In this document: piece after piece, positions 1 through 64,000 of the stretch
Numbering within the stretch: the stretch's first letter is position 1
How the letters are laid out: each line of letters opens with the position of its first letter
The notes under the pieces: model-generated
Told to the model about the DNA's origin: nothing
Database searches by the model: none
What the model saw: only the letters and a program-made list of their open reading frames with translations
NCBI GenBank assembly: GCA_946965045.2
Contig: OX337238.1
Span: 682,001 to 746,000 of the forward strand
DNA from: Epithemia pelagica
Lineage: Eukaryota > Protista > Bacillariophyta
Reading direction: 5' to 3'
DNA: 64,000 nt
Position numbers and translations under genes: made by a program

Positions 1-1
1 A

Positions 2-1714
2 AAAGGGATCCAAAAAGGCTTGCCATGTAGTATTCGTCGTATTGGTCGACGTTGTTGTAGGAGTCGACGCCTCCTCCTCCTCCTCTTGTGGTTGTTCTTG
101 AGTCGTACTGGTACTACTGGTCGATGCGGCAGCCTCCCAGGGATTATCACTGGGATCCACCACGGCCGTCGTCTTGTTGGTATTGGTTGTTGTTGGTGGA
201 ATCCATCCGGCATTGTACAACATGGCATGGGCCAAATCTTCCCGCAACGGTGCCTTGGCTGTGGACAAGCGATAGCCTCGTTGATGCAAGGGCGTCGACG
301 AGGTATCCCACCACACTTGCAATTGATCGTGCACCAAATTCACCACCAAACACAAGAGATTGGAGGGTGGTTTGTGCGAGTTCGGTTGTGGCTTTTTGGC
401 TTTTGCGGTGGTCGTTTGGTGAGAAGAAGACGAAAAGCGAGTTTCCCAATCGTCGTTGTCCTCGTTGTCGTCCTTCCACTCGTGGTGGGCGGCTCGTGCC
501 TCGTCCTTGTCGTCCTTGTCATTCTTGTCATTGTCGTCGGTGGGCGGCAGATACAATTGCACGGGTTCGGGTCGCGGATCAACGTCCGGACCTCCATGGC
601 CCAAGGCTTGATTCATGCCCCGAACGACATGGTCGCGAATGACCCGAATGGACGTGAGTCGACTCCCCTGCGTCGACAAGACGCGAATTCGACAATACAG
701 AGTCTTGTGTAGTTTCGGATGATGGGTCGTCGGTGTTGTTGATGATGATTGCTCCATGTCCATGGGTCGTCGCCACGGCGTGGCGGCCGGACCTTCGAGA
801 CGACTCGTCCCCGGCAAGGGAGACAAGCGGACCGAGGGTGTGACAAAGCCAGCCCACGGAATCAAAATGGCAATTTTGCGGGTCAATTCGCCCAAGGCAC
901 GACAGGTTTCGTGTGGGGGCAACAAACCAATCCAGACATGACTGGCCGATCCCAAGTGCAAATGACACGACAAGATTGTCTTGAGCGTTGTGGGCCAGCC
1001 CTTGAGGGGCACGACACCGGACCGATGCAGCAAGGATGGCGGTCGACCACCCTGCCACGACTGTCGTTGGGAGGAGGACCATGCCTGGGACCGAGGATGC
1101 ACTGGTTTTCCCAAGCGTTCGAGTTGTTGGTGGTGCGCATGGCCAAAGCCCATCGAGGCTTGCATCAAGGCATGGGCCCGAGTCGTATTCGATCGTGGTC
1201 GTCGTCGTTGATGTGGTGGTTGTGGAGAGGTTGCTGTCCCCATGCTGGAGGGTGGTGCCACGTGCGGAATGTCGAGTCGTTTCAATTCTTGACTCACGAC
1301 ACCTTCCAATCCAGGATGACACACCACCACGACTTGTCCTGGACCGGGTGGAAATTTAATCGGCAACACTTGCACGGCATCTTTGGGGGAAAAGTCTTTT
1401 TTGGTAGTATTGTTGTTGGTGGTGGATGGAGAGTGTCGATTTTTTGGTTTGCCGTGTGATGTGGCGAATGGTTTGTTGTGGTTCTTGTGGTTGTGGTTCT
1501 TGTTGTGGTTGTAGGCCTTGGAGGGTGTGGTTCGGACGGAACGAATCGTCATGGTAGAAGTCGCCAGAGGAAGCACGGCAGCACAACGATTCGTCCCTCC
1601 CGTCGTCCAAATCGTACCAGAAGCGATCCATTGGGGATGCGGACCGCAGGACACAATCTGTCGTATTATTCGTGTCGGAGGCGTCCTTGGAAGCATCATG
1701 CGCATCATTCTCAT
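2..1714 (-). CDS. THUMP-domain / RlmL(RlmKL)-like RNA guanine-N2 methyltransferase; 3'-partial (runs off left end); probable organellar presequence
   Basis: Manual translation of the minus frame from ATG 1714 gives no stop to the window edge (so absent from the ORF track). Motifs: VVVCHPGLEGVVSQELKRL (RlmL N-terminus), LHQRGYRLSTAKAPLREDLAHAMLYNAGW, and ...WQAFLDPF at the edge (start of the LDPxCGSGT SAM motif). N-terminus is Arg-rich and lacks acidic residues. Confidence 0.85.
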   Translation of the reverse strand, partial: MRMMRMMLPRTPPTRIIRQIVSCGPHPQWIASGTIWTTGGTNRCAAVLPLATSTMTIRSVRTTPSKAYNHNKNHNHKNHNKPFATSHGKPKNRHSPSTTNNNTTKKDFSPKDAVQVLPIKFPPGPGQVVVVCHPGLEGVVSQELKRLDIPHVAPPSSMGTATSPQPPHQRRRPRSNTTRAHALMQASMGFGHAHHQQLERLGKPVHPRSQAWSSSQRQSWQGGRPPSLLHRSGVVPLKGWPTTLKTILSCHLHLGSASHVWIGLLPPHETCRALGELTRKIAILIPWAGFVTPSVRLSPLPGTSRLEGPAATPWRRPMDMEQSSSTTPTTHHPKLHKTLYCRIRVLSTQGSRLTSIRVIRDHVVRGMNQALGHGGPDVDPRPEPVQLYLPPTDDNDKNDKDDKDEARAAHHEWKDDNEDNDDWETRFSSSSHQTTTAKAKKPQPNSHKPPSNLLCLVVNLVHDQLQVWWDTSSTPLHQRGYRLSTAKAPLREDLAHAMLYNAGWIPPTTTNTNKTTAVVDPSDNPWEAAASTSSTSTTQEQPQEEEEEASTPTTTSTNTTNTTWQAFLDPF

Positions 1715-2127
1715 TCGGTCCAGTGTGAGTTTGCAGTTTAGAGGAGGCAGACGGCTTGTCGCCGATTCCGAACGGCTTGCCACAACAACGAAATCTGAAT
1801 CGAAAATCCCGAAAGTCCAACCAAAGATACTTTTTCATGAATCGCTTTTCAAGCGCTTTTCAATCGCTTTTCTGAAACTGCATTATGGTCGACGGCCAGA
1901 CGGTGGTGTTTAGGTTTTGACGTGAAGCAACATCCGGGCATGCGCGCCGGCAGATCGTGACGGTCAAGATACCACCACCAAGCGAATCCACAGACCAAAG
2001 TCAAGAAACCAGTTAGGAACCAAAGACATGGAAACAGCTGGAGAGTGGTTTGGGAAGCCAAACACAAATCCAGAACCACAGCGGAGCACACTCCTCATTT
2101 TCTTTTGGTTCGGGTGGTGGTAGGAGA

Positions 2128-4970
2128 ATGAATCGGTGTACTTGTTCTTGTCGGTCAGTGGCGTTCCGTCCTCCTCCAACAGCCCTGTCGTTGGACACGT
2201 TGCGTAGTAGCAGTGCTGCTGCGGCTCCGGCAACTGTGGTGGGGACGAAACGAAATGGTCCACGACGACGACCACGGCCGCAATCCACTGCAGCAGCAGC
2301 ACTCGCCCCCATTTCGGGTTTCTCCGCACCGGCCGTGAGAGGAGGATCCTCCTCCTCCTTGTGGAATCCCCAACCGTCACCATTCGTTGGTCCTCGTCCT
2401 CGTGGTATCTCCTCCCTTGCAAGCGGGCGATTCTCCTCAGTTCCATGGTTGTCGACGTCGTTGGTTCGCCGCCGCCAGGCTTCCACCTTTGTCTCGAAAC
2501 ATTATGCCTTGCAGTTGACGGTCGATCAAGTGCAGGCCGTTCTGCCTCCCGGCGCCGTTTGTCAGGAAAACTCGACGCATATTCTCGTCAAGGAGTGTCC
2601 CCTCTGTGGCAAACCGACGCATGGTCGGGCCGACAATCACTTTAAATTGTATATTCAAAAAACGGACGGCGCCTTTTTTTGTCATCGCTGTGGAGCCGGA
2701 GGATCCTGGTACGATTTCAAACAACGACTCCGGGGAACCGCCTATCCGGTGCAATCGATTGGACAAGCGGCCGGATTGGCGCCGCCGACCAACGCATCCT
2801 GGTCCACTAGTAGTAGTCCTGCGGCTGCGGCTCCCACCACCACCACCACCCCACCACCACCCTCCACCAAAGTGCCGTGTTTGCCCATGCCGCATCCCAA
2901 ATTGCCGGGCGTGTATGCGCACAATTTGTGGCAGCAAAAGGCCACAAATGGACCCGTCTACCAGTATTTGGTCCACACCCGGGGCTTGGAGGAAGGCACC
3001 TTGCTCAAATATGGCGTCGGACAAGCCAAGTACAAATTTGTCCATCCCCAGACCAATCAATGGGTCTTTAGCGATTGGTACGTGTGAAAGTGACGTTGGG
3101 AGGTGTGTGTGCGTTGGTCGAGTCTCTCATGTTTTATTGTTGTTTTGTTTTGCTGTTTCGGACTGAAATTGCCGGCAGCGTCACCTTTCCCTGGTTGCTG
3201 AGTGTCACGGATATTAAAGAACAAGAACGATTGCGCGGGGCGGAATTTGTCTGTGAATTGCCCGAATCCACGGTGAAAGCGTCCTCCACAAAGGCATCAT
3301 CCACAAACACCACAAAAGACACGAGTGGCAAGGCTCCCCAAATGGGAGGTGGAGATGATGACGACGACGACGAAGATGATGTTGACGACGACGAAGAAGA
3401 AGAAGAAGGTGACGACGATGATGAAGACGATGATGACGACGACGAAGATGATGATGAAGACGACGACGATGACGATGATGAGGAGGAAGACCCCAAAGCA
3501 GAACAGCGCAGGAAAGAAGACCGCACCTTTTTGTTGCGCCGGATCAAGGTGCGTTCTGTCGAAGAAAAGGGATGGCAACGACTCGATCCCAAGGGAGGAG
3601 GCTGGGGACTCTTTGGCTTTCACACAGTTCCACACGGTGCCACCGAAGTCGTCTTGACGGAAGGAGAGTTTGATGCCATGGCCGTGTGGCAAGCCACACA
3701 CCGACCCGCCATTTCCCTGCCCAATGGATGTCGGTCGTTACCACCCGAAGTCTTGCCTCTGTTGGAACGCTTTCATAAGATTTACCTGTGGATGGACAAT
3801 GACGCTGGCGGCATTGAAGGCGCCGAAAAGTTTGCCAAGAAATTTGGATTGTCCCGTTGTTACATTGTGCGACCCACCTCCACCAATTGTGTGAAACTAA
3901 AGAGTGGAAAAAAGAGCAAACACTTGCCCAAGGACGCGAATGATGCCTTGCGAATGGGATTGGATATTAACAAAATCTTGGATACGGCCGAAGTGACGCC
4001 ACACGAACGGATTGCCACCTTTTCCGAGTTGCGCGAACACGTCTTTGACGAAATCATCAACCCCGACAAGTATTCGGGGGCTGCCCTCACCTCCATGCCA
4101 AATTTCACCAAGATTATCAAGGGCTTTCGACGCGGAGAAATGACCGTCTTGACCGGTCCGACCGGCTCGGGAAAGACCACCTTTCTCTGCCAACAAAGTT
4201 TGGACATGGCCGAACAGGGCATTAACGTGCTCTGGGGAAGTTTTGAAATTAAAAATACTCGATTGGTGCACAAACTCTTGCATCAGTTTGCGCGAAAACC
4301 GCTTCCGCGCGGGGATCCCTCCATGCGAGAAGAACTGGAAGCCATTGGCGATCGCTTTTCCGAACTCCCCATGTACTTTATGAAGTTTCATGGAGGCTCC
4401 GAAATTGACGAAGTCTTGGATACCATGGACTATGCGGTCTATGTCAATGATGTGGAACACATTATTTTGGACAATATGCAGTTTATGGTCTCGCGGGAAA
4501 AGTCGATGAAAAGTTCCTTTAGTAAATTTGATGTTCAAGATGTGGCGATTGAAAGGTTTCGTCGGTTTGCCACGGACAAAAATGTTCACATTACCCTCGT
4601 CGTCCATCCGAAAAAGGAAGAGGGGGAAACCTTGTACATTTCCTCCTTTTATGGATCGGCCAAGGTCACGCAAGAAGCCGATACCGTGTTGATCTTGCAA
4701 CGCGAAGGCAGCAACAAGTACCTGGATGTGAAAAAGAATCGCTTTGATGGGACCTTGGGACGATGCCGGTTACTCTTCAATCCGAAAGATGGCCGCTATT
4801 CGGAACAACTGGCCGAGCTGCCCACGGAGGACCGTAAATCCTCCAAATCCCAATCGTTTCGAGGCGCTCCTCCCCCACCCGACCCGGATACACCCAATGT
4901 CTGGACAGCGCATTTCGCCAAACAAGACTACTCGAATTATGGCGGCGGCGGCGGCAAGTCTTCCTCCTAA
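2128..4970 (+). CDS. TWNK: Twinkle-like organellar primase-helicase; join(2128..3077,3179..4970), ~913 aa
   Basis: Zn-binding CPLC...CHRC; TOPRIM LTEGEFDAMAVWQ and WMDND; Walker A GPTGSGKT; ILDNMQF; LVVHPKK; GSAKVTQEAD; KNRFDG. A GT-AG intron at 3078-3178 restores SDCVTFPW. Arg/Ser-rich presequence. Confidence 0.93.
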
Positions 4971-5196
4971 GACACTCGCGCTACGCAAGCTATAGTTAGT
5001 CGCGAACGATTCCGCTAGTAGAAGTATACGAATAAAGAGAATTGTTCACCAGATTGTTGTACGAGTATAGGTTGTGCGTTGGAAGCTTTTGTTCCATGAC
5101 AAGGAGCCACGGCGCCTGAGGCAATATCTCTCTACTTTATCGGAATGACATGTCTGCGGCGTTCCTTGCAACCTGCTTTTGGCGCACAGTTACACT

Positions 5197-6166
5197 TTAC
5201 TGGTATTCTTCAATGAGTTCTTGAAGCCGTCCTGGATTGGCTCCCATGAGTCGTTCGACAACTTCACCACCCTTGATAAAGACAAAGGTTGGCATGGCGG
5301 ATACATTGTATTCGGCCGCCGTATCCGGATTCTCGTCCACATCCACCTTGAGAAACACCACATTGTCGTAGGATTCGCTCAATTCTTTAAACTATATAGC
5401 ATTCGCCACAGGACACCAAACAAACAACGAAATGGCACGCATCCAGAGAGACACCAAACAACAAAAAATGAGAGGCGCAACAGCAGGGACCGTACCGACA
5501 CACAACTGGCGAAACTCCGGTTGTTGGAAGGATACTCTCTGTCCACAATCAGTCAATGAAACAAGGATTCAAAGGCGCGACTCCAACACATTTCTTGACA
5601 AAAGACATGGCATTTCACCGAATGCCATATATCTTTATGAAAATGCTCGCAAACTCGAAACAACCATGGACGTACCAGAGGTGCAATCATCTTACATGGT
5701 CCACACCATGTCGCTGTTGAGAAAGAACATCAAAGCGTACAACACACAATGAAAAACAGACAGCCAACCAGTCAGAGAGAGAGAGAGAGAGAGTGACCCA
5801 TTCACGTAAAAATCCACAATCGCAGAAGAAGAAGAATGTACCTGTAAAATCAATCACCACCAACTTTTGTTCGCCACCAGCCTTTAACAACAGAGCCTTG
5901 ACGTCATCGAGTGATGCCGGTTCCTCCACAGCACCGCCACGCATACTGAGCACTGAAGGAAGACGTTGACTCACACCAAACAAGCTAGTAGTTGTGGCTG
6001 TAGATTGAGAGGGAACCTGGTGTCGATCATCATCATTATTTGTTCGACAGGATTTGGGGACCGCCGAAGGAGGTTGCAGCGGAGGTGTGGCCTTCACTCC
6101 AATGGTGCATGAGGTCAGAACCAATAATAGCAGACAAACGGAAACACGAGAAACCATGCTGTTCAT
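5197..6166 (-). CDS. Thioredoxin (h-like) with N-terminal signal peptide; complement join(5197..5391,5676..5713,5842..6166), 185 aa
   Basis: GT-AG introns 5841-5714 and 5675-5392 assemble [41 protein letters not shown]...MPTFVFIKGG. Hydrophobic N-terminus, then an S/T-rich linker ending SMRGG. Confidence 0.93.
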
Positions 6167-6575
6167 TCACACACAAGGGCACAACAACAAAACTTATGGT
6201 TCTTGAACAGAATGATGGATGTGTCTGGAGTCTGGACTATGGACACCACAAAAGATGCGTGATGAAAGCGACTTGACCTTATCCGCCGTCCGTCGAACAG
6301 ACGCGTGGCAGTTCGGACTTCGGACCGCAGCACATAGCTCCCCGAACTCCTTGGTAGCTCCTCTAGAGGAGTACTGCCCTAGAGTTTGCAGCCGCACTAT
6401 CATGGGCTAATGCAAGAAGATACTCCTATTAACTGTTCGAACGATCTGTGCTCACATCTAGGAGGCATCATAACTGCGAAATGACAAAAGGGTGGGTGAA
6501 AGATGGAACTCACAATGACTACCCTAAAACTTAACTGCGCCCTTACTTGCGTCTGACATGTGACTTCTTTACTCT

Positions 6576-8105
6576 TTACCCATATGCTTTCTGCCCCAGC
6601 TGTAGGATGGACAAGATCGCTCCCAAAACAGCACCCAAAAAGATGATCAACGGAGACGGCAGATTGTTGGAAAACGATACAAGGCTCGAAGTGAAAACCA
6701 GCACAATCGAGTCAGCGCCTCTCTTGATGGAACTGGAGTAAATATTGACGCATGCGGATCCAATCAATCCAATCGCGGCTGCATTCACGCCGCGGAGAAT
6801 CTTACGGAAACTGGCCGAGTGTCTGAGCTGCGACCAAAATGGCAAGGCCGCCACCAGGAGAATAAAGCCAGGGGAGAACAGGCCCAGATTGGCCGCCAGA
6901 GCGCCTTTCCAACCCGCTTGAAGGGCACCGAGATAAGCGGAAAAATTAAAGAATGGCCCCGGCAACGACTGCGTCAAGCCGACCCCGTTGTAGAAAAGAT
7001 CTCCTGGAATCGTCTCCGGAACCAGCTCCGCTGCAAGCAACGGTACAATGACAGGGCCACCGCCAAAAATTATGGAGCCAGTTCGAAAGTTGATGGCAAA
7101 CAAGCGGAAAAGTGGACTTGTGAATGGTAGAAACGATGCTACCAGAAACAGCACGATCCATATTCCAAACGCCAAGGCACCAGTCCAAAGAGGTAGATGA
7201 TCGAGCATGTTTTGTGGCGGCGCTGTTTGTTTTGTTTTTTGCAGAGCACTGGATTTGGAAGAAGACAATGACGTACGAGTAGCATCTTTCTGCTTTGCCA
7301 GAAGCGTCGCCATACCAGCCATTGCCAACAAGGACGGGTACACAAACTGGGCACTCGTTCGGGGTATTCTCAAGTCCGAGTTGATCAAGATCGCAACCAT
7401 ACAACTGATTGTTGCCAGTACTTGCTGAAGAGAATCCAACGTGTTGACGAATTTGTATCCAGCTTTGAGTGTCAAAGCCAGAGCAGCGGGGGGAATGCCT
7501 CGCATCCAAAACGGAGAACTTTTCCCTTGGTGTTGAACCAGTGCGACTCCTGCCAAGGAGAGGAGTGAAGCACTTGGTACACACCAACAGATCCAGGCCA
7601 CGACACCTCCAAGAATGCCTGCATGCGAAATCGCCGTTGCTATTACCAGTTGCGTGGAGGACGGTCCAGGAAGTCCCTGTGCGACAGAAAACAATTCGAG
7701 AAAAACTTCTTCCGTTAACCACTTCTTTTGAACTGTCAAAACTTCACGTAGAAGGGCCACGTGAGCCGGTGGTCCACCAAAAGATATCAGTCCAAGATAC
7801 CAATATTCTTTCACAACTTCCCACACTCTTTTCGTGGTACTTGTTGACGATAAGAAATGCTCATTACCACCACGAACCAGAAGAGTATCTTTCTCATGAC
7901 AATACTTGTCGTCGGGATCTTTGCTTGTTTCACTTGACGAACCAGATGTAGACTGATCAGTCAGCGATGCCTTTTGATTTCGAGGTCTGAGAGTGGTACT
8001 TTGTCGAGACGATGGCATTGTTTCTAATAACATAGGACGGGCCTCGATACCATGAAGCTGCATTGTCAAGGCGAAGGAAGCAACCGTTCCTAGAAAAGAT
8101 CGCAT
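6576..8105 (-). CDS. chrA: Chromate ion transporter (CHR, long-chain ChrA family), ~509 aa
   Basis: Duplicated CHR motifs LGLISFGGPPAH / AQGLPGPSSTQ and GSIIFGGGPVIVP / TQSLPGPFFNFSAYLG. First true ATG is 8105; the ORF-track start at 8309 is a GTG inside the adjacent element. Confidence 0.9.
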   Translation of the reverse strand: MRSFLGTVASFALTMQLHGIEARPMLLETMPSSRQSTTLRPRNQKASLTDQSTSGSSSETSKDPDDKYCHEKDTLLVRGGNEHFLSSTSTTKRVWEVVKEYWYLGLISFGGPPAHVALLREVLTVQKKWLTEEVFLELFSVAQGLPGPSSTQLVIATAISHAGILGGVVAWICWCVPSASLLSLAGVALVQHQGKSSPFWMRGIPPAALALTLKAGYKFVNTLDSLQQVLATISCMVAILINSDLRIPRTSAQFVYPSLLAMAGMATLLAKQKDATRTSLSSSKSSALQKTKQTAPPQNMLDHLPLWTGALAFGIWIVLFLVASFLPFTSPLFRLFAINFRTGSIIFGGGPVIVPLLAAELVPETIPGDLFYNGVGLTQSLPGPFFNFSAYLGALQAGWKGALAANLGLFSPGFILLVAALPFWSQLRHSASFRKILRGVNAAAIGLIGSACVNIYSSSIKRGADSIVLVFTSSLVSFSNNLPSPLIIFLGAVLGAILSILQLGQKAYG

Positions 8106-8228
8106 CTTGACACTTGACACCAACCTTGGTCGAGGAGGTCTGTTCACCAGATGGTTCAGCAAGTTCCAGCAGAGAGCGAGGAAGAATACGTGCGCTGAAC
8201 AGAGAGCTCTACAATACCCTAAATTGAA

Positions 8229-8264
8229 ACCGCCAAGGCGGTAAAGGACGGCTGAGTTCAGTAT
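8229..8264 (-). repeat. 3' terminal structure of the rolling-circle element: subterminal inverted repeat (8249-8264) plus GC-rich hairpin (8229-8242)
   Basis: ACCGCC-AA-GGCGGT perfect 6-bp stem lies 8 nt from the A-run at 8221-8223. The subTIR pairs with 20777-20792. Confidence 0.8.
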
Positions 8265-8325
8265 CAGTAGTACAGTGGACAGGACTATTCTATTTATCTT
8301 TGGCAGCACTTCCTAGAAATGAAAG

Positions 8326-11300
8326 TTAATTAAGTCTTTCATCGAGCTGAACCGCGGGTGGCGGACGTTTAGTTGTCCGGAAATGTACATGAAACTCTTT
8401 ACATTCAGCAGACATTCCACGACATTTGTCGGCTATAAGTGGTTTTGCAAGGAAAAGGCCTTTGAGCTGGCAAACTGTCGACAAACAAACATAGTTCCAA
8501 TTGCCCGTGTAGTCCCAGTTCGATATGTAAAGAAATTCGATTGATCTCCCTTGTAGCTTATGAACAGTCCTTGCATTGGACACATTGAGAGGAAGCTGCG
8601 TCATTTTCATCGTTTTCCTCACTCGTTTCATGCCAAACATGGGGAGTGGGAACTGCACTTGTTGAGTAACAGTTTGAGGCTTCAAAAGAACAACATGGTT
8701 CTGGTTTCCATCAACCATTTTCACCTTGATTCCCTCGATTTGAGTGACCTTAAGACTCCAAACATAATATCCATCAATCAATATTTTCTCCAAATCAGTT
8801 AATGTCACCCCTTGCTTAAGGAGAACGCCATTGAATTCACACATGGCTCCATTAGCAATACATGACTCAACGTCTTTGTTTTCATTGATACACAACGGTC
8901 TTCTATAATACAGTTTCAAAAGTGGATCATATCTCTTGTTGTCTCGTCCTTGCAAGTGACCCTCACCACAGGTGGCATATAGGATATCTTCACTTGCCTT
9001 GTTGAAATCAACATAGTCATTTCTTGTTCCCGCTTTTTTCCACTTCAAGTTGGACGCTTTGATACAGATTGTGTGCATGGGAGGGTCAACATTAGGATCT
9101 TTTGAATGGGTATTTTCCAGATGTTTAGCAAAAATGGCATCATTGATTGCTGCTCGATCAAGATTAGTTTTCGTTGCATAAACCACATTTGGAGGAATGT
9201 CTTTCTCTGTTGGTCCATGTTTAGATCCAACAACACGAGTATTGATTGTCGCCACATCACCATTGCTTGGTCCCTCATCTCGAAATGTCTCAAGAATTGT
9301 CCCCCATGGTGGATCAAGGCAAAACCTGTGATTTGTCTTAAGTTCAAGGAATGTGTGTTACCATTTCACAAAGTCCTTAAAAAGGGGCTTTGACTGGTTT
9401 CAGTTGTGTGAAATCACCTGCAAAGACAAGAGCAATTCCACCAAAGGCTGCATCCGGCTGCAATATTTGTCGCAATTTGTGATCAAGAGTATCAACGACT
9501 TCTTTTGAGGCAAATGAAATTTCATCAACGATCAACAGATAAGCATTTTTCCATTGCTCTGGTTCCTCGGTAATTGCTCTGTTTAGTGCACAAGCCATAG
9601 CAGTTGTTTCTCCATTTATCCCAACTGCCGCAGCACCTGTAAGAGCAGTAACGACAATAGTTCTCTTGTCATACCTGATGTGGAGGTTGTAGCACAAATT
9701 TTTGGCGTATCGTACAATTGTTTTGATAACGTGGCTTTTCCCAGACCCCCCTGTTCCTGATAGAAATGCAATGAATTGGTTTCCCCTGTTGACTTTTTGC
9801 AATGTCTTTTGAATGTTGTCAAGTTTCTGTCGTTTCCGTGTAGGCATTGCTTCAGGATTTGTATTTGAATTTCGGTTTGCCTCATCATGCAAACGCAATA
9901 TAAAAGCAGAAATGATTGCTTCGAATGCATAGCGCTGATCCATATCGTCTCTGAAATGGTGGGCTGCATATTCGCGTATATTTTTCAATGTTCCAATCGC
10001 TTTGATATCTTGCTGTCCATCACCAGCTGTAATTCTCTCTGTCCGTGAAATTGCCAATTCATGAAGAGCTGCTTTGGTTACATGATGAGAAAAGGACGTT
10101 TCAGGGGTGGACTCAAGACCCACATGTGAAGCTGAGGTGTCTTCCAGGAGCTGTAGAACATTTCCTGTAAAGCCGTTGTCTTCATCTATAACAGGTGTAA
10201 CAATGTTTTGAATGCCACAGTTTGACGTTCCACATTTGCAAATGATACATGATGGAATCTGATAAATGTTGGTTGGCGACCTCAAGTCAAGTCCTGTCTC
10301 ATTCATGTCATTGACCGTCTCAATAAGCTCCTCAAAGGCACTGTCAAAATCTTTGTGAAGAGCACTATCCTCATCATTTTCATTATCATATTCATCATGG
10401 ACACAACAGTTGTCAGTTGGCTTTTGTGTTTCTTTTTCCAGAGGATCCACTGGTCTTCCAGAATTTAGACTGTTCCGACAATCTTGAATATTAGCAAGAA
10501 TTTGCCAATGCTCAGCTGTGATCATTCCACTCCGAAGTGCTGCTTGGAAACATTTAACAAATGAACCATCCTTTGTCAAATCTCCTGGAAAGGATCTGAA
10601 TGAATGGAACAAGATGTTTGCTTTTTTTGCATAAAGTTCCATGTAATGATGTTCCTCGTGCAAGATATCATCCGGCATTTCTTCTGTTTCAATGTTTCAA
10701 TTCCCAAAATATTTGGTGTCAACAAAATCTTTGTAAGTCACAAGTGGTATCTTTGTATGTTTTGCGGCTGTTACACCAAGATGGTCTTTTGAAGGGTGTT
10801 CCTTGATCCATTCCAAGCTTTTTGATGTTTTCCTGGTCACTGTGAAGTTGGACAGAAAATCATACAAACAAACATCTTCAAGTTCTTCTGGGCGGAACAA
10901 GTAATTTGCAACATCTGACGTCAGAAAGGTGTTTCCATCAATCGAATCAAGGGACAAATCTTGCAAGGTTGCTTTTTCAAAATTTTTGAGATTCACATAT
11001 GCAAAATCATGTGAATAACGAAACCTTGAGCCATTATTTCGCACCAAGTAAGAAGCCATCGGTGCACGCATATATGTGCAGAAGTGGACAGCAACATTGC
11101 CCCAATTAATGCCCTCATTCCAGAAGTTTCACGGTCTTGCTCAACTGTCTCAATTTCTGTCGAATTGGTAGTCTGCTCAAGTTCAAGCAATCTTTCCCGC
11201 ATTTTTCGTATCATTTGTTTAGCTGCATTTGTAAACAGTGAACTGTCTTCTTCTTGAGTATTCTTAGAAATGTAACATGTCATATACATGACACTTCCTC

Positions 11301-14130
11301 CGTCAACAGCTGTCACAACATTAGTATTGCAACCAAAAATTTGGCTTGCATGACAATTGTGAATATTGACAAATGCATCATGGTGTTTTCAATTTGCTTT
11401 CAGTGTGAACAAGTGTCTGGATTGATCATTGCCTTTCCAATCAAACCACTTTGTTGAATCTTCCGAAAACTTCAACTCTGTTTTTTTGCACTCTGCACAC
11501 GGAATATGCATACGACACTCGTCTCCTTTCTTGAAACAAGAAATAGCATGTTTTGAGCGATGCAAATTGCGTAATACTGTCAGAACAAAGGTGCCATCAG
11601 TTGTCATTCTCTTGGGATGTAAGATCTGCTGACGCATCAGGAACAATTCCATTGAATTTGTGAGTGGAACATTGAAGGATGAAGCTTGTGCCATTGGGTC
11701 ATTCTGTGGTTGTTGTTCTTGAAAAGCCATGGCTGGGAGAATGTTTTTCAATCTGGAAAGAACAAGAGCTTCACTTGTCATTGCTGTGTTGCAGTTTGCG
11801 CATCTGACAATTGATTTCCCACCAAGGGATGTTACACCAATCTTTGTTCGCAAATTCCGAATGTCTTGTTTGGAACATGGGTGGAAGGCACGTGAGACAC
11901 AAGCATCATTTACACAAGGCGGAATAGTCTCGCCATGCATATGTGTGCTCATGACCTTTGATGCATAGTCAACTAAGAGCTTCGAAAAGTGTTCTCTTGT
12001 TGCCTGATTGGCAAGTCCTTTCAATAACTTTGACCACTTTAACAACCATAAGAGAAAATGATCATGAAGCGTTTTTCTTCCTTGCTCCTCAACTGCATCA
12101 CACCACGCAAGCAAATCACCAAATAAACCTTCATCAATTTTGTTCATTCTCTTTTTCATATCCCAGCCAAGGAGATGCTCAATCGTTATTGCAATCACAT
12201 TTTCAAAGTCAATACCACACATTCCCGGGTGAATCTGTCTAATGCGAGCACAGTCAAGGATGAATTCTTGTTGATCCAAAGTTGAAGTTGTAGCTGGGTT
12301 AGGTGGAATTGCTTCACCAACCTTTTTGTTCACCATTACACGCAGTCTGAAATTTACGGCATCTTCTGGTGTAATTGTAAACATCACACTTGGCAAACCA
12401 AATTTTGCAATCATTGCTAGCATATTTTGTTGTGCTTTTCTGGCAGCTCCTGCAGTGTGTCCCATAGAAGATGCGACAGCTTTCATCTTTCTCAAAAACT
12501 GGTCACTAGGACCTGATCCCTGGGCATTTTCAAGATGGCGCTTGATGGCATCTTGAATCTGTTCGTTAGTGATTGTAGCAAATGATTCTGCTTGTGTATC
12601 ACTGGTTTGCAAATATGAATTTGAGACCATTCTTTGACGCTCAAACATATTGTGTACGACACATACAAAATCAGCATGGTGAAAAAAATTGCTTGAGTGT
12701 CGCATCAGATGCCCAAAGTAACTCATTCCGACATGGGGATTTCCATCTTTATCATTGGCACCAATCCCATAAGGAAACTGTAAAGGAAATGCCTTCAGGA
12801 GATTAGAACCTTGATAGTCTTTCAACAAGGTTTTCGAAGGTCTTGAAATCAATGTTGCATCTTTATTGTCATGGTCTACCAAAAGACGATCAAGCGTCAT
12901 TTGCATGAAATCATCCTGGGAGGAGAACCCTCCATTTTTCTGCTGAGGTTCATCAGAATCAGGGAAGACCGCCGTGATTTCAAAAACTTGCTCAACATTG
13001 GACGTTGAGGCAGGTGCGTCATCACTTTTGTCAATGACAATTGGTTTTACAAGATGTTCTGGTGGCAAATCAAAGTCATGGTACAAATGATTGTGTTGTT
13101 TCAACCATTGTAGCGCTTTTTTGACCAAATTCCATCGAACGTTTGTGCGCTGACGAGTCAAAGCTTTCTGTGTAGGTGTGAAAGGACCTGTTAAAACAAC
13201 AGCAATTTGAGGCAGAAGAGGCGATTCATTGCTATTAAGTGGCGGTTGATCTGTGTCATCATTTTCATTCATATTGTCGCTGATGCCACTATTATTGTCT
13301 TGAATGTCATTTCCAACATCACTGACATTGTCATCATCACTATCATCCATGTCGTGATCAAAAAGTTCTGTCCATCGAGCAGCAATGTCTTGGCCAGTAT
13401 GTTCACATTGTTGTTCGCCATGATTAGGAAGTGCACTGTCAGCTTGTCCTGTTGCTGACAGACACCAATTTATAACCCCATTGACAGCTTTGAGGTCATT
13501 GTAATACAAGGAGTGCCAACCCTTAATTGATTTATGTGATCCTGCCGTGAATGAAAAAACGTGTTTGTTTGTCCTCGCCGGCAAAATGAGTGCGAGTTCG
13601 ACCTCATTCAGCCATTGATGATAGCATTTTTGGGAAGTTTATCAGGGTCACTGTTCCTTTTTTTCATGTAAATGATGCAATGGTAACATTCTGAGCAACA
13701 TCCAAATCCTTCAGATTGTCCCTTTTTGATTGCATAAGAGGACGGTGAAAGAACCAAGCTTTGCAGCGGACGATACTTTCTGTTGGAATGAGAGGAATCG
13801 TAACACGTTTGTGTGTAATGTTTCTTGATCTGTTTCTGGCTCTCTAGTCCGGTACCATAGTGTGAAAAGTCAAGATTAGACTTCATGAATTTTGGTTTTA
13901 TTTTCTCATGAAGAATATCATCAATCTTCATCTGACCCAACCTTGATGAATTGATCACAGACACAACATACTTTTGGGAAAAACAAGTCTCCTTTCTTAG
14001 TCAATAGAGAATCCCGACTTGCCACTGCTCTGGCTATTCCTTTTTGGATCGAGGTGTCTCTAGCTAACATTTCTTGGTAATGCAGATCTTGCTGGTTACA
14101 ACTGGTGACAACTTAGGCCAAATGAGTATT
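8326..14130 (-). pseudogene. Helitron-family RepHel (HUH Rep + PIF1-type SF1B helicase), multiply disrupted; no C-terminal endonuclease
   Basis: Consecutive minus ORFs give VCCVCDQF, LLKAFPLQFPYG, Rep motifs FTITP, EEQGRKTLHDH and YMTCYISK, and helicase motifs GTGGSGKS, LIVDEISF, GDFTQLKPV, TVHKLQGRSI and YVCLSTV. Lesions: frameshifts ~13920, ~13610, ~11070, ~9380; in-frame TGA at 11389-11391 and 10697-10699; TAA at 9358-9360. Confidence 0.93.
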
Positions 14131-14196
14131 GTGAGAAGAGAAGTCAAAGGTAAGTGACACAGTCAGTAGATAGGTCTTCTACCTAACTGTCACGAA

Positions 14197-14455
14197 CCAA
14201 CTGACAACTACATGTGGTTTCTGTGCTAAGGCAGCTATGCATACTCTTTGGAACATGTGGTTCGTGTATTAACAAGCTCCAAAATTTTTCTGCGACCTAA
14301 CTGGCGATACGAGATTCAGAGGAATGTCTACCAACTGACCTGCATATGGGTTCTGTGCTAACGGAGCTATGCATACTCTCTGTGACATGTGGTTTGTGTA
14401 TTAGGCTGTGAAATTGTTCTGCGACCAAACTGTTGATCCGAGATTCCAAGGAATT
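14197..14455. repeat. Degenerate ~130-bp tandem duplication at the 5' end of the RepHel region
   Basis: Blocks CCAACTGAC, CTGTGCTAA, GCTATGCATACTCT, ACATGTGGTT, CTGCGACC and GAGATTC recur at 129-134 bp spacing. Confidence 0.8.
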
Positions 14456-14672
14456 AGTTTCATTGGATCACTTTTGAATGATCGCAATATTTCCTTACTT
14501 ATCATTTGCGCTCAATTCATTCGATTGCATGGAATCTGAACTTTGTGGCACCACCACCATAGCATTAGGTTAATTTGAATGTGCTGCAGAAAAGAACGAA
14601 ATGATGTAGGAAGTTGTTGTGTTTGTTCGACTTCTGTTATAGTTTTGTCGAAACCTTTGCGAAGAAAGCATA

Positions 14673-15515
14673 ATGCCCCGTCATCGTGTAGGTCTCCGTT
14701 ATCGTGCAGGGTTTTTCCCTCATCCAGGCATGCCTGGTTATCTGGTACGTACTATCATCGAGGCAGGCTGTGCGTTTAAACCTGTTGATTGTATCGTTTA
14801 TTTCAGTGAGCATGATTTTTACATCCGTCTGTGTGTCATCCAAAAGTATTCCAAGGCAATTGATGTGTTGCGATATATCGCAGAAAGGATTCGATCACGA
14901 CTCTGTGATATTCGACTTTGTCAGGAAAATGGGAAACGTATTGCTATGAAGGCTTACGTCTATGACAACGATGATGATCTCATTGACGGGGTTGTTAAAT
15001 TAAGTTTGGTGGAGGAACATCACGAATTTAGCGAACCTGATCTTCCTGAGAATTATGTGCTTTCTTCGTCAACTGAAAATTGCAAACAAGAGAGTGACAA
15101 TGGTGACGACTGGGAAGACGATGAGGATTCTTATGAGAACGACGACTCAGAAGAAGAGGAAGATGAGGAATTCAGTGAGTTGGAGGTCAATCAAGAGGAA
15201 AGCGATTCCTATGAGAACGACGACTCAGAAGAAGAGGAAGATGAGGAATTCAGTGAGTTGGAGGTCAATCAAGAGGAAAGCGATGGAGGCGACGACTGGC
15301 AAGAGCAAGAGGATGACACTGAGGAAGACGATTCAGACGGACAAGATGAAGAGGATGGCTGTTATGGCAATTGGAATGGTGATTCAGATGAGAATGATGA
15401 TTAAGATGAGAATGATGATTCAGAAGAAGAGGAACATGAATACAAGGTTAATGAAGAGAGCGACGAAGGGAGCGACGAGCAAGACGAGGAGGATGATGTG
15501 GAATATATGTTATGA
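14673..15515 (+). pseudogene. Element-internal hypothetical gene: ~120-aa globular N-terminus plus long Asp/Glu tail; premature TAA at 15402-15404
   Basis: ORF 14673-15404. The acidic frame continues after the TAA (DENDDSEEEEHEY...DVEYML) to TGA 15513-15515. The TAA replaces TCA within an 18-bp duplication. Divergent from RepHel. Confidence 0.6.
15126..15281 (+). repeat. 78-bp (26-codon) near-perfect tandem duplication encoding DSYENDDSEEEEDEEFSELEVNQEES x2
   Basis: Units 15126-15203 and 15204-15281 differ at one synonymous position (TCT/TCC). Confidence 0.95.
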
Positions 15516-15730
15516 ACGAGATATGTAAGTATCTTGGTTATTCGTAATACCAAGAGAGTAAAACTAATAGTCTATTGATTGTCTAGCGCAAGCACACATA
15601 CGGTTTGGACTCATGTTATAATGGCAGACGCATGGACGCACAGTCTTAGTATAGTTGCTAGTGTTGTGGAATCGATGAACCAAACGAGAACCATACGTTC
15701 TTGTCTCATCCATGATTTAAAGCTAGTAAC

Positions 15731-17498
15731 GGATCATGGCGGAGTGGGTATTGTCGTGTGACTACTAGCGAATAGCATCCACAGTCTGTTTGGCGGGGTT
15801 CGTGGTGGCGGTTGGTTTGCGATGGCCTTGGCTCCTGGATCGAGAGGAGCTTTCCTCTTACGTACCAGAGGAATTCCCTACTCCGTTTTTGCGTTGCCCC
15901 ACCGACAATACTGATGATATTGACAATGACAAGACTCTGGTTTTTCTTTAAGAGTGGTGCCAAACCAAGGAAGACATTTCTTGGACGATTTCTGCTTGGC
16001 CACTCGTTTCGTGTCTTTCTCGTGTTGTCGTCTTGGTGAATTGGGGCGGTGTTGGTTTTGGCTTGGAGGATCATGGTGGAGTGGGTATTGTCGTGTGATT
16101 ACAGCCAATATTCGTGGTGGCGGTTGGTTTGCAATGGCCCCGGCTGCCGGGTCGAGGGGAGCTTTCCTCTTTTGTATCAGAGGAACCCTACTCCGTTTTT
16201 GCGTTGCCCCACCGACAATACTGTTGATGTTGATAATGGCAAGACTGTGGACGATTGCGAGCATCCTTGGGACGAGGCAACCACAGTGGTAATCGTTGTG
16301 GAACCAGTGTGCCTCGTGACGACGGACGACCAAAGACGGATTCATCCTCATTGCCATCCATTTAATCAAAGTCCAATTCATCTCAAGCCATCAGTTTCTG
16401 GTCCAAGTCCATTCGTTGCTTGGGAGGTGCATCCAAACTTGCTTGTTTTGTTCTGGTTTCTTTCAAGAGTAGTTCCAAACGACTGGTTGTGGTTCCTGTG
16501 GAAGATTGACGAAGAAATTTCTTGGACGGATTCTGCTTTGCCACTCGTTTCGTATCCTTCTCGTGTTGTTGTCTTGGTGAATTGGGCTGGTGCTACTACT
16601 CGTCCTCCTCGTTGGCGTTAGGATAGGCTTGTACCAAAATGCCAATCCAAATGAGCCAAAATGCGTCCATGCGGTTGGATTCCGTACAAACTCATGAATC
16701 GTAGAATGCTTCACGGCCGTTCCTTCACCGTTGTTCGGTAGGAGTGGATACTTCCGAACTAAAGTTCCGCCTCTGTCGTGCTCACCAAATTTACGATAAA
16801 GAGAAGCGCCTCCTTACACGAACGAAAGAAATGCAACGAACGTTCGCCATGGGAGCACTTTTTGCGCGCCCATGATGTTGGTCGTCGTTGGGTGTTGGGT
16901 GTGATCGTTGGCTACGTTGATGGGCCCTCGTTTCGTTCACAATCCCTCCAACAAGATGGAGTGCTCTGATTTCCAACGATTGGTATCTCTGTGTTGCTGT
17001 GCAGTCGCTCTCTCGATCTCTTGGTCGAACAGAAGTCAACCAACCTCTGACTGAGCTATCGACGTCTCTCGTGTTCGTGTGCAAAGTCCAACAGCCAACA
17101 GCCATCACACAAGATCCTTGTCTGTCCTTGTTCACGCTTCACCTGCACTGGCGGTGTCAAAGTTGTTGTCAAACGTCGAACCGCCTCTCTTGCCATAAAT
17201 CTTTATCTTCCAAGATCCCACTATTATCATCACCATCATGTTCAAGGCCTGTAAGCTGCACAAAACTCGACCGATGATTGATCCATTCCAAAGCAGAGCT
17301 GACACAACAAATTTCGTTTCTCCGAGTTGGCCAAGGGAAACAAACCAGACATGTGCACAGTGCACTTTCCTCATTGTGATCATCCTCGTGCTTACAAACG
17401 AGATCATCCCGACAAAAAGGTGACCAATGGAGTATTTTCTTGTCCAGAAGCCGTCGAAATTTTATTCCTTCTCCCTTTGCCCTCATTGTGCGAGCCAT
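15731..17498 (-). other. Mosaic direct repeats and probable degenerate minus-strand ORF inside the element
   Basis: Block A at 15731-15936 and 16068-16246; block B at 15976-16051 and 16517-16592. B copies differ by synonymous changes (AAA/AAG, GAC/GAT, GCC/GCA) in the minus frame HEKDTKRVAKQ. An ATG-initiated Cys/His-rich ORF lies at 17169-17498. Many stops, so coding status is uncertain. Confidence 0.45.
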
Positions 17499-17593
17499 GG
17501 TAAATTCTGGGGAAGGGCGTGATTGGGCTCATTACCAGAGTGCAAGATGCTCATATCCATCGACGAGAGTAGTTACGATCGTGTGTGTCTACA

Positions 17594-18164
17594 GAGCCTG
17601 CTTTCATTGGCGGGAAAGTGATACTCCTATGTGCATCTGAATCTTAGAATGTAGAGAGCCCGCCAACAAGAAAGAGTACTCTGAGACCATAGACAAGAGC
17701 CAAAACAAGTAAGAGTAGTATCGGTCTGTTGGGTCCTAGTTCGAAAGCGGAAGTTCCCTTAATAGAGGAAATTTCGTGTGCGTCTGCGGAGCCTGCTTTC
17801 ATTGGCGGGAAAGTGATACTCCTATGTGCATGTGAATCTTAAAATGTAGAGAGCCCGCCAACAAGAAAGAGTACTTTGAGACCATAGACAAGAGGGAAAA
17901 CAAGTAAGAGTAGTATCGGTCTGTTGAGTCCTAGTTCAAAAGCGGAAGATCCCTTAATAGAGGAAATTTCTACTCCTATATCCATTTGAATCTTAGCATG
18001 TAGAGAGCCCGCCAACAAGATGGAGTTCTCTGATTTCCATACACAAGAGGCAAACCAGTGAGAGTATTGGTCTGTTGAGTGCTGCTTCCAAGGCCAAACA
18101 TCCCGTAATAGAGGAAATTTATACTCCCATGTGCATTTGAATTACAAATAGCGATGGGAGTATA
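17594..18164. repeat. Degenerate tandem array (periods ~195, ~154, ~151 bp) between two divergent element ORFs
   Basis: GAGCCTGCTTTCATTGGCGGG at 17594 and 17789; TACTCC at 17817, 17971, 18122; shared GAGAGCCCGCCAACAAG and TAATAGAGGAAATTT. Ends in an 11-bp inverted repeat (18120-18130 / 18154-18164). Confidence 0.9.
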
Positions 18165-18316
18165 CCATGAAAACATTTTTCTCGGTTCTTGAACGGTTCC
18201 AATTGGAGAAGTGTTGAGGATCGAGAAAACACGATTTTCTCGATGCAGCCTCATCTCCTCAAGCCAAGTCCAACAATCAACTCATATTTCCTTCCTCGAC
18301 AAACAACATCCGCATC

Positions 18317-19301
18317 ATGACTCCACCAGCGAAAAAGGCAAGTTTGATTGTTGCGTCGTTCTATCACTACATGGCATTCATCCATGCTCACCTTTCTTTT
18401 TTCTTCTCCTCACCAGGAAACAATCAAGAAGTTCAAGTTCACGGCAACAAAGAAGAAAGGTGTTGCTCCTTCTCCGAGTAGATCGAAGCCCAGGGTCTCT
18501 GAGATCCATTCGGAACGTTGTGGCCCTAACTCACAGTTTATTGTTGCTTACATGAAGCTCGCAGGGACCAAAACAGAGCGGTCGGGATACATGAATCCTG
18601 TATTTGATCTGATTAAAGAAAAGGAAAAGTGCCTTTTTGATGAGTTTGATGTGCGAATTCAAAAACTGTATCGTCGTCTCTCACCTGAGAAGGATGAACC
18701 GATGATGAATGGCAACCCGGACAAGTCCGGAACCGAATACCCCTGGCCGTGCGTTGTTGGATTCTGTGACGACGCTGACAATGACACAAAGAAAAAGACT
18801 CTGACCAAAAATTTGTGTAAGACCATTGCCGAGGTGATGGAGAAGAATGACAAAGAACACGGATACAATCGCACTTACAGCTACAACACTCCTGACTTGG
18901 ATCACACCGGCAATATTCCTCGCCCTTTGGATAATCTGTTTCAAGATGAAGAAGTCAATGCTCTTGTTCAAAACTACTTCGAACTCGGTGATGACAATGA
19001 TCTGTTCACCTATCTTGGTGGCGAAGACGATGGTGTGGCAGACCAGGCTTTTTCGCGTGATGAATACGGCATGTACTCCAGAAGTGCAGTGAATCGCTGG
19101 AAATACCCGACTGGTAGGCTCCAAGACAACAAAGTCGACGAGAAGGAGTCCGAAGAAACGACCCCTGAGAATTGGAACACCGCGAAATTGCGTTTTGCGT
19201 TCTGGGTCGAGAATTGGATGGCAAATGGCAAACCAAAATCCCAAATCATCCAACCCACCGTGATGTGGAACCAAACTGCTAAGCTAGCTAGAATAAGATA
19301 A
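18317..19301 (+). CDS. Intact hypothetical protein inside the element; join(18317..18337,18417..19301), 301 aa, GC-AG intron
   Basis: ATG ACT CCA CCA GCG AAA AAG|GCAAGT ... polypyrimidine tract ...CACCAG|GAA ACA joins in frame to an 885-nt open exon. Lys-rich NLS-like N-terminus. No family recognised. Confidence 0.7.
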
Positions 19302-19558
19302 TAGAAGCTATCAAGATTACGATTGAGTGTGATCCATGTTCATTGATTTAGGGCAATGTTATTCTTTATCTACGTAGCTAATTGTGATCGGTGTGCATCC
19401 TCAATCCTCAGCCCTTCGTGTGCTATGCACTGCTATTTGACACAACAAACCAATGCACTGATAGAATGAAAAAATGAGATGGAGACAAACGACACACACA
19501 CAACATAGGATTAGCTACGATGAAGCTAGCCAAATAATGAGGATAAGCTGAAAACTCA

Positions 19559-19819
19559 AAACGGCAGATTGGAGCTAAACGGCAGATCGGAGCTAAACGG
19601 CAGATCGGAGCTAAACGGCAGATCGGAGCTAAACGGCAGAAAGGCGCTAAACGGAAGGAGCTACGAGAAAACACGTAGGATTTTGTACTAGGAGGCGTTA
19701 AACGGCAGAAAGGCGCTAAACGGCAGAAAGGCGCTAAACGGCAGATCGGAGCTAAACGGCATATCGGAGCTAAACGGCAGATCAGAGCTAATCGGCAGAT
19801 CAGAGCTAAGCGGTAGAGC
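19559..19819. repeat. 18-bp minisatellite (AAACGGCAGATCGGAGCT / AAACGGCAGAAAGGCGCT): 11 full plus 2 partial units in two blocks around a 37-bp spacer
   Basis: Units start at 19559, 19577, 19595, 19613, 19631, (19649 partial), spacer 19663-19699, then 19700, 19718, 19736, 19754, 19772, 19790. Confidence 0.95.
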
Positions 19820-19829
19820 ACGTAGTAAG

Positions 19830-20040
19830 TAGGACTGATCCATGACCATTTAATATCCCGGTTTGAATTTTTAGCTTGAGCCTTCTTAGCAATGATTCTG
19901 TCTTCTTTATGTGCTGATCCCCGAGTCGCTCACACCAACTCTATGTCTTGGGTCTTGAACAAATTTTTAAACTCGGTAGCTACTAGTTCTGCGACTCAAT
20001 CTGATTCGGTTGCTAATGAATGTTCTAGTTGTCTATTTGG
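19830..20040 (-). pseudogene. Possible further accessory-gene remnant inside the element
   Basis: Minus frame reads HPNRQLEHSLATESD*VAELVATEFKNLFKTQDIELV*ATRGSAHKEDRIIAKKAQAKNSNRDIKW. Protein-like composition with two TGA interruptions; no homology recognised. Confidence 0.35.
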
Positions 20041-20570
20041 ATGCTAATTGATTGTATCTATAGAGGTCAACAGTTTAAGCTACAGTTCTACCTGTTACGA
20101 GCCACTGCTACGAGTGTCATCTTGTCGACGTTGCGGACCATCAGGATCAGGCGCAAAAGGCAATTTCGCGATGTTCCATTGAGCGATTGTGATATGTGTA
20201 CTGAAATACAATATGAGTGCCAATCGAGAGATATAAGGGCTTCTGCTTTTATCGTATACCAATATGCTATTATCAATACCACATGCATCCTGGTCAGCAG
20301 AACGAACGAAGAAAAACAAAATTCATAATATATGCTTTCCTAGTCAATTTATAATTCTTTGTTGCTGTATGATGATAATATGAATTTAACTCTGCCGTTG
20401 TAGCGATTCATGCCCGTTATCGAACACAGCAATTCTCTCTAACGTCTTGCTACCTGTTCCTACGAGCTTTCAAACAAAAAGTCTTGTTTCAGTCATTCCA
20501 GAACGGTTGGGCGTCTTACATTACTAGTAGAGATTCGTCAAGGGTAAGTCCCCACTCACATTTTACGCGG

Positions 20571-20588
20571 TTGGAGGTGCACCTCCAA
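20571..20588. repeat. Perfect 18-bp palindrome TTGGAGGTGCACCTCCAA
   Basis: Directly visible, ~200 bp inside the inferred 5' end of the element. Confidence 0.9.
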
Positions 20589-20776
20589 ATCATACCATGA
20601 CTGACCATTAAAATATTCATTGCTATATCATTGCCGTATATATTTAACCGTTTCATCAACCGCCATGTTTGCTCAATTGTACTTTTTACTCTAGTGTCCG
20701 TCCGTTTTCGGAACAGCTGGTCTTTCTGGAAATTCCCACCCCAGACCCCAAGCCTTCCGGCCCACCCGTCCCGTTC

Positions 20777-20794
20777 ATACTGAACTCAGACGAA
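20777..20794 (-). repeat. 5' terminal subTIR of the rolling-circle element, preceded by TT
   Basis: Minus strand reads TT-CGTCTGAGTTCAGTAT-GAAC. The subTIR overlaps a small GTTCA-GTA-TGAAC hairpin and matches 8249-8264 at 15/16. Confidence 0.8.
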
Positions 20795-21080
20795 TAGCGG
20801 AACTTAAGGCCGGAGCATTAAATTCGAGCATTTTTACTACTCCGATAATATTTATCGGACCAAATGTCCTCATTTCGGGCAAAATGGTTCTTATCTTCCG
20901 CAATATAACAAAAGGGTGACCCCTGAAAATTTTCTTATATCTCCCCTTTATTGTTCTAAAAATTCGGGGGGTGACTGTTCGCTTCTCTTTGGAATAGGGG
21001 GTAGGGGATGCATGTGCACCTAAAACACTAGGTAGTGGGAAGTGGGGGTGAAGGGAGCGGCCGGACCTTCCAATTTTGCA

Positions 21081-21135
21081 TGACGCAAAATGATTCAGTA
21101 TGACGCAATATGACGTAAACGTAATCGATGATTCA
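21081..21135 (+). promoter_or_regulatory. Cluster of bZIP-type boxes upstream of LHCX (putative aureochrome/bZIP sites)
   Basis: TGACGC 21081, TGATTCA 21091, TGACGC 21101, TGACGT 21111 (exact 10-bp spacing), plus TGATTCA 21129; 135-190 bp upstream of the ATG. Confidence 0.6.
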
Positions 21136-21270
21136 TCACAAGTGGAGTGATTGTATCCCGCCAGCTACCCCAAGCTGACAGGGTTAGCACTAAAACCCAT
21201 TCTCGTATTCCATCACTCAACATTCTCACAATTTCGACAAGATACCAATTCGAAGACCAAACCAGAAACC

Positions 21271-21984
21271 ATGAAGTTCGCCGCCGCCTCCATCGCTCTT
21301 TTCGCTTCTACTGCCTCCGCCTTCAACCTTGGAAAGGCTCCCAAGCAAACTGCTCTTCAGGCCGCCTCCTTGAACGGATGGACCCCCGATGAGAAGGCCT
21401 TTGCCTACGGTCTACCTGGATCTTTGGACCCTGTGCCCGAATTCGACCCCTTGGGCTTTGCCGCCGATGCTGACCTCGACAAGGTCAAGCAATACCGTGA
21501 GGCCGAACTTCAGCACGGACGCGTAGCCATGTTGGCTGTTGTCGGATTCCTTGCCACCGAACAACCCTTTGAATTCCACCCTCTCTTCGAGACCGCCAAC
21601 AAGGACATTGGACCCGCGATCCGTCACTTGGACGAAGTCCGTGCCGTTGCCCCCATCTTCTTCGAGATCCTTGTCGTTGTCATTGGAGCCCTTGAGTTGA
21701 ACCGTGCCCTTGTTGGCTGGATCAAGCCCACTGAAGTCAAGAAGCAAGTGTTGAACGATGATTACTTCCCTGGTGACGTTGGCTTTGATCCCCTTGGTCT
21801 TCGCCCCTCCGACGAGACTGAATTCATTGCCTTGCACACCAAGGAATTGCAAAATGGCCGTCTTGCCATGCTTGGTGCCGCCGGTATTGTTGCCCAAGAA
21901 CTTGTCAACGGAAAGGAGATCTTTGTTAACTTGGGACTTTCCCCCGACAAATTCGACCCCTCCTCCCTCCCTGTCCAATTCTAA
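21271..21984 (+). CDS. LHCX: Light-harvesting complex protein of the LHCX/LI818 clade (Lhcx4-like), 237 aa, plastid-targeted
   Basis: Signal peptide with TASAF motif; FDPLGF, REAELQHGRVAMLA, GPAIRHL, PGDVGFDPLGL, KELQNGRLAML. The C-terminal extension FVNLGL..DKFDPSSLPVQF resembles Lhcx4-type proteins as recalled. Confidence 0.92.
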   Translation: MKFAAASIALFASTASAFNLGKAPKQTALQAASLNGWTPDEKAFAYGLPGSLDPVPEFDPLGFAADADLDKVKQYREAELQHGRVAMLAVVGFLATEQPFEFHPLFETANKDIGPAIRHLDEVRAVAPIFFEILVVVIGALELNRALVGWIKPTEVKKQVLNDDYFPGDVGFDPLGLRPSDETEFIALHTKELQNGRLAMLGAAGIVAQELVNGKEIFVNLGLSPDKFDPSSLPVQF

Positions 21985-22195
21985 TTCTTCCCTGATGTGC
22001 ATAAGCTTATGATATATCGAAACACTACCATTATTACGATCTATGTCTTCTTACCCCTGCCTTCCCCATTCTCTTGGGCTATGGGAGTAGCCGTCGACAG
22101 GATTTTTCACCCGTAACTGTAGCCTTTAGACATAGCATGGGTAGCTCAAAAGGCCGGCAACCCCAAAAGACCCATATAATCAACCTGTTGCTATC

Positions 22196-22534
22196 ATGAC
22201 TCGTTATTGCCTTGCGTGTGATTTGAAAGATAAACCTGAGTTGATTGACAAATACAAGGAGTACCATGCAGCAGGCAATGCATGGCCTGAGGTGACAAAG
22301 AGCATCACCGACAGTGGTATCACGGACATGCAAATTTTTTTGACCGGAAATCGTTTGTTCATGATCATGGAAACCGATGATTCCGTCTTTGATTTTGCCA
22401 AGAAAGCCGAAATGGATGCCTCCAACCCGAAAGTTCAAGAATGGGAAACAATGATGGATCAATTTCAGCAAAGATTGCCTTGGGCGAAGGAAGGGGTCAA
22501 GTGGGTGTTAATGGAAAAGATCTTTCAACTTTAG
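22196..22534 (+). CDS. rhaM: L-rhamnose mutarotase (RhaM/YiiL family), 112 aa, intronless
   Basis: RYCLACDLKDKPELIDKYKEYH..WPEV...SGITDMQIF..GNRLFM...NPKVQEWE..M..FQQ.LP...WVLMEKIFQL, including the catalytic His of the YH motif. Confidence 0.88.
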   Translation: MTRYCLACDLKDKPELIDKYKEYHAAGNAWPEVTKSITDSGITDMQIFLTGNRLFMIMETDDSVFDFAKKAEMDASNPKVQEWETMMDQFQQRLPWAKEGVKWVLMEKIFQL

Positions 22535-23589
22535 TTCACGCCGACGCAAGATAAACATGCATTGAGACTAAGCTTTTACTTGCTAAAAGATTCTTTTCTA
22601 ATTTCGACTCCTATCCAACATCGACGTTCGTCGAGTCTCTATCGCATTCTCATCGCTCCATAGAAGGCTTGCCATTCGAAGAGGTGCTCCATCGACCTCC
22701 GTCAAGAGCGATTGACCCTTGCCTTATCGTAAGATCGAACGAACCGTTGTCACCTACATACCGTGTAGACTCTAAGCCATCGGAGACTCAACATCGTCCC
22801 ACAAAAAGGTCATCGTGTTTGGCGAGTGTTCTCATGAAAATTTCAGAATTTTCGTGGGAGGGAAGTCGGCCCAAATCTTGTGTTGGGTCGTGTTTTGAGT
22901 GTTGGAAGTTGGAAGGGAAGCTAATTCTGGTCTCCCACAAACGCCTGCATGTACAAGGCATAAGTATGAAAATTTGTCTTCTTAATGACCGCGCGCCGGA
23001 CGATACAATGTTCTTAAGAGGTACCTAATTTTGCTTCCGGGATGGCGCCATTCGAGTCATGCGATCAGATACTCAACGGACTACGAACCCTATTTATTCA
23101 TTTTGATAGTATTTAGATCCGTAGTTTTATATTGTAGTTCTTACCACGCAGGTACTCATCTATGCCCCTCGCCGGTTTTCCTTTTGGTCTCGCTTTTCCG
23201 TCACACTTTCAGACAACCCGCCGAGAAGGCAAGAGGCCCGGAAGGGAAGGCAACAAATTCGTCGCATCGGCCAAATAAGAGAGAAAACGCAAGGACTCTG
23301 TTGTGTTACTCATTAGAAGAGAAATTTCAACATTGTTTATTGTTCTGGCTGTGTGGAGCAGCAATATCCAACTTCATTCCTGTGTCGCCGGAATTTGTAG
23401 CACCATGATTCGTTCCTCTGCCTGCTTGTCTGCGAATGACCTATCAATCGTCTGTGTAAGTCATGTTTGTTGTGAAAGCTTCTTCTGGCGTCGATGATGG
23501 AATGATTCACTGACTTGGAAGTATCGATCACAACACTGCAGCGGGTAAGAAAATCCCCCTTTACGACAAACCCGAGGTTTGAAGATGCA

Positions 23590-24573
23590 ATGGAAATGAC
23601 GTGTACCATGAGACATTGGTGTCCTGAAAGACCACGATCTATTGACAGTCTTTCAAAGAGTCTGACAAGGAGAAGGAACTCACCGACATCTACCCGGAAT
23701 GGAGACGAAAGTTCTAAAGATGTATCATCTGATTCCCAACTTTCCGAACCAGAATTGGTCCTGACGCATAACGACATTTCACCCATGGCTCAACAGAGAG
23801 CTATTTCTCCACTACCCTTACGAAATTCTAGTAGCAACAAAGCAGGAGAGAAGGAGAGTAGTTTTCCTGAAGCGACACATCTTCCTCTCTCTGATATTTT
23901 GGTGGTTGAATCGCTCTCCACAAAGAAGCAACAACAACGATCATACACACTTAGACTGACGACACAAACGCACGGCTTTTACGTATTTGACAATCTGAAT
24001 CTCAATAGCAGAGACGTCCTCTTGGCCTTTCTCAAAGCCAATATTGCCTCTGAACGCATCATGGAAGGTTCAGGTACCAGACCAGATGATTTATCTGTTC
24101 CTTCCTTGGGGTCGGCAAACTCTAGCAGTTCCATGGATGTGGACAAACTCACGTCGGAGAAAATGCGACGTTGCTCCGAACGTGAGAGCTTTGGTGAAAA
24201 GGTGTCTCGGCGGACGACACGCATTGCCATCATTTTATCGGATATCTGCAGCTCGATCAGTGACTCGGCATGTTGTAGAGGACGAGGCACGGATGATGAA
24301 CCCACCAAGGAGATGCCATCCGAATCACGAAAGAGCATACAGCTCGATCAAGGCAACTTGGAAGAAGAGGACTCAACGGTTTCTTCGGTTGTGGGTCGAA
24401 AGAGAGATGTTCGAAAGAAATCGCGAGTTCATCCTATGAGTGTTTCATCCACCCAACCTTCGCCTAAGAATCAAGAGGATAGAGAGAAAGCTCGAGAAAG
24501 TTTACGAGCCAACAAGTTCCCCAGTGGCCTGTCGGTTGAACTAGACCCGGCATCAGAGGAGCTCGAAAACTGA
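23590..24573 (+). CDS. Hypothetical protein (5' structure uncertain, upstream exon possible)
   Basis: Long open frame, Ser/Glu-rich, with a compact central segment (RSYTLRLTTQTHGFYVFDNLNLNSRDVLLAFLKANI). No family assigned. Confidence 0.6.
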   Translation: MEMTCTMRHWCPERPRSIDSLSKSLTRRRNSPTSTRNGDESSKDVSSDSQLSEPELVLTHNDISPMAQQRAISPLPLRNSSSNKAGEKESSFPEATHLPLSDILVVESLSTKKQQQRSYTLRLTTQTHGFYVFDNLNLNSRDVLLAFLKANIASERIMEGSGTRPDDLSVPSLGSANSSSSMDVDKLTSEKMRRCSERESFGEKVSRRTTRIAIILSDICSSISDSACCRGRGTDDEPTKEMPSESRKSIQLDQGNLEEEDSTVSSVVGRKRDVRKKSRVHPMSVSSTQPSPKNQEDREKARESLRANKFPSGLSVELDPASEELEN

Positions 24574-25398
24574 GCATTCCTCGTCTAGCCAGCGCATGTG
24601 CGCGGCCTCCTGTATGAAAGGAACAATAGAAAATGGAACACATGGTTGAGAGACTCTTGCGCCTTGATACTTTAATCCAACCCCTGTATCTTTATACGCT
24701 TATCATCAAGCTCAGATTGCAGTTAAAAAAGCTTTGATACTCTCAGCTATAGTAATCAAGAACATAAATATACAAGAAATACGATCCTCACAGCTTGCAC
24801 GAAGTAGCCGACGATTGTTGGCCGTCCATCACTTACCGTTTGTTTCAAGTGAGGACAACCTGTAGGTCGAGAAATTATACCGAATGTGACAACCTTTGAG
24901 GTACCGCTGGCGTGAGTGAACTGATCTCCAAGAATTGTTGCAACATTTGTTTGTCTAGAATCCATTGATTGGGGCTGGGTCTTTTCCCCTCTCCCATCCA
25001 CTCGTTCCATTGTGCCATGTTTGGAATTTGGAACGGCCAAAGGTTCTTTAGTGGATCTTTTTTCATCTTCCTTGCGGGAACGGGGGGCTCCGAGCTTCCA
25101 TTCCAAATAAATGGGGGCATCTTACGGAAACCCGGGGCGGCGAACAGGTACCCCTTACGTCGGTTTTGTGAGTTGTGAAGCGTTTGGGGGTGAAAGATCC
25201 AAGATCCAACGGATGTCAAAGATGCAGCCAAGAGCCAACAACAACAAACAGAGAAGAATGCATAACAGAAGCCGAAAGCCTCTTTCACTCTACCACAGGT
25301 TCAGATCCAAACCTCATGCTACTTGTCGAACGATTGAGGTTGATATGACTCTATTGGTGTGCCAAATTCCTTAGCTCGTCGACAAAAGCAGGGTAAAG

Positions 25399-26856
25399 AT
25401 GACTCCTCCACTTCCCAAACGATATCAACAACAGCAAAATGATCAAAGGTGTACCAGTAGCGGTAAGAAACGCGTTGGTCATTCCAACGCGCCCAAGGAT
25501 TCCCGAAAGAGCTTAAACGGCTGGCTTTTTGTAGGGATATTGACTCTGTTGGTTTCGATCGAGGAAACGATGCTCTTTTTTATAACCAACGCACCAATAC
25601 ACAACGAAGTGGTCCAACGACAGCAACAAGAACAATCTCGATCGGAATCAACAAGAAGTTTCCCCTCTTCATCCTTTGAGACTGAGATGCGACATAATTT
25701 TATTCGCTCTAAAGACAAGGACAGTTCTCCGTCCAGATTCAACTCCCCCTTTCGCTTTGTTGCTTCTCCAGAGATGTTATTGTTTTCGGACGAAGAATTT
25801 CGGGATCCAGTGTTTTCGATGCATATAACAAGTCTGAGTGAAGTGCAAGACTATCGCTGGAAGCACCAAGACCGAATACCCCTGGACGAACCCATTGTAT
25901 ACGTTATCACGCCTACGACATCCAAGCGAGGACTGACTCAACTCGACAATTTGATGTCTTTTGGTCAAACTTTGAAGCTGGATGGGAATATTTATTGGGT
26001 GATTGTGGAAGATACGGACACGTGTTGTTCGTCAACCGTTCGGGCTTGGTTGCATCGCCTCGGGTTGCCCTTTGCGCATGTTATTGCCAAGACTAATCCA
26101 CCCAAGGGTGCTCCTGGTCATCGCGGTGTGGATCAACGGAATCGTGGCTTGGAAGTAGTGGAATCTTTGGTTGAAGATGATAGCCTAAGATCGGCAACGA
26201 CACACAACACAACAAGCAACATGATGGGTGTTGTGTATTTTGGCGATGATGACAACACATATGACCTTCGCTTGTTTCCGGCGCTGCGGGAAACCAAGAC
26301 AGTCGGTGTGCTTCCTGTTGGCTTCACGGGCATGGGAACTCATGAACGTTGCATTGTAAACCGTACCACTGGTCTTATCATGTCGATGGCATCTGGCTTT
26401 AACCAACGTCGCAAGTTTCCTATCGACATGGCTGGATTTGCATTTCACACGGACCTATTGCTCCCAAACAACACGAAGCGACCACACTCGCATCGAAAAG
26501 TTCGATTCAACTGGATGTGGGAACCAGGATCTTTAGAAACGAGGTTTATGGAACAGCTGGCGAAGAAACGTTCGGACGTGAATCCACTGGGGGATAATTG
26601 CACCAAACTTTACGTGTGGCATACCCGTCCCGTTTCCGTCCCTTTCAAAGCCGGACCCTCTCGAAGGAATTATTGGCATGATGTGGGCATTCCGCCTCCG
26701 CCACCCGTCTTTCCTTGGCGGAAAGAGCATCACAGTCGATTCCCTAATGAATCTTTTGACGACTACAATGAATTTGCCCACATTGCATCGCGAGTGGGAG
26801 GTGTGGTGAATGCTGTACAGAGGGATCCTTTCTTCTTATTGAAGCAGTCGATATGA
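25399..26856 (+). CDS. GT43-family beta-1,3-glucuronosyltransferase-like protein, copy A (type II membrane)
   Basis: N-terminal TM helix; IVYVITPT, YWVIVED, RGVDQRN.GL, GVVYFGDDDNTYDLRLF, PIDMAGFAF, LETRF, VWHTR. Confidence 0.92.
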   Translation: MTPPLPKRYQQQQNDQRCTSSGKKRVGHSNAPKDSRKSLNGWLFVGILTLLVSIEETMLFFITNAPIHNEVVQRQQQEQSRSESTRSFPSSSFETEMRHNFIRSKDKDSSPSRFNSPFRFVASPEMLLFSDEEFRDPVFSMHITSLSEVQDYRWKHQDRIPLDEPIVYVITPTTSKRGLTQLDNLMSFGQTLKLDGNIYWVIVEDTDTCCSSTVRAWLHRLGLPFAHVIAKTNPPKGAPGHRGVDQRNRGLEVVESLVEDDSLRSATTHNTTSNMMGVVYFGDDDNTYDLRLFPALRETKTVGVLPVGFTGMGTHERCIVNRTTGLIMSMASGFNQRRKFPIDMAGFAFHTDLLLPNNTKRPHSHRKVRFNWMWEPGSLETRFMEQLAKKRSDVNPLGDNCTKLYVWHTRPVSVPFKAGPSRRNYWHDVGIPPPPPVFPWRKEHHSRFPNESFDDYNEFAHIASRVGGVVNAVQRDPFFLLKQSI

Positions 26857-27258
26857 CAGTCTTAAATTTCTGAACAGGTTCTATTCACAGCAATCAACGT
26901 CGAGGACTATTTTTGAAAACAGTGTTTTCTGTCTCGGTTAGTTGGGCATTGTTGTTGTTTGACGCCTTGCCGCAAATCGGAGGAATGTATGTTTGTCCCC
27001 GCAACCCCTGAAGTCTTTACGTCATATGAACAAAATGTGATCAGTATCAGCAATATGTGGTCAAGCGACGGATGAGGAACCTTGACTTCAGACGGAGACA
27101 GCAATATCTATGCAAACTAGCAGTCCTACCAAGTTTGTTGCCTTGATATATAAGAAGGAACCCCCGGCACTGGCAACCAAACCTGAACGTATTTCCTCCT
27201 AATAGCGCTACTCAATCCTATCCTATTCTATATAGAGGAGTAGTCTCTAGCAGCAATA

Positions 27259-27853
27259 AGGGCTGGGTAAGCCGATCCATGTTCGGCTAAGTAGGCTCAG
27301 TACATTAATCTACGTAGAGTACATAAAATCAGATAGTACACGTCACGCCGGATTTCAAAAAAATGCAAAAACGCTCGACAATGATGGCGAGATCCGGTGA
27401 CGCCGTATGCATTCACCCATGCATCGCATAAACATCCAACCACCGTAAGTCCTTTGCCTTTACCTTTGAAATGGTTGTCTGAAATTACAGAAGATTTGCC
27501 AAGTTGGCTGAAAAGGTACGCTCATTTTTCTGCAGTGATGAAATCGAACGACCGCCCTAACTCATTCATTTTTCAAGGGTGCCTGAATCAAAGTGAAAGC
27601 AAAGTTGCTCTAGTAGTAAAGATTCTTATTGTAAAAGTGATTCAGGCAGGCTCAATTGTTCAGGAAGTTATTGCCATGGGGGTGATGCCTTCCACCATTG
27701 TCGAGCGATGGCTTCCAATTTGCATTGTTTCTCGTGGCAGCAAGTTTTCAATTTGAGACCATCCGCCCCACTTGTTACACACATGAAAATAGTACTACGT
27801 ACATTAATGTACTGAGCCTACTTAGCCGAACATGGATCGGCTTACCCAGCCCT
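27259..27853. mobile_element. MITE / non-autonomous TIR DNA transposon, 595 bp, TA target-site duplication
   Basis: Perfect inverted repeat 27255-27309 / 27803-27857 (includes the TA and flanking AA/TT), extending inward to 27317/27795 with one mismatch. Flanks AA-TA|...|TA-TT. Internal 15/16 IR at 27372-27387 / 27692-27707. No transposase. Confidence 0.88.
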
Positions 27854-28027
27854 TATTAGCACTACCCCTAAAGATACCTGCCACTAATGACTACGGTCAT
27901 GACCCTCCCGACTCCCGACAGAACACCTCTCCATTGCTCTTGCAGAGGAGGCAAACACGAGATTGTTACATCCAGCCAACCGACTATCTGAAACAAGATA
28001 GCAAAGCTTGGATAAGTTCAAGTGAAA

Positions 28028-29524
28028 ATGACCCGTCCACTCCCCCAGGCCAATCAACAATGGCTAAAAGAAAGCAGTTATGCCAGCAGTACTAAGAATC
28101 ACTCCCCGAATGGGAACGACCTCTCACAGTCCAGCCAATATGAATCAAGTCCCGAGGACTCTCGAGTGAAGGCAAGTTGCTGGTTCTTTGTGATGCTTTT
28201 TGTTCTGTTGGTGCCTATTGAGGAAACAATCTTCTTCTTTATCACCAACGCACAAACTCAGAATGGGTCAATCCAACGACAACAAGAACGATCGCTATCG
28301 AAATCAACAAGAAGTTTCGAATCCTCTCGATTTAAAAATGCGATTCGATATAGTGTCATTCACACCGAAGACAACGACAATCCTCCGTCAAGTTCAAAAG
28401 CCAAGTCTGTACCTCGTTCCCCCTTTCGCTTTGATGCTTCACCAGACATGCTATGGTTTTCAGAAAACGAATCACTTGATCCAGTGAATTCGACTTACAT
28501 AACAAGTCCGAGTGAAGTGCAACAGTATCGCTGGAAGCATCGAGACCGAATACCCTTGGACGAACCCATCGTATACATTATCACGCCAACAACATCCAAG
28601 CGAGGGCTGACTCAACTCGACAATTTGATGTCTTTTGGTCAAACTTTGAAGCTGGATGGAAATATTTACTGGGTGATTGTGGAAGATACGGACACGTGTT
28701 GTTCGTCAACAGTTCGGTCTTTGTTGCATCGCCTCGGGTTACCCTTTGCGCATGTTATTGCCAAAACCAATCCACCCAAGGGTGCTCCTGGTCATCGCGG
28801 TGTGGATCAACGGAATCATGCCTTGGAATTGGTGGAATCTTCGGTTCAGGATCAGGGTCAACGATTGATGACGACAAGTAACATGACAAGCAGCATGACA
28901 GGCGTTGTGTATTTTGGCGATGATGACAACACATATGATCTGCGCTTGTTTCCGGCCTTACGTGAAACCAAGACGGTCGGTATGTTGCCTGTTGGCCTTT
29001 TCGGAATGTCCAGTATTGAACGTTGCGTTGTGAATCGTACCACAGGTCGCATAATGTCCATTTCATCCGGCTATCTGCAACGGGCTCGAACATTTCCGAT
29101 TGACATGGCTGGATTTGCATTTCACACGGATCTGTTGCTCCCGAACAACACGAAGCGACCACGTCCGCATGGAAAAGTCCGATTCAACTGGATGTGGGCA
29201 CCAGGATCTTTGGAAACGAGGTTTTTGGAACAGTTGGTGGAAAAGCGGTCCGATGTGAATCCACTGGGGGATAATTGCACAAAACTCTACGCGTGGCATA
29301 CGAAAATCCTCTCCATGTCTTTCCAACACGGAAACCGGCCCCTTGTTAGAGGAAAGTATATCCATGATGTTAGCCCTCCACGACGTCCACCTGTCTTTCC
29401 TTATCGAAAGTCTCACCACAGTCGATTTCCCAATGAAACGTTTGACGACTACATTGAATTTGCCCACATTGCATCGCGAGTGGGAGGTGAAGTGAATGCT
29501 AAACCAAGGGATCGCTCGCTCTAG
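28028..29524 (+). CDS. GT43-family beta-1,3-glucuronosyltransferase-like protein, copy B (tandem paralogue)
   Basis: Same GT43 motifs as copy A. MTRPLPQ start parallels MTPPLPK of copy A. Confidence 0.92.
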   Translation: MTRPLPQANQQWLKESSYASSTKNHSPNGNDLSQSSQYESSPEDSRVKASCWFFVMLFVLLVPIEETIFFFITNAQTQNGSIQRQQERSLSKSTRSFESSRFKNAIRYSVIHTEDNDNPPSSSKAKSVPRSPFRFDASPDMLWFSENESLDPVNSTYITSPSEVQQYRWKHRDRIPLDEPIVYIITPTTSKRGLTQLDNLMSFGQTLKLDGNIYWVIVEDTDTCCSSTVRSLLHRLGLPFAHVIAKTNPPKGAPGHRGVDQRNHALELVESSVQDQGQRLMTTSNMTSSMTGVVYFGDDDNTYDLRLFPALRETKTVGMLPVGLFGMSSIERCVVNRTTGRIMSISSGYLQRARTFPIDMAGFAFHTDLLLPNNTKRPRPHGKVRFNWMWAPGSLETRFLEQLVEKRSDVNPLGDNCTKLYAWHTKILSMSFQHGNRPLVRGKYIHDVSPPRRPPVFPYRKSHHSRFPNETFDDYIEFAHIASRVGGEVNAKPRDRSL

Positions 29525-30684
29525 TCAAATGATTCGAGACAGTCAGTCGAGACTGTCTTTTTGATTTATGAGTGGCATGCATCTCATTGTTAACGATAAT
29601 GCTACATCCTATCTCAGTCTGTGGTCCATACTTTACCGTAACATTTGGTCTCATGATGTATTGCATAGTTTGCAACATAGAGGACGAGGGAAGGAGTGAC
29701 CGTGGGAATGAGGCATCCAGGGTATGGATTTTGCATACGAGTGGTGATGATTGTCTCCCAACGTCCTGGTATTGCGGTGACGAATGCAATGCTGTATGGT
29801 ATGACCATGCTTCGTGGTGCCAGAAAATAGATCATGTTTATTTGTTGCTTGGGTACCAGATCCTCCTCATTCCATGTCGACCGATGCAATGCTCTGTTGC
29901 TTTCATGGCTTCTGCTGCCTATGAAATATAAGGGAATTACGATACGGAGAGGCAAGAAAGTGTTGTGTCCTTTTTCTTTTCTGTGTAGCGGTGCAGAAGG
30001 ACTTGTCATTGTGTCGTCGAGGGATCAAATTCGAAGCCTGGTCACGAACAACGAGATCCTGATGCGAGCCCAGACAACCGCCGATTCATTCCTCCCAGTA
30101 ATCGGACTATGGCACTTCCCTTGACAACCTCCTAGCTAGCACAAGAAGTGGGTTGAATTATCCAGTAACAAGGGACCAATCTATCGATGGGATACAATCG
30201 ATCACCCATCATCCGTCCTCACAAAATCCGATTGATCGCTTGACTATGGAAGAAAAGCCAGTTCCAGTCCCTTGTTACATCGTTCGACAACCAGAGGAGG
30301 AGCGCAGCTTTGCATTCCAATAGTTTTACTCCCTTGTTGATTGTTCTGTTCTCATGGTCCTTCTTGGGTTGGTTCCTTCTGCCGACTACAGCTAGGAGTA
30401 GTTTCATGCCCCACATCCATATTGTGAGAATGGCGTTCTGTGCTAGCTCGCATAGCATTATTTAAACCCCAGTGCTCTCTAAGGACTTTTCTATTGGCTT
30501 ATATAAATTAAATATAATATCAGCACCGCTTGAGAATAGCAAACCTCAAAAGATTCGTTGTGTCCGTCTCAGGGACAAAGATACCGTATGCGAAGAGATA
30601 CACCCAATTTCCAACTCGTCTTGCCAGAATTTCATGGCTTTGTCGAAAAGATTGAGGCAGGCACTTTCCTAACACAAGTTTACA

Positions 30685-31994
30685 ATGATAAACGAGAAGA
30701 CTGCACTCTTGTTCCAAGTCCCTCAAGCGGAGGTGAATGAAACACCATCGCCCTGGAAAGAGGGTACCGGTGGCGGCAACATTGCGACAGGCGATGAAGA
30801 AGACCGGCCTCCGACGGTGCAAGAGTTCCGCAGTCGAACTCGTCGACTGCTATCTTCGGGAAGCTCGTCCTTTGCCCAGTCCATGCGCTTTGTCGTAGAT
30901 TCCACATTTTCCTTCTCCGGCAAGGCCGTGAGCGTGCGAGAGTTTAGTGGCCGAGCGACCGTGGCATCGGAAATTGCCACCATTTCCAAGAATCTGATTG
31001 GTGGCGGTGTCCTCTCGTTATCTGGAGGCATTGCTCTATGTGCCAATGCACCCATTGCGATTCTACCTGCTTCTATATGGATTGTTCTTCTGGGTGGAGT
31101 GTTTGGGTACTACTGCTGGCTCATTGGCAAGTTGTGCAAAGTGACTGGGCAAATCACCTACCGCGAACTTTGGCATGACACGGTCGGAGAACGAGGAGCC
31201 TCGTTTGTCCCCTTTGTCAATGCATTCAAGGCAGGACTTGGGAATCTAGGATATTCTGCCATTTTGTCACAGACAGGAGTTTCACTCTGCCAATCCATGG
31301 GTTACAATGTGTCACGCCTTACCAGTTTGTTCGTGATCACTCTAACCATGATACTCCCCTTGTGTTTACTCAAGAATCTGCATGTCCTATCACCCTTTTC
31401 CGTTCTCGGCACGACGGGTATTCTGATCACTGCCATTGCCATGACAGTTCGATTCCTAGATGGTACTTATCGCCCTGGCGGTCGATTCTATCAAGATCTT
31501 GACCCGGAGTATTTGCCCTCCTTTGGAGAAACCAACGGGGCCTGGGGCCATGGCATTTTGCCATTTGTCTGCATGTGCTTCGAGTGATGCATTACAATTC
31601 TGCTCGCTTGTACGCCGAACTGAAGGACACAAGCCTGGCCCGTTTCGGAGGAGTTGTGGGCGGTTCCTTTGGCTTTACCGCGGCCGTCTACATTGCCATT
31701 GCGAGTGTTGGTTTTCTAACGTTTGGATCCAACTCGAGCAGCTACATACTCAACAATTACAGTCCCTCGGATCCCTTGGCAACATTGTGTCGGGTCATGG
31801 TGGCCTTTTCCACACTCACAAGTTATCCAATCGTGTTTATGGGATTTCGTGATGGAATGCTAGAACTCTTGGATATTGCCATGCATCTTCATACCGAGCC
31901 CAATGTCAATCTCCTTTCCGTGATTTTACTCGCTGGTCTCAACATACGCAAATACATGCTCAATATTCCTAGCATCGTACGCCATTCCACGTAG
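30685..31994 (+). pseudogene. Amino-acid transporter (Aa_trans/AAAP family), frameshifted and apparently 3'-truncated
   Basis: ISKNLIGGGVLSLSG, TYRELW, LPLCLLKNL..LSPFS.LG. The frame ends VCMCFE* (31585-31587) and continues directly in another frame as VMHYNSARLY with no intron between. After NLLSVILLAGL the last TM helices expected for the family are not seen. Confidence 0.8.
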
Positions 31995-33407
31995 TCACCC
32001 TAGATAATCGCTCTACTGGAATCAAATCGATCGAGCCGACGCTGATATTGAATGCAAAGAGCAGGAGAACCAACTTAAGAGCTCTGGAGAAAAGCAAGAA
32101 CCGGCAACGACAACTCAGGGGACACACCCACAAAGAGGACGAAACTATACAAAACGGAATGCTGGATGTGGCTTGTCGAGTCTTTGATGCGTGCGTGTTG
32201 TTGTTTCGTGTTGGTGACGAAACCATCTCCCCCTATCAATTGGACAGCTACTTTCGCAGAGGAGGATCGATGGCTATCATTCTTGATCTACACGTATGAA
32301 GAAATGGACATTAAGCCAGCAATGGAGTGACGCACGCATCCATGCGAGTCGAGAAAATGGTGGACAACGGACAACTGTGATGGGTGATGGGTGATGATGA
32401 CATCTACCCACTACCCGATGCCCCAATTTCCATAAGAGAAAGAGGCGCATCACTCATCACTCGACAATGGACAAGAGACCGTGACGGAAAAAATAGCTTT
32501 GGACAAAACGGAAAATTGTCATTGAAGAAAATGGCAAACATTGGTCCCGTATTTTTGAACTACCCAACCATGTTTTGCCAGGCACAAAACAACCAATAAC
32601 CAATAGCACTTGGCGAAACCCGTCGTCAGATTCCACGAATGTACGAATGTCTCGCGGCGGAGACCACTCGTCTCCAACCAATCTGTTGGAAGAGTCAGAC
32701 CGCTCTCGCCCTCCACGCTTCATGGAGTCAATAGTCCCCAAACAAAAGAGAACACACCATTGCGCATTCATCAGGTACTCCACCACGTCACGTGAGAGTT
32801 TGCGCATCACCATAATGTGACCGAAAAATGGGGATGTTTGGTGGTTGTTGTGCTTGAAATCCTGCAAGCAAGATGTAGTCGCGAGACTCGCGACTTAATT
32901 CGGTCGCTTTAATGGATCGACGTGCGTGCGAACGGAGCAAAAGATTTAAATTTTAAATGTTTGTTTATAGTTCCGTGTACATTTCAGTCGTGGGAGTCCT
33001 GTTTCGGAGGGGCGGCGAGACTTACGTGGCTTGAAATGACCCGAAGGCTGTAGAAATGACATCACATATCGGCTCGTTGTACCACCTGTCACCATCACCA
33101 TTCGGCCACGCAAGCATCTGTTAACACCATCACAGTTATGACGAATCCGACCTATTCCGTCACTTTCCGTGCAATTCCCATTCGGACCTTCGCAGTGGCA
33201 GCTGGGCCCAATTTTTCCGTAGGTCACAATTTCGATTTCACATCTGCAAAGTTGTCTATTGCATACGGTGTTGTCGTCATTTTCGAACGGCAAGCTGTTC
33301 ACATCGCTATCATCTCTTTCAACAAAAAACGTGAAGAGGAACCAACCTCAACTTTGGAGATTCGTTAGCCTTCAGCTCCAACACGAGTTGCGCATTGTTT
33401 AGAAATC

Positions 33408-34055
33408 ATGGCGAAAATGAAGTTACAGATTACAAGGAGTGCAACACCATATTCGGCAGCAACACCACGAAAAGTGAAGCTATCCTTTCACGATGTTGTT
33501 CGCGAGCATTACAACATGTACAAGAGATTCGACCCGACAGAAGTATTGGTGACGCTGCTGCGTTTCAAGGGTATCTACGTTTCAATATTTGACTTTCGCG
33601 ATCTTCAAGATTCATTCTACCAACCATCAACCGAGGACTACGAGTCGTATGGATTCCCCGTTCTCAATGCGGTGCGATCAGGAGATATTGAAACACTAGA
33701 GACATTACGAAAGAACGGCCAAAGCCTGAGTTGTTGCAATAGCGTGGGGGAAAGTATACTACATTTGGCATGCAGAATTGGCCAAACAGAAGTGGTACGA
33801 TATCTTGTCAAAGAAGTGGGTGTGCCAGTACGAATATGTGACAAGTACGGCCGAACACCAATGCATGACGCGTACTGGACCTCTGAGCCAAACTTGGAGC
33901 TTGTCAACATTCTTGTATCTAAGTCACCTGATCTCTTGTTTATCAAGGATATGAGAGGACACACTCCAATGAACTACGCTCCAAGAAAGTTTTGGAAGAC
34001 TTGGGTCAAGTACTTTGCCAAAAGTATAAACAGTGCGAGGGGGTTTGCTGACTGA
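33408..34055 (+). CDS. Ankyrin-repeat protein (diatom-expanded type), 215 aa
   Basis: CNSVGESILHLACRIG, CDKYGRTPMHDAYW, KDMRGHTPMNY. Confidence 0.88.
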   Translation: MAKMKLQITRSATPYSAATPRKVKLSFHDVVREHYNMYKRFDPTEVLVTLLRFKGIYVSIFDFRDLQDSFYQPSTEDYESYGFPVLNAVRSGDIETLETLRKNGQSLSCCNSVGESILHLACRIGQTEVVRYLVKEVGVPVRICDKYGRTPMHDAYWTSEPNLELVNILVSKSPDLLFIKDMRGHTPMNYAPRKFWKTWVKYFAKSINSARGFAD

Positions 34056-34746
34056 ACACGCCTAGATCGCCGACGTAGTCCACTTTGATGAGATGGCAAA
34101 AGCCATCTTCTACTACAGTGGCTATTTTGACATGTAGAAAAAGCTCTTGTAAAATTAGAAGGACTGTTCAACTACCTTATTCCTTGTATTATCTTCAATT
34201 GCAATCCCATAGGATCATCGTTTTCGTGTGTTTGGCAAGGTTCATTCCGACTTGGGTGTCCAAATGCGACATGAATCATGCGGGTCTGAGTTTGAATCTC
34301 CCGGCTCCCGGATTATTTTTTAGTGGGGAAAGCGGAAAAACTCAGAACTTTCTCCAGCAAATTCGCAACACACGAAAGGCACACGTTCACTTCATTCGGG
34401 TAACCGTCGTAGGATGGCAACTTACTCATCCAGGAAAGAAATACAAACAGCGCATCATGCTCCTGCGAAATGTAAGCATCATCCGCATTCCCCGAGCGAA
34501 CAGCTCCTCGTCAGTCATCTTACAAAGCATGAGAAACTCCACGTCATTATTCGAAGCATTGCAGATGGAGTTGACATTGGAGAGAGGCCGACTGTACAAG
34601 AGTCCCGAAATGAGCACCGGAAAGAGATCGGGAACCTCCATCAGATGCGTTGTCTAGAATCAGTCAACAACGATCCCTGTAATAAGCACAACAATGCTAT
34701 GTAGTCACCCCGCTCGTGTCTTGACCATCCATAGACCATCGTCAAC

Positions 34747-36726
34747 TCAACTTTTCTCACGATCGGGGTGAGAAAACAAACATCCTGATCGTTTACAGTC
34801 CGCACCAAATTTGCATGGTTTTCGTTGGAACCTACGACGTTCCTTCTTTCCCAGCGCATGTCCTCCACCCCATTTCAACACGCTCGGTGCGGCCTTTTGG
34901 TCTGCCAAGGATGTATGCGAACCGTTCGTTGTTATTTTCGTCGACGCAGAAGGACAAACGCGTACCCCATTGTCGGTCCACTCGACTTCTTCCGCTCGCA
35001 TCGTCACATTTTCCTCCACACACAGCGGACAACGGACAAGAATATCGGAACCTTGACCCTTTGATCGAGAATTATTCTTTTGAACCGTCATGCAGGAATC
35101 GCACATGAGGACAGGTACACCACATGTCCCACACTTTTTCTTGCCCACGTAACGATTCCACGGATTTTGACAAACACAGCACTTCATTTCTGGTAGAAAC
35201 TCCTTCGTCAAGTCATCCTTCTGATTCTGCTCATTCTTCTTCCCCTTTGTGTTTTTCTTCGTGCTACCTTGTTTTGTTCCCAACACACCACCATCGCCAT
35301 CTGGATTGTTCACGTCAAAGGCTTCTCGTTTGTCAAACACAAAATTTTTGCCGCGCCAGTACCCACCATCAGGAAAGGCCTGAAGGTACCGTTCAATACC
35401 ACCCTGGAGTTGGTAGACACCCGCCAGTTGGTCGCCCATGCAGTGATTCAAATGCGCGGATGCTCGTTCACAACGCACACCTCCCGTACAGTACCTGTGA
35501 AAGCAATGCGGAACAAAGGCATTCCTGTGAATGCCAGACCTGTTTATAATACTCTTGCACAAATCAGAAACTTACAACAGAACTTGTTTGCCCGCCAACT
35601 GACTTTGTGTATCTGGCTTTTGCAACCATGTTGCAAAATCAGTGGATTTTCGCATTTTAGGATCTACATAGACAGCCCCACCATCGACTCTGTCATCTGA
35701 TGATCCATCACTGTTGGACGAACCTGTTTTTCCTTTGCGCCTTTCTTCTTTCGTAGAATCATTTGTAGCGGCAGCCTCACGGTGTTGTTCTTGTCCATCA
35801 AATCGTCCAATTGCAGCTTCATAGTGATTCCGAACATCCACCACAACGGTATCTTTTCCCTCCAACTTTCGATGAAAGTCACGTGCATCGAGATGAGTGC
35901 CACCCTTGTGCAAGGGTGCCTTTTCCTCATCCAACCCGTAATAGACCAGTTCTTTAATGGGAAAGACTTTGAAATCCTTAAAGTGCCGATCTCCCGTCAA
36001 ATTGTCGATAAACTTGAAGTCAGTCTTTTCAAAGACAGGGTCAAAGGACTGCAAATCTCGAGCAAAATGACGCAAGGTCTCGGCAGCTGTGGTTTTGCTC
36101 TTTCCGGATCCAGAACAGTCGCGCGAGCTGATAGTGGCATTGACACCTTCTCGTGCCACGCGAAAGCGTCCACCAAGAATGCGGTATTTTTCGGCAATAT
36201 GGCAGACATACGCCATGAGATGTTGCGTCACACTCTCCGTCCACAAAGGATCCACATATTGATAGAACAAGAGCAAGGAGGCCTTCGAGTTGGCCAACGG
36301 CGGCTCTCTACTCTTGATGATAACAGCCTTGGGGAACCATTTTCCCAACGTTTTTGCACCATGTTGTTTCTCCAGGTCTTTTATTGTTGGAATGGGAGTG
36401 GGAGTGGGAGTGTAAGACGGATCGTCGTCCAAAACATGCCTTTGAAGGGGGCTGGTTACTTTTTCAGATGTTCCGTCTCCGTCCCTATTGGGATAATGTG
36501 ATTCACCGTTATCTTTTTCCTTCTCGTTTTTACGTTGGTCACGTTCAGATGAGGTAGACCGAGCAATTGGTCCGTCTGGTTGAGGTTTGGGTTGTTGTTT
36601 CTTTTGTCTCTTGCGTGCTTTCTGCTCCTTGCGACTCAATCTCTTCTTCTTGCGAGAATGACATTCATCATTATTCTGTGCTGCTCTGTTTGCAGTTTCA
36701 GATGCGCTTTCGGAATGCGGGTCCAT
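34747..36726 (-). CDS. Rhodanese-domain UPF0176/TrhO(TSTD2)-like protein with C-terminal CCCH finger; complement join(34747..35494,35576..36726), 632 aa
   Basis: LLLFYQYV, GRFRVAREGVNATI, VVVDVRNHYEAAIGRF. GT-AG intron 35575-35495 restores KQVLLYCTGGVRCERAS. Also YQLQGGIERYL, GKNFVFDKR, CCVC...CGTC...CDSC and C-terminal CKFGADCKRSGCLFSH. Confidence 0.9.
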
Positions 36727-36927
36727 CGTTATCCTTCTTCCTTTCCATCCTCCTATATCCTTTCTGTCAAAGGCGGAAGATTTGTGGCCATCGCCGTGAA
36801 TCCGACCGACCACAGACAGATCACCAAATCTTACCTGGTCACCCCATTTTGACGCGTTCTCAGTTTCGCGAAACTTGGAGATTTAGAGCGCTGAGATTTT
36901 GCGACCGGCGTGTCTCCCGCATTGACC

Positions 36928-37476
36928 ATGGCGCTTCTGGGTGAAGACGACGACTTTTTTGGTGATGATAATGATGATAACGAAACACCCATCAACTACA
37001 CGGATCTCGATGATGAAGTGAATGGGAGTGTTGCCAAGGACTTGACTACGGGTTTAGCTGCCGCAGAAATCATGGCCATAGAGGATCGCTATCGCAAGCT
37101 GGGATTCCATGACACGTACGAAACGAGTGAAGAGGAAATGTTGCAAAAAGGTTTTGAAGACGGATTTGCCGAAACCTTTCAAGTTTCCAAGCGAATTGGA
37201 GCTCACATTGGTGCCTTAACATTTTTGCACTTTCAAGGCAGAAACGCCCAAGACACAGAGTCGCCTTCATCGAGAACCCCATCACGGACCGAGTCTTCTG
37301 AAAACGCATCATCATCTTTCCCGTTATTAGAAGCTATCAATAAAACTCAGGAGTACCTTTCAAACCGTTCAAACAGTGCTCCGGGGACATTGGGAGAAGG
37401 CGCGAAGGATGATCTGGGCGGTCTCGAATCTGCTGTGGAACAGATCGTGGCCAAGTCCACCACCAACCATGGATGA
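36928..37476 (+). CDS. Yae1_N-domain (Yae1/Lto1-like) protein
   Basis: EDRYRKLGFHDTYETSEEEMLQKGFEDGF...SKRIG resembles the Yae1 deca-GX3 region, partly degenerate. Head-to-head with the rhodanese gene, 202 bp apart. Confidence 0.65.
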   Translation: MALLGEDDDFFGDDNDDNETPINYTDLDDEVNGSVAKDLTTGLAAAEIMAIEDRYRKLGFHDTYETSEEEMLQKGFEDGFAETFQVSKRIGAHIGALTFLHFQGRNAQDTESPSSRTPSRTESSENASSSFPLLEAINKTQEYLSNRSNSAPGTLGEGAKDDLGGLESAVEQIVAKSTTNHG

Positions 37477-37534
37477 TCCAATCTTACGATGAACAGGGGC
37501 CTATCATGTAGAGAAGATGTTCATGGCCTGGACT

Positions 37535-39868
37535 TTATGAATCTTGATCTGTACGGAGTACCTGCAGTTGCGAGAGTGCACGTTGGAGGACGAACGCGTG
37601 AGGATCGGGCGGAGCCGCGTCTTGTTGCAACGTCACATAACAAGTCACCACAGCATCGAGTGCAAGTTGTGCAGATTCCGGATGCGTTTGTGTATCGTCG
37701 AAAGCTTGCAAGAAGGCAATGAGATTATCTTTCCAGTTCTCTATGGATGATGTGGAGAGGGGGAAAATATCATTCGCCAGTTCCATCAACTGGGACACCC
37801 ATACAACGGATGATGGCGAAACTGGGGATTCGGACTCGTTGATTGTCAATCTGACTACTTGAAGTGGCAGGTTTGACTTCCAAAAGTCTGCTACTAGATC
37901 AGGAATAATATCCTTCCACGTCTTGATCAAGGCCTCTCGATCATCGTCGCCTTGCGCCGATGCCAAAATTGTTGTCACACCGGGCACAAGGAGAACCGAA
38001 AGCTGAGGATGTTTGGATGTCAAAGTCATTGTCTGTTCCACTGCGTGCACCAATGCATTGGTCATTTTCTCTGGTGCTTGTGACTGCCGAAAATGGTTCT
38101 CAGAGTCTGGTTCTTTGTGCTGGTGAGTGAACACATCGAATTCGGTCAACAGGCTACCAAACACACCCACAAGTGCGGTGTTGGGCAAAACTTGGGCCAA
38201 CAAAATGTTGCCCTCAATCTCTTGAAAGTACAAAACGCAAAGGTTCAAAGCCTGTTCCAGGGAGTGACGGACGTGCTCGATAGAAGATTTGGAAAGCTTG
38301 TATCGCGAGTTTGGTTTAGCCGACTTTTGTTCTTCGTCCAGCTGGGTAATGAAATCAGTGGTTTGTGTAATAATTAGTCCACAGGCAGACAGAAACGCTT
38401 CTGGTTTATGAGCGTCGTTGTCGTTCTCGTTCTCGTCGATATCTCTGGTTGTCGAGTTGGATGTTGTTTGAATGTGCAACAAACTGTCTATTTGGAGATT
38501 CATCTCGACCACAGCTAGTCTCAGTAAACTGTAAATGTCCCGGTCGAGGCCAAATGTTTCCAAGAGAGAACGCCACAAGTGGCAGGTAACAGTCCATGCC
38601 AATGTCCGCAAGGTTGGAATATCGTCGTTTTGTGACACCACCGTAACGACCAATAGACGCAACAGCAACTTCGGCTCGTCCAAGGGAAGAACAGGGTTCT
38701 GTCCATCTGTAGAGCAGCAACACTCTTGGACACAATAAAGCAGAAACCATGCCCACTTGGCACGCATCGAGGGTGAAAGTGGTCCACCATGCCGATCGTT
38801 GGAACTCTCGTCAGTGTCGCTCTGTTGAGCATTGCCGTCAAGCCACCAGCGAAGAACCTTGTTCCAAAATGGGGGCATTGCATCAGACATATGATCACTG
38901 TCCCGACCTGAGAGTAATAGCTGTTGTTGAAAGATATCCAGCAGTGTCTCGTGCCACACTTGTAATGAATCATCCTCTTCGGGTTTTGACCCATTATTGT
39001 CGTCCTTGTTGCTAGTACCCCGTTTGACAACAGTGGTTTGTTGAATCAAAGCTTCCAATGTTGCATTCATCATAGAAAGCTCACCATTTTCACCATTTTC
39101 ACCATTTTCCAGGTCACCAAGTCTTGCTTCTTTATTGGTGGGCGATGCTGTCTCCAGAGGCATCCCAGGATCGTTGCATGTGGTTATGTTGCACAGAGCT
39201 GCCCGTTTATAACTGTCCCATAATGGAAAAATCACGTGTTGATTCAGGTCCGATATCATTGAGGCAGATGGCTGTAGAGACAATGAGAGAGTTACAAAGT
39301 TTCGCACAGCGTAGAGCATCTCACTGTCCACCAATTCCAGTGGTTGGTGGTCTGGAATGCTACGACGGAGGCGTAGAATATCGATCAAACAGCGAACATG
39401 CTCACGCCAAACATCCACCATTTCTTGTCGACTGGTCTCCACAACCATTTCTGTGCATCCACCAACCATCGAATCTGGAATCATGTTCAGACAGCATCGT
39501 GCGATAAGTTGCGAGATCAAACGAACCAATAAATGTTGAAACACCAACATGGATCCAGAAGACGTTTTCTTGCTTTCCGTGGGTTGTTGTATCAGATCAT
39601 TGTCTCCCTTGAGATGAGCAATAAGCGAATTATGAGTCCTGAGATGATGACAAAGACATTCCAAGCTGAATGCGACCAAGCTAGATGTTGGGGAAGCCGT
39701 GTTGTTGGAGGTGGCGATTTGACAAAAAACGTCCTCATCACTGATGCGTGTCCACAGCAAGAGACCGCAAAGTAAGACTTCATTTCGCGTAACCACTTGA
39801 GGGACCCCTCTCGCCTCAGCGTATCTGCATAAGGCAGCTATTTTGTCATGCGTTTGGGAATCGGCCAT
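37535..39868 (-). CDS. Large helical hypothetical protein, possibly neurochondrin-like, 777 aa
   Basis: Uninterrupted 2.3-kb ORF. The segment LLRLAVVEMNLQID...LSACGLII...HSLEQALNLCVLYF loosely recalls the neurochondrin C-terminal region. CDS confident, family tentative. Confidence 0.55.
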   Translation of the reverse strand: MADSQTHDKIAALCRYAEARGVPQVVTRNEVLLCGLLLWTRISDEDVFCQIATSNNTASPTSSLVAFSLECLCHHLRTHNSLIAHLKGDNDLIQQPTESKKTSSGSMLVFQHLLVRLISQLIARCCLNMIPDSMVGGCTEMVVETSRQEMVDVWREHVRCLIDILRLRRSIPDHQPLELVDSEMLYAVRNFVTLSLSLQPSASMISDLNQHVIFPLWDSYKRAALCNITTCNDPGMPLETASPTNKEARLGDLENGENGENGELSMMNATLEALIQQTTVVKRGTSNKDDNNGSKPEEDDSLQVWHETLLDIFQQQLLLSGRDSDHMSDAMPPFWNKVLRWWLDGNAQQSDTDESSNDRHGGPLSPSMRAKWAWFLLYCVQECCCSTDGQNPVLPLDEPKLLLRLLVVTVVSQNDDIPTLRTLAWTVTCHLWRSLLETFGLDRDIYSLLRLAVVEMNLQIDSLLHIQTTSNSTTRDIDENENDNDAHKPEAFLSACGLIITQTTDFITQLDEEQKSAKPNSRYKLSKSSIEHVRHSLEQALNLCVLYFQEIEGNILLAQVLPNTALVGVFGSLLTEFDVFTHQHKEPDSENHFRQSQAPEKMTNALVHAVEQTMTLTSKHPQLSVLLVPGVTTILASAQGDDDREALIKTWKDIIPDLVADFWKSNLPLQVVRLTINESESPVSPSSVVWVSQLMELANDIFPLSTSSIENWKDNLIAFLQAFDDTQTHPESAQLALDAVVTCYVTLQQDAAPPDPHAFVLQRALSQLQVLRTDQDS

Positions 39869-39889
39869 GGTTCCGGCGACGAAAAGCTA

Positions 39890-40384
39890 TCTGAAGTTTC
39901 CCCGAATCCCGAATCGACGACTTATATGCGACCCGGATGTAGTCCTTCCGTCTGTCGTAGCAACTCTCAGCTACTTGTATGCTATTTGCTATGGCTTCGA
40001 AAACCTTGCTGTGCTGGTCAAAGGCTATAGATGTAACGAAAGTCCATACATTGTTAATCAAGCATAAGCATATTGGAATTTGAACGTGGAATGAAGCTTT
40101 TGCTACAGTTGATGAATGAAGACACTGGGTATCATGAAGCCCCGACAGTGAATGTGTTGCCCATATCCTTTGACAAATTATGTGACAGTGAGGCACATGC
40201 CGCGTATATGGAACAACCTACCGTGGGCAAGTGGTGGTTACAGAACAAAATGTCGATTCTGAAAGTGCCTCCGACAATGCTTTTGGAACAACGAGAGCTG
40301 TCGACATTGTTTCTGGTGCAACAAGGAGCAGAACAATGGCACTTGCCCCCGTACCAACTGTTGGTGCAAAGGAAAGGATATTGA
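39890..40384 (+). pseudogene. 5'-truncated, disrupted gene fragment of unknown family
   Basis: Reads ...ATLSYLYAICYGFENLAVLVKGYRCNESPYIVNQA*AY, then after an apparent 1-nt deletion (TAT-TG-GAA) LEFERGMKLLLQL...WWLQNKM...LPPYQ. No ATG or 5' part before the neighbouring gene. Confidence 0.5.
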
Positions 40385-40787
40385 TCTCTGATAGAAACCA
40401 AAGTTACTCCATCAAGTAGGGAAACAATTGCCAAGATCCATATTGATCAATGATGGGGGCTCCAGCGTGTCTGCTAAGGAGGCTTCGTTGTATTGCGTGC
40501 TGGGACACCCGAACCTCATATCCACATATCCATCATCGGATATGTATTACCCATCTGCATGCCATGATTTGTATTCGTTGGTGTCGTATCTGACTCTGTT
40601 ACTGTCTCATGGTGTGAGCACTGAGTCTAGAAGAACTTACTTTGCTGATGCATTCTCGTGCTGCAGACGCCTGCGACATCTATGCAAAGCCATCAAGCGA
40701 CACATGCATTAGGGAGAAACCAAAGGTCTCTGTCGTCGTTGTTGCTTTTGGTTGTATCAGGTTTACTCAAAACAAAACAATGTAGAA

Positions 40788-41468
40788 TCAGTAACGGTTC
40801 TCGTTCAGCTGACGAACCGACTCTTCGACATCATATGACGGTGCCTGACTCAGATAGGCATCGACGGATTGAATGACTGCTTCGAGCAGTGTTTTCAATT
40901 CTCTGTCATCGTCTTCCCTCTGCCCCTTGACAAACTCCAATTCCGAGAGAAAGTTGTCCCAGGCTACCCAGGCATCGTTCCTGGCCCCATATTGGGCAGA
41001 CTGTTTCCGAGCACCAGGATCATCCTTCTCTTCCAGTTTGGGTCGATTCGGTCCATCGTATCCGTTTGTGTAGTAAACCAAAAAAGCATTCTGGTCAAGA
41101 AACCGTTGTTTGTAGGAAACTGGATGGGAGTATGCATCAAAGATGCGTTTGAAGTCCTGTTCCTTTGTGGGAATGGAAATACTGATCGTCGAGACTTTCT
41201 CTTGGTCCAGCTCGTTCCGAATGATGCCCAATTCTTGCCGTAACCGAACAATTGGTCGCAGCGCCTCCACTGTCCCAGTTCCACTCAGGTCGGCCCCATT
41301 GGACTCCGGCAAATTCCGAGTCAGTGTGATGGTCGTCGAGGAGAGAACGGAGACGAGCGTTTCACGTCGACTAACGACAACATGAGAAAGGCAGTTGCCC
41401 CATAAGTTATTATTAGTCCTCTCAAACACGATCCACGCAAGAAGAAAGCGCTTAACGTCTAAGCCCAT
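40788..41468 (-). CDS. Predicted plastid (possibly thylakoid-lumen) helical protein of unknown function
   Basis: ATG 41468; hydrophobic N-terminus, SRRETLVSVL twin-Arg-like motif; globular-looking core FKRIFDAYSHPVSYKQRFLDQNAFLVYYT..YDGP..QYGARNDAW. Confidence 0.6.
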   Translation of the reverse strand: MGLDVKRFLLAWIVFERTNNNLWGNCLSHVVVSRRETLVSVLSSTTITLTRNLPESNGADLSGTGTVEALRPIVRLRQELGIIRNELDQEKVSTISISIPTKEQDFKRIFDAYSHPVSYKQRFLDQNAFLVYYTNGYDGPNRPKLEEKDDPGARKQSAQYGARNDAWVAWDNFLSELEFVKGQREDDDRELKTLLEAVIQSVDAYLSQAPSYDVEESVRQLNENRY

Positions 41469-42184
41469 GGGATGGCCCCCTTCTAGAAAACCTGTTCCTC
41501 TTCTGCTTCCTGTCTTACTCCCGGCAACTGGCAAGGAACAAACACTCCTGTGTTCTTGTCACGTAACAAAGCAGCATGAATCTTACAATGAACTATGAAT
41601 CGTACCTATTTAGTTTCGCTACGGACTACGGACCTCCGACGAACGTATGGCTACCGCAGGTGTACTGGTAGGTAGGTACGGATATGGATTATGGATCCTC
41701 CGGCGGCAGGAAGTGTGAACGAGAAGGAGGAGGGCAATATTCATGTTGTCAGTGTTCCTTGGTGAAGTACAACCTATGAGTACTCTTATAAAAGGCATCA
41801 TATCATTTATTTGAATAGCCCATGTGCCCATAGCCCATAGCCATAGCCCCTTGCCTCTTGCCGAAAGCTCGGCTAGTCATGCTAGCATTGACACAGAAAG
41901 CTTTATGTCCCATAGTAGTAGTATCCTCCACCTCCTCAAATTTCTCCCCATATTGTCTCCCCATGGCATGCCAAATCTACCTAAGTCCATCATTTCCTTC
42001 ATGATAGAATAGAGAAAAGCTACTGTCGTAGTACCGCCTTGAGGGTATCTTGTTGACAAGGATGTCTCGTCTGCTGGCTTTGTCTGGTATTGGATACCTC
42101 TTTTCATTCCGAGAGAGAAAGAATCGAGAGTAAGCTATACATAGTTATCCATTATTGCAAAAGTGAACAAAGATTCCCCCTGAA

Positions 42185-43043
42185 TCAATCTTGTTCCGTA
42201 GGTTCGTGTATCCTCAAGGCGTAAATCTGCAACTCAGGATCAACCAAAGTGAAGCGCGACAGGCCCTGTTCACATTCCTCAGACTCGGGGAATGGTGTGG
42301 GCTCGAGCAAGGCTGGATCCCACCCGATTTCTTTGCAAGCGACTTTGTCAAATGATCCGTCGTCCGCCAGCAGCATGTCAAAGTGATTTGAGGATAGGTT
42401 GTGTTTGGGTGAATATCTTGGGGAACTGGGAGGAGAAACGACAGGGGTTTGGCCATTGTTATTCCCCTCATCCGGTTGATCAGATTGATCTTTGTCAGTT
42501 GCACCACTGGTGCTCCTGTCGTCCTCATCAGAAGAAGCTAGGGGCTTTTCTGCGACAGTCTTGTCTTCCACATACTTCGATCCAGAGCTAAGACGAGTTT
42601 TCGATCGGGAAATTTGCTTGACCAGCGACGGTGACCCTTTCACAAAATCTCGATGGTAGTATGATCCTTTATCTTTCCCGTTCTCCACGCACGAAAAACC
42701 GTATTGCTTTAGCTGTCGTACAAAGCCCTCAAAAGTTTTGACAAGAAAGAACCTGTTGATGACAAGACAAATGGTGAGTCTTACAGAGATCGACATCAAT
42801 CTAAATGATAAGTCTTTTCGGTGGAGCTTACCGTGGCAAGACCATTTCAGCGAAGTCTTTTGGTTTGTGAACCTGAAACGATCGACCGTGATTCTGCCAA
42901 CAAATCACATGGTCCATCCCATCATCTTCCATAGCAGTCAAGCATTCATAGAGACTCCATGGAAACGTAGACTGTGTTTGGCAGACTGAGGTTGTATTCT
43001 TTGCCATCTCGCATTGCGTTGCCATTGTTTCGTTGTAATTCAT
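42185..43043 (-). CDS. Heat-shock-factor (HSF-type DNA-binding domain) transcription factor; complement join(42185..42752,42832..43043)
   Basis: TFPWSLYECL...VICWQNHGRSFQVHKPKDFAEMVLPR, GT-AG intron 42831-42753 at the usual HSF position, then FFLVKTFEGFVRQLKQYGF...YYHRDFVKG. Start codon tentative. Confidence 0.88.
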
Positions 43044-44873
43044 CGTGTGGCGATTTGTTTGTCTTGGTTTCGCGTTTTCCAATTTTGTGCCTGAGAATAG
43101 AGACGATCGCCCATCTCACTTTTCGCTTCTCTTTTGCCTCACATTTTTGGTTCCGCTTTCAGAAGTGTCATTTCCAGTGTATCCCCAATTCGCAATACGC
43201 AACATCATGGGCAACACAAAAACGCAATATCAATTAGAAGGATGAATCAGATGGGGGAAGAAACAAGAAACAAGACACTCCGTACTTTAATCCAGTCAGA
43301 AGACACACCCAGAAAATATATAAGCCCTATTTTGGATTTATTGGCCGACCTTTTGGACTTTCATCTCCATTCTCCATCATCCATCATCCATCCATCCCTT
43401 TAACCATTCCAAATTACCCACACCCACCTCCCTCTCTGCCACCTCCTCTTCGCATCATTTCAAATTTCATTTTAGATTTGCGCTTATCCAAGACGTTCAA
43501 ACAGCGCAATTCGAGACAATAGAAGTGTCTCCAATTGACATACATCGAGAGAAATGCACGAGAGGAGTACTCCTATTCTTATAGGAGTAGCGGCCTAGCT
43601 TCCAATGCTAGAGAGTAAGAGAAAAGAGAAGCGCTGAATGTGATGATCAGCATGGAGTAGCTGGCCCTACTTGGTTTCGCATGGGAGATGGGAGATGGGA
43701 GATAGGTAGTAGTGTATTGCTTTCTTTTTCCTTGTTCTTTTCTCTTCTTGCTTCTTGGTTCTAGCACGATGTCTCCCGGACTGATGAGGACTGATGAGGA
43801 CTGAGGTCACTGAGGACTGAGGATACATGATACTTGTACTCTTAGATACATCACATCATACCTGACTCATACTAGTTAGTTCTCTTGTGATTTCTTATTG
43901 TATGCTTTGAGATTGGATAGCCCCAAGAGGAACAAGGATTTGGCGTTCGGCGTCCCACTCCCTCACATCATCATCTTTATTATTATTCATCTGTTTTCTT
44001 GCCCTCTCTTCTACTCTCTAGTCTCTACTAGCGGTAGGTAGTAGGTACTCCTACTAGTAGGTAGGTTCTGCCTTCTGCTGCCTCGCTCTCGCTGCCTGAA
44101 GCCTTGCTTTTGCTGATGTCAAAGAGTAACGAGTAATGAAAACGAAGCAGGTTAACCAGTAAAACCAGTGAAAATGACATGAATAATTATTGTGGGTTTA
44201 CTTCGATGTGTCATGTGTCGCTCGTCGCTCTTCGGGGGGACAAGGGTAGTGGGTAGCAATTGGGCCTACTCTACTAGGTAGTCTACTAGGAGTAGTCTAC
44301 TCTAGCTAGAGATGAATGATTCATGTGCGCTACGCCTACGCGCTACCGCTACCCCTTCTTCTTGTACTTCTAGATCTCTAGGGAGACCCCTCTCGGAACT
44401 AGATGTCGTCACGTCTCACCCTCCTATTTGCAGAATCTCCAGGAGATGGATCTTCTGTTTCCACTTTCCACCTTGGTGGTGGGTCACGGCGAAATAGTTC
44501 GTGTCGGCTTTTCGCTCGCATATTCGCTAGAGCCGAGCATGAAACATGAAACGCTTCATTTAGGCTCCTACCTCCTACTCTAAACCAAGGCGCTCTAGGC
44601 AATGGAACGCCCGTGGAAGTATGAGACATTTTCGCATGTTAAGCTGCTTCTTTAGTCCAGCATTATCGGGAGCTCCTCCCGTTGTGGCTGTGGCACACTT
44701 GTCAAAATAGGCCATATGCTGCTTGGAGTATCTGCTGTCGGAAAGCCATCAACGTATAGTATATACTTTGCCTTCTCCAGAGAACCGCACCCCCAACTAC
44801 CCTTTCATGTTTCCCAGTAATCTACCTCGTCATCCAAGTAAAACATAATCCAACATAGTATCTTGTTTCGACC

Positions 44874-46304
44874 TCAACATTTGGTTTCTGTGGATATCAC
44901 TTGACGTTGATACAGTGGCGTCTCAATCATGTACTTCCAAAACTGCACTCTTTCAACTTGGCTCATACGGTGCACTGTATCTACGCCCTGTTGTAGCAAG
45001 TCGTGCACTGTTGAGTTTGTTCCGCTATCATGTAAGAAATGAATCCGAGCCAAATGGAAGCCGTACCCCACGGCAGTTTCCACCAAGCTTGGACTGTTCT
45101 TTTTTGAGGCGTCCCTCGAGTCTGTTAAAGGCATAGGATGACGGGTTTCTTTTTCGTCCTTTTCTTGACTTTCGTCAAAGAGTCTCTGGAATTCGGGACC
45201 GCCAATACTTTTAATAGCTTGTTCAAAGATCGCTCCAGGCAAATTCTTGTACTTGCGACTTCCCGTCGAATGTCTTTCACTACATTCCGAAACTATTCTC
45301 TGTACAGTGGCGTATGTCTCCAGAGTGGAATCGTGACCTTTCAGATACTCCAGAAATCTATGAATTGGCGCCATTTGTGGGGCGTCAGGTCCAATAACGG
45401 TGGGAAGGACCTTGATTCGTTTATTTTGTTGTCGTAGTCCTTGTTCTTCTCCCAAGTCTGTCTCTTTTCTTTTCCTGTTGTCGCAGGTGGTGTCCCGCAT
45501 TGATGGATCAGGCGATATACACTGTACAGTAGCGTTCCCTGTTTGGTACTGGCTTCTCGATTGTTGTTTAGGAAGCGGCTGTGGACCATCGTCATCAGAT
45601 TGTGAGGTTGCGGGGACCGTGGTCTTTACTGTGTCTTCCATGGAACCAAGATCACTTGTGGAATGAGCAAGCAATGAATCGGATTGGTCGACAACCACGT
45701 GACAAAATTCTTTTGAATCAATGTCGTCCCCATCGCCTTGATTGGAATCCGCAACAGGTGCTCCACTTGCTTGCCAAAACTGGAGGGGTATGGGCTCAAA
45801 CACATCATCGCTGTTGCCGATAGTATTCGTCTCTGTGTTGCAGCCTTCGTTCTGACTCGATGTTTGCTTATAGTAATCCCATAAGCTTTCCATGAGGTTT
45901 CCGATTGGAGGGGATGCTTCGGACGAAAGACTTTGAGTGTCTGACACTTTTTCTTCTTCTGGTTCTTGATGTGGTCGAAAAATGGACGCCGCAACTTCTG
46001 TGGGAGTACGCGCGAGACATTCATGTTCCGCATCGTCGTCATCTTCGACAAAGAGTCGAGTGATGTGCTTTGACTTGGATCCTTCTTCCTTCGCAACACT
46101 TTTTATATCGGGAGTTTGTGGGGTGCTCCAGTCCTCGAATTGCTGTTTTGTGAGGATGGGATCATCGTCGCTGTCATCGTCAAACGAAAAAGACGTCAGA
46201 CGGGACGACTCAAGTGCAGTGTCCATCTCTGGCAGCCGCTGTTCGCAGTTTGATGCCGAAAGCTCAGACATGCTGATTGTGGGGAGACCTGGAGCCTTTT
46301 CCAT
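44874..46304 (-). CDS. Hypothetical protein, largely disordered, with a C-terminal helical domain
   Basis: 1.4-kb ORF from ATG 46304; acidic/Ser-rich N-half; helical segment IHRFLEYLKGHD...VQRIVSECSERH...IKSIGG. Confidence 0.7.
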   Translation of the reverse strand: MEKAPGLPTISMSELSASNCEQRLPEMDTALESSRLTSFSFDDDSDDDPILTKQQFEDWSTPQTPDIKSVAKEEGSKSKHITRLFVEDDDDAEHECLARTPTEVAASIFRPHQEPEEEKVSDTQSLSSEASPPIGNLMESLWDYYKQTSSQNEGCNTETNTIGNSDDVFEPIPLQFWQASGAPVADSNQGDGDDIDSKEFCHVVVDQSDSLLAHSTSDLGSMEDTVKTTVPATSQSDDDGPQPLPKQQSRSQYQTGNATVQCISPDPSMRDTTCDNRKRKETDLGEEQGLRQQNKRIKVLPTVIGPDAPQMAPIHRFLEYLKGHDSTLETYATVQRIVSECSERHSTGSRKYKNLPGAIFEQAIKSIGGPEFQRLFDESQEKDEKETRHPMPLTDSRDASKKNSPSLVETAVGYGFHLARIHFLHDSGTNSTVHDLLQQGVDTVHRMSQVERVQFWKYMIETPLYQRQVISTETKC

Positions 46305-48288
46305 GGAGCAGTTGGTGATGGTTGTCACTCTCGTCCCGCACTTTTTTTGTTTTGTGTGACCGTTTCTGGAAACTGAAAACTGATTCCGATTGGATGGGTT
46401 CTGAAAATTATGTGGGAGCGACGTTATCACGAGATGCGCCAACTGCTCTCGTCCAACGGCACATAGGGAGCATATCTAAAGATGTGCGCCGGCCCAACTC
46501 ACTCCCAAAGAATATTACCAAACCTTCGAAATAAGTGTAATGTACCGCTACTTATGAATCCATAGTGGGCTTAAACCATAGTGTGTGACAAAGACTAAAT
46601 CTGAACGAGCTGCGCAAAGACGGTCTTCTTATGAGCGCGCGAAACACTTGCGCGGATTCAATTCGATCGGTTTGGTTTTCGTTCCCAAGTTCCAACTCTA
46701 GTTGGCACGTGCACTACCTAAACTTTAAAATCAACTCTCAAACCTCTCTTTAGAAAGAGTCAATTGTAAAGTCGATCCCAACTCCCAACAACAGCACGAC
46801 AGAGCACCTACTCCTAATTCTCTACCAAGGTACTCCCGGAAAGGAAACGTTGGTGGTAGAAGGAACCAAGCCAAGAATAAGGAAGTTCTTGTGCGAGAAG
46901 GAAGTAGGGACCCAAGACCCAAGCCGTGGAAGTAGAGAAGCTACTCCTATTGATAGACTTGAGACTTGAGACATGGATACACATCAAAGAGATCATACAA
47001 AGGAGACAAATATGCACATACGGGAGTACATACTTTTCATCGAGCACTTCTTTCTACCTACGGTAGGATAGTGTGTTGGATGTTTTGACGTTTGGTTGGA
47101 TGTCTTGGAGTTGGATGCTCTCATGGTTCATCGCGCACGAGCAGCGCACGTGCGATCAGACAAACAAAAATGAGTCCTGAATATTTTGGTTATGCCCTAT
47201 ACAACTCGCAGCTCCCCCAAACCGAATCGTCCCCCAAAAGTTGATAAAACGCACAACGGCCCACTTTTACAAGACTGAAATTTCCACGCCGACCGAGCTA
47301 ACTTTTGGATCAATCACAACCATTATCAGCGGGAAGCGGGAAGCCGAACCCACGACGGATCCTGGGATTGCAAAATTGGAGTGATTGGCGTTGACGGTTG
47401 GCGGTCTTTGCCAAAACACGCAGGCTTCATAGATGGACATTGCGATTTAATTTTTGGATCACATGAGAGGTTTACTGCTCAACGAGATGAAGTTGGAGTT
47501 GGTTCGATCTGGGATCATAGGTCTTTAATCAATCGACAAACGCGCTCTCACCGGTGCGCAACAAAAACAAAGACTCATGATACTTCTTCCCGCAGGACTG
47601 CACGTTGCGTGTCCTGTTCAGCTCTTAAGTTCCCTACAACAGTGACCTTCGCTTGAGCCAAAGATCTTTGGTTGTCAAGTTTCGGCGTCAATCGTCGCGA
47701 GAGCCGAAGCCCCCGTTCGGTTCTTCCCTATCGCAACGCCTTCTTTAATGTTGACACTGCGTCTCCTCGCGTCGGGGGGCAATGGAAATGTTGATCCGTA
47801 CTGATGGAAATTTCATCCGACGAACTATCCGCATTGAGCTTTGCTGCAAAGGTATTATTTATTATACTCAATTAGGGTCAGACCAGGGTCTTGATTCAGT
47901 GGAAAGTTGGGAAGGTCGTCAAGCACGGGGTTTCAGTAGCATACCGGACTAGAGAATTCGAAATAGAAGATCGAAAAAAGGCAATTGATTGTTTCGGACT
48001 ACGTGTATTGGGCACGTCCTTCCTATTACTGCAAAATCGTAGCCTTCATCCAACAGTGACTCGTCTTCTTGACGCTCGAGCAGTTCTTTTGGAACTCATG
48101 TGAAGACGCTGTTCAAATGTGGCATGATGGTAGCTTGTGCACATAGTCTGCCTCGAAGTTTTCGGTTGCTTTTCGGCACAAAAATGAGGTGTGACGATCC
48201 CTACTAAGGTTAGGGTTTAAGGCAAAAGATACGAGATTTGCCTACATATATCGCACAAATCTTTTTTGGGTGTTGCACCAGAATCATC

Positions 48289-49116
48289 ATGTTGGTCCGA
48301 TCTCTGTTGTTCACAATCGTCTTATCGGTGGTTCTCGCCAGTAACCCGTACTCGTCGAACGTTGTGGAATTGACGGGCCGCAACTGGCGTCAAGAAGTCG
48401 AAGAGTCACCCCACGGCGTTTTGGTGAATATTTGTCGACAGGGCTGAGGCTACTGTCAGCGGCTCCAACCGGAATGGGAACGGTTGGCTGCCGCCGTCAA
48501 GGGAACCATCAAGATAGCCTATTGGGATACCGAACAAGCGTCACGGCGTCCGACGCTGTTGGGAGAAATCCAGGGCACACCGACGATTCGATTTTACAAA
48601 CCCAAACCGAAACAGGGTCCGAGTAACACCAAGAAAATTGTACAAGATTATCAGTACGAGCGGAAAGCTACCGAGATCAAAAAGTGGTTGGACAATCAAA
48701 TGCCATCCTTTGTAGAAGCGATTCGGGGAACGGCAGGTTTGACCAAGTTTCGTGAAAAGGCGGAACGCAACGGCTTGCCGCAAGTCCTTCTCTTTACCTC
48801 CAAGGCCAACACTTCGCCATTGACGAAATACCTGAGTACCGAATTTCGTCGACGACTGCTTTTGGGGGAAATCTATCCAACCAAGACGAATCAAGAGCTA
48901 TTGAAGGAATATGATTTGGTGGAGAACGAAAATTTGCCCGCCTTGTTTGTCATTCCGGTGAACGGAACCGAGCCGGTGCGGTACGAAGGAGAGGGCTTCA
49001 ATCGCATGAAGTTGCACAACTTCTTGGCCACGCATGCCCTCAAGACACCGGTGGCTCCCAAGAAGAAGGAAGAAAAGGAAGAAACAAAAGAAAAACCTGT
49101 CCACACCGAGTTGTAG
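48289..49116 (+). CDS. PDI-like thioredoxin-fold selenoprotein (UGYC active site; TGA 48445-48447 read as Sec), signal peptide and C-terminal HTEL, 275 aa
   Basis: ORFs 48238-48447 and 48484-49116 share one frame: VVELTGRNWRQEV...VNICRQG-TGA-GYCQRLQPEWERLAAAVKG...EIQGTPTIRFY. The TGA sits at the first Cys position of the CxxC motif. No GT donor is present to splice it out. Confidence 0.88.
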
Positions 49117-49238
49117 GAGTCTGGTAACGTGGAGCATTCAATATGAGTGTCGGAATGACGGACTTATCAAGTCCCGAACTAGTTGTGCAAGTCATGCTGG
49201 TGTTTCCCTTGCGTCCAACATGTCGCACGATGTTGATC

Positions 49239-49320
49239 ACTCGTTGGAAGAATCTGCGTGAAAGGCTGCTATCGCGAAGTATAAATAGAGAAATAGTAAT
49301 CATGACTTGTTTCTGCGAGT
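49239..49320 (+). promoter_or_regulatory. Tentative SECIS-like hairpin in the 3' UTR of the selenoprotein gene
   Basis: By-eye fold: GUGAA (49258-49262) opposite UGAC (49303-49306); lower helix ACUCGU/GCGAGU; upper helix 8 of 10 pairs. The apical AA is 15 nt from the core (canonical ~11-13), so the fit is imperfect. Confidence 0.3.
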
Positions 49321-49885
49321 CCCCGCTATGCTCTTCTTGATTGAACGTTTCTTGTCCTTGTTCTTCACGTGTATTTTGCGCTTCTCACTACACTCTTCGA
49401 TCCGTTTTTTCACAAAATGTTGGATGAGCAGCTGAACAAATGTAAAGGGAGTATGACGGACAAGTACCATAGTCCGAGCGATGTGGTGGCGTTGGCATGT
49501 GGTGGTATTGATAGCTGGGGATGCGCTGGAACCACCAGTAGGAGATCCACAAGATCTCCGTATTTATACAAAGCAAAGAGCAATCGCTTTGTCTGCATCG
49601 TCTTTCGAGGCCGGGGTGACGGATCGAAGATCCTCAAGGTGAACAAGTCGGTCGAAACGACTACGAATTCAATGGCGCGTACAATGGGAAAAGGACCTAG
49701 ATAGTGCCCACTAAAGCGGGCGCTCTGTGGTGAAAAGCTCGGCGGCTGGCCAATACTGTATCTTTCATCAAGATATCCTCACAAAGTTCACTCTCTAATA
49801 ATGTATCTATGAAATCTTTTGAATCCAACCAGACGTTGGAGTATCCTGGAAGGTGTTTGTCTTTACGCGGTTCCGAAAGAGCCAT
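49300..49885 (-). pseudogene. Disrupted coding remnant immediately downstream of the racemase-like gene
   Basis: MALSEPRK...WLDSKDFIDTLLESELCEDIL...RRAFHHRAPALV, a frameshift near 49690, then RFDRLVHLEDLRSVTPASKDDADKAIALCFV*IRRSCGSP...CQRHHIARTMVLVRHTPFTFVQLL (TAA 49564-49566). Family not recognised. Confidence 0.5.
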
Positions 49886-49893
49886 GATCACCG

Positions 49894-50937
49894 TTACTTT
49901 TGTTGTCTCTTTTGTTGTTGTTGTCGTTGTTCTTCCTGCACGGAAATGAGCAATTTCCGTTCTTCCTCGGTAAGATTATCACCCAATGTATATACCTGTT
50001 GCAAGCCGTTGAACTCCTCTTGCCAGGCATTCAAGCCAAATCGGGGATTGTCCAACAATCCTTCAATAAACATATTGGAACACGTAATGGCATCGTAGAC
50101 CGGCAGGCCCGTCGCATGACGAATGTCGTCCGAAAAGGGTGGCAACTGGGTACATTCCAACAAAAAGGCTCGCACGTGCGGATTCTCCTGAACCACGCGT
50201 TGCGCCAATGCCACAATCCCCGGTCGGACGCGTTCCAAATCCAATTGTGCCGCCACCGCTACGGCCTCAAAACCAGGCACGTCCTGACAACCGACCATTT
50301 CAAATCGTTTGCTGTCACACCGAATGCCACATTCTTCCTGGATCAAGTCGTACATGGGTTCCAACGACTGCAGATCGGCGGTAAAAATGGCAATTTGTTC
50401 TCGTTTCGAATAGGCCGAGACAATACTGGGTAGCTGTACCAAACTGCTCATAAAGACTGGTTTATCCGTGTGTTGTCGAGCCAAATCTTGAAACCAAAAC
50501 ATAAAGCCACAATCACCCGTAATGGCCGAAACACCCTGTGTCTGGTCCAGCCACACGACGGCATCAATAAAGGCTTTGCGAACGGCTGGCGTCAACTGTC
50601 CAGACTGACACATTTCAAAAGTGAGTCCAGGGACAGCCCGATAAAAGACACCATAGTTGAAACTGTCGGGTGAATCAATATCACCGGGAGCGGGTGGATA
50701 ATTGTAATCCAAGCGAATGACACCCAAGGTCGCATGCGCCCTTAAGGCACGAGCGCGAGGGGAGTCTACGACGGCCTTGAACAAGAGCTTTCGAACATTG
50801 AATCGTTGTAGGATTCGAAAGAGTTGATTGGTATCCCCACTCGTGTTGTTGTTGCTGGTTGGTGCACTGTGGTTGGACGTGGTGGTCGACGTGGGTCGGT
50901 GGTTGTTGCCCGAGTCTGTACTTTGAGAGCATCCCAT
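49894..50937 (-). CDS. Aspartate/glutamate/hydantoin racemase-family protein with N-terminal MGC acylation motif, 347 aa
   Basis: LGVIRLDYNYPPAPGDID, AITGDCGFM, PVFMSSLVQL, LLECTQLPPFSDDIR..TGLPVYDAI (two catalytic Cys positions). ATG 50937 gives MGCSQS. Confidence 0.8.
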   Translation of the reverse strand: MGCSQSTDSGNNHRPTSTTTSNHSAPTSNNNTSGDTNQLFRILQRFNVRKLLFKAVVDSPRARALRAHATLGVIRLDYNYPPAPGDIDSPDSFNYGVFYRAVPGLTFEMCQSGQLTPAVRKAFIDAVVWLDQTQGVSAITGDCGFMFWFQDLARQHTDKPVFMSSLVQLPSIVSAYSKREQIAIFTADLQSLEPMYDLIQEECGIRCDSKRFEMVGCQDVPGFEAVAVAAQLDLERVRPGIVALAQRVVQENPHVRAFLLECTQLPPFSDDIRHATGLPVYDAITCSNMFIEGLLDNPRFGLNAWQEEFNGLQQVYTLGDNLTEEERKLLISVQEEQRQQQQKRQQK

Positions 50938-51452
50938 CCTTCCAGAAAAATGGGAATCCACAACAGTCTATTGTAATGAGAAGAGTCGTAGGTCGTAGCT
51001 TCAGTCTTTTGTATCTTTGTTTACTGGATGCACACAAACAAGGGGATGCGTCGCATTGCTTTGTTCCAAGATATTTTGGTTGAAGAAAGATGAGGGTATC
51101 TTTGTTTCTCCAGACTCCCCTATCACACGTACAGACTTCCGTAGCGTTGGTAGATCGGTCCCGTGTGGCAAGTTGCAGATGGCGGATTTTCCCAACCTTA
51201 ATAGCGATCGAAACGCGAATTCCGATAACGACACAGCTCCGCACCACGCGAAGATACAGGCAACTTGCGTCATCCCTTCTTTTCCATCAAACTGCAAACA
51301 AAACAACGACGAAGAAGGTGTTGACTAGGTAGACAACAACGAGAGGCCCTTGGTATCCAATCATTCATTCCATCCAACAAGACGTGGTGTGTGTTGCTTC
51401 CTTTGCTCCCCTCCTCTTGACAGACAGACAGCATACCACAAACAGCCCTCCT

Positions 51453-54400
51453 ATGCTTTCTTGGTTTCAACACAATCATGGTCTAACGGTTTACACAACA
51501 AAAACATGGAGGCTCGAGGTTGTGGTTCTTTGGATTGCAGTGCTTGTCGTCCTGTGCACATGTTCCACCACCACACATGCCTTTGTCGGCCAAGTAGTAA
51601 TACAGGGTCCATCTCAACAGGCATCAACAAGAATACGGTCACAGACATCTACTTCTTCAGGGCTACAAAAGTACCGAAACCAGGAGAATAAACAGCATGT
51701 GGTGTTGGCACCAACAAGACGACGACATTCGATCGACACTAGATGGAGGACTAGTTTGGCTTCCTCATCTACAACCACGACGACTTTCTCAGTGGTATCC
51801 GAAGAAGAGAGGAGACCAGAAAGACCAGAAACCGGCAGAGTACCAGACCTGCAGTCGGCAGACCAAGACAATCCACAACAAAGAGAGTCACAAGGACAAC
51901 AGTCCTCCTCCCGAGCTTGGTCGACAAGGCCTTCCGTGACAACTACTGCCATGCACCAACCAAAACAGACGTCAACCATGGAAAAGCGTAGCAGCCACAA
52001 GACGGCGAGCATGGCTCCTCCCAAACAACAAGGACATGGCATGTCGTCCACCGCACAAACGGCATCGGCCAAGCCGAACAGGAACAATATGAAAGGAAGG
52101 AGCAAATCGTCCTGGCAAGCAGGATACTATACTTCCTTGAAGACACAAGGGTTGATCCAACGTGCTGCTGCTACCGGATCATCCTTTGGTCGGACGACGA
52201 GGCCATTGTCGTCGTCGTTGTCAACAACAACCATGTCACCTGGGACACCCCTGGGACGAGCGACGGCCGTATTGCAAACCTTGTTGTCCATTCCACCGGA
52301 TCGATGCAATGCTGCCAATCTGGTCTATGCCCTTACGCTTAGTGCCAAGCTTCAGGTACCGGCCACCAATCCCTTGCGTCACCATGGCGACGACACCACT
52401 GAAAATGACGACGAAGACGACATGGCTGTCTCACAAGAGGTGGCCGTGTTCCGTTCCTTGTTGGTCCAAGCGGTGCAGGTGATGAGAGAAATGGTGAGCA
52501 TGAAACAGAAAAAGAAGGGAGGCTTGACACCACGACAACTCTGTAATGCCGCATGGGCCTTGGCCAAACATGTGGATCGAGATCCTTTTTTGTTGCGACT
52601 CAAGGCCGAGGACCGTCCTGCTGGTTCAACACTGACTCATGACGACACACCAGCCGCAATAGGCGAGACCAAGAATGATGATGATAACAGCAACCATGTC
52701 TTGGTAGTGGATTTGGCGGTGGATGAGATTGCGGCCTCATTAATTCGTACCTTGCAAAGCAATTCGACCATGGTGAAAAATGGAGAATTGTGCATGGCCG
52801 CATGGGCCTATGGAGTGTTACGGGAACGACAACGACCTCCCGGATGGAAAACCCGTCCTCGCATGGGCACGGTTGTCTTGCCCAAACAACCACCAGCACC
52901 ACCACCATCCACCGACCATTCCTCCTTTCCCAATCACCCGGGGGCATCCTTTTTTCAATTTGTGCGCAATGAGGAATGGGATTCCAAAAGTCGACGACCG
53001 ATGCACAACCCTTCCAGGAAATTATTTGGAAAACTCAAGGTACCCGAGGTTCATGACGACGAAGAAAACGACGACAACTTGGAGGAGGACGTCATTCAAG
53101 TTCCTTCTCCGACAATTACAGACTTCCTCTTTGATGAGATAGCCTTGGCTCTCAATCAACCAGCAGTGATTGGTGTAGAACCACATTTGGAGGCCGTCGT
53201 GAATGGAACTGAACTGTTTGGCAGCAGCGACTTGAGTGATGTGGAACTGGGAGAAGAAGAAGATAGTGTTGCCTGGCGCATTGACACGTGTCAGTGGAAT
53301 GAATTGGCCATTGTGGCATGGGCGTTTGCGACACATGGATGGTCCTGCTCTCCGTCGGCAGAGTTGGTACTCATGCGAATTGCCAATGAAACAACACGGC
53401 GACTCAAGAAGGGGCAGCGACTACCACTCAAGGCCAATGGAAGCTACATGCCCTACAAGCTGAGCCGTTATGCAGGCGAACATAAGAGCAAACGGGCGAG
53501 TAGTCGGGATATTGCCCAACTCATTTGGTCGTTGGGAATTGCGCAATCGGACAATTTCCGGTTGGCCGACTCGTTGGTTGCAGTGGTGGAAACGTTGCGG
53601 GACAATCTGCGGCACTATCAGATGAACAACAAGGATGGACCATCGTACTTTTCGCGCTGGAGTTGTGCCGATTTGGTGCAAGTCGCATTGTCACTGGCGC
53701 ATGCTCGCATGGATGAAAGCGAAATCCTCTGTGCTCTGTACCAGGAATCATTACGACGGCTACCCACTCGGGGGAATTCCGATTCCATGGATGGCAATCG
53801 GCAGACATTTTTCTTTTGGGAGGTTACGATTTTACTTTGGGCGCAAGCCCGATTACACTTGACTGTGGAACAAGATGCAATATTTGAGGAATTCTCAACC
53901 GCGGTTGTAGCCTCTCTTCATGCGGCGGCAGTAGAAGCCCAGGACGGCGAAACGCAGAGCTTGCAATCGATTGGTATAGGATCACAAGAAAAGGCAAACT
54001 TGGTCTGGTCCCTCGTCATTCTGGAACAATACAATTCATCCACGTCCATTGATCTCTTGTCTCGTATCTTTGCCGAAGTGTCTTCGGAATGCCAAGTGGA
54101 GGGTTGTATTCAGTTGGAGCATGCGCATCAATTATGGCAAGCCTTGTTTTTGCTGGAGAGCGAGAGTCCACTGGCAGTGGCCGATACACCAGCATGGTTT
54201 CGTGATTATTTGCAATCGCAATGGCGGAATGAAAAGGCGCGGCCCAAATTGAGCAGTGCACGACACCGCGCTCTCAGTCACACCTTGTCCCAAATGGGTG
54301 TGGCGCATCACAACGAAGACGAAGAGGACATTGATGTCGCTATCGTTCTAGAACCGAATGCGCTGTGGACCCACCAAGCCGCCTGGAAGACGGCCAGCGA

Positions 54401-54815
54401 GCATGGAGGAGCACAGGACGTTCCCAATGGCAACAGGAACGGTGAATGCATCGTAAAAGTTGCCGTTGAATTTGATGGACCCAATCATTTCACTCGACAC
54501 GCCGTCGTCAAAGGCAAACAAAGTAACTCCCCCAAGTCTCCCTCGCACATAGGACCATCCGCTGCGGCCGAGTCCCCTCCCCCACCACGGTCCTTGGGTC
54601 ATTCGATTCTCAAGTACCGGTTACTGAAAAAACAGGGTTGGACCGTGATTCGAATTCCCTATTATGAATTTGACAAAATTCCATTTTGGGCAAGTATGGA
54701 ACGACAGCGCTATCTCCAGCGGCTGTTGAAAACTCATTCCACGCTGAAATTCAGTGACGCGGACGTTTCGGAATACAAACCGCCCGTATTGGATCGCAAA
54801 TCGCGATTTGACTAG
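51453..54815 (+). CDS. RAP-domain organellar RNA-binding protein, plastid-targeted, ~1120 aa
   Basis: Signal peptide ending THAF; helical-repeat segments (RQLCNAAWALAK, ELAIVAWAFA, DIAQLIWSLG, EKANLVWSL); C-terminal RAP domain KVAVEFDGPNHF...KYRLLKKQGWTVIRIPYYEF. Confidence 0.88.
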   Translation: MLSWFQHNHGLTVYTTKTWRLEVVVLWIAVLVVLCTCSTTTHAFVGQVVIQGPSQQASTRIRSQTSTSSGLQKYRNQENKQHVVLAPTRRRHSIDTRWRTSLASSSTTTTTFSVVSEEERRPERPETGRVPDLQSADQDNPQQRESQGQQSSSRAWSTRPSVTTTAMHQPKQTSTMEKRSSHKTASMAPPKQQGHGMSSTAQTASAKPNRNNMKGRSKSSWQAGYYTSLKTQGLIQRAAATGSSFGRTTRPLSSSLSTTTMSPGTPLGRATAVLQTLLSIPPDRCNAANLVYALTLSAKLQVPATNPLRHHGDDTTENDDEDDMAVSQEVAVFRSLLVQAVQVMREMVSMKQKKKGGLTPRQLCNAAWALAKHVDRDPFLLRLKAEDRPAGSTLTHDDTPAAIGETKNDDDNSNHVLVVDLAVDEIAASLIRTLQSNSTMVKNGELCMAAWAYGVLRERQRPPGWKTRPRMGTVVLPKQPPAPPPSTDHSSFPNHPGASFFQFVRNEEWDSKSRRPMHNPSRKLFGKLKVPEVHDDEENDDNLEEDVIQVPSPTITDFLFDEIALALNQPAVIGVEPHLEAVVNGTELFGSSDLSDVELGEEEDSVAWRIDTCQWNELAIVAWAFATHGWSCSPSAELVLMRIANETTRRLKKGQRLPLKANGSYMPYKLSRYAGEHKSKRASSRDIAQLIWSLGIAQSDNFRLADSLVAVVETLRDNLRHYQMNNKDGPSYFSRWSCADLVQVALSLAHARMDESEILCALYQESLRRLPTRGNSDSMDGNRQTFFFWEVTILLWAQARLHLTVEQDAIFEEFSTAVVASLHAAAVEAQDGETQSLQSIGIGSQEKANLVWSLVILEQYNSSTSIDLLSRIFAEVSSECQVEGCIQLEHAHQLWQALFLLESESPLAVADTPAWFRDYLQSQWRNEKARPKLSSARHRALSHTLSQMGVAHHNEDEEDIDVAIVLEPNALWTHQAAWKTASEHGGAQDVPNGNRNGECIVKVAVEFDGPNHFTRHAVVKGKQSNSPKSPSHIGPSAAAESPPPPRSLGHSILKYRLLKKQGWTVIRIPYYEFDKIPFWASMERQRYLQRLLKTHSTLKFSDADVSEYKPPVLDRKSRFD

Positions 54816-55332
54816 GCCTCGGACTGTAAATGCTACTGAAACGATATACCATTGATAAAAATAGATAGGATGGCCTTGCATCTTTCCCATATAGAGCGTA
54901 TCCTCTCAAATATCGGAACCATTCCGCACCTGAACCGGGGGGAAAAGAGAGAATAGGTCATTTGTCAGAGATGTGCGCGATCTATAGGGCTTCAGTTTCT
55001 CATTGTCACTGAAACAGTAAATGAAGCATGGACTGGTTGTGGTGTACTATTAATGACACCAATGCCCCCATTTCTCGAAGTGTGCGCGTCAGGGTTAAAA
55101 AGCTCGATTTTCAGTTTCGCAGCATGGCAAGAAGCTCAGACCCTCAGGATAGTAATGAAAAGATTCTCGTCATTCGCACAGCACTTGACATTTCTCGCAA
55201 CTCCAACAACAACGACGGTATGGAAGAGGAACACAGTCACGTACCAATACTACTAGTATCGATTGTCAATGCCACACTGGACAGTCGCAGTGTCACCCAT
55301 CCGTTTGCTTGCTAAGAAAACAGAGGTCTTGT

Positions 55333-56967
55333 TCAAGAGCTAGTGTCGTTGTGTACAAGCTCTTTTTCTCGTTCGACCATGGTTTGCAATTTTCCCGATT
55401 CTTTGAGAGCCGCCAAGCCCGGAAAGGATCCATTGGTCGTTCCTGTAAACAAACCTCCAATATGTTGTCCTTGGACAAAGATTTGCGGTAAGGACGACTG
55501 TCCCGTTTGTTCCAGCAAGGCGGTGCGCACGGCACTCTGGTCCTTGTCGAGCCAAAACCACTCGACTCCCACTGGCACGACATGATATACAATGCCCAAT
55601 TCGTCCAAGACGGCTCGGGCTTCTTGGGAAAAGGGAGACCATTGATAGGTATAGAGTACGACCGTGTGTTTGGCGATTGTCGTTTGAATCGTGGCCGTGG
55701 CCGCGGCCACATGCGTCTCGTCGACTCCCAGCAGTTTGCTTTGCCAACGATTTTCCCATTGAAACACGAGAGAAAACACTTGGAGCGCCTTGCCAATGGG
55801 TTTCCAAATGCCTCGTCCTCGTTGGAATTTGCCTCCACCCGTATCGGGCAAGTTCAAGGGATTGCCGGCCAGCTCTTGGCCCAGAATGGGTGCCAAAAAG
55901 GACAGCGGTCGTGCCATGGTTTCCGAATAGGTCAAGACCCCCCGCGATTGGTACGAATACACGACTTGTGGTTGTGGTTGTTGTTGGTCATGCTTGAACC
56001 AATACGTGGCTCCTCGTTGCGCAATGAGCAAGGGATTCGACACGTACGTGTCCCAATTGGTCAAGACTTGGACCATGTTTCGGAGTCTTACCGTGGCCAA
56101 TTCCACCGGTCGTTGATAGCCTGTTTCATCGGCAAAGTATTGCTGGTAGGAAATCCAGGGTCCCACTTGGACCGGTCCAACACCGGGTCCAATGGTGACA
56201 AAGCCAGCCTCGACCACGGCATCCTTCCGAAACCGTTCCGGTGCCGACCGGTCTCCGAAATAACCGCGCAGAATTTCCGCCAGGGTTCCCGGTGCACCAA
56301 TTCCGGCACACATGGCCAAATACTTCAACCATGCCGTTGCCATGGGACGCAGCAGTTCGGCTTCCATTTCGGGAGGAGGAGCACCACCCGGCAATTGGTT
56401 CAAGGCCAAGCGTAGGACCGCATCCGAAATACTGTTGGGTATGGACAAATTGGGACCGGCATACAACTCCAACTCTCGGTACAATTGAGCCGTGGGATCG
56501 AGACGCAAGAGGGTGGGATCCAATCCCGTAAAGTTGCAAAATTGTTGTCCTGCCGGCACGTTACCAATCCCAATCACACACAAGGTGACACCCTCTTGTT
56601 TCAAGGCTGGTTGGGCTGCTACCAAGAACTCGACATATTCCATGGAATCAAATTCTCCCAATTGCGGCAACAGGACCACCAGAATTTGGTCGTTGTCGTC
56701 ATGGTTCTCGGAGAAGGCTACCGTGGGTTGACCGGTTTGGGGATCCACCAGAGAGGTTGAGGTTCGAATCATGTCATAGGCAGAGGACGACGACGATTGT
56801 TGTGGAATCGAAAAGGCACCAACAACCACACAATTCCATTGATCCATCACAAGCGCCACCACCACAAGCGCAAACCATGCACTGGAACAAGAACGAGAAG
56901 AAGAACTGCACTGGAATTTTGTCATGGTGATTGGCGGCCATTGGTTGGATTTTGTTTTGGCGCTCAT
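55333..56967 (-). CDS. Plastid-targeted AhpC/TSA_2 (peroxiredoxin-like, cyanobacterial type) domain fused to a C-terminal glutaredoxin-like domain, 544 aa
   Basis: Signal peptide ending VGAF; [17 protein letters not shown]...[45 protein letters not shown]. Grx part: [16 protein letters not shown]...[18 protein letters not shown]. Confidence 0.85.
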
Positions 56968-57413
56968 CTCTGCTCATCCATTGGATCTTTTGTGGGGCAG
57001 ACAGACGGACACATAATGTGCGACTAACAAGCGTCTCGAAAGCGTGGCGTGCTCGAAAAGGCAGTGCCGGATCTCGCGTCAGCCGGCCCACTCTGAGACG
57101 CGGTCTCAAAATCGGCGAAACTAGCGATTCCATTAGGAAGTTCCACCTCTTGTGTGTGACGACCTGAATGACGACGTTCGTTTGATTTGTGTGGGTGTTC
57201 TTTCATCCTTGTTGTTTCCTTTCTCTCTCGTTTGGAAGTATAGACGAATCAACATTTCCAGTGGAATTTCCAGAGACACTGCCACAACGAGTATAGCAAC
57301 AAAAGACCCAACCCTTATTCCCACACAACAAAAGTACTTGGCAGAATGAACCATTCCAGATAAAACACTGTCATCAGTCAGTCGATATTGAAACGGGAAC
57401 GGGGAAAAACGAA

Positions 57414-60400
57414 ATGCCGCGACGGCCCTTGGAGGAACGGAGACGATCGACTGGTGACACCAGGACCAAGTCACACCCACCATCAGTGTCTCCATCCAAT
57501 CGACGTTCGATTCGCCAGGACTATTATTCTAATGATGATGGTGGTGGTGGTCCATCCGTGTCGTCCCCCCACTTTCAAATCCTGGAACAACATGGTGCTT
57601 CCTTTGCCTCGACATCGCCCGTCATTAATTATGGTGCACCATCTCCTCGCCATGATTCTCCGACTCGTCGTCGTCGTCGTCAGTCGTACCAGTTTCCGAT
57701 CGACAACGATCAACCATCCATGGCGGTGACCAACTCTCCTCGGCAAACGAGACCCCAACATCCGCATCATCCAACGTCGTCCTCATCACCTCCCGACTCG
57801 ACCACCTCCTCGTCGGCTTCCTTGGTGTGGTATCCGAATAACGACAACCATCCTCACAAGTACCATGCATGGTTTCAGCAGCAGCAGCAGGACCATCCTT
57901 CGGAACAGGCCACGGAATCCTCACGCGATGTCTACGTGGAATATACCACCAAGGGTGGACGTAGTTGGCTCATGGAACAAGAAGAACACTATCAACAGGA
58001 GCAACAGCAGCAACGCCAACAACAAGAGCCACAGCCACACTCCAAACACACGAGTTTCATGGCACAACCAAAACGAAGCAGATTCCATCCAACCACCACT
58101 CAACGGATGGAACAACGTCCGGAACCACAGGACCGAATCATCCATGACCCGGTAGACCAAAGTAGTCGGAGTCAGGAGGACCCTAGCACCAGCAGCAGTC
58201 ACCCGTGGAACAACCACAACCACAACAGTAACAACAACCACAACAACAACATGGCCAGTGGCATTAGCAGTGAAGAGGAGGAGGAGGATGACGACGAGGC
58301 CTTTCAAAGCAACAATAGTGCCATTTTGTGGGAACACTTGTTGTCCTTGGCCGATGGAATGCCTCCCGAAACCAACAACAACAACCAGAAAATGACCAGA
58401 GCCATCAGAACGAGAACGAGACCAACGTCCCCCATTCCAGTGTCGAGTCCACGTCGAATCAACCACAACCACCACAACAGCACTACGACACGAATGCAGA
58501 CATCTCCCAACAGCAGTGGAGCGAGAAACAACAGGAGAAGGCGACGCATGGAACAACCCTTGTCACCCCTTCCCCCTCCTACACGACCCACGATGGTGTC
58601 GTCGTCCCCGCATTCCATTTCCCCTCCACCACCACCAACAACAGCCCTCCATTCTCCACGGATGCACTGGGACCACCCAAAGTCGATTCCCGACCACGAC
58701 AACGACAAGTACCAAAAGGACGATGGCGGTACCGTGACAACGATTGCCGATGGTACCACGGTGGCAACCCGAACGGGGAACAATGTCCTCAGGATGCAAG
58801 AATCAACCCCCCGTGTGGTGTTGCTCAAACCCAATCCGTCCTTGTCATCGTCGTCCAGTCAAAACGATGCACACGAAACCCAAGTTCCAGGCGCTGCCTG
58901 TTGGCAAACCTTGTGTTGGGATCCAACTTGTTTGCAAGATTCGAATGGAGAGTGTTGTTGTGGTTGGCGTCCAGGAAACGGTCGTTCCAGGACAATCGCC
59001 AACACTACGAATCCTGGCAACACCAATCTGGATGGCACACGTGTCTCCATTGAGCCGACCCTTGCCAATGGTCCCCACAACAACAACAATAACAACAAGG
59101 ACAATGGTATGGCTGCGGACTGTCGCGCCTCTGCCGCCTTGACACAAGAGAATGGAGTTCCAATGGTGGTGGAAACCACGGTACAACCACCGTCGGTATC
59201 TTCCGTGTTGTCGCCCGTGTTGCGTCGATGGCACAAGACTCCTCCACAATCCTCCATTCCAACAGCAAGTCCATCGCCACGGCATGGAGCCAAGTCGTCG
59301 TGGAACCAAAAAAAGCAAACAAACAGTAGCAACAACAAGAAACGACGAGAATCGGAACCTCCTCCCGTCGTGGATCATTCTGGTCCATGGAGGAGCCCGG
59401 ACGCGGCGGCTGTGGAGCAACGAGAACCACGCCACTCGGACGAGAGACCAAAGAGTCCTCGTCGTCGGGCCAAGTCACTGTCTCCCAATCGACAACGGCG
59501 ACGACGACGACGACAACAAATCTTGAGTTGGGCCCGAAAACAATATCAAAACCGCCGAGTACATCACCTGGGCGAGACACGGCACACTCCGCCGGCACCA
59601 GCCACGCCTCCACCACCACCCCTTCGTACGATTACCGTGATTGAATGGAGGCAACCCGACGATGGTACCGTAGTCTTTCATGTCGATGAAGATGACCAAC
59701 AAAATTCAAAGGGTCGTTCCGTGACAAGAACGGATGTGCAAACTCCGACAAACACGGACAGGCAAACTCATTCCACGACAGGCACAGAAAAAAGCACACA
59801 ACAGAAACGATTCGATTCCAAACCACCCATTGAGAGTGCGGAACAAGCAGGCGTAAAACGAGCGTCGGATGGGTCCCTCGATCACCGAACCGAATTTCTC
59901 CGTCAACGAGATCAACCGGTATTTGACCTGTCGAGCAGTAGCAAGAGTGCGCCTGCGGCGGATTTGGATAGCACTTCGGATTTGTCGCTCTTTCTTTTGA
60001 AACAACAACAGAAACAGAAGGCAAGCCTGTATTCAGAAACAAACGACACACCAACGGAACAAAACACGCCAACTAGTTCTGCTTCAATACAACCAAAAGT
60101 GGCTCTTGTGGAACAACCGCCACAATCAGGGGGGTCAACATCGGGAAAAGGGGAAACTATGGGGAGTGGGGAAAACTCGAGTAATGACCAACAGCCTCGC
60201 AAAGAGGAGAAAGCGCCAGTGGCACATGAGCCATTGTTGGCAGCTGAGCAACAGCAAGGCACGACACCTAATACGAACACAAAAAACGACAAGGAGGTTG
60301 AGGAAGGCGAAATTGAAATTGTCTTTGTGGAAGATGACCAGTTTCAACATCCCACAAATTTTTCCTATGGGGATCCACGAGGCATTGTGTTTGACTGGTT

Positions 60401-63400
60401 GCCACAGCCGAGTCCTATGGGGCAAGAGCAGGAGCAAGAGATCATTTCTGTCATATCTCTCGAAGACGAGAACGTTCAGAAAGAAGAAATCTTTAGTCCT
60501 GTTATTTCGCTTGCTTCATCGAATCATGCAAACAATGGGACATTCGGTTCAAGTCCCAGGCCGAAACGGGTGGCAAAGGCCTCTCGGGCAAACGCGACGG
60601 GGAGACTTTCACAGTCATCCCCCAGACCACCACGTTACGAGGAAAACTCCCTGAAGAAGCACCAACCCTTCCAGAAGAAACACGACACTGATCAACAGAA
60701 GAGGAGCGAAAAAGAAAAGACGGCCGCAGTATACTCTTTTGTAGTCTCACCGCCAATCGCAAACGAAGTAGCCAGATCACCGCACATTGACAGAAAAGCT
60801 GACTCCCCCCAGACTGCACAGCTTGATCTCCCAGATCTAGATCATCAGAAGGCTACAATGGACATTCCAAGAGAGGGCACTAAAAAGGACGTTGCACACG
60901 AGAAAAAGGAAGTAATTCAATCGGTGGCATTTGAGAAAGCGACAGCGTCTCCTTGTTACGACAAATCCATCGAGTCGCCTCGGACAGCCGTACGCCCTCC
61001 TCGTCCAGAAAGCGCGAAGAAAGCCAGGATCATGTCTCCATGGAAAGCAAAGTCTCTTGATCAGAAAGGTACAGGTACGGTAGAACAAGACGTCATTATT
61101 GTGGATGCGCTTTGTGCTAGTGAAACGACACAGCTCGCTCCTCCTTCGTCTTTTGTGAAGACTGACAAGCGAAGTTCCATTGAGGATCATCAACGACAAA
61201 ATCCATCGATCAAAAGACACGACGATAGAAACAAATCGAAACCACATAATCGTCCAATGTCTCCAAGTCACACTTCTTCTCCGAAGCGCAACAGTTTTGA
61301 AACGCAAAACCATAGCAAGACGAAGCAGGTGGACTGGGTTACACGACGACAACATTTGCGCGATTATGCAACTGCTAGAAGAAGAGAAAGCCCAGAGAAA
61401 AGTGGACCACAATATGCTGAGGAAGAGCAATTTAAAGCCCCGTCTCGTGGGATGGAGATAACTGTGCATCACCGGAAAGGAGATCCACAAGATGTCGAAA
61501 TTATTTCGTTGCTCTCCATGGAGGATTGTACAACAAAACTCTATCCGTCGATGTCCAAACCAGTTGTTCCCAATGTTATTGCTCTGTCAGATCAACAAGC
61601 GTTGGTTCCGTACCAGAAACCTACGAAAACAAAGAACAAGAAGGGAAGAGTACCACGTCCACGAGTTCACGTAGTTGATGCAGAAAAGGAAGTGAAAAAC
61701 ATCCTCCAGAGACAACAACTGGAGCGATGGCTGAGAAAGCCACCTCCCACACCCAAAATTTCATCGCGGGTGGGCTCCGTATCCGCACTGATCAAAGTTC
61801 AAAAACAGAAACGAAATCAGCAAAGACCTGATCCCCAGGATCATGGTCCACTCCTATCTTCTCATACTAAAGAAGGGAAAAGAAAGGATCCAGACGAAGG
61901 CTCAGAATCCCCAAAACGGCGGATAGGACCTGATCCAAGCGAAAATGCAGCAGCTCTTTCCCCTGAGAAGGGTCCCGATCCGCCCGGTTCCATACTTAGA
62001 GAAAGTAAATGGATTGAAAATATGCAGTCGACACAACTCATTTCTGGTAGTCGAAATCATGCGCGATACATGGTGGAGGAGAGTCTGAACGATGACGGCC
62101 GTCCGCTGCATATTTTGGAGATCATGGCGAGGCAGGCAAAGAATCGTTCATCAAGCAAACCTCTGTTTTCTTCGTCGCTCTGGGCGAGCGGAATGGATTC
62201 GAGGTACGGGGCCTCGCCACGGATCAACCAGGGAGACAGCAGTCATTTTGACTTAACCGTTTACGAAGAAACAGCAAGAGACGACGAAAAATTCCTTGTA
62301 TCTCCACGAAAAACTGATCCGCCTTTATTATCTTCAGTGATAGAAGATGAGAATCATTCCCAAGTGATCTCTTCTCTCTCGGCTACTTTCAGCAGGGAGA
62401 GCGATAAGGAGAATCCTGAGCGGCGTAATACATCTGGGTTTCTGGCTCTGGATGATCCTGGGGGTATCATCGCCGTGCGTTCAAAGGCATCTCCTGGTCG
62501 CGGCCATCGCCAGAGATCGGAGAACATGTCCATCCCTCATCGGACTCGGTCAATACCGACCAGTGATGATTTTCCTGATGAGATTGCTGTGAAAACTCAT
62601 GTTCATAACCAACATGTCCACGGAAGCCATTCAAATGGAAACCAACTCGAGGCAAGACTGTCCAAAAGAAAATTACTTCCTGCACTTGAAATTACTGATC
62701 CCAAGGAACATGATTCGGAAGGGTGCGAGCCTCCTGGCTCAGGAAGTGAAGCGAACCCTGTGAAGGACTGTGGGAATGACTCTTTGGCTCGACATGATTT
62801 GAACAACGATCAGAAAGGGCAAACGAAACAGCCACCAGCCGATGTCACAACGCAAGAAATCGAAGCGGTGAACGACAATTGGTCAGAGAATTCAGTTCAG
62901 TTACAGGGGCAGCTCGTCGAAGAAGGTGGAAGCGGTCTAACTTCCGGGGATGCTGGATCAAAGGCAGTACCTTCCATTGATCTCTCAGACCTAAGTTCCG
63001 AGAACAAGTCCATGACAAAAGTCGCTCCGTCAAAAACTGAAATAGATACTTCGGATGGAGACCCTGTTTCAAAAATTGATCAAGTTCAACGAGAAGCAGA
63101 CTTGGATCAAGTCGAAGAAAAATGTTCCAGCAGTTCTAAAACAGATTATCGACAACTTTCTCTTGGACCGATGGAAAACAGTGGAAGTCTTGATCCTGGG
63201 GACGAGATCGTGGAAGGTCACGACTTATATCTGGGATGTGATACGATATCGGTGGGAGGGAATGTTAACGCTGGTATGACAGCATCGTCACCTTCATATA
63301 CACGTTCGGCAGTCGGCAAAAAGGACGCCGGTGCAATTACAATTTCGCAACCATTGGTCTCGTCGACTGCTGAATTGAACCGAGAGAATAGTTTGAACTT

Positions 63401-64000
63401 TGTGATTGACGATGAAACAAATCGTCAATCTCTTGCTGATATTCCAGCAGAAAGTAGAAATACAATGTCGACCGATCCAGATAAATGCTCGGAACAAATG
63501 GAAAACAAGAATCCGACTTGCGTTTCCCCTAGCAATGTTGCTACACAGTCCGTGTCATCTAGACATTCACAGATGAGTGCTCCGGGAAATCAGTCCGATC
63601 CAGATTTTCATCACCAGAACCAGTTACTCGATAATGCGTCACGTACGGTTGACAACATCGCTAATTTAGGCCAAGAAGCAAAGACATTGACCAAAACGAA
63701 CGAAACCGAGAAGGATCCTAACCTGAATGACGATGAAGTCAGCAAGAATGCACCCTGCAGGTCTCGCGTCGTGACTGACGAGGACGATAACATGCTGTCA
63801 TCCAAAAACGCTGCTACGGTTCCTCTAGCACTGCGGATGTTTGACTCAAAGCTTTTCAGCTCTCTAGTAGAAGAGTCTGCAGAAAATAAAGACGCAGGCT
63901 CGGACTCCCGGGAAACCCTTTCAACCTCGGAACCAACAGGAAGCTCTGGTATTCAGCAGTTGTCAAACTCAACGGAGCGAAGCAAAATTTACCTGCAGCA
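57414..64000 (+). CDS. Giant (>2195 codons) low-complexity, intrinsically disordered hypothetical protein; 3'-partial
   Basis: Manual translation from ATG 57414 (MPRRPLEERRRS...) found no stop to the window end (...STERSKIYLQ). The ORF track has no plus-strand ORF in this frame over the 6.6 kb, as expected for one unterminated ORF. S/P/Q/N/T/E-rich. Confidence 0.85.
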   Translation, partial: MPRRPLEERRRSTGDTRTKSHPPSVSPSNRRSIRQDYYSNDDGGGGPSVSSPHFQILEQHGASFASTSPVINYGAPSPRHDSPTRRRRRQSYQFPIDNDQPSMAVTNSPRQTRPQHPHHPTSSSSPPDSTTSSSASLVWYPNNDNHPHKYHAWFQQQQQDHPSEQATESSRDVYVEYTTKGGRSWLMEQEEHYQQEQQQQRQQQEPQPHSKHTSFMAQPKRSRFHPTTTQRMEQRPEPQDRIIHDPVDQSSRSQEDPSTSSSHPWNNHNHNSNNNHNNNMASGISSEEEEEDDDEAFQSNNSAILWEHLLSLADGMPPETNNNNQKMTRAIRTRTRPTSPIPVSSPRRINHNHHNSTTTRMQTSPNSSGARNNRRRRRMEQPLSPLPPPTRPTMVSSSPHSISPPPPPTTALHSPRMHWDHPKSIPDHDNDKYQKDDGGTVTTIADGTTVATRTGNNVLRMQESTPRVVLLKPNPSLSSSSSQNDAHETQVPGAACWQTLCWDPTCLQDSNGECCCGWRPGNGRSRTIANTTNPGNTNLDGTRVSIEPTLANGPHNNNNNNKDNGMAADCRASAALTQENGVPMVVETTVQPPSVSSVLSPVLRRWHKTPPQSSIPTASPSPRHGAKSSWNQKKQTNSSNNKKRRESEPPPVVDHSGPWRSPDAAAVEQREPRHSDERPKSPRRRAKSLSPNRQRRRRRRQQILSWARKQYQNRRVHHLGETRHTPPAPATPPPPPLRTITVIEWRQPDDGTVVFHVDEDDQQNSKGRSVTRTDVQTPTNTDRQTHSTTGTEKSTQQKRFDSKPPIESAEQAGVKRASDGSLDHRTEFLRQRDQPVFDLSSSSKSAPAADLDSTSDLSLFLLKQQQKQKASLYSETNDTPTEQNTPTSSASIQPKVALVEQPPQSGGSTSGKGETMGSGENSSNDQQPRKEEKAPVAHEPLLAAEQQQGTTPNTNTKNDKEVEEGEIEIVFVEDDQFQHPTNFSYGDPRGIVFDWLPQPSPMGQEQEQEIISVISLEDENVQKEEIFSPVISLASSNHANNGTFGSSPRPKRVAKASRANATGRLSQSSPRPPRYEENSLKKHQPFQKKHDTDQQKRSEKEKTAAVYSFVVSPPIANEVARSPHIDRKADSPQTAQLDLPDLDHQKATMDIPREGTKKDVAHEKKEVIQSVAFEKATASPCYDKSIESPRTAVRPPRPESAKKARIMSPWKAKSLDQKGTGTVEQDVIIVDALCASETTQLAPPSSFVKTDKRSSIEDHQRQNPSIKRHDDRNKSKPHNRPMSPSHTSSPKRNSFETQNHSKTKQVDWVTRRQHLRDYATARRRESPEKSGPQYAEEEQFKAPSRGMEITVHHRKGDPQDVEIISLLSMEDCTTKLYPSMSKPVVPNVIALSDQQALVPYQKPTKTKNKKGRVPRPRVHVVDAEKEVKNILQRQQLERWLRKPPPTPKISSRVGSVSALIKVQKQKRNQQRPDPQDHGPLLSSHTKEGKRKDPDEGSESPKRRIGPDPSENAAALSPEKGPDPPGSILRESKWIENMQSTQLISGSRNHARYMVEESLNDDGRPLHILEIMARQAKNRSSSKPLFSSSLWASGMDSRYGASPRINQGDSSHFDLTVYEETARDDEKFLVSPRKTDPPLLSSVIEDENHSQVISSLSATFSRESDKENPERRNTSGFLALDDPGGIIAVRSKASPGRGHRQRSENMSIPHRTRSIPTSDDFPDEIAVKTHVHNQHVHGSHSNGNQLEARLSKRKLLPALEITDPKEHDSEGCEPPGSGSEANPVKDCGNDSLARHDLNNDQKGQTKQPPADVTTQEIEAVNDNWSENSVQLQGQLVEEGGSGLTSGDAGSKAVPSIDLSDLSSENKSMTKVAPSKTEIDTSDGDPVSKIDQVQREADLDQVEEKCSSSSKTDYRQLSLGPMENSGSLDPGDEIVEGHDLYLGCDTISVGGNVNAGMTASSPSYTRSAVGKKDAGAITISQPLVSSTAELNRENSLNFVIDDETNRQSLADIPAESRNTMSTDPDKCSEQMENKNPTCVSPSNVATQSVSSRHSQMSAPGNQSDPDFHHQNQLLDNASRTVDNIANLGQEAKTLTKTNETEKDPNLNDDEVSKNAPCRSRVVTDEDDNMLSSKNAATVPLALRMFDSKLFSSLVEESAENKDAGSDSRETLSTSEPTGSSGIQQLSNSTERSKIYLQ

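Follow-up and report, generated by a model that had tools for sequence, protein, structure and literature searches.

Two conserved accessory genes in a probable full-length, inactivated, endonuclease-less Helitron2-type transposon from Epithemia pelagica

The window analyzed here, a stretch of 64,000 nucleotides from E. pelagica, very likely contains at positions ~8224 to 20794 a full-length, inactivated, endonuclease-less rolling-circle transposon of the HLE2/Helitron2 type, with accessory genes and with the mechanism that is proposed below. The whole unit is mobile and has fixed ends, it inserts without a TSD, and its insertion sites fit a target between a purine and T or one between RT and a pyrimidine. 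The transposase, RepHel, is a DUF6570/HUH-Rep/PIF1 protein of ~1990 amino acids, and two further genes, ORF-A and ORF-B, are inherited with the element under purifying selection. The end architecture is canonical HLE2 and already known; the accessory gene pair is new. Three families of the element were compared within the genome (the window copy belongs to family 1), and families 2 and 3 followed the same overall plan at a similar length of ~12.6 kb, with RepHel identity among the three of only 47 to 68%. The literature searched contains little on Helitron-like elements from diatoms, and its surveys of HLEs omit diatoms and stramenopiles. The locus and its sister copies supply exact ends, deletion derivatives, a satellite-bearing sister family, and near-intact sister transposases, and they form a good starting set for studying how HLE2 elements transpose in an experimentally accessible group of algae.

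Accessory genes upstream of RepHel

The first-pass annotation counted up to four accessory ORFs in the 6.5 kb upstream of RepHel. Two of them held up as conserved genes, while the remainder resolved into a MITE, a dispersed repeat, and tandem arrays. ORF-A (14673 to 15404, plus strand) encodes a conserved protein that was 52 to 54% identical in amino acids to its family 3 counterpart, 59% identical to that of metagenome contig set L054, and 32% identical to that of family 2, with a dN/dS of 0.20. It is predicted to adopt a ubiquitin-like (beta-grasp) fold at about residues 36 to 115. The top 50 matches in VIA-align were all ubiquitin-like (Z, 8.6 to 9.8; rmsd, ~2 to 2.5 Å over 73 to 77 residues), and Foldseek returned Ufm1, SUMO1, ISG15, and ubiquitin, the model itself being of low confidence (pLDDT of 52.6 from a 4-sequence alignment). 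There is no C-terminal GG; past the last strand, the chain runs through ...VKLSLVEEHHEF... into a 120-residue acidic tail. Within the sequence encoding this tail lies a 78-bp tandem duplication (15126 to 15284, plus strand; TRF, 2.0 copies, 98% match), and window positions 14998 to 15358 were missing from two sister copies. No further ORF-A-like genes were found by HMM search of the window element.

ORF-B (18348 to 19172, plus strand) encodes a member of an uncharacterized family with a basic N terminus, an alpha/beta core, and an acidic tail, and in the window the MITE has displaced its final residues. Its frame was open in families 1, 2, and 3 (268 to 296 residues; 100, 55, and 37% amino acid identity, respectively), and its dN/dS was 0.18. 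The family is tiny and unnamed, with 22 representatives in 1.84 billion proteins, all of them unnamed metagenome or ENA proteins and none identified as Phytophthora, and it was found only beside the RepHel clade, in one genome and several ocean metagenome contigs. In five metagenome contig sets (L053, L054, L056-58, L059, and L060), ORF-B lay upstream of and divergent from RepHel; L054 probably derives from this organism or from one very close to it, and this set is hence non-independent support. The large ORFs (1040/1502 and 805/633 residues) of L053 and L056, which are distant relatives, were absent from the window. Because the family 2 ORF-B has a conserved N terminus with no in-frame ATG, an upstream exon is suggested. 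The AF2 model of ORF-B reached a pLDDT of 86.4, and searches of solved and viral folds with it stayed within noise (best Foldseek E value, 0.014; best VIA Z, 5.0, to a KH domain); no OB fold, Pfam or PDB match, or recognizable motif was detectable. PDB searches with the ORF-A and ORF-B profiles returned nothing, and word-index protein searches with either returned the self-match only.

We speculate that ORF-A and ORF-B are most likely element-encoded nuclear cofactors. ORF-B may be a partner of RepHel or of ssDNA, in a role like that of RPA in plant Helitrons. Those elements likewise have a conserved, separately transcribed accessory protein alongside the transposase, but they are HLE1 (5' TC/3' CTRR), and their accessory protein is a recognizable ssDNA-binding RPA. 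ORF-A may, by a similarly speculative analogy, engage the ubiquitin/SUMO machinery of the host as an adaptor or decoy; OTU and UCH deubiquitinases occur in other HLE2 clades (PMC11417382), and the predicted ORF-A fold would extend these ubiquitin-system parts by a ubiquitin-like protein. It is a tentative suggestion that a clade of Helitron2-type elements from marine protists, diatoms among them, relies on partners that the elements themselves encode and that have no parallel among described rolling-circle transposons, namely, ORF-B (possibly a new fold, always head-to-head with RepHel) and, in the diatom branch, a nonconjugatable ubiquitin-like protein. If this were true, such elements would be small multigene systems manipulating host ubiquitin/SUMO or ssDNA handling.

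It is possible, if doubtful, that the two genes serve instead in counter-defense or anti-silencing, for example, against SUMO/ubiquitin-dependent chromatin silencing, and are not transposition cofactors. The predicted ubiquitin-like fold of ORF-A with no conjugatable C terminus would suit such a role, as would the OTU or UCH domains of other HLE2 clades (PMC11417382; P0051), and the private lesions of the window copy include CpG>TpG changes, consistent with methylation-based silencing. However, ORF-B has no recognizable fold or motif, and the selection data fit a cofactor role equally.

The view that the region upstream of RepHel is passive cargo, i.e., captured pieces of the host and junk repeats that do nothing for the element, is improbable. 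Capture of host DNA is known for Helitrons (PMC11417382), most ORFs of the region are unconserved, the order and orientation of ORF-A and ORF-B differ among families, and much of the region consists of repeats. Among these is a dispersed repeat of ~510 to 560 bp at 16053 to 16613 that is nongenic though ORFs cross it; it recurred at 12 or more other loci with 76 to 82% identity, its flanking unit start recurred at 16021 and 16561, and it was not conserved in family 2 or L054. An internal tandem array of 195/154-bp units (17579 to 18142; TRF) was kept in deletion derivatives C, D, and E. The MITE, a nested, nonautonomous TIR transposon of ~1 kb with an 18-bp minisatellite (19174 to 20177; TIR, GGAACACCGCGAAATTGC), is flanked by the TSD ATT (19171 to 19173 and 20178 to 20180) and had 3-bp TSDs at 4 to 5 other loci; in Helitron copies B, C, and D, position 19174 was joined directly to 20178. 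Against the cargo view, both ORF-A and ORF-B stayed open, at a dN/dS of ~0.2, in three families whose RepHel proteins have diverged as far as stated above, ORF-B kept its divergent, RepHel-adjoining position in all five metagenome contig sets, and outside elements it was present in the genome as broken fragments only. For ORF-A and ORF-B, the cargo view is thus largely refuted. The suggestion of the first-pass annotation that the upstream region is more than random capture was borne out by this selection and by five full-length family 1 copies that had the region from 13.6 to 17 kb of the window in common at 98 to 99% identity; the upstream region is a stable component that is inherited with the element.

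The transposase and class assignment

RepHel lies at 8326 to 14070 on the minus strand as a pseudogene with DUF6570, Helitron_like_N, and PIF1 helicase domains (Pfam). PF14214 (4e-17) and PF05970 (9e-21) were detected in the window pieces and likewise in family 2 and L054, and the E values for DUF6570 (PF20209) were 3e-8 in the window, 7e-21 in family 2, and 2e-14 in L054. A DUF6570 domain upstream of Rep has been proposed by HELIANO as an HLE2 marker (PMC11417382). The translation contains an HUH motif (LHDH) and a two-Tyr motif (YMTCY, i.e., YxxxY). Rep motif 2 reads VEEQGRKTLHDH in the window (GRKTLHDH) and VEEQGRKTLHAH in family 2, neither of which is the RGSPHxH of Helentrons or the RGLPHxH of Helitrons (PMC4067079). 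A PDB sequence search with the RepHel pieces gave no match. RepHel had been read as a single same-strand gene, and in the window it proved to be broken: the copy there, which is collinear with a single ~1988-residue frame of family 2, contains ~4 frame breaks and 2 to 4 stops, with frame changes near 13929, 13610, 11085, and 9385 and stops at 11391, 10699, and 9360. Because of these frame breaks and stops, the window copy is nonautonomous, and, as read from its sequence, it is dead and inactivated.

The AP endonuclease typical of Helentrons is absent, as the first-pass annotation had it. PF03372 was detected in no RepHel piece of the window, family 2, or L054; Exo_endo_phos was found in 0 of ~45 relatives, which make up a clade of ~1900- to 1990-residue proteins, and was present only in the distant protein P0050. 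It is very improbable that the element is a Helentron that has lost its endonuclease, or is like a proto-Helentron or HLE1, rather than Helitron2-type HLE2. The 5' TT, the stramenopile host, and the presence of several genes are shared with proto-Helentron-Pi (PMC4067079), and the junctions can be read as an R|T (A|T-like) target. Nevertheless, the RepHel frame stops ~100 bp short of the 3' end and no remnant of an endonuclease is present, the whole clade is endonuclease-free, and two endonuclease/UCH-bearing HLE2-like proteins fell outside it on a long branch; moreover, there is no CTAG or CTRR at the 3' end and no TC at the 5' end, and a canonical TIR, 3' subTIR, and 3' stem-loop are present. 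The assignment to HLE2 draws on domains and ends, the clade tree showing only a separation from those two proteins.

The closest resemblance in layout is described for Helitron2/HLE2 elements, in which an asymmetric TIR is combined with a 3' hairpin and a T-tail (PMC4067079, PMC5148889, PMC11417382), in agreement with the earlier reading of the ends as Helentron/Helitron2-like and not TC...CTRR. With the endonuclease-less Helitron2 of Chlamydomonas and FoHeli1/2 of Fusarium, the element shares asymmetric TIRs of 12 to 16 nt, TSD-free insertion, a 3' repeat 20 to 50 nt inside the end followed by a stem-loop and T-rich tail, a RepHel with N-terminal DUF6570 and no AP endonuclease, and deletion-derived nonautonomous copies. 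It differs from them in its diatom-like stramenopile host, in its length (12.6 kb versus 5 to 6 kb, about twofold), in having no 5' hairpin, in its GRKTLHDH motif, and in its two conserved extra genes, one for the Ubl protein and one of the ORF-B family; descriptions of Helitron2 give it a single ORF. With Helentrons and HINE/DINE-1, it shares subTIRs that lie 2 nt (5') and ~45 nt (3') from the respective ends, a palindrome 9 nt short of the 3' terminus, boundary T strings that vary among copies, and internal tandem or satellite arrays, the last being a Helentron/HINE trait (PMC4067079) that is represented in family 2 by a 176-bp satellite between RepHel and the 3' end; unlike Helentrons, it has no AP endonuclease, OTU or RPA gene, or RGSPHxH. 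Proto-Helentron-Pi of Phytophthora infestans (~14 kb) is likewise large, multigene, endonuclease-free, and 5' TT in a stramenopile host, but its 3' end is CTAG, its stem-loop is 5' rather than 3', and its accessory genes encode SET and TIR domains in place of Ubl and ORF-B.

Ends, copies, and target sites

The mobile unit spans 8221 to 20796 as one piece of 12.6 kb. RepHel is on the minus strand, and the 5' end in gene orientation is thus at 20794 and the 3' end at 8221 to 8224. A single T could belong to either host or element, which places the true ends at 8223/8224 and 20793/20794. The 5' terminus (20777 to 20794, minus strand) consists of TT and a 16-nt TIR, CGTCTGAGTTCAGTAT, and was identical in 13 family 1 ends; family 2 reads CGTCTAAG... 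and L054 reads TTCGACTGAGTTCAGAAT. The conserved 5' (left) terminal region (20462 to 20794, minus strand) was 76% identical to that of family 2, and its initial ~65 nt were recognizable in L054. The inverted repeat reported earlier was confirmed on rereading: the 3' subTIR at 8249 to 8264 (minus strand; cggctgagttcagtat) matches the reverse complement of 20777 to 20792 (cgtctgagttcagtat) at 15 of 16 positions, 13 nt being perfect. The placement is asymmetric: the TIR begins after 2 nt at the 5' end, and 28 to 30 nt separate the subTIR from the 3' end. Family 2 conserves the repeat with one compensatory change, a C>T in the subTIR pairing with a G>A in its own 5' TIR.

In gene orientation, the subTIR is followed by 7 nt, a CCGCC-TT-GGCGG hairpin (8230 to 8241, minus strand), and the terminal tail TTTCAAT(TT) (8221 to 8229, minus strand), whose last 2 to 3 T residues (8221 to 8223) may be host derived. 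The hairpin, identified by sequence reading and DNA folding, is of modest energy (-5.7 kcal/mol; z, -2.2) with a stem of only 5 to 6 bp; it lies 9 nt from the end, and family 2 has at the same position a hairpin with stem ACCGC/GCGGT and a different loop. HLE1-type ends (5' TC, 3' CTRR, and a hairpin ~11 nt from the end) are absent, the termini being TTCGTC... and ...TTTCAAT(TT). In L054, a search with the family 1 terminal motif turned up no more than a partial match resembling the subTIR, and the motif was not found in L053, L059, or L060.

The earlier claim that the element is fully delimited was sustained by further copies in the genome with the same ends. At least 13 copies of family 1, together with 3 from a family of 72% identity, had a common start base and 7 copies had a common end base. 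In window coordinates, copies ran from 8221/8223 to 20794 to 20796. Among the aligned junctions, 16 5' ends and 7 3' ends were independent; their flanks were unrelated, and, as claimed, there was no TSD. Both ends were present in 7 copies, all with unrelated flanks. In these 7 copies, the 3' end reads ...GGCGGTTTCAAT, then TT, CT, or CA, with unrelated flank beyond. Neither differing ends, nor related copies missing the subTIR, nor orthologous loci lacking RepHel but keeping 14.6 to 20.8 kb as host sequence, all named in the first-pass annotation as evidence that would count against it, were encountered. In nonautonomous deletion derivatives, 0.8 to 3.8 kb survived on the 3' side and ~0.6 kb on the 5' side. 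It is highly improbable that the 12.6 kb are several Helitron fragments brought side by side by chance or in tandem, since, despite tandem or extra 5' ends elsewhere (C2:6251579-6252485; a second 5' end near copy E) and the nested MITE, at least 5 copies have the same complete interior between the same two ends and families 2 and 3 share its plan and length.

The insertion target described for HLE2 elements is T|T, or TTTT|T/C. Here, the base preceding the 5' TT was a purine in 17 of 17 sites and the base following TTTCAA was T in 7 of 7, consistent with either RT|Y or R|T; the placement of a single T is ambiguous even at an rDNA empty site. At that site, deduced from BLAST coordinates and Rfam LSU positions, the flanks of a family 3 copy in 28S rDNA abut at LSU model positions 1888|1889 free of duplication; a pattern search of the genome for it gave no exact match, the flank being only 95% identical. 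For the window insertion, the predicted empty allele at C11:690221-702796 would read CCCTAAATAGCGG, and the empty site CCCT-AAA-TAGCGG predicted earlier is given by both assignments of the ambiguous T. The proposed check for such an allele came back negative in an exact-pattern scan of JGI metagenome contigs, and none of the retrieved copies had the repeated flanks needed for paralogous empty sites.

By analogy with Helraiser and the IS91-type HUH model, RepHel would nick the 5' TT/TIR on the top strand, the helicase would unwind 5' to 3', the 3' subTIR and hairpin would mark termination, and the ssDNA would circularize and then insert at a T-containing site. The covarying TIR and subTIR could base pair in ssDNA or be read twice by one DNA-binding surface, and deletion derivatives would be mobilized in trans. 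The window copy sits 119 bp upstream of the start codon of a chromate transporter.

Termini and insertion sites of the element

The 16-nt inverted repeat by which the first-pass annotation had delimited the element was borne out: positions 8249 to 8264 and the reverse complement of positions 20777 to 20792 are identical at 15 of 16 nucleotides, with 13 nt perfect. In gene orientation (RepHel lies on the minus strand), the element begins at position 20794 with TT and then CGTCTGAGTTCAGTAT and ends at positions 8221 to 8224; its last segments are ATACTGAACTCAGCCG, then 7 nt, then the palindrome CCGCC-TT-GGCGG, and lastly TTTCAAT(TT). Positions 8001 to 21000 were searched against the window's own 60.5-Mb genome, 14 places were fetched, and their junctions were aligned. 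Many genomic places begin at window position 8221 or 8223 and finish at 20794 to 20796. The 13 ends of family 1, to which the window copy belongs, and the 3 ends of the 72%-identical family 2 all read flank|TTCGTCT(G/A)AGTTCAGTATGAACG, each with a distinct flank, and in seven copies the 3' end reads ...GGCGGTTTCAAT, followed by TT, CT, or CA and then by unrelated flanking sequence; these ends confirmed that the proposed termini are shared by other copies. The family 2 copy on contig C10 has a 5' terminal inverted repeat (TIR) CGTCTAAGTTCAGTAT and a 3' subterminal repeat (subTIR) ATACTGAACTTAGTCG, in which a G-to-A change in one arm is paired with a C-to-T change in the other, and the lone mismatch position of family 1 is also mismatched in family 2. 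Its hairpin stem, ACCGC/GCGGT, occupies the same position as the family 1 hairpin. The 3' hairpin is small, with a folding energy modestly better than that of shuffled sequences (z = -2.2).

No target-site duplication (TSD) was present at the aligned junctions of the fetched copies. The base preceding the 5' TT was a purine at 17 of 17 sites, and the base following TTTCAA was T at 7 of 7. Because one T could belong to the host as well as to the element, the sites fit R|T or RT|Y as the target and neither establish nor contradict the textbook T|T rule. Both assignments gave the same empty site for the window copy, CCCTAAATAGCGG, as had been predicted. The empty allele of this insertion was not found in a scan of metagenome contigs. 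A paralogous empty site was provided by L054, a contig of an ENA assembly that probably derives from this organism or one very close to it, on which a copy of a third RepHel family (family 3) is inserted in a 28S rDNA fragment (flanks L054:1-1676 and 14301-15887). Since these flanks adjoin each other in the rDNA units of the genome and align to the Rfam LSU model up to position 1888 and from position 1889 onward, this empty site shows no duplication, which, together with the unrelated flanks elsewhere, upheld the proposed lack of a TSD. The tandem rDNA units on contigs C8 and C17 of the genome are empty at this site. The host sequence beside the L054 insertion (TCGACTAG) is similar to the element's own 5' end (TCGACTGAG).

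The element is flanked by a chromate transporter gene (6576 to 8105, minus strand; Pfam PF02417) and a fucoxanthin-chlorophyll-type light-harvesting gene (21151 to 21984, plus strand; read from its translation), which indicated that the host is a diatom-like chlorophyll-c alga. The 3' terminus of the element is only 119 bp (8105 to 8224) upstream of the transporter's likely start codon (ATG at 8105, minus strand), and the insertion may therefore have replaced the promoter region of this gene.

RepHel and classification of the element

In the window copy of RepHel, Pfam identified DUF6570 and Helitron_like_N within 11389 to 13584 and PIF1 within 9377 to 10678. The RepHel proteins of family 2 and L054 have the identical domain order across about 1,890 to 1,990 amino acids, and the Exo_endo_phos domain was absent from both in Pfam searches. 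One family 2 copy is a single frame of 1,988 codons with two stops, indicating a RepHel gene without introns. Compared with this frame, the window copy changes frame near 13929, 13610, 11085, and 9385 and has stops at 11391, 10699, and 9360. Hence, of the earlier description of RepHel as one gene lacking an APE endonuclease, the absence of the endonuclease held and the intactness did not; with these lesions and deletions, the window copy is dead. Most lesions are private to it, and those at 9358 to 9390, 10697 to 10727, and 11085 include 1-bp, 9-bp, and 11-bp deletions and CpG-to-TpG transitions, a pattern consistent with silencing of this copy and its decay through methylation. Four further family 1 copies have RepHel open frames of 1,347 to 1,841 amino acids, and family 3, with 47 to 48% amino acid identity in Rep, has frames of up to 1,983 amino acids. 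Database relatives were DUF6570/Rep/PIF1 proteins of about 1,900 to 1,990 amino acids from Nitzschia and metagenomes, the closest named ones being from the diatom Nitzschia inconspicua. An endonuclease occurred in only one very distant match, and a quick tree placed endonuclease- and UCH-bearing proteins on a long separate branch.

Elements of the HLE2/Helitron2/HINE type have subTIRs of 12 to 16 nt located 2 to 4 nt from the 5' end and 20 to 60 nt from the 3' end, as well as a palindrome at the 3' end, T runs at the boundaries that differ from copy to copy, and internal tandem repeats (PMC4067079, PMC5148889, PMC11417382); DUF6570 has been proposed as an HLE2 marker (PMC11417382). The end architecture of the window element is the published one, as first suggested. 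It differs from Helentrons in having neither an endonuclease nor RGSPHxH and from canonical Helitrons (HLE1) in lacking TC...CTRR ends. With DUF6570 and HLE2 ends present, the element is therefore an endonuclease-less HLE2. Transposition would follow the HUH/Helraiser model, from which we infer its mechanism. Almost no Helitron literature was found for this host group.

Accessory genes upstream of RepHel

The element includes the region upstream of RepHel, since 13600 to 17000 is 98 to 99% identical in other full-length copies and deletion derivatives retain 16916 to 19174 together with both ends. Up to four ORFs had been proposed here. When translations were compared with those of family 2 and L054, conservation was seen in the termini and two ORFs only, so that two genes stood and the others gave way to repeats and a nested transposon; a large share of the region is noncoding. 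The latter is a nonautonomous TIR element (MITE) of about 1 kb at 19174 to 20177 (TIR, GGAACACCGCGAAATTGC; TSD ATT at 19171 to 19173 and 20178 to 20180), nested within the C-terminal tail of ORF-B. Its family has a 3-bp TSD, an internal 18-bp minisatellite, and 10 or more copies at 93 to 95% identity, and it occurs alone at many loci; copies are found at L011, L012, L014, and L017. A dispersed repeat of about 510 to 560 bp (16053 to 16613; 12 or more other loci, 76 to 82% identity) lies inside a direct duplication of about 540 bp (units starting at 16021 and 16561) and is a candidate satellite unit, SINE, or MITE. A tandem array occupies 17579 to 18142. The first reading of the element was thus supported, with the corrections that the genes number two, not four, that the transposase is dead, and that a MITE is nested in the region.

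ORF-B (18348 to 19172) is kept in families 1, 2, and 3 (100, 55, and 37% amino acid identity; open frames of 268 to 296 amino acids). Its dN/dS ratio was 0.18 between families 1 and 2 and about 1 within a family, as expected of decaying copies. When 1.84 billion representative proteins were searched with a profile, only 22 matched, all aligned over their full length, 190 to 334 amino acids long, and unnamed or "hypothetical." Wherever the contig was long enough (L053, L054, L056 to L058, L059, and L060, all ENA or metagenome contigs), the homologue lay 0.6 to 2.2 kb upstream of, and divergent from, a DUF6570/Rep/PIF1 gene. The AlphaFold model was confident (pLDDT, 86.4; pTM, 0.80), and as a whole it matched nothing clearly in the PDB or among viral models (best Foldseek E value, 0.014; best VIA Z score, 5.0), which is not proof of a new fold.

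ORF-A (14673 to 15404; 243 amino acids) is 52 to 54% identical to an ORF in eight family 3 copies and 59% identical to its L054 homologue (dN/dS = 0.20); the family 2 counterpart is 32% identical and lies back-to-back with ORF-B. No relatives were found in Pfam, PDB sequences, or the protein database. In a low-confidence AlphaFold model (four-sequence alignment; pLDDT, 52.6), residues 36 to 115, approximately, matched ubiquitin-like domains in both aligners: VIA-align gave Z scores up to 9.8 and an rmsd of about 2 Å over 73 to 77 residues, with the top 50 matches all ubiquitin-like, and Foldseek returned Ufm1, SUMO1, ISG15, and ubiquitin. Gly-Gly is absent, and the domain continues into a 120-amino-acid acidic tail that includes a 78-bp tandem duplication. 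We favor the view that ORF-A and ORF-B are putative element-encoded cofactors or host-interference proteins. Neither the conserved ORF-B partner nor the ubiquitin-like ORF-A of this diatom branch was found described in the HLE2/Helitron2 literature.

Relatives and sister families

The distant metagenome relatives L053 (3 to 6655) and L056 (5428 to 12368) carry ORF-B, RepHel, and two more large syntenic ORFs of 1,040 and 1,502 amino acids (26% identity over about 1,070 amino acids) and of 805 and 633 amino acids (22% identity), respectively, for which there was no Pfam match. From this gene content, a multigene organization seems typical of the clade.

Between the stop codon of RepHel and the 3' subTIR, family 2 elements (L042 plus L050 on C10, L041 plus L049, L043 plus L051, and L044 plus L052) contain an array of a 176-bp satellite, 2.3 to >5 kb long. 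Three further elements of more than 3.5 kb, 97 to 99% identical to each other (L037, L038, and L039; G000:C2:6249000-, 5372000-, and 1221500-), have only the 5' 618 bp in common with the window element, directly behind which 290 bp of the 5' end recur as an additional internal copy; since their flanks are unrelated, they represent a separate mobile family that uses the same left end.

Follow-up and report, generated by a model that had tools for sequence, protein, structure and literature searches.

The question raised by this locus is whether an in-frame TGA, lying inside what otherwise reads as one gene for a PDI-like protein, terminates translation or is read as selenocysteine (Sec). The gene lies on the forward strand of the 64-kb stretch of DNA analyzed here (the window), which corresponds to C11:682001-746000 of a 60.5 Mb genome assembled in 23 contigs, and it is single-copy in that genome. 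Translation yields a single frame of 275 codons, from the ATG at 48289 to the TAG at 49114-49116, whose sole break is the TGA at 48445-48447 (codon 53), found in the context NICRQG*GYCQRLQPEWE; the frame ends in HTEL-TAG. A mechanical ORF list cuts the gene into two pieces, 48238-48447 and 48484-49116, which are in the same frame, just as a preliminary description of this DNA had noted. The same description had proposed that the UGA at codon 53 is recoded as Sec. This proposal is supported by four lines of evidence: the Sec/Cys column in orthologues, a SECIS shared by the family with a homologue in this gene, the Sec machinery of the genome, and purifying selection downstream of the TGA. Judging from these comparisons, codon 53 very probably specifies Sec in an ER PDI-like protein.

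The placement of the TGA within the protein fold is precise. In a whole-genome profile search that read through stop codons, the PF00085 Thioredoxin profile was matched over positions 2-101 across the TGA (43.8 bits, reported with ‘1 TGA’), delineating a catalytic thioredoxin (a) domain at 48361-48690. When the pieces on either side of the TGA were searched separately, the 3' piece matched Pfam Thioredoxin from profile position 31. The TGA column is the first Cys of the thioredoxin CxxC, where the motif would read U-G-Y-C, and in PDB alignments of P0003, an orthologue that naturally has Cys here, this column falls opposite the initial Cys of the CGHC motif of TXNDC5 and PDI, i.e., the nucleophilic position to which the TGA had originally been assigned. 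No other Thioredoxin match in the whole-genome profile search contains a TGA. Matches that start right after the CxxC were considered as further Sec genes and rejected, as they are ordinary Cys exons behind introns. Elsewhere in the window, 5209-5418 (-) is an exon of a thioredoxin gene (WCPV...AMPTFVFIKGGEVV) without a Sec codon, and a TAG within this match suggests an intron.

Using the downstream piece as query, a word-based protein search identified 225 relatives. Most originate from marine metagenomes, metatranscriptomes, and MMETSP diatoms, and the whole set falls into four kinds: (i) proteins of ~280-300 amino acids with C at the column (CRxGCGYCQ); (ii) proteins of similar length (~280-300 amino acids) with a ‘W’ at the column; (iii) calls of ~200-230 amino acids that begin just past the column; and (iv) the public models of Nitzschia inconspicua (P0095) and Cylindrotheca closterium (P0100), whose aberrant N-termini avoid the column and which look mis-spliced or mis-started. 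Inspection of the transcript-like contigs L001 and L002 showed that the ‘W’ is TGA in the DNA. The truncation or mis-modeling by gene callers that had been anticipated for this gene is thus seen in the two aberrant public models and in the window's own call, P0001, which is a 210-amino acid fragment.

We scanned metagenome contigs and obtained 80 loci, and the G-x-GYC...EWE motif could be located in 73 of them. At the column, 72 of these 73 environmental loci have TGA and the remaining one has TGT, with sequence identity down to ~35% and conservation on both flanks of the codon. Cys occupies the column in six database orthologues (P0003-6, P0009, and P0011). The preliminary description had named TGA or Cys at this column as the pattern to look for in orthologues, and this is what the comparison returned. 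Finding the same codon in 72 of 73 related loci indicates that the position of the TGA is not due to chance, and a TGA/Cys column with conserved flanks is, at the level of sequence, the classical Sec/Cys signature. The PDI-like family is very widespread in marine metatranscriptomes, where Sec is used almost always.

A rival explanation is a bypass of the UGA that involves no selenium, by near-cognate read-through (inserting Cys, Trp, or Arg) or by removal of a small intron. The frame is colinear with the orthologous transcripts L001 and L002 and has no sign of an intron, in agreement with the unspliced frame originally described, so that 48289-49116 is a complete, intron-less coding sequence of 275 codons plus the stop. 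Two GT...AG pairs are present, at 48429-48446, which cuts through the TGA, and at 48429-48464, which removes it; however, the intervals of 18 and 36 nt are too short for an intron, and the longer one deletes the active site. Moreover, the TGA is retained in the mature mRNAs of relatives (the orthologous contigs L001 and L002). The weakness of the SECIS, described below, is in line with a selenium-free bypass, but the genome has the Sec machinery and other Sec genes, and this explanation leaves the conserved SECIS core without a role. We consider it highly improbable.

The gene product reads as an ER thiol-disulfide oxidoreductase in which Sec would be the attacking residue. The N-terminus is hydrophobic, with a predicted ER signal peptide (MLVRSLLFTIVLSVVLAS) encoded at 48289-48342, the boundary being approximate. 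The alignments of orthologues are conserved from NP(F/Y)SSNV onward. At the other end, the codons at 49102-49113 encode HTEL, a putative KDEL-like ER retrieval signal; orthologues terminate in KVEL, HTEL, HTEF, or xxEL, with a nearly invariant penultimate E. The C-terminal -EL is conserved across orthologues, consistent with the KDEL-like reading that this tail had been given. Between the a domain and this tetrapeptide, orthologue matches and modeling place a non-catalytic thioredoxin-like (b) domain followed by a lysine/glutamate-rich tail (48691-49101).

The natural Cys orthologue P0003, which is 65% identical, was used for modeling with AF2 on an alignment of 18 sequences (pLDDT 74). The P0003 model has two thioredoxin-like domains and an N-terminal helix, and its best Foldseek matches are a-b fragments of rice OsPDIL2-3, yeast Mpd1p, QSOX1, and ERp44. 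Orthologues also have weak Thioredoxin_6 and ERp29_N matches, and sequence matches were found to the a domains of PDIA6, PDIA3, and TXNDC5. Read from the model of this orthologue, the predicted architecture is the a-b arrangement of the PDI family with a b domain present, and both the PF00085 a domain and the a-b matches bear out the PDI-like assignment made at the outset. The matches to PDI-family folds have Foldseek E-values of about 5e-11 to 2e-10 and low TM-scores of 0.34-0.42, because the relative orientation of the domains differs or is uncertain. Yeast Mpd1p, rice PDIL2-3, and PDIA6/P5 resemble the window protein in having a-b architecture with one CxxC, and also in the signal peptide and ER retrieval tail that are predicted for it; unlike it, they use Cys where the window protein would use Sec, and the identity is only 14-18%. 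The gene would therefore encode, if the UGA is read as proposed, a presumably ER-resident two-domain (a-b) member of the PDI family with a U-G-Y-C site and an attacking selenocysteine.

Proteins of this kind are known. EhSEP2, a PDI-like selenoprotein of Emiliania huxleyi, was reportedly described by Obata and Shiraiwa in 2005. It has one thioredoxin domain with a UGHC motif, in which Sec was proven by 75Se labeling (PMC6254913). Compared by description, EhSEP2 and the window protein share an origin in a marine alga, a single catalytic thioredoxin domain, and Sec, proposed in the window protein, in the first position of CxxC; they differ in the residue preceding the Cys, which is His in UGHC and Tyr in UGYC, and the SECIS of the window gene is much shorter than normal. 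Similarly, two PDI selenoproteins were reported for Thalassiosira pseudonana (PMC2375036), so that the earlier statement that UxxC PDI-like selenoproteins occur in marine algae is well founded. PMC7539508 catalogues subfamilies PDI_a to PDI_e across algae and counts 20-44 selenoprotein genes in diatoms. Like the window gene, the PDI selenoproteins of diatoms and green algae are Sec-containing homologues of PDI found through a Sec/Cys column and a 3'UTR SECIS; a truncated SECIS, as seen in the window gene, is not described in PMC2375036 or PMC7539508. Since PDI-like algal selenoproteins have already been described in E. huxleyi and diatoms, the window gene is a further member of a known group and its novelty is modest. 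Its main value lies in correct annotation.

The Sec-decoding machinery, for which we surveyed tRNA-Sec, SepSecS, and SelD/SPS2, is encoded in the window's own genome. Two genes for tRNA-Sec, each with a TCA anticodon, scored 77 and 74.6 bits, and SepSecS and SelD/SPS2 are present as well. The latter gene, three GPx genes, and SelM each have a TGA at the canonical Sec site. In the mechanism that we propose, the UGA at 48445-48447 would be decoded by tRNA-Sec during translation, directed by a SECIS in the 3'UTR.

The other Sec genes of this genome are of some interest in themselves. The SelD/SPS2 gene (G000:C11:775690-776631, L121) is located ~30 kb past the end of the window and has an in-frame TGA (LKG*ACKIP) and a SECIS of normal size (gaAUGAc, 42 nt, then uGA). 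Two tandem glutathione peroxidase genes occupy G000:C16:777981-779757 (-) (L124-L127), with TGA at their active sites (NVASK*GLT and NVASY*GLT); the two 44-nt SECIS differ hardly at all, suggesting that a selenoprotein gene was duplicated here in tandem not long ago. A SelM-like gene at G000:C2:6190975-6191202 (-) (L131, CSG*ALNKYPQL) is followed by two good SECIS-like hairpins, ~150 nt apart, in its 3' region.

Does the gene have a SECIS? In the window region, the Rfam SECIS models (SECIS_1, RF00031, and related models) gave no match up to E = 10. With permissive thresholds, Rfam 15 likewise detected no SECIS in three orthologues (L084, L001, and L002) or in Sec genes of the same genome (L121, L125, L127, and L131). 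As Rfam misses all of these positive controls, its negative result for the window says little, and Rfam-based annotation will miss diatom selenoprotein signals. A generic scan for AUGA..AA..GA ranked unrelated hairpins, and the element was recognized only by comparing the 3'UTRs of orthologues. This comparison revealed the pattern gaAUGAcGGyC...GrCC(u/c)GA in 61 of 67 Sec-form 3'UTRs, mostly 40-150 nt past the stop codon. When 36 such elements were aligned, pairing in the lower stem amounted to 95%, and each of its five base pairs showed compensatory changes. From this alignment we built a covariance model (R1), which scored 15-34 bits on the held-out Sec-form loci that it matched and 28.6 bits on the closest orthologue, L084. 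By contrast, R1 found no element downstream of four Cys-form genes (L003, L163, L164, and L165). Thus, the presence of the SECIS tracks that of the TGA. Along with the real SECIS, the loci L017 and L018 have the sequence ATGACGGACCTGA ~485 nt past the stop codon and ~360 nt downstream of that SECIS, in which the two halves of the SECIS core abut with no hairpin between them.

Searched with R1 on both strands and with filters off, the 64-kb window has its best match at 49147-49185 (+), beginning about 31-38 nt past the stop codon of the PDI-like gene (19.9 bits, E about 0.02), a score inside the range of the held-out true elements. The layout of this homologue is ggaAUGAc, GGACUU-AUC-AAGUCC, cGAac, with core AUGA at 49155-49158 and GA at 49176-49177. 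Its stem consists of 6 bp (49160-49165 with 49169-49174) closed by a triloop or, alternatively, of 4 bp with a 7-nt loop containing AA. This mini-hairpin preserves the lower stem and the kink-turn core, 5' and 3' halves alike. What sets it apart is its length: the inner distance between the core halves is 15 nt, versus 26-107 nt (median 43) in 47 distinct orthologous elements, 26 nt in the nearest orthologue, and 39-44 nt in the SPS2, GPx, and SelM genes of the same genome. The SECIS that the preliminary description expected is therefore present as a homologue of the family element, which is atypically short; no canonical SECIS was found.

Compared with the canonical eukaryotic SECIS (RF00031, SECISearch3), the window element shares its place in the 3'UTR, the AUGA...GA kink-turn core, the stem directly above the core, and AA in or near the loop. 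It differs in that helix II, canonically of roughly 9-14 bp, comprises 4-6 bp, the distance from AUGA to GA is 23 nt, and the 3' core is CGA. The consensus of the SECIS 3' core is KGAW, usually UGA or GGA (PMC3753652); CGA also occurs in the family loci L044, L048, L051, L056, and L069. With 15 nt and 6 bp, the window element is below the usual limits for the length of helix II and the apical loop. SECISearch3, which the preliminary description had suggested running on this region, discards candidates in which helix 2 is too short (PMC3753652) and would probably report nothing for this element.

We propose that the family SECIS homologue past the stop codon has kept the kink-turn core (AUGA...GA) and the lower stem and would have lost the upper helix found in all relatives. 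It can be put forward only tentatively, at slightly less than even odds, that the 23-nt element at 49155-49177, in which the kink-turn core surrounds a stem of 4-6 bp and a very small loop, functions as a minimal SECIS. We know of no shorter eukaryotic SECIS. If such an element works, the recoding machinery of diatoms could do without the greater part of helix II and without the canonical apical loop, a new lower bound would be set for what a eukaryotic SECIS needs, and the failure of standard SECIS finders on such genes would be explained. A genome-wide pattern search for the family core returned 34 matches versus 13 in the control and is too noisy for finding other mini-SECIS.

The mini-hairpin breaks the known length rules, and Sec might instead be inserted with the help of another SECIS: a longer hairpin at 49143-49231, an element further downstream, or one created by splicing of the 3'UTR. 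An irregular hairpin of 80 nt, closed by AUGA (49143-49146) and CGA (49229-49231) and engulfing the mini-hairpin, can be drawn at 49143-49231 with a constrained fold of -17 kcal/mol, and it is also the MFE structure of 49139-49236. However, this speculative fold is no better than that of shuffled sequence (z = -0.7) and has no counterpart in orthologues, and the context of its AUGA is auAUGAg as opposed to the gaAUGAc that is the norm in this genome. Further downstream, a pattern scan detected a second look-alike of the SECIS core at 49453-49480 (+), where ATGACGGAC is followed by a 10-nt loop and then GTCC-GA; it was rejected as a SECIS, being absent from the R1 matches (the weakest match listed has 7.3 bits), and is probably due to chance. 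Both conserved halves of the core, 5' and 3', sit in the mini-hairpin, which also argues against an element elsewhere. A different SECIS is hence a possibility that we regard as real but doubtful, less probable than the minimal element itself. A convergent ORF at 49894-50961 (-) leaves less than 780 nt for the 3'UTR of the selenoprotein gene; this ORF has a weak match to Asp/Glu/hydantoin racemase (24 bits, below the cut-off).

The short hairpin could also be read as the mark of a selenoprotein gene that was recently disabled. In this case, the upper helix of the SECIS would have been lost to an internal deletion, translation would now end at UGA 53, and the gene would be decaying into a pseudogene. 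The hairpin is indeed far shorter than the 47 distinct orthologous SECIS and the genome's own SECIS. Shortening of helix II abolishes function in mammalian SECIS, which counts for a loss of function here as well, as does the filtering out by SECISearch3 of elements with too short a helix 2 (PMC3753652). Evidence on the other side comes from sequence variation. We aligned to 48150-49750 the contigs of three public DNA runs of the same organism and of one related metatranscriptome. Over this interval, the aligned contigs are free of joints, and neither the TGA nor the mini-hairpin varies. Among close haplotypes or strains, 19 coding sites differ; 13 of the changes are synonymous, and 15 affect the third position of a codon (P = 6e-5), which corresponds to a pN/pS of about 0.14. 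Along the same lines, the DNA haplotypes that have the same short hairpin show 10 coding differences, eight of them synonymous (pN/pS about 0.07-0.14). The two RNA contigs, from a slightly divergent close relative, span only 48469-49142 and stop short of both the TGA and the hairpin.

Selection on the protein encoded 3' of the TGA has thus persisted for as long as the hairpin has had its current shape. This speaks against a dead gene and, by implication, for a SECIS of some kind being functional in the mRNA. Additionally, the frame is open both before and after the TGA, and the genome contains neither a second copy of the gene nor a Cys paralogue that could take its place. The SECIS of the closest orthologue is already short, at 26 nt, which suggests a trend of the lineage over an accident in this gene. 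We find a disabled gene unlikely, somewhat less so than a selenium-free bypass, and favor the reading of UGA 53 as Sec. A stunted SECIS in a gene still under purifying selection may interest specialists.

Two minor observations concern the window outside the gene. From 49212-49314 onward, the DNA runs contain two haplotype contigs, one identical to the window through 49704 and the other with seven differences up to 49314 and unalignable beyond; this pattern suggests that the DNA separating two convergent genes has undergone an indel or a rearrangement. The second-best R1 match in the window, at 20481-20504 (-), scores 15.9 bits; here, too, one core half follows immediately on the other (GGAAUGAC|UGAAAC), leaving no room for a stem, and the match may be due to chance.
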